A DNA stretch of 20,417 nucleotides from Paraphysomonas bandaiensis (lineage: Eukaryota > Protista > Chrysophyceae). Within the stretch, counting starts at the first letter, position 1. Each line of letters starts with the position of its first letter. The stretch lies in NCBI GenBank assembly GCA_965644295.1, contig CBFFRP010000603.1, positions 1 to 20,417 of the forward strand, read 5' to 3'. The position numbers and the translations under genes were made by a program. Below are positions 1-20,417 of this stretch, piece by piece. Below the pieces are notes generated by a model. That model saw nothing but the letters and a program-made list of their open reading frames with translations, ran no database searches and was not told the origin of the DNA.

Positions 1-940
1 TTTGTTTTTAGCTATCTACGACTTTAGACTAGTGGTATCAAAGTTGCTAAATACTGAGTTTTCTCGGGACTGCTTGTGCATTGCTGCAAGCACCTTGGTG
101 CAACCATCCCTTGTGTTGGGCTTAGTCCGGTGGTCTTCCTTTGGGTAATGTCTCTGCCGGTCCGGAGCCACTTGTGGTCCGGGATGTGGAGGGTGGGGTT
201 TTGATTCGTGGGTGTGAGTCGGTGACAGGGGATCTGGGAGCTCCAGTCGTGTCTGGGTTTCGTTTGAAGGTGAGAGTCGCTTGTATCCGGGCCGGATTTG
301 CAGGCCTGCGTTGTGGGCGAGTTCGCGTGGGGGGCTTGGCTCTAGGGGTGGATGTTGCTTGAAGGAGTTGAAGGATTGCCGAGTTGGTGGTAGAGTGAGT
401 GCGGTGTGGTTGTGAGCTTGTAGGAGTCGAGGGTTGCGTCAGTGGTACGAGTGTTGTGATGTCTGCAGCCTCTGTTTTTGAGCATGTTCATCCCTCCGTT
501 GTAGAGAGGGAGTAGGATCTTGGTGACAAGATTGTTCGAGTTTGTGGAACTGATATTCGAGTAGTGGCGTGGAGAAGTTACTGCCAGGCGTTTTTCAGTT
601 GCGATGCGGTGAGTTGGCCGGTCCAGTATCTTTCAATTTGGGGTGTGTTAGGTTCCCATGCGGCCTTTGCCAATTTGTTCAGAGCGGTGTGGAACCATGG
701 GCGAGGGAGTCGTTGCCTGTGAAGTTTGTCTAGTTGTGATTGCTGTGTTTGGAAGGCGTGTTCGCGTATGAGGGCAATCTCCGGTTGTGTGCATTGGAGG
801 AGCATGTGTGCCATGTTGTCCGTTATGTGATCGCAGTCTGTGCATTTGGCGGCTGTCGTGAGGTCGTCCCCGGCTTTGCCCTTTGCTCGGTTTCTGCCGA
901 TTGCGTATGATTTGTCCCATACATATGCAGTTTCGCAGCA
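1..940 (-). mobile_element. Non-LTR retrotransposon (LINE) 3' fragment, degenerate ORF2 C-terminus
   Basis: Extending the 578..814 minus ORF upstream in frame reads YVWDKSYAIGRNRAKGKAGDDLTTAAKCTDCDHITDNMAHMLLQC. This contains CX2CX8HX4C, the zinc knuckle typical of the C-terminus of LINE ORF2. The minus strand is strongly C/A-rich. Downstream frames are broken by stops/shifts and end in a Pro/Thr/Arg-rich tail (...PKGRPPD*, stop at ~122). Confidence 0.7.
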
Positions 941-941
941 T

Positions 942-2351
942 ATGTTAAAAACCGACCCTAGTAGCTGTAGTTGGGTCGACTCGGATCGGTTGTCGACATT
1001 GGATGAAGCCGCAATGGAACATATTGACGATCTATTACGTTATTATGTGCTGGATATGACAACATATGGTATTGATTCGGACAAACTACAGTCCCTCACG
1101 GACGACCAACATGAGCAAGTGTGTCGTTTGTTTGACAACGCACAAGAGGTGGACAAAGCATGTCTCAGCACATTACTGAATTGTAGAATCCATGATTTGG
1201 TTAGTATCCCGACGAACCATAGTCTCGTAGTCGTCAACAAGAAGTTGGAGTACATACCATTTAGACTATCTAATATGGACGCAACTATGAATGAACCATT
1301 TGCTGTGTTTTGTAACGACTACAATTCGTACTTTGCCAACGCTTGCCGTGCAAAAACCCCATATATATCGAGTGAATTAATAAAGAAAGACTTGTCTCGC
1401 GGGGGTGGACTCAATGCACTTATAGATGATACAACACGGAAACTCGAGTTTATGTCACTTGTGTGCGAAACGTTGGATGTACGGCATTCGTTTTGTAATA
1501 AAGAGGGTATACCTCGGAAAAATGTTGAAGAATTGGTGGATTCCATCAGTGAGGGACAAAGCAATACTTTGAAAGAAATATTTGACCTTCAGTGTCATGC
1601 GATCAAAATAAATACGCGTTTTACGGAGAAGTTAAGGTTCGTGAATACTATTTTAAAGACATGGAGTGGTATGGAAATCTACTCCAAGGAAACGGGTCAC
1701 TCAAAAAGGGAAGTATATAATACAAAGTGTAAACAAGAGATGATATATGATATTGTGCGACCATATAAAACTTCGACACGATCTTCATTTAAGAAAAGGA
1801 GGGATGGTAATATCTTAGATAATATTAATTTAATATTAAATCCCATAAAAATTGAATACCGACCACAGGATTGGCTCTTCCGTATTTTTGCGTACATCGA
1901 AGCCGGGAATCCGTCAACCAGATATGACAACATCGAATTCACCGACAAAATAAACTCCATTCGTTCATGCCTCAAGCATTATGTCGTGGAATACGACTAT
2001 GATCTGGAAAGATATCCTATTCCTAGTTGCGAAATGGAAGAGTCGATATACTACGAATCGGAACTCATTCGAAATTCGACGAATGACTACATTGCTATTC
2101 GAAATCGCATAACCAAAGAGATTATTACATGGCCTCAATTTGTATCTCGTGTTGCGGAATTTGTGAGTACTCACATCGACAAGTTGATTAGTGAATGCGT
2201 GAAATTCAAGGATGATATTGACGACGACATTCGGAGCCGTGTCATAGAACTAGAGAAATATAAAATCCTAACGATGCTGCAAAAACGACAACGTGAGACC
2301 GATTCCGAAAGTGTTGTAGATGAACCGCCCAGGAATCGCCCACGAAATTAG
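942..2351 (+). CDS. 5'-truncated viral protein, possibly the C-terminal half of an origin-binding (UL9/OBP-like) helicase
   Basis: Long ORF (track 840..2351). The first ~34 codons are antisense LINE sequence and the viral-composition part starts near ATG 942. The segment KLEFMSLVCETLDVRHSF...LRFVNTILKTWSGMEIYSK recalls C-termini of NCLDV origin-binding proteins (from memory). No helicase motifs remain. Confidence 0.4.
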   Translation: MLKTDPSSCSWVDSDRLSTLDEAAMEHIDDLLRYYVLDMTTYGIDSDKLQSLTDDQHEQVCRLFDNAQEVDKACLSTLLNCRIHDLVSIPTNHSLVVVNKKLEYIPFRLSNMDATMNEPFAVFCNDYNSYFANACRAKTPYISSELIKKDLSRGGGLNALIDDTTRKLEFMSLVCETLDVRHSFCNKEGIPRKNVEELVDSISEGQSNTLKEIFDLQCHAIKINTRFTEKLRFVNTILKTWSGMEIYSKETGHSKREVYNTKCKQEMIYDIVRPYKTSTRSSFKKRRDGNILDNINLILNPIKIEYRPQDWLFRIFAYIEAGNPSTRYDNIEFTDKINSIRSCLKHYVVEYDYDLERYPIPSCEMEESIYYESELIRNSTNDYIAIRNRITKEIITWPQFVSRVAEFVSTHIDKLISECVKFKDDIDDDIRSRVIELEKYKILTMLQKRQRETDSESVVDEPPRNRPRN

Positions 2352-3730
2352 ATCTTTATGATTTCAATATCTGCATGAAGTGCCGTAGTTATGCTCGCGC
2401 AATCAAAGTTGTATTCGCTGTGGAATGTCAAATGAAATTCCCCAGCCGTTTTGACATCCACGTACATTGAAACCGATCCCGATAGTACCTCAAGTGAACC
2501 TTTGTTTAGTTTCCATTTATGTTCGGAAGTGGCTGATATTTTTTGGTTGAAACCATTTTTTAATAATTGTATATGGGTTTTAAAATAATATAAACTTTCT
2601 AGTGCTCCAAGTTTGTAGTGAACAGTAATTAAATACCGTCCGATGTAATTAAATCGCCCGCTGGTTGTAAAAAATGGGAGCATATCCTCAGGTGCAATGG
2701 TAAAAACGCCCAACTCCCCTTGCAATGCCGTTGATGTGAATGCATGCGTGTCGGTGTACTGACCCGATCCGAGGTCGGGAACATCGTAACCTATGTATTG
2801 TGAACGAGTCAAATCGTAGCGGATACTTCTATACTTGGACATACTTAAGAGCAATGTCGTGTTGTTGATAAGATCGGATTTTAAACTAGACGTGAAGGCA
2901 GTCGTTTGCGTTGAGCCATCCGGAAACACAATCTTTCCATCTCCGTGTAAAAGGCCAATTCCGTCCGATGTGATCACATATAGACTATTATCACATTCGA
3001 GTTGATTATCAAATACCGTTTTATTAACGGTCGCAATTTGGTGTTGTGTGCAATTCTGTACATCCGCAATATCACTTTCCAGGTTGGTTTTGATTTCATT
3101 GGTAAATGCTGTCGACTGGATACTTCCATCAAAAAATGTAAGTTTACTATCGGCGTCCAAAAGACTTATTCCGTCTTGCGATGTAACATGCAAACTATTA
3201 CATCCGACCGGACACGTGAATGTCGTAGTACCCGCAATGACAGATTGATATTGCGTTCGAATTTGAACATTTGTGATGTCACCTTCGTAATTCACCAAAT
3301 CACTCTTTAACTGATCTGTAAACGCGGTCCGCTGTACGGAATTATCGTGGAACCGGATACAACTTGTGGCATCGGTGAGTTTCAATTCGGCCATACTTTT
3401 ATCAAATAAAAACCCATTGTGAATGTTCAGGTCACCTGTCGTCACAACGGTGGACGTGTCGTCAGCGACCATGTGTTGCGTACGTTCATCAATTCCAACA
3501 ATTTTGTCGACATTGTCCCGATGTACTTGTGTAAATGCAACGGATTGTGAAGTGTCACCGTTAAAATGAATAGATGGCAACGATATGGCACCACTAAAAC
3601 TAGCACCACTAAGCTTAGCATATTGGGTGAGAGAATGATCGAGTTCATCATCCTCGACCGACCCGTTGTTTCGCCGATGGTAGTCGGCGTTATTATATTG
3701 TTCAGAATTTACTGGATTGTATTGTGCCAT
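2348..3730 (-). CDS. Fiber/spike-like protein 1 (460 aa, ~70-aa repeats)
   Basis: Four repeats: IHFNGDTSQSVAFT, IRFHDNSVQRTAFT, LTFFDGSIQSTAFT and IVFPDGSTQTTAFT, each followed by a short helix. The xFxDGSxQxTA motif is common in viral tail fibers. Beta-rich C-terminal head. Confidence 0.7.
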   Translation of the reverse strand: MAQYNPVNSEQYNNADYHRRNNGSVEDDELDHSLTQYAKLSGASFSGAISLPSIHFNGDTSQSVAFTQVHRDNVDKIVGIDERTQHMVADDTSTVVTTGDLNIHNGFLFDKSMAELKLTDATSCIRFHDNSVQRTAFTDQLKSDLVNYEGDITNVQIRTQYQSVIAGTTTFTCPVGCNSLHVTSQDGISLLDADSKLTFFDGSIQSTAFTNEIKTNLESDIADVQNCTQHQIATVNKTVFDNQLECDNSLYVITSDGIGLLHGDGKIVFPDGSTQTTAFTSSLKSDLINNTTLLLSMSKYRSIRYDLTRSQYIGYDVPDLGSGQYTDTHAFTSTALQGELGVFTIAPEDMLPFFTTSGRFNYIGRYLITVHYKLGALESLYYFKTHIQLLKNGFNQKISATSEHKWKLNKGSLEVLSGSVSMYVDVKTAGEFHLTFHSEYNFDCASITTALHADIEIIKI

Positions 3731-3751
3731 TGAGTATTTAATAATTATTAT

Positions 3752-5383
3752 TTAATAAAAAATGCCAATATTACTTAATACATTTGTGGGAACCGTCCCC
3801 GATGTAGTATATATTACCGTAATTGTTTGAACAATCAACCCGCTACTGGTCACATCCGAAACATCAACGTTCGCTAACCCACCTGCCGCTTGAATTGTAT
3901 AAGACGTCGCATTAATTTTGCACGTATTGGCAAATGCCTTGTAGCTCGAAGTATCAATCAAAAGTGACACCGTAAAACTCGTGTGTGTAAACGCACCGGT
4001 GTTTACATTTGTTAGCAACAGCTCAAAATTGGTATTTGCCGCAAGATCAGAAAAGTAGACTACCGACCCGTTGTTGTAGTCATATGTCAACACATTTGAT
4101 GAAAACGTATATGTGGTCGATGCCGATTCCCGAATTTGTTTGGTTTGAACAGCTCCCGTGAAAACACCACCGGTTAGTCCCATTTTTGTATCAAGCTGAG
4201 ATTGAATATCAGATCCCACGTTTTGTAAAAAATTAAGTTTCGTATTGTTGACTACACCCGTTCCAACCAAACCACAATCCAATCGATTACTCACAGTAAT
4301 TGAATCATGTTTGCCAGCAACCGAAGTTTGCAACGTACTAATATCACTGTTGATTTGGGTAAAATTAGCTTGGTCACCATCCTGTAATCCGGTCAACGTG
4401 TTGATTTGATTTTGTAACCCTGTCAAGTCACTTTGAATGGAACTATCCACATCAACGTGTGCAAGCACATGACCGGTAAGATCGATATTAGCGGCGGCCA
4501 ATTTATTAACCCCGTCAATGACATTTTGTTTTGATGTTTCGAGATCGTTTATGTCACCCTCAATGTCGGTAATTACATTGGCCAACGTGTCGTCACGCAC
4601 AACATCAAATACGAATGCCGAATCCAGTCGATGAGTATTGTCAATTACATCGTGTTTGCTGTCGATATTAGATTGTAACACGGTGTCTTGTGTTTGGAGT
4701 GCCGTAATATCAGTTGTGTGTGTTGCCGTTGTTGTTTGGAGTGTCGCAATGTCCGATGCGTGGTTTGTGGTCAACGTTTGCAATGACCCAATCTCATTAG
4801 TATGGGTTGATATGTCGGAGACAATTCCATCAAGCTGGGTTTGTAGACTTGTTGAAATATCCACATGATCAAGTGGGGATCCTACTAAATCTACCACTCC
4901 CACGGGTAATTTATTCGTCGCATCGATGAGGTTATGTTTACCATCAATATGAGTTTGAAGCACGATGTCTTGTGTCTGGAGGGATGCAATATCCCCAGTA
5001 TGGGTTGTAATACTTGCGGTGATCCCACCAAGTTGCGTTTGTAGACTCGTCGAAATGTCAACATAATCGAGAGAACTACCTTGTAAATCCACCACCGAAA
5101 CGGGTAATTTATTCAATCCATCGATGACGTCGTGTTTACTCACTTGTAGCGATGTAATATCACTGTCGTTACTCGTAACTTGTGATTGAATGGATGCCAG
5201 CTGTGACGCAATTTGACTATCCGACAATCCACTTGCAGTGATGAGCTCGCCGGTCAATTTTCCACCAGATAATGGAAGGTAACTGTTCACAACCTCCACT
5301 GCTTCCAAAATATCATCGGTTGATCGATATTTGTAGTTGTATGGATTAAATCGTTGATCTTTAATTGCAATATACTTGGCCAT
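3752..5383 (-). CDS. Fiber/spike-like protein 2 (543 aa, coiled-coil shaft)
   Basis: Tail-fiber neck motifs YLPLSGGKLTGEL and KMGLTGGVFTGAV; Thr/Ser/Gln-rich heptads; five KH/QxxIxxxxK/RL modules (first two 66 aa apart and highly similar); beta-rich C-terminal domain. Confidence 0.75.
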   Translation of the reverse strand: MAKYIAIKDQRFNPYNYKYRSTDDILEAVEVVNSYLPLSGGKLTGELITASGLSDSQIASQLASIQSQVTSNDSDITSLQVSKHDVIDGLNKLPVSVVDLQGSSLDYVDISTSLQTQLGGITASITTHTGDIASLQTQDIVLQTHIDGKHNLIDATNKLPVGVVDLVGSPLDHVDISTSLQTQLDGIVSDISTHTNEIGSLQTLTTNHASDIATLQTTTATHTTDITALQTQDTVLQSNIDSKHDVIDNTHRLDSAFVFDVVRDDTLANVITDIEGDINDLETSKQNVIDGVNKLAAANIDLTGHVLAHVDVDSSIQSDLTGLQNQINTLTGLQDGDQANFTQINSDISTLQTSVAGKHDSITVSNRLDCGLVGTGVVNNTKLNFLQNVGSDIQSQLDTKMGLTGGVFTGAVQTKQIRESASTTYTFSSNVLTYDYNNGSVVYFSDLAANTNFELLLTNVNTGAFTHTSFTVSLLIDTSSYKAFANTCKINATSYTIQAAGGLANVDVSDVTSSGLIVQTITVIYTTSGTVPTNVLSNIGIFY

Positions 5384-5425
5384 ATTATATATTATATTAT
5401 TATTATGATAGATGTCTACTTTTTA

Positions 5426-5965
5426 CTAATCGGTCGTTAATTTTAGAATACAAATGTGAAATTTTTCAATACAATCGCGCAATGTCGGAAAGTTAACCCC
5501 GTGCAACTCCCTTCGGAAAAACACCTCGACGTGGTCCGCATGAACATCAATGAGAACGGGTTCTGTTTGCAAAAAGAAAAAGTCGTCGGCAATTTTATGG
5601 AAATCCATAGAATGAAACTTTGTGTTCACATATTCCACTCGAGATTTCACCACGTCCGGATTATTTCGCTCCGACAAATGAAAGCAATAGCAGACATCAG
5701 AGGGGGTGATTACTGATTCGTTGCAATCGATGGTCATGGTGACCTGGATGTAGTATGTTCCCTTCTCCAAAACCTGTTTCATCCCAAAATCAATGTCACC
5801 AAGGTCTTCCCCGGTATGCATGATGCTAAAATGACTGTGGCGGGTGATGTTGTAGTGACACGGTTCATAGAACGAATTAGGGACTGGCATTCTACGTTTA
5901 GAGTCAAGGTGAGTTGGCTTGTAGAATTTGTCGGGTTTGTGGTGTTTTGTTGGAGAACTGAACAT
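5426..5965 (-). CDS. Hypothetical protein (~179 aa)
   Basis: ORF fills the gap between fiber 2 and the integrase. ATG at 5965 is preferred over the track's alternative start at 5974 and is preceded by the TATTAA motif seen before other genes. No recognisable motifs. Confidence 0.6.
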   Translation of the reverse strand: MFSSPTKHHKPDKFYKPTHLDSKRRMPVPNSFYEPCHYNITRHSHFSIMHTGEDLGDIDFGMKQVLEKGTYYIQVTMTIDCNESVITPSDVCYCFHLSERNNPDVVKSRVEYVNTKFHSMDFHKIADDFFFLQTEPVLIDVHADHVEVFFRRELHGVNFPTLRDCIEKFHICILKLTTD

Positions 5966-5981
5966 CGGTAGCACTTTAATA

Positions 5982-7265
5982 TTATGAATATGTTTTTCGA
6001 AGCCGATTTAGCGCATTTGCTTTTTCCATCGTATAATTTAACCGAGTTTTGGGGTCGGGTTCGTGTTCAATTTTTTGTAAATGAGCACCAATGAGCCATT
6101 TAACTCGTGTTTCGTCATTATCATGTGATAAAAATTTCCCGTCTTCGGACTCGACTTTATACTTTCCACCTCGTTTTGCAACCACCGTGTACAGACCAAC
6201 ACTCCACCGGATTGCAATTTGTTTGTAATTGTTATTTTTTTTACGTTCTCTTACTTCCGGTATGAGCTCTAGAAGATTTATACGAACAGTATCTCCGACT
6301 TTTATTGGATCATGTACACGACGCATCGCTTTTTGTTTCTTCGATTTCGAGTGAGTACCTGACCATATTGCAATTGGAATTCCCACCCCTTCTACATATG
6401 AATGGTTGTAACTTTCTTCCGCCTCAGGTATATAATGAAACCATTGCCGGTTTTTGTTACGGACCATAAGTCGACGAATAAGTGACCTGACATAGCCATT
6501 TGTACTCTCAACCAACGAAAGGGGTGTATAGGACATGTTTCGTTTGAGTTGTATACCATATTGTTCAGTAAAATCAGCTGAAAAGTTAAATTCACCTCCG
6601 TTGTCACACCGAATGACCTTAGGCCATGTATGATGGGGTATCGAATCAAGAAGCTGACCTATTTGTTTTTCAATTGAAGCGGCATTTTTCAACTTGGTTC
6701 GTCTCAACCATACTCGGCGACTGTACGAGTCTTGTACTGTTAATATATATCGCCAAACATTCGTGGGGTATGTGCCATCGAACTTTTTCTTCATGTAGAA
6801 ACTAAAATCAATGAGATCCATTTCCCATGCGCTATGTGGAGTCGTTTTATGAATATAAGACAACGTATGAGGTCTTGTTTTCGTTGTGGTATATTGGTAA
6901 TCTTCTTGTCGTTTCAAAAACTTGGCAATATCACTTTTCTTGATGCCTATGTATTGATGTTTTATTGTGTTGTACCATTTATTGATCCCACCCGGTACAA
7001 GTTCTTTATAGATAGTGGACAACACCTCGTCTATTTGCGACGGCAAAACGAATTGCAATTTCAATTCACCGTCCACATAAAATAGTTTATTATTTTTCAA
7101 TTTGAAATGTTCCGGTGGCCATCGTTTCTCAAACAAATCTTTCTGACGATCGGTTAAATTAGAATTCCGAGCAAATCCACCTGTTCGTCGGAAACGTATA
7201 ATATCATTGTGCACCGACTGATTATATTGCTTGCGATTCAGTTTATTTAAAAGTGCCGCATCCAT
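5982..7265 (-). CDS. Retroviral-like (rve) DDE integrase, Polinton type
   Basis: WEMDLIDF (D1), YILTVQDSYSRRVW, IRCDNGGEF (D2), LVESTNGYVR (E), YNHSY, and the C-terminal KVGDTVRI...RWS...YTV block typical of Polinton integrases. No obvious HHCC finger or chromodomain. Confidence 0.92.
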   Translation of the reverse strand: MDAALLNKLNRKQYNQSVHNDIIRFRRTGGFARNSNLTDRQKDLFEKRWPPEHFKLKNNKLFYVDGELKLQFVLPSQIDEVLSTIYKELVPGGINKWYNTIKHQYIGIKKSDIAKFLKRQEDYQYTTTKTRPHTLSYIHKTTPHSAWEMDLIDFSFYMKKKFDGTYPTNVWRYILTVQDSYSRRVWLRRTKLKNAASIEKQIGQLLDSIPHHTWPKVIRCDNGGEFNFSADFTEQYGIQLKRNMSYTPLSLVESTNGYVRSLIRRLMVRNKNRQWFHYIPEAEESYNHSYVEGVGIPIAIWSGTHSKSKKQKAMRRVHDPIKVGDTVRINLLELIPEVRERKKNNNYKQIAIRWSVGLYTVVAKRGGKYKVESEDGKFLSHDNDETRVKWLIGAHLQKIEHEPDPKTRLNYTMEKANALNRLRKTYS

Positions 7266-7294
7266 ACTTTTCTTTAGTCATTGTTCCGCATTTT

Positions 7295-8041
7295 TTATCC
7301 ATCCACTATTATTTTTGACAAATCGAAGAATTCATTGTAATTCCGGCTTATCTTTTTTTGCATCAAGGGTGTCATGATGTCAAATTTCATAAAATCTGTC
7401 CTTTGTTCAGTACATACTCTATACATGCGGCGCAAATCAGCAATTGGAATTCCCAGTGCATATGTTTTTAAAATACGATTCAAATCCCCCACATCGGCCA
7501 GCGATTTGATTATAAGGTGTGTTAGATTCTTGCGGCAAAGATAGGGAATGTCATAAAACGATTGAGATATAAAACACGCAGTGATGTTATATTTGCGGCA
7601 CCTAATATAGTAATCACTGATCATATCAAGATTCCGTTTGCCACTCGTAATAATATCATCAAATACAACCAGTGTTTGCAATCCCGTCTTTTTTCCAGAA
7701 AGATCTTCCAACCTGAATTCGCTGGGTTTCTCAAAAAACTCAATGCTTGATCCCAATTGCTCTTTCAGAAATTTATATAACGGCTCGCTGTGGTCGGGAA
7801 TACACACGACAATTTTAGCAAACGTATCGGGCATCTTGGATATTAAATCAACAAGACACTGCGTTTTCCCAGTGCCACTACCACCAACAATGGCAAGACG
7901 GGCGGGGAGTGTGATTTGGTTTTGGTGAAAATTCGGATTTGGACATTCCGTCTTGGCCAGACCTCCAATTTTCTCGTACCAGTGGTAAACGGTATTGCGA
8001 TTGGTGGATACGGTTGTATTCTTAGACTTGCGGTTTGACAT
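7295..8041 (-). CDS. A32-like (FtsK/HerA) genome-packaging ATPase
   Basis: Walker A GGSGTGKT, Walker B LVVFDD, and the family-specific RKYNITACFISQSFYDIP..CRKN motif. Confidence 0.93.
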   Translation of the reverse strand: MSNRKSKNTTVSTNRNTVYHWYEKIGGLAKTECPNPNFHQNQITLPARLAIVGGSGTGKTQCLVDLISKMPDTFAKIVVCIPDHSEPLYKFLKEQLGSSIEFFEKPSEFRLEDLSGKKTGLQTLVVFDDIITSGKRNLDMISDYYIRCRKYNITACFISQSFYDIPYLCRKNLTHLIIKSLADVGDLNRILKTYALGIPIADLRRMYRVCTEQRTDFMKFDIMTPLMQKKISRNYNEFFDLSKIIVDG

Positions 8042-8069
8042 AATATTTTACTTTTATAAATACGTCTGT

Positions 8070-8226
8070 GTTTTTTTAATCGGGCGTCGGAATTGAATAT
8101 ATATATATAATCATTTTGACGCCCGATCCCTCCAAAATTGATTGCCGTAGAAGTTTTTTTTAAAAAAACACACATAAAATTTATATTCATTTCAAATCTA
8201 TGTGTATTTTTTTCAGCCAATCAGAA
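8070..8226 (+). repeat. Inverted repeat, left copy (157 bp) with internal hairpins
   Basis: Ungapped match to the reverse complement of 9866-10022 with 9 mismatches. Internal arms ATCGGGCGTC (8079-8088) / GACGCCCGAT (8118-8127) surround a (TA)n core. Confidence 0.97.
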
Positions 8227-8239
8227 ACAAGAATAGAAA

Positions 8240-9130
8240 TCAGGAACTATTTTTTACATATGATTGCATTGCTTCACCGACGGAGTGCCCCATTTCCTTT
8301 GCAGTTTGTGCCATTTCTTCCATGTTGGGTACATTTTTGTATTTATGTGACAAGTATGCCTTTCGAAGCATGGATGTTCCCACTTTTTTTCCAAATATTG
8401 CGTTTAGTCGTTGCGTGATTGTCGATGGTGTAAGTTTTTGTTGATTTTTGTTAAAGAAAACAAATTCCACGCGAAGACCTTTTGTAATCTTTTTCCATCG
8501 CTTGAGTAATGACAACACCTCTCGATCAATTTTGATACGCTGCGTCCCATACGTATCTTTTGTTTTATACCGCTGGAAAACAAACTCCCGTTTCTCCCAG
8601 TCGATATAATTATACTTTTTACTGGGTTGTAGCTTCAGTTCACTATAGTCGAGTGACCGCCGCGGGAGAACTCCCATCACCCCGCTGCACAACGATAGAA
8701 GAATAAAGGATTGTATCTCCTGTAGCTGTTCCATACTCAATTGTTTGACATACATTAGTTTCATAATTTTTGGTTTCATTTGCGCGTGTATTCGGACCAC
8801 CTCGGTAAAATCTACCCAATTGGCAGATTCGCGATCAGTTTTAGTTTGTTCTTTTTGTTTTGCATTGTAAATTTCAATATCTTCTTGCATGAGTCTACTA
8901 TATATGTCATTACCCGTGAGTATATAAAGGGCCGAACACGTCGTTTTACGTCGATTGATGTTTGGAATCCGTGTAATATAATCTATCAGTTGCTTTGTTT
9001 TATTTTGTATGTTGTCTTTACTAATACCCGTCGCATATAACGCGGAATTTATGAGTGACACGTACGTACGTACCGAACTGTCCGCCAATTTGGGTCGGTT
9101 AAAAAGAATAGTCTGTTTAATTGAATTCAT
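8240..9130 (-). CDS. Tyrosine recombinase (PLV-type YR)
   Basis: Catalytic residues in the expected order: R (LPRRSLDY), K (QRYKTKDTYG), second R (SMLRKAY, first His of HxxR replaced), H (MGHS) and terminal Y (MQSY). N-terminal helical domain (LADSSVRTYVS). Confidence 0.85.
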   Translation of the reverse strand: MNSIKQTILFNRPKLADSSVRTYVSLINSALYATGISKDNIQNKTKQLIDYITRIPNINRRKTTCSALYILTGNDIYSRLMQEDIEIYNAKQKEQTKTDRESANWVDFTEVVRIHAQMKPKIMKLMYVKQLSMEQLQEIQSFILLSLCSGVMGVLPRRSLDYSELKLQPSKKYNYIDWEKREFVFQRYKTKDTYGTQRIKIDREVLSLLKRWKKITKGLRVEFVFFNKNQQKLTPSTITQRLNAIFGKKVGTSMLRKAYLSHKYKNVPNMEEMAQTAKEMGHSVGEAMQSYVKNSS

Positions 9131-9185
9131 TGCTTTTTATTAAACGTCATATAAAAATACGACGCAACCATTCATACAAAACCAA

Positions 9186-9758
9186 TCATTTACAAATTTG
9201 AATTAGTTTTGCCTTTAGCACAATTCCACACTTGCCACATGATTTCCATGCATACACTTCCAAAATCATTCGAATCTTGGTTGATTTCGGAATGAGTTCA
9301 CACAGTGGGATTTCAGCCGTGATTTTTTCTTTGTCGGTTCCCAACACCCCAATTTTGGTGAAGTCGGGAATCGGTTTGCGATTTTTTTTTACCACGGGCA
9401 CCCGTATTGTGATCGTGTTTGGTTTCAAGTCATGAGATGTTAGTATTGGTTGATAATCCAAATCACTAAAAAGTGCCTCCAAATATTCGTCCAATTCTCT
9501 AAACGCACGATATTCAATCGATTCATAGGTAACCTGCAATTGAAGTTTTCTAAAATCCTTACCGCTGTCATATAAATCCGATGCGGCATAAGCAACTTTG
9601 AGTGGCTGCGTTTGAATGGTAAAGGCATGTTTATCATACTGAAACCCCGTCGTTTGAGCGAATGGAGTGTTCGACCAACGTTTGACAGTCAAAAGGGATG
9701 CATCGAAATTGTTGAGACGAATTGGTTTTGCTAACATGGTTTGGTATTCGGTAATCAT
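9186..9758 (-). CDS. Probable OB-fold ssDNA-binding protein 1 (NCLDV-type)
   Basis: Pattern FDASLL...YDKHAFTIQTQPL...FRELDEYL...YQPIL...TIRVP...LIPKSTKIRMILEV...KCGIVLKAKLIQI resembles large-DNA-virus SSBs. The track start (9890) lies inside the inverted repeat, so the real start is more likely ATG 9758 or 9737. Confidence 0.7.
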   Translation of the reverse strand: MITEYQTMLAKPIRLNNFDASLLTVKRWSNTPFAQTTGFQYDKHAFTIQTQPLKVAYAASDLYDSGKDFRKLQLQVTYESIEYRAFRELDEYLEALFSDLDYQPILTSHDLKPNTITIRVPVVKKNRKPIPDFTKIGVLGTDKEKITAEIPLCELIPKSTKIRMILEVYAWKSCGKCGIVLKAKLIQICK

Positions 9759-9865
9759 ATAAATTGTGATAATTGTGAGAGCAAAGCAACAAATATTGTG
9801 ATGAAAAAGTATGATTGTTGCACAGAATAGAGTTCTAAAATGAATGGTGTAGGTTGAATCCTCGA

Positions 9866-10022
9866 TTCTGATTGGCTGAAAAAAACACACACAGAATTTA
9901 AATGAATTAAAATTTTATGTGTGTTTTTTTAAAAAAAACTTCTACGGCAATCAATTTAGGAGGGTTCGGGCGTCAAAATGATTATATATATATATTCAAT
10001 TCCGACGCCCGAATAAAAAAAC
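9866..10022 (-). repeat. Inverted repeat, right copy (157 bp)
   Basis: Reverse complement of 8070-8226. Internal arms TTCGGGCGTC (9965-9974) / GACGCCCGAA (10004-10013). A second stem has arms AAAAAAACACACA / TGTGTGTTTTTTT. Confidence 0.97.
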
Positions 10023-10173
10023 TAAACTTCAAATCCTCGATTCTGATTCATGTGTTTTTTAAAAAATAAACTGGCACGGAATGTGGTGCGTTAGGGTGGA
10101 AATGAATTATCCTTATTTAGCATATATATATGCACTCTACTACCAACTACAGTAATGTCGCCGCGCTGTGTAA

Positions 10174-10833
10174 TTAATTACACAACGTAATACAACGCAC
10201 CGTAAGAACAATACTACATCCCCAACTCCCTTGGTACGCACAAGAAAAATTGAAAAGAATATTCACTTTGCTACCCACGGGAAATACACTGGGTAAAGAT
10301 TTGACAGATGAAGTAATATCGTTTCCGCGTTTGTCTATTATCAGCACTTCCGATGGGTCAGGTACCCCCCAGGGGCCCGACACCGTGGTTGGGATTTGTA
10401 AGGTGACAAATTTCGTATTGTCTTCTTTTTCTACCCTAAGCAGTGGAATGTAACCCCGCTCTTTAAGATTTTCTTTGCTGCGTTCCTGTGACACTAACTG
10501 GTTATCGATTGCTATTATATTGCTATAATTTGAACACGACAGCTCAACAACATTCACTCTAAAATATTTTCGAGTCAGATTTGTCTGTTTGCCAAAGTTG
10601 GGTGCAATTCGTACGCCATTGAGTTTAAACAACACTTCGCGCTGGCATGTTCTCTTTTTTTCAGTCGGTCCATAGAACATCGTTGACTTCAACGTATATG
10701 CACTAACTCGATCAAACGGATCGAATTGTATATGGGACGGATTAATGCCGCTTAGTCGCATGATCTTTTTTCCCTCCGTGGGGTTACGGTAGCACTTTTT
10801 GGTAGCCGATTTGCGTTGTTTGTCGGTTGTCAT
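10174..10833 (-). CDS. Probable OB-fold ssDNA-binding protein 2 (divergent paralog)
   Basis: Same architecture as SSB1: INPSHIQF...IIAIDNQLV...YIPLL...VTLQIP...VPD...FPVGSKVNILF...WGCSIVLTVRCITL. Confidence 0.6.
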   Translation of the reverse strand: MTTDKQRKSATKKCYRNPTEGKKIMRLSGINPSHIQFDPFDRVSAYTLKSTMFYGPTEKKRTCQREVLFKLNGVRIAPNFGKQTNLTRKYFRVNVVELSCSNYSNIIAIDNQLVSQERSKENLKERGYIPLLRVEKEDNTKFVTLQIPTTVSGPWGVPDPSEVLIIDKRGNDITSSVKSLPSVFPVGSKVNILFNFSCAYQGSWGCSIVLTVRCITLCN

Positions 10834-10956
10834 GGAATTGCTTCAGTGGATTTCTTTTTATATCAGTTTTGCAAATTATATATATAATCATTTTTTTTTA
10901 AAATTGCCTGATTCACACCAAAAAAAATGAAAGTATAATTGGTGCTCGCATGAAAA

Positions 10957-11136
10957 TTTGGTTTGCATCAAAAGAAAAAGTATAATGGATGGCTGAGAAT
11001 AAATGTGTCATTGTACTAAATTATACTTTTGAGACCTGGTGTCCGCGGAAAATTTTGGTTTGCATCAAAAGAAAAAGTATAATGGATGGCTGAGAATAAA
11101 TGTGTCATTGTACTAAATTATACTTTTGAGACCTGG
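10957..11136. repeat. Two identical 83-bp direct repeats (period 97), each with an 11-bp internal inverted repeat
   Basis: 10957-11039 = 11054-11136 (TTTGGTTTGCATC...GAGACCTGG). Arms AAAAGTATAAT / ATTATACTTTT are at 10976-10986 and 11020-11030 in copy 1. Confidence 0.97.
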
Positions 11137-11253
11137 CTGGTGCGGAGAATTACACGTATGATCATACCCCAACCCTAACCCTAATCGAAGAGTTTTTTAC
11201 TTTTGCTATCCCCCTAAAATGAGCTACATGTTTATACAAACTGCATACCCCCG

Positions 11254-11277
11254 CTAAATTAAACCGGTTTAATTTAG
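11254..11277. repeat. Perfect 24-bp palindrome
   Basis: CTAAATTAAACC|GGTTTAATTTAG, 46 bp beyond the stop of the 11324..12328 minus-strand gene. Confidence 0.95.
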
Positions 11278-11323
11278 AGTTGAAGGTGATTTTAGATTAT
11301 AAATTGATTGCTAATGGCCCCAA

Positions 11324-12328
11324 TTAAATCGTTGCTACTTGTTCTACAACGTAATTGTAATAATCAAGTACACCACGTGGTTTAAATTCTGATATAAATT
11401 TTGTGTTGATGTCATTCCATTCTGTGGGTGTCACCACCGCCCCTTTAAAATGAATCTTACGGAGAACATTACCTATGTGGGATATCAGTTCTCGCATCTC
11501 GCCAACTCTGGGGGTAGTGGATTCCCCAATTTTGGATAAATCAATTTTTAGGGCTTTCATGTGTGGGGCAATGTCACTTTTTTTGGTGGGGGCTCTACCC
11601 ATAGAGATAAGTAGTGATAAGTAACGCCCAAGTGCATCCACTTTAGGTGTTGCCTCTGCTTTTGATTCACCCGTCGGTATCTGCAATTCGGCCACAAGGC
11701 GGTCAGATAGAGCAAGTACTTCGTTTCGAGTTGCAACATCATTCAAGCTACGAATCAATTCTTTAATTCGATCCTTTTGGCTCGCAGACATAGTCGTAAG
11801 TGCCTCCACTTTCTCGATACCTTTTCGGACCGACCTATCTGTCGCAACCCCTCGTTCCGCAAGTGTTCGCAACATGTTTGTAATACGGTCTTTAAATTCC
11901 TGTTCCACTCTCGGATTGGCGGCGACATGTGTCACTCCTCTATTTGCCCGGTGGACTGCTTTGAATGAATTGAGGAAATTATCAAACAATTCTAACGTAA
12001 CTAGATCTCTCCGGTAAGTGTTTTCAAAATCATGCTTAAATTTTGGAAACGTCTGATTCACAAATGTTATGTCGTCCGGACTTATACTATCAATGATTCG
12101 AGAAAGAGCCGTGGCGTTCACGATTTGTTTCATATTATCATAAAAAAGTTGACGCATTTTATTTATATTTTTTGCCAATACCCTTGGGGGAATTTCATGA
12201 TCTTCCACTATTCGTGTAAAATTACCATCGTATTTGTTCTCTTGGTCCGTAATCAAGCGATTGTGTTTTGCGCGTAACTGCAGATTCTGGATATGTTGTG
12301 CTCTGTATTTATCACTGTCGAGTGGCAT
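11324..12328 (-). CDS. Hypothetical helical protein (334 aa)
   Basis: Long ORF with an AT-rich leader ((ATT)7 at 12327-12347), divergent from the capsid gene block. No recognisable catalytic motif. Confidence 0.75.
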   Translation of the reverse strand: MPLDSDKYRAQHIQNLQLRAKHNRLITDQENKYDGNFTRIVEDHEIPPRVLAKNINKMRQLFYDNMKQIVNATALSRIIDSISPDDITFVNQTFPKFKHDFENTYRRDLVTLELFDNFLNSFKAVHRANRGVTHVAANPRVEQEFKDRITNMLRTLAERGVATDRSVRKGIEKVEALTTMSASQKDRIKELIRSLNDVATRNEVLALSDRLVAELQIPTGESKAEATPKVDALGRYLSLLISMGRAPTKKSDIAPHMKALKIDLSKIGESTTPRVGEMRELISHIGNVLRKIHFKGAVVTPTEWNDINTKFISEFKPRGVLDYYNYVVEQVATI

Positions 12329-12393
12329 TATTATTATTATTATTATTTAGTAAATAGAATGTAAAAAATACCAATGTCATATTAAATAATACA
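12329..12393. promoter_or_regulatory. Divergent intergenic region (likely bidirectional promoter)
   Basis: Switch point between the minus-strand block (2348-12328) and the plus-strand block (12394-17462). Very AT-rich, with TATTAA at 12380-12385. Confidence 0.5.
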
Positions 12394-12858
12394 ATGAGTT
12401 TTCATAGAATTTCACGGAATTGGAATTCCTTTGGAGATAGACTTAATATCAACGCCGACCAATTGAAGGATAATCGACTATTACTTGCATATAAAGGTCA
12501 TGGTACCCGTATCAAACTTGGAAATTCGCCGCGACCACTTGTCATCTCCGAGAATTTGACAGTTTTGTTGATAAATCTATTGGATACCGGAATTGTCGAT
12601 AGCAGCGCACAGAGTCAGTTGTCGTATGAAGAAAATATTCTGTTGAAAAAAATACTTTTCAAAGCAGGATTGCGTGCACTGTACAAACCACCCCACTGTG
12701 AAAGTCCTGTTGATCGATTCGAATTCTTAAAAGCCGCTTACATTGCTGGAAACGATAGCAAGGAGGTAGTGGCGGAAATGAAATTGCTACTGGACACCCT
12801 TTATACAAAACAATTAATCGACGAAGCGGATTACCGTGATTTGATTAGTATGTTATAA
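12394..12858 (+). CDS. Small Polinton/PLV-type helical protein ('AGN' motif), probably virion-associated
   Basis: C-terminal VDRFEFLKAAYIAGNDSKEVVAEMKLLLDTL..QLI resembles a small protein recurrent in Polintons/PLVs (from memory). Lies directly upstream of the penton gene. Confidence 0.6.
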   Translation: MSFHRISRNWNSFGDRLNINADQLKDNRLLLAYKGHGTRIKLGNSPRPLVISENLTVLLINLLDTGIVDSSAQSQLSYEENILLKKILFKAGLRALYKPPHCESPVDRFEFLKAAYIAGNDSKEVVAEMKLLLDTLYTKQLIDEADYRDLISML

Positions 12859-12885
12859 AATAGCGATCTATTATTAAAAAATATT

Positions 12886-13722
12886 ATGTTGCGCGAATCA
12901 TCCACTGTAGTTTTAAATCAGAGCAATTTGGTCTCATCCAGCACAAATCAAAACGAATTTGTCCACCAATTTCCAACCGCGATTCGTTTTAAAAACGCAA
13001 GTGTCAGTTTGGTGCAACTCAGCATGTACAACAGTTTCTTCAACATTACAAATGCACAAGGTAACAACAGAATATCGTATACTTTCCTTGATGAATCCGC
13101 CGATGTAGTAATACCCGATGGCTACTATAGCATTGATAGTCTCAGTAATTATCTTGCGTTCGAAATGAAAAAAAATCACCACTACCTTCACAATTCGCAA
13201 ACAAACAACGACATTTTTTATGTGGAATTGCGAACCAATGCTGTATACTACAGTGTCGAAATCGTGTTCTATGATATACCGACAAGTGCGATGGCATCAG
13301 CTGAGAATCTGACAAAGCCTGCTTTGGCAACTTGGTCGTTTCCTGTGACAGCTGAACCAATGAATGTCATGATCAATTCAAAAGTCGATGACATCTTGGG
13401 AATTTCACAGGGTACGTATAGCGACTATCAACTATCGACGTACACACCACAAGTCAACCCATTGAGTAGTTTGGTGTTGCACTGCGATTTAGTGAGTCAC
13501 AAGCTATCGTATCCAAGCGATGTACTATATTCATTTCCAGTAAACAACACGTCGTTTGGAACCGATTTTGATCTTCACCCTAATCAATTAATTCGGAGTC
13601 GCGTGGCAGATGGATTATACACAAAATTTAAAATCCGAATCACCGACCAAAACAATGAATCAGTGTATGTGCGCGACACGGATATTGTGATGCTTTTGCT
13701 GTTTGAATACGATACAGAATAA
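12886..13722 (+). CDS. Minor capsid protein (penton, single jelly-roll)
   Basis: VSLVQLSMYNSFFNIT, IPDGYYSIDSL, LVLHCDLV, VLYSFP, IRITDQN motifs characteristic of Polinton/PLV/virophage minor capsid proteins; typical size. Confidence 0.9.
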   Translation: MLRESSTVVLNQSNLVSSSTNQNEFVHQFPTAIRFKNASVSLVQLSMYNSFFNITNAQGNNRISYTFLDESADVVIPDGYYSIDSLSNYLAFEMKKNHHYLHNSQTNNDIFYVELRTNAVYYSVEIVFYDIPTSAMASAENLTKPALATWSFPVTAEPMNVMINSKVDDILGISQGTYSDYQLSTYTPQVNPLSSLVLHCDLVSHKLSYPSDVLYSFPVNNTSFGTDFDLHPNQLIRSRVADGLYTKFKIRITDQNNESVYVRDTDIVMLLLFEYDTE

Positions 13723-13757
13723 AATTATAATACAACCTTATTAATAAAAAAACATCG

Positions 13758-14042
13758 ATGGAATACGAACTTGAAGATTTACTCTATAATGATGTGATGC
13801 ATCGGAGGGGATATATTGACGCTACCGTCGTGTTGTCCTCCATAGCGCAAACACAACCACAGGCGGAAGTAGAAGAAGAATTGGATGGGTTGCCAACACA
13901 CGGCAAAGAAATTGAAGGGGGTGGGATAGTAGCGAGAAACAAACATAAGGAACAGATCAAACAGCGATTGGCGCAAACAAAAATACAGTCGATGACTTCG
14001 GATGCAAAAAACAATAAATTAATTCGATTGACTATTAAATAG
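13758..14042 (+). CDS. Small hypothetical protein (94 aa) with acidic N-half, IEGG site and basic C-half
   Basis: Sits between penton and MCP, preceded by TATTAA. IEGG-G fits the adenoviral protease consensus (M/I/L)XGG-X. Confidence 0.6.
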   Translation: MEYELEDLLYNDVMHRRGYIDATVVLSSIAQTQPQAEVEEELDGLPTHGKEIEGGGIVARNKHKEQIKQRLAQTKIQSMTSDAKNNKLIRLTIK

Positions 14043-14087
14043 TAGATTTTTATTTGCGTAATATTAAAAACATAATAATATATCGAC

Positions 14088-15733
14088 ATGTCAACAACAA
14101 AAAAAGATCGACTCATCACTCGCACTGGAAAACTTGAACAACCGTCACCTCTAGAAGAACTACAGTGGATATATGTCAGCGACTCTAATCAGGGACAGTA
14201 TTCAAATGGCGTGTGCAAAATCAGCACCGAAATTCTATCCAACGGCGGAAAACTTGTTGATTACAGTCAAGCATATCTGTCTGTCCCCTACGTGATTGTT
14301 TTGACCAAGATGAACGCCGCTAATCCGGCCGTGGATGTCAATCTAGCCGCTTTAAATGATTACAAGGTAGCCCTCAAAACACTTCCCGTAAACTCCCTTC
14401 GTGTTGACATGAATAACTCAACACTTGTGGAGAGTACGAATTATACCAATATGTACATGTCCGCGCTGCATTATTTAGGAGCAAATGAGGAGGATGATGC
14501 ATACGAGACGGAACTTTTCATGAAAAAAGACAGTCCTGACTCTTGGATGTTCTCACCCGCGGTTGGATCGAACGGCTTGGGATTATGCAATAATATCAAC
14601 AAGTACGCACACGTTTCAGGTACGGGGAGTTCGGCTGCCACCACACAGACAAACGAGGGTATGCTTTCCAAGCAGGTAGCAATGAGTAACCAGTTTGTAC
14701 AAGGAACTCGCCGCGTAACAGACATGTTCAATGCGGCATCTATTTCAACCACCGAGGTCTGTAAAATTGTCAAGGATGCCAATCGAATAGAATTTCATCT
14801 CCTCGTGAAAATTCCACTACACAAGTTATGCCCATTTTTTGGTGAATTGCATCTGAACAGAGGATCCTTTTTTAAATTGGAACTCGGTCTGTGTGAGAGT
14901 GAATTTACAATTACGTTAAATGCCAATGCTCCTACCATCACATCGTCGCTTATTCATCAAAATGCATCCCCCATTATGCTCTCTTCTTTTGCCATTGACA
15001 ACGGGTGTTACGACATGCGCGATAATGGAACATTAACTGTCAGTGCGTCGGTCGTGAAGCCAACATTTCCGGCACATCGCTCGCTTAATATTGTGCATGA
15101 TCAAACTGACGTGAGGTTACATGTTCCCGTCGTGCGACTTACCCCTTCCGAAGAAGAAAATTGGCTTTCCATAAACAAAACCATTCAATTTTCTTATCCC
15201 ACATTCTCACTTTACGAAACCACCGTTGACGCCCAGGGAAGACTTAATTACCAAATATTAGCGGGTATCATTAATCCACGATCCATTCTTATCACATTCC
15301 TCAGTTAACGGCGGTAGAAAATGCCATGGTACCACCACTTGAAAGTCCATATTTTTCCGCGCCAAATTGTGCATGTCCAAGCCTTTTCAGTGATTTTAAC
15401 GTGAGTGTCGATGGAATCAATCTTTATCAAAACAATCTTTCTTCGTCCGTTGATTTTTACCGTCAAATACAAGGTCTATATGCATCAAATAGCAATAATA
15501 TGACTGATAATATCAAAGGTGGACTAACCTTTCGAGACTTCAATTCCGGTTTATACAAATATTACTTCGTCGATATATCGAGGTCCGCGGATCCAGATTC
15601 ATCACGTCCCCGTAACATACAGATCAAATTTAAAAACGAAGGGTTAAAAGCCTACACATTGTACATATTTATCACATCCATGAATCGAATTGAAATAGAC
15701 GGTTTGACAGGTGCTCGTTTAACTGCAGTTTAA
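14088..15733 (+). pseudogene. Major capsid protein (double jelly-roll), split by a 1-nt frameshift near 15299
   Basis: ORFs 14088..15308 and 15326..15733 are in different frames. Adding one C in TTCCTCAG gives ...NPRSILITFPQLTAVENAMVPPLESPY..., a ~548-aa protein. Motifs WIYVSDSNQGQYS, VDYSQAYLSVP, KIPLHKLCPFF, FNVSVDGINLY and YYFVDISR fit PLV MCPs. Confidence 0.85.
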
Positions 15734-15766
15734 CGTTTTTTATATGCACATTATTAAAAAAAACTA

Positions 15767-16483
15767 ATGCCACAATTGACCCCAACTCAACAAGCCAAAC
15801 TACGCGACGGAAAAGTCGTTCAAATTGATAAGTCCAAATTTACCTCACATGACTTACAAAACCCCGCCATCGCTAATAAACTCAACCGTTCACGCGGGAA
15901 AACGGTACGCATTTCCGCCGAGGACTTCAGTGATTATGTGGGTGGTAAATTCAAACTCGGTAAAACACTAAAGAAAGCAAACAAAATCCGCAAAGTTGTT
16001 GATAAAGCGTCAAAGGGGGTTCTTGGTGAAAGTGTCAGTGACGTACTTATCCGCGAAGGGGTCGATAAAAGTTTGGGAATGTTTGTTCCTGAAAGTGTAT
16101 CCCATCGAGCTTCCGATATATTGATTGACGCGAAGGACAAACATGGGGGTAAGATCAATTTGGGAAAAGCAATCAAAAAAGGAAAACAAGCAGCGGCACT
16201 TGCCAACAAAGCATCCAAAGTGGTGGTGGGCGAGTCACTCACAGATATGGCGGTCAATCGTCTCGAGGAAGAAGCGGTCAATCGCGGTGTGAATGCAAAG
16301 GTAGCCAAGCGCGTCAGCAAAGTTGGTAAAAAAGCGGCCTCAAATTATGTCGGTGGTTCGGTCACAGGGGACGCGTATGTGTACTCATATCAAGGGTTAA
16401 TGGGACCCGCACACCCCGCAATGGATCCGTATAACAGAGGTAGTGGAAAAGGAAAACGCGGTGGTTCGTTTTTACTATCCTAA
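15767..16483 (+). CDS. Basic core-like virion protein with GG processing sites and a duplicated amphipathic segment
   Basis: Lys-rich. GG sites YVGG-K, KHGG-K, YVGG-S and KRGG-S. Internal repeat GGKFKLGKTLKK..DKASKGVLGESVSD / GGKINLGKAIKK..NKASKVVVGESLTD. Located between MCP and protease. Confidence 0.6.
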   Translation: MPQLTPTQQAKLRDGKVVQIDKSKFTSHDLQNPAIANKLNRSRGKTVRISAEDFSDYVGGKFKLGKTLKKANKIRKVVDKASKGVLGESVSDVLIREGVDKSLGMFVPESVSHRASDILIDAKDKHGGKINLGKAIKKGKQAAALANKASKVVVGESLTDMAVNRLEEEAVNRGVNAKVAKRVSKVGKKAASNYVGGSVTGDAYVYSYQGLMGPAHPAMDPYNRGSGKGKRGGSFLLS

Positions 16484-16494
16484 TACATAAACGA

Positions 16495-16968
16495 ATGGAA
16501 CTAGGAATTACAACATCCTCACAGTTGACTCGATTGGGAAAACAAATGGGGTTTCGAATATATGTGGTTGGTAAACACCAATTAGCCCATCGAACTCCCA
16601 TTCAAAATGAAATGATTATTGTCAACATCGATGACGGCTCTAAAGGTACACATTGGGTCGCCATATTTTCACGGGGTAAACGTTATTTATATTTCGATTC
16701 ATTTGCCCTCGCGCCACCAACAAATATCGCGGCGTATATTAAACGTGTGAATGGAAACAAAAAAATACCCTACAACAATTCCAAACTACAGGATCCTCGT
16801 GCAGAATCGTGTGGTTATTGGTGTGTGCTCTGGTTGGACTATATGAGAAAGCGATCCATTCTAACAAAATGGTCACTTACCCGAATTCACAACGTATTCA
16901 CTTCACTATTCAATAATACGGAACAAAACGAAATCATATTGCACAAACTATACTCTGGCTTTTTTTAG
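16495..16968 (+). CDS. Adenovirus-like (adenain/Ulp1 clan CE) cysteine maturation protease
   Basis: IVNID..GTHWVA (His), YFDSFALAPP (Asp), LQDPRAESCGYWC (oxyanion Gln, catalytic Cys). Confidence 0.93.
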   Translation: MELGITTSSQLTRLGKQMGFRIYVVGKHQLAHRTPIQNEMIIVNIDDGSKGTHWVAIFSRGKRYLYFDSFALAPPTNIAAYIKRVNGNKKIPYNNSKLQDPRAESCGYWCVLWLDYMRKRSILTKWSLTRIHNVFTSLFNNTEQNEIILHKLYSGFF

Positions 16969-16988
16969 TGCTCTACTAGTAAAAGTAG

Positions 16989-17462
16989 ATGATTCGCAAC
17001 GACATAAATCCACTACCCGAGCCACCACGCCCACTGCAACACTCACGCGACGAAGAAGGCAAGTCGCAGCCACCACTCATTCCCAATAAACGCGTCTTCG
17101 GGGTTCTTTTTGAAGGAACGGAACAGGAAATAAAACGAATTCGAGACGAGAAACATGCGTGTGAATTTGTTAAAGCAGTTCGTACCCATTTAATGTTATT
17201 CGACAAATCGCAAAACAAATACAGCGACCGGATATTGCTGTGTACGATGCAATGTGTTGAAAATTTCATCTTGGGGAAATCACGGGGTTTATTCCGCGAA
17301 CGACTTGTCATCGAATGTGTGTCTGATTTTTTCGGTGGTGACGAAGATATCATTCGCAAAATGATCCAACTCCTCATGCCAAAAATTAAAAACTACAAAT
17401 GGTTCCGTCGTAACATGAAGAAAGCAATCCGTTTTTTTGCAAACTTGCTTTTGACGAAGTAA
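16989..17462 (+). CDS. Hypothetical protein (157 aa)
   Basis: Co-oriented last gene of the plus-strand block, 20 bp after the protease. Basic amphipathic C-terminus (WFRRNMKKAIRFFANLLLTK). Confidence 0.65.
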   Translation: MIRNDINPLPEPPRPLQHSRDEEGKSQPPLIPNKRVFGVLFEGTEQEIKRIRDEKHACEFVKAVRTHLMLFDKSQNKYSDRILLCTMQCVENFILGKSRGLFRERLVIECVSDFFGGDEDIIRKMIQLLMPKIKNYKWFRRNMKKAIRFFANLLLTK

Positions 17463-17639
17463 CCTCTCACCTCACAAGAAAATCGATTCAAATTGGCTTA
17501 AAACAAAGACATGCAAGGAATAACATATAGAATGGTACGCATCTACAGAATGAACCAAGTTCATTTTATATCACACACACCACACCGCATGCATTCTTGC
17601 ATACACCGTGTATACCACACGTATTATGACAATAAAACA

Positions 17640-17719
17640 AAACTGAATAACAGCGTATGAAACTGAATAACTGCGCATAAAACTGAAATAAAACCATAGT
17701 GATAAAACTGAAAAACAGC
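17640..17719 (+). repeat. Short degenerate tandem array with AAACTGAA core (period ~20 bp)
   Basis: AAACTGAA begins at 17640, 17660, 17680 and 17705. The first two units are AAACTGAATAACAGCGTATG and AAACTGAATAACTGCGCATA. Confidence 0.8.
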
Positions 17720-18506
17720 TAACTAAAATGAGTAACGTGATACCGTATTCGCTGATAGTCTACTGCTCTTATCATACTCCCTAAAATCATATAAAACCTA
17801 TTGCATCTTTACTCTCTCCATATATTCCTCTTTAAGCCACACGCTTGCCATAATAGCCACCCACTATGCCTGCTTAGCAGCATCACCATGCTTAGCGTCT
17901 ATAGTATGCTCTTGAATGGTCCTAACTCCTGCTCATCTCCCTATCCAGAGCACCATCATGAAAATGCAGCTCACAGAGGTATTGGGCTGTGTACATCCAT
18001 AGTTCTGCACTTAACTTGAGACATTTATGTTCAGGATGTACTAGCAACATCTGAAGATCCCTTCTTATGCTGTTCTGAGGATGATGCAGAGAGAATTGTG
18101 TGTACATCACGTTGATGCTACCTAAGTCTCTCTCCATTGCCCTTATTGCCTCTACGTCATAAAACAACAGGTGCAGTCGGCTGGCTTCACATGTATTGCA
18201 AGTAGAGATAGTGGGTAACGTGTTTTGAGTGTCGTGATATTAATAACTGCCTAGAGTAGCCGCATGTATGTACTTCAGTGTGAATGGCTTGTTGTAATTC
18301 CATGACTCGTGGCTAGATCCTTGCACTTCCTTCGTAAATAATTGTCTTGTACTGTTTGCTGTCCTTCTTCTGTTGTTGACTCTCTTCTTGTTGTTGAATA
18401 CCCTATTTCACTACTACACTTGCTACTATATAAACCCCCAGGGTTACATCGTTATTGCAGTAATATAGTTATCAATATTATTATGATGATGTCATAAAAC
18501 GTGTAA

Positions 18507-20417
18507 AAGGGTGTTATAAAAGCCCACGGCTTTACACATGAGGATGGTGGTCTGCTATACAAGACTAACAGAGTGGTGATAAGGAAGGGACTTATTGTGG
18601 GATACCGGTCGTTGGTTACTGGTAACCAGGTTCAAGTGGAGGATAAAACTCCTATTCATATTGCTGACATCAAGAAGATGACAGAGGATCTTGCGCAGAG
18701 GGTGGTTAGGGCCAGAGTTACTGACAACCGTGACGGCGGTATCAGCGGAGTGGTGCCACAGCAGTCGGAAAGTGGGCCGGTGCAGCCCCAGGCTGACTCA
18801 GCATTACCTTCGGGGGAAGGGACCCCTGCCGAGAATCATCCGCACGGCAAACGCGCAAGAACTCCAAGGACGGTAACGAATGTGTCGGTGTTAGGACAAA
18901 TCCATCATTTGAGTGATGAGAGTGATGTGAGTGACCTTTTACAGGAGGCAGACTCAGTGTGGATGTCAGCGGAAGAGTCGACAGTGCCTCAGACACATCG
19001 TGAGTCCTTGGAGAGTGCCGAGCACAGGGAGTGGAGACGAGCTCGCCGTGTAGAGCGAGAGGGTTTGGCGAAGCGAGATACCATGGAGGTGACTCGTATA
19101 CCGGACGGAGTCGTCCCACTGCACTCCAAGTACGTCTATGGAAAGAAGTACGATAAGGAGGGAGAGGTCCGCCGATATAAGGCTCGTCTTGTAGCAATCG
19201 GTTGTGGACAGCAGTCGAGTGGTTGGGCGAACCATTTCGCACCCGTTGTTAAGGGGGTAACAGTGCGACTGTTAATCGCCATAGCTTTCGTGATGAACAT
19301 GGTAATTCATCAACTGGATGTGTCTAACGCATTTCTATATGCAGATATAGAGGGGGATGTATATATGAAGGCAACTCCGGACTTTCAGCTGCCTGAGGGG
19401 TACTGCTTTAAGTTGAAGAAGTCGTTATACGGGCTTCGGAGTTCCCCGCGGTCGTGGTGGAAAACATTGGATAAATTCATACGATCTATGCATTTTAAAC
19501 CATGTGTATTAGACCCGTGTTTGTATTATCAGTATAAGGGCGATGAATTGATATTATTAACGATATATGTGGATGATATCCTAGTGTTAGGTCGTGATGT
19601 CAACATAGTGAAGGATATTAAAGCTCAACTGTGTGCCCGGTTTGATATGAAGGATATGGGCGAGATGGAACATTTTCTGAATGTTCGAGTCACAAGAACG
19701 CCAGAGTATATTCGTCTTGACCAATCAGTATATGCGGCTAAGATCTTAGAAAAGTTTGAAAAGTATCTTGGGCCACCGCGAAAGGTACGGAAGAGTCCTC
19801 TACCGGCGGAAGCAATGGATTTAGTGGCAAAAGGGGCGCGGCATGAGCATACCGAGGAGGAACAGCTTATAGTAGATAACTTCCCATATCGGCCGCTGAT
19901 AGGTGCATTACTATATCTATCGATGAACACGAGGCCGGATATTGCCTATGCAGTGGGAGTACTGTCTCGGTTCAGTAATAAGGTGAATATTGAAGTATGC
20001 AAGCTATTAACACATGTATGGCAATATATTCGTGGTTCTATTGACAAAGGGATTCAATATGGGAGTAGACGGTTCGACTTCCATATGTTTACTGACGCGG
20101 ATTGGGCGGGAGATCAGCTCTCCAGGAAGTCCACGTCGGGGTACGTTGGGTTTGCAGCGGGAGGGCCTATAGTCTGGCAGTCCAAACTGCAGACGACAGT
20201 GGCAACGTCAAGCATGCAGTCTGAGTATCAGTGTATTTACTCGGGTCTCCAAGAAGTGCTATGGGTTCGGGGGGTGACGGGTGAGATTAAGTTGAGGCTC
20301 ATCAAACCCACACCATTCTTCATCGACAGTCAGAGTGCCCAGGATTTGGCCGAAAACCCAGTGTTTCACAAGAAGTCGAAGCACATTGAGATTAAGTATC
20401 ACATGGTGAGAGAGCAC
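18507..20417 (+). mobile_element. pol: Ty1/Copia LTR retrotransposon pol fragment (RT + RNase H), 5'-truncated, runs off window
   Basis: Manual translation gives a stop-free frame from 18507 to the window end (absent from the track because it has no stop). It reads RYKARLVA, QLDVSNAFL, KLKKSLYGL, IYVDDIL (YVDD at 19566-19577), TRPDIAYAV, FTDADWAG..RKSTSG and KSKHIEIKYH. No gag, protease, integrase core or LTR is recognisable upstream. Confidence 0.95.

What the first reader, a model, noticed from the sequence alone, without database searches (positions are those of the whole stretch)
8070..10022. Tyrosine recombinase + SSB cassette bracketed by 157-bp inverted repeats inside a PLV: candidate self-inverting (Flp/FRT-like) or resolvase module
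Seen: 8070-8226 and 9866-10022 are ungapped inverted copies (148/157 identical). They enclose only the YR gene (stop codon 13 bp from the inner edge of the left copy) and one SSB gene. They are internal to the element, not terminal, and no TSD flanks them. Known: tyrosine recombinases acting on inverted sites invert the intervening DNA (FimB/E switches, yeast 2-micron Flp/FRT, where inversion during replication amplifies copy number), and related protelomerases cut dyad sites with AT-rich centres. Inference: the repeats carry the YR target, so the recombinase could flip its own gene, isomerise or amplify the viral genome, resolve replication intermediates, or move as a nested YR cassette. I am not aware of a described inversion system in Polintons/PLVs.
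Basis: partly seen in the sequence, partly recalled or inferred. Interest (0 to 1): 0.88.

Follow-up and report, generated by a model that had tools for sequence, protein, structure and literature searches.

The report
Swappable hairpin repeats in protist viruses
The two inverted repeats around this virus's recombinase gene are real, but they are two copies of a multi-copy double-hairpin DNA unit that varies in number and neighbours between copies of the virus and likely serves as a joint for shuffling gene blocks rather than as a dedicated on/off flip switch.

Summary
In detail: 8070-8226 and 9866-10022 are inverted copies (148/157) around a tyrosine recombinase (YR; Xer/Cre/lambda-Int fold, R158-K189-R256-H282-Y291) and an SSB-like gene, inside a Gossevirus-like PLV probably of a Paraphysomonas-type host. 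The two-site switch reading is not supported. The arm is a ~175-bp double-hairpin unit. In public runs it also occurs head-to-tail, is missing at the right-hand site in one variant, and has other neighbours. In 108 related virus clusters, 19 carry genome-specific 100-340-bp repeats, mostly hairpins. Their copies are mosaic, sit in either orientation, and are replaced wholesale between close relatives. Only 4 of 69 YR genes lie in a close inverted pair, and each of those genomes has further copies. A flipped cassette could not be tested: only short contigs were served. Best reading: dispersed, interchangeable hairpin units at gene-block boundaries that recombine with each other, with the YR the likely but unproven enzyme. 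An origin/promoter role without the YR is a close rival. The link between YR presence and repeats vanished under a tree control. New variant of a known kind; interest 0.5.

The parts
8070..8234 (.). Left copy of the double-hairpin unit, between the YR stop and the ATPase start
   Evidence: folds at z -5.7 against 200 shuffles
9858..10022 (.). Right copy, inverted relative to the left copy
   Evidence: z -6.7
8079..8127 (.). Outer dyad of left copy: 10-bp GC-rich arms around an AT-rich centre with a (TA)n run; 8080-8126 identical in both copies, end bases changed together (A..T versus T..A)
9965..10013 (.). Outer dyad of right copy
8162..8213 (.). Inner AT-rich dyad of left copy; holds 6 of the 9 differences between the arms
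9879..9930 (.). Inner dyad of right copy
9857..9873 (+). 17-bp direct repeat, first copy (unit period 175 bp)
10032..10072 (+). Second copy of the 17-bp repeat (10032-10048) opening a truncated third unit; continues as a full unit in runs X6, X9, X12
8240..9130 (-). Tyrosine recombinase, 296 aa, core-binding plus catalytic domain; R158, K189, R256, Y291 invariant in 49 of 49 rows, H282 in 38 of 49
9186..9758 (-). SSB-like protein (lead only), 190 aa; a 98% identical protein is in a transcriptome record (P0064)
   Evidence: model failed
10174..10833 (-). Probable paralogue of the SSB-like gene, outside the arms
   Evidence: 21% over 76 aa, pairwise E 3e-5
7295..8041 (-). A32-like packaging ATPase, left neighbour
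5982..7265 (-). rve integrase of the host element
12886..13722 (+). Conserved ~280-aa gene, probable minor capsid protein (label inferred from size and conservation)
14088..15733 (+). Major capsid protein in two pieces (14088-15308, 15326-15733)
16495..16968 (+). Probable cysteine protease (His..Gln..Cys motif recalled; no Pfam hit), conserved in relatives

Best explanation
The arms are two copies of a multi-copy, roughly 175-bp double-hairpin unit that lies between gene blocks of this virus and likely acts as a recombination joint, with the neighbouring tyrosine recombinase the probable but untested enzyme. Shown: the unit exists in tandem, absent and differently flanked forms in this virus family, and related viruses carry genome-specific hairpin repeats whose copies are mosaic. 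Inferred: exchange between direct copies adds or removes units or blocks, exchange between inverted copies would invert the block between them, and exchange between genomes swaps modules. Flipping of YR+SSB would then be one possible by-product and would barely change expression, since each gene keeps an arm on the same side. Because near-identical viruses carry unrelated hairpins at the same sites, any YR recognition would have to rest largely on shape or flanking bases, not on the hairpin sequence.
For: Arm outer end joined to arm inner start (head-to-tail) in X5 and X6, and continuation of 10048 into a further unit in X6, X9, X12; a contig in X1 skipping 9873-10051; other flanks at 9863 (X5, X6, X9, X12) and 10021 (X1, X6, X9, X12) that are not in the window. 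19 of 108 related clusters carry a non-coding repeat of at least 100 bp at 85% or more, 18 of them YR-positive. Four-gamete-incompatible site pairs among copies: 104 of 231 (L075), 29 of 66 (L099), 4 of 10 (L118). L099 and L118 have four repeats at matching gene positions whose sequences gave no BLAST match to each other in the part that was shown. L004/L005 (96-97% identical) differ at three intergenic sites, two holding unrelated hairpin families. Gene blocks are reordered and inverted between repeats in L073/L083 and L046/L063. YR enclosed by a close inverted pair in 4 of 69 versus 2 of 255 core genes (p 0.02, no tree correction).
Against: No direct evidence that the YR touches the unit. 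The YR/repeat association (11 of 25 versus 1 of 18) rests on 4 independent pairs and is not significant on the capsid tree (p 1). L004/L005 share a near-identical YR region yet have unrelated hairpins. YR orientation changes 11 times in 49 genomes, but ATPase (5 in 16) and protease (6 in 38) also flip. The YR excess of repeats is mostly at its 5' end (22 of 69 versus 25 of 255), which a shared promoter explains, whereas in the window the arm is at the 3' end. Recurrent mutation or hairpin-templated repair can also give four-gamete conflicts. L046 ends inside a 96-bp identical copy, so its inversion may be a mis-join.
Confidence: 0.42

Rival explanations
1. The units are replication origins and/or promoter-terminator elements (baculovirus hr-like), read by the replication or transcription machinery; they are homogenised and rearranged by ordinary homologous recombination, and the YR works elsewhere (attachment site or genome ends).
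For: Dispersed, AT-rich, palindromic, variable-number units match the description of hrs (PMC4535591, abstract and opening). The right arm lies between two SSB-like genes. Each arm has a CCAAT-like box, a (TA)n run and AAAATTGA-like words; that motif is an early promoter upstream of the YR in PgVV (10.1101/2022.07.28.501842, passages). Hairpin sequence does not track the YR (L004/L005). One YR-negative cluster (L123) has a strong repeat.
Against: Strong repeats show no bias among co-directional, convergent and divergent gaps (28/9/5 versus 46/19/16; p 1.0 and 0.32) and no fixed orientation to transcription (6 of 7 genomes mixed), which argues against a directional promoter or terminator, though not against an origin.
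Confidence: 0.3
2. The units are small selfish hairpin elements (MITE-like) that insert and replace each other at preferred intergenic sites; two happen to bracket the YR.
For: Presence/absence with a 17-bp duplication at the right-hand site; unrelated hairpins occupying the same sites in L004 and L005.
Against: Repeats keep matching gene positions between L099 and L118 while their sequence is replaced, which looks like conserved function; the left arm has no full flanking duplication.
Confidence: 0.12
3. YR+SSB with its two arms is a nested mobile module that entered an rve-encoding virus.
For: The element already has an rve integrase; in X12 a 275-base contig appears to join the second SSB-like flank and an arm to a different inner sequence (inferred from lengths, 21+68=89); internal repeats bracket replicase modules in other polisuviruses (10.64898/2026.10.13.758929, section 13).
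Against: No target duplication; no contig joining the two outer flanks was listed; arms exist at more than these two sites; GC content shows no clear step at the cassette.
Confidence: 0.09
4. One reading: a dedicated two-site switch in which the YR inverts its own gene to isomerise or amplify the genome, as Flp does.
For: Correct geometry; intact YR; a 47-bp identical dyad in both arms; same layout in L027, L099, L118, L073.
Against: 65 of 69 YR homologues lack it; all four that have it carry 3 to 7 copies; L099, L118 and L132 keep the same YR orientation; the outer dyad's centre is a near-symmetric (TA)n run, which would not impose direction (inference from recalled YR rules).
Confidence: 0.07

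Closest known systems
Internal repeats bracketing replicase modules in Polisuviricotina (bioRxiv 10.64898/2026.10.13.758929, section 13 read) and YR/primase-helicase end modules beside inverted repeats (PMC11296320, passages)
   Same: Non-terminal repeats that set a DNA-handling module apart from the capsid module and are proposed to mediate module turnover
   Different: Here the bracketed genes are YR plus an SSB-like gene, the repeat is a multi-copy double hairpin with tandem and empty forms, and relatives carry up to 7 strong copies that are replaced wholesale; the text read does not describe that (figures and supplements not seen)
Baculovirus homologous regions (hrs) (PMC4535591, abstract and opening paragraphs)
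   Same: Dispersed, AT-rich, imperfectly palindromic, variable-number repeats
   Different: Origin/enhancer activity untested here; units mostly single at each site; different virus phylum
Yeast 2-micron Flp/FRT and E. coli FimB/FimE switches (recalled)
   Same: YR gene beside or between inverted repeats with dyad sites
   Different: Those use two defined sites and show both isomers; here more than two units exist and no second isomer was seen; Flp is a weak fold match (Z 6.7)
Integron IntI/attC and plasmid shufflons (recalled)
   Same: One YR with many sequence-variable sites between genes; an integron integrase is among the tied top fold matches (2a3v, Z 14.4, rmsd 3.9, 239 aligned)
   Different: Units are not one per gene, not in one orientation, and no cassette array exists; fold rank does not show mechanism
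OLV11-like YR of PLVs and virophages, proposed integrases (PMC4642659, passages)
   Same: Small stand-alone YR in a PLV; a recombination hotspot was mapped next to the YR gene in PgVV
   Different: Direct homology to OLV11 not tested; this element also has rve

Membership tests
Tyrosine recombinase superfamily | Core-binding plus catalytic fold | tested here: met
   Model pLDDT 92; Z 13-15 to XerA, IntI, XerH, Cre, lambda Int over 220-258 residues
Tyrosine recombinase superfamily | R-K-H-R-H/W-Y catalytic set | tested here: met
   R158, K189, R256, Y291 in 49 of 49, H282 in 38 of 49; the first His position (253) is S here and D/N/S/T in the family; roles assigned by recalled spacing
Protelomerase | TelA/TelK-like fold as best match and a near-perfect palindromic target | tested here: inconclusive
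   TelA/TelK Z 7.0-7.4, well below other YRs; dyads are imperfect; hairpin ends not testable
Flp/FRT- or Fim-type invertible switch | Exactly two inverted target sites | tested here: not met
   Tandem, truncated and differently flanked units in this virus family; per-genome copy number not resolved
Flp/FRT- or Fim-type invertible switch | Both orientations present in the population | not testable with these tools
   Only contigs were served; no listed piece spans an arm with both of the window's flanks
Flp/FRT- or Fim-type invertible switch | Arrangement conserved with the recombinase | tested here: not met
   4 of 69
Baculovirus-type hr | Dispersed AT-rich palindromic repeats | tested here: met
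Baculovirus-type hr | Origin and enhancer activity | not testable with these tools
   needs cell assays
Gossevirus group of PLVs | MCP, mCP, ATPase plus cysteine protease; Sputnik-like MCP model; stramenopile host | tested here: inconclusive
   Gene set shared with the relatives; atlas lead Sputnik_MCP_1st on 17% of a cluster; no HMM hit to solved capsids; P0064 labelled with taxon 36769, Paraphysomonas. No reference Gossevirus MCP was compared
NCLDV-type SSB | OB fold | tested here: inconclusive
   Atlas neighbours 0.93-0.96, Nucleocytoviricota, DUF2738/DUF5871 on 10-18% of members; DUF2738 = SSB is recalled, a paper search found nothing; model pLDDT 33

The most novel reading that the evidence does not exclude
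These viruses carry an integron- or shufflon-like system: the YR recognises sequence-variable hairpin units by shape, helped by the adjacent SSB, and uses them to invert, excise and exchange gene blocks, its own gene included. That would be a programmed genome-shuffling machine in a eukaryotic virus and a mechanism for PLV mosaicism.
Probability: 0.18. Interest if true: 0.85.

Novelty: new variant of a known kind. Interest (0 to 1): 0.5.

Why it matters
PLVs and virophages are highly mosaic and the role of their YRs is only assumed to be integration. A family-wide class of homogenised, swappable hairpin units at module boundaries gives a concrete candidate for the joints of that mosaicism, or for the unmapped replication origin, and this locus offers a ready enzyme-substrate pair (intact 296-aa YR, two natural site variants) for a plasmid test.

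Tried and rejected
No whole genome is held for the window, so other copies could not be read. Single-protein scans for the YR (viral; metagenome) and MCP found no close relative. An arm pattern gave 0 metagenome hits; 3 viral hits to a 17-mer matched only over 17-18 bases and were dropped; 21 hits to the outer-dyad pattern were GC-rich and shared no protein with the window. No Rfam match at 7900-11400. Sigma-70 scan below chance and not apt for a eukaryotic virus. SSB model unusable. No longer homologue of ORF 942-2351 (weak negative). No MCP match in the phage collection. Three look-ups of earlier findings were empty. The opposite-strand joint 8071/9857 was considered as an inversion junction and rejected: inversion between the arms makes no new junction at their edges, and this joint reads as arm end to arm start. 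Allele mixing between arms (e.g. the left-type base at 9886 on an SSB-side contig in X9) was not counted as inversion evidence. Contig depth over the arms exceeds the flanks but is no copy number and was used only as a hint. YR-negative status of truncated loci is uncertain.

Full report
Observation. The YR stop lies 13 nt from the left arm. Each arm holds two imperfect dyads and folds far better than shuffles (z -6.7 and -5.7). Of the 9 differences, 6 lie in the inner dyad, 1 between the dyads, and 2 are the paired end bases of the outer dyad, which change together. A 17-bp direct repeat 175 bp apart brackets the right arm and opens a truncated third unit.

Genes and host element. ORF 8240-9130 has 63 homologues among 385 candidates. 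A 49-row alignment keeps R158, K189, R256 and Y291 invariant and H282 in 38 rows; the model (pLDDT 92) matches XerA, an integron integrase, XerH, Cre and lambda Int at Z 13-15, protelomerases at 7.0-7.4 and Flp at 6.7. The enclosed second gene is SSB-like only by a lead; its model failed. It has a weak paralogue outside the arms. The element has rve and an A32 ATPase and shares capsid, probable minor capsid and probable protease genes with the IMG/VR relatives. That set and a Sputnik-like capsid lead fit the Gossevirus group as described in PMC7805220, PMC10120064 and 10.64898/2026.06.19.733378 (passages read); no reference capsid was compared. A 98% identical SSB-like protein comes from a transcriptome record labelled with the taxon number of Paraphysomonas, so the host is probably such a chrysophyte.

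Other copies in public runs. Twenty of 24 listed runs hold part of the stretch, all as contigs; I laid 6 of them (X1, X3, X5, X6; X1, X6, X9, X12). X1 and X3 may be the source material; X5, X6, X9, X12 are from four other studies. They show (a) an arm's outer end joined to an arm's inner start in X5 and X6, and position 10048 running on into a further unit in X6, X9 and X12; (b) an X1 contig skipping 9873-10051, i.e. the right site without its unit; (c) different sequence beside the inner edge (X5, X6, X9, X12) and the outer edge (X1, X6, X9, X12), absent from the window. In X12 the lengths suggest one contig carries the second SSB-like flank, an arm and the foreign inner sequence; that is my inference, not a tool statement. 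X6 also shows frameshifts and an insertion in its YR copy. Two 47-bp blocks identical in both arms stop short contigs from linking outer and inner flanks, so inversion is untested. Both outputs were cut to the best-supported rows.

Relatives. I took the best 80 of 288 YR loci and the best 80 of 454 capsid loci, which collapse to 108 clusters besides the window. Nineteen carry a non-coding repeat of at least 100 bp at 85% or more, 18 of them YR-positive. Units shown are genome-specific and mostly fold as long hairpins. L099 and L118 have four repeats at matching gene positions with dissimilar sequences. L004 and L005, 96-97% identical, differ at three intergenic sites, two occupied by unrelated hairpin families. 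Copies are mosaic in the three genomes tested (104 of 231, 29 of 66, 4 of 10 incompatible site pairs). The window's layout recurs in 4 of 69 YR loci against 2 of 255 core genes, two of the four being close kin, and all four have further copies. Among pairs with long matches at 78% or more, 5 had segments in both orientations; only L046/L063 was examined at base level, and its breakpoint falls in the repeat upstream of the YR, but L046 ends in an identical 96-bp copy, so a mis-join is possible.

Results against a YR role. Strong repeats occur in 11 of 25 YR-positive and 1 of 18 YR-negative capsid-anchored clusters of 12 kb or more (p 0.006), but the tree yields only 4 independent pairs and no signal. 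YR orientation changes 11 times among 49 genomes, ATPase 5 in 16, protease 6 in 38, minor capsid 2 in 44: shuffling is general. The excess of repeats at YR 5' ends (22 of 69 versus 25 of 255) may reflect a shared early promoter, as in PgVV (10.1101/2022.07.28.501842, passages). Against a directional promoter or terminator for the long units: no bias by gap type and mixed orientation.

Mechanism. Shown: a multi-copy hairpin unit, variable in number and neighbours, next to an intact-looking YR. Inferred: copies recombine and act as joints between gene blocks; the YR is the likeliest enzyme (0.42), an origin or regulatory role with ordinary homologous recombination is close behind (0.30), then selfish hairpin (0.12), nested module (0.09) and dedicated switch (0.07). 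If 8227-9865 flipped, every gene would keep an arm on the same side, so an expression switch is unlikely.

Prior work. 10.64898/2026.10.13.758929 (passages and section 13) reports non-terminal repeats bracketing replicase modules; PMC11296320 (passages) proposes IRs as YR substrate and origin; PMC4642659 (passages) treats PLV YRs as integrases; PMC4535591 (abstract, opening) describes hrs. Searches turned up no report of an invertible segment or of dispersed swappable hairpin repeats in PLVs; most hits were seen only as listings, figures were not visible, no supplements were read, and bioRxiv supplements are closed, so such a description may exist there. Flp/FRT, Fim, attC and shufflon properties are recalled.

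Verdict. Real feature, partly right interpretation; new variant of a known kind; interest 0.5, rising to 0.85 if YR-driven, shape-based shuffling is shown.

Noticed in passing
window 10940-11133: Two tandem 97-bp copies (94%) in the divergent-side gap upstream of the second SSB-like gene.
   Followed up: no
window 11157-11277: Short segment with telomere-like repeats and a perfect 24-bp palindrome (11254-11277); contigs of several runs leave the window at about 11157 and 11263-11266, so it is probably a separate repeated element.
   Followed up: no
window 14088-15733: Capsid gene is in two out-of-frame pieces (break near 15308-15326): decay, an intron or a sequencing error.
   Followed up: partly
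window 1-941 and 942-2351: GC-richer sequence unlike the virus abuts ORF 942-2351, which looks cut at its start; no homologue found. The element's left end is outside the window or disrupted.
   Followed up: partly
window 18678-20417: Copia-type reverse transcriptase (RVT_2, E 7.5e-59) to the right of the virus.
   Followed up: partly
window 17483-17511: Degenerate match to the inner start of the arm just after the last viral ORF (E 4.3, may be chance).
   Followed up: no
window 9954-10021 (run X9): A 293-base contig at depth 820, against 19-83 for neighbours, carries the outer dyad plus 225 foreign bases: a much more abundant context of the outer dyad, perhaps a terminal repeat or a transcript.
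   Followed up: no
window 8290-8294 (run X6): Loose ends on both sides with a 5-base overlap suggest a transposon inserted in that strain's YR copy, which also has frameshifts.
   Followed up: no
L004:2960-3085 and 10488-10605; L005:2923-3062, 7806-7916, 10485-10624: Unrelated 110-140-bp hairpins occupy the same sites in two 96-97% identical viruses, next to a shared short motif.
   Followed up: partly
L119 (18 sites), L091 (13), L079 (12), L103 (11): Shorter, weaker intergenic repeat families; in L119 most are oriented with the downstream gene, like a shared promoter.
   Followed up: partly
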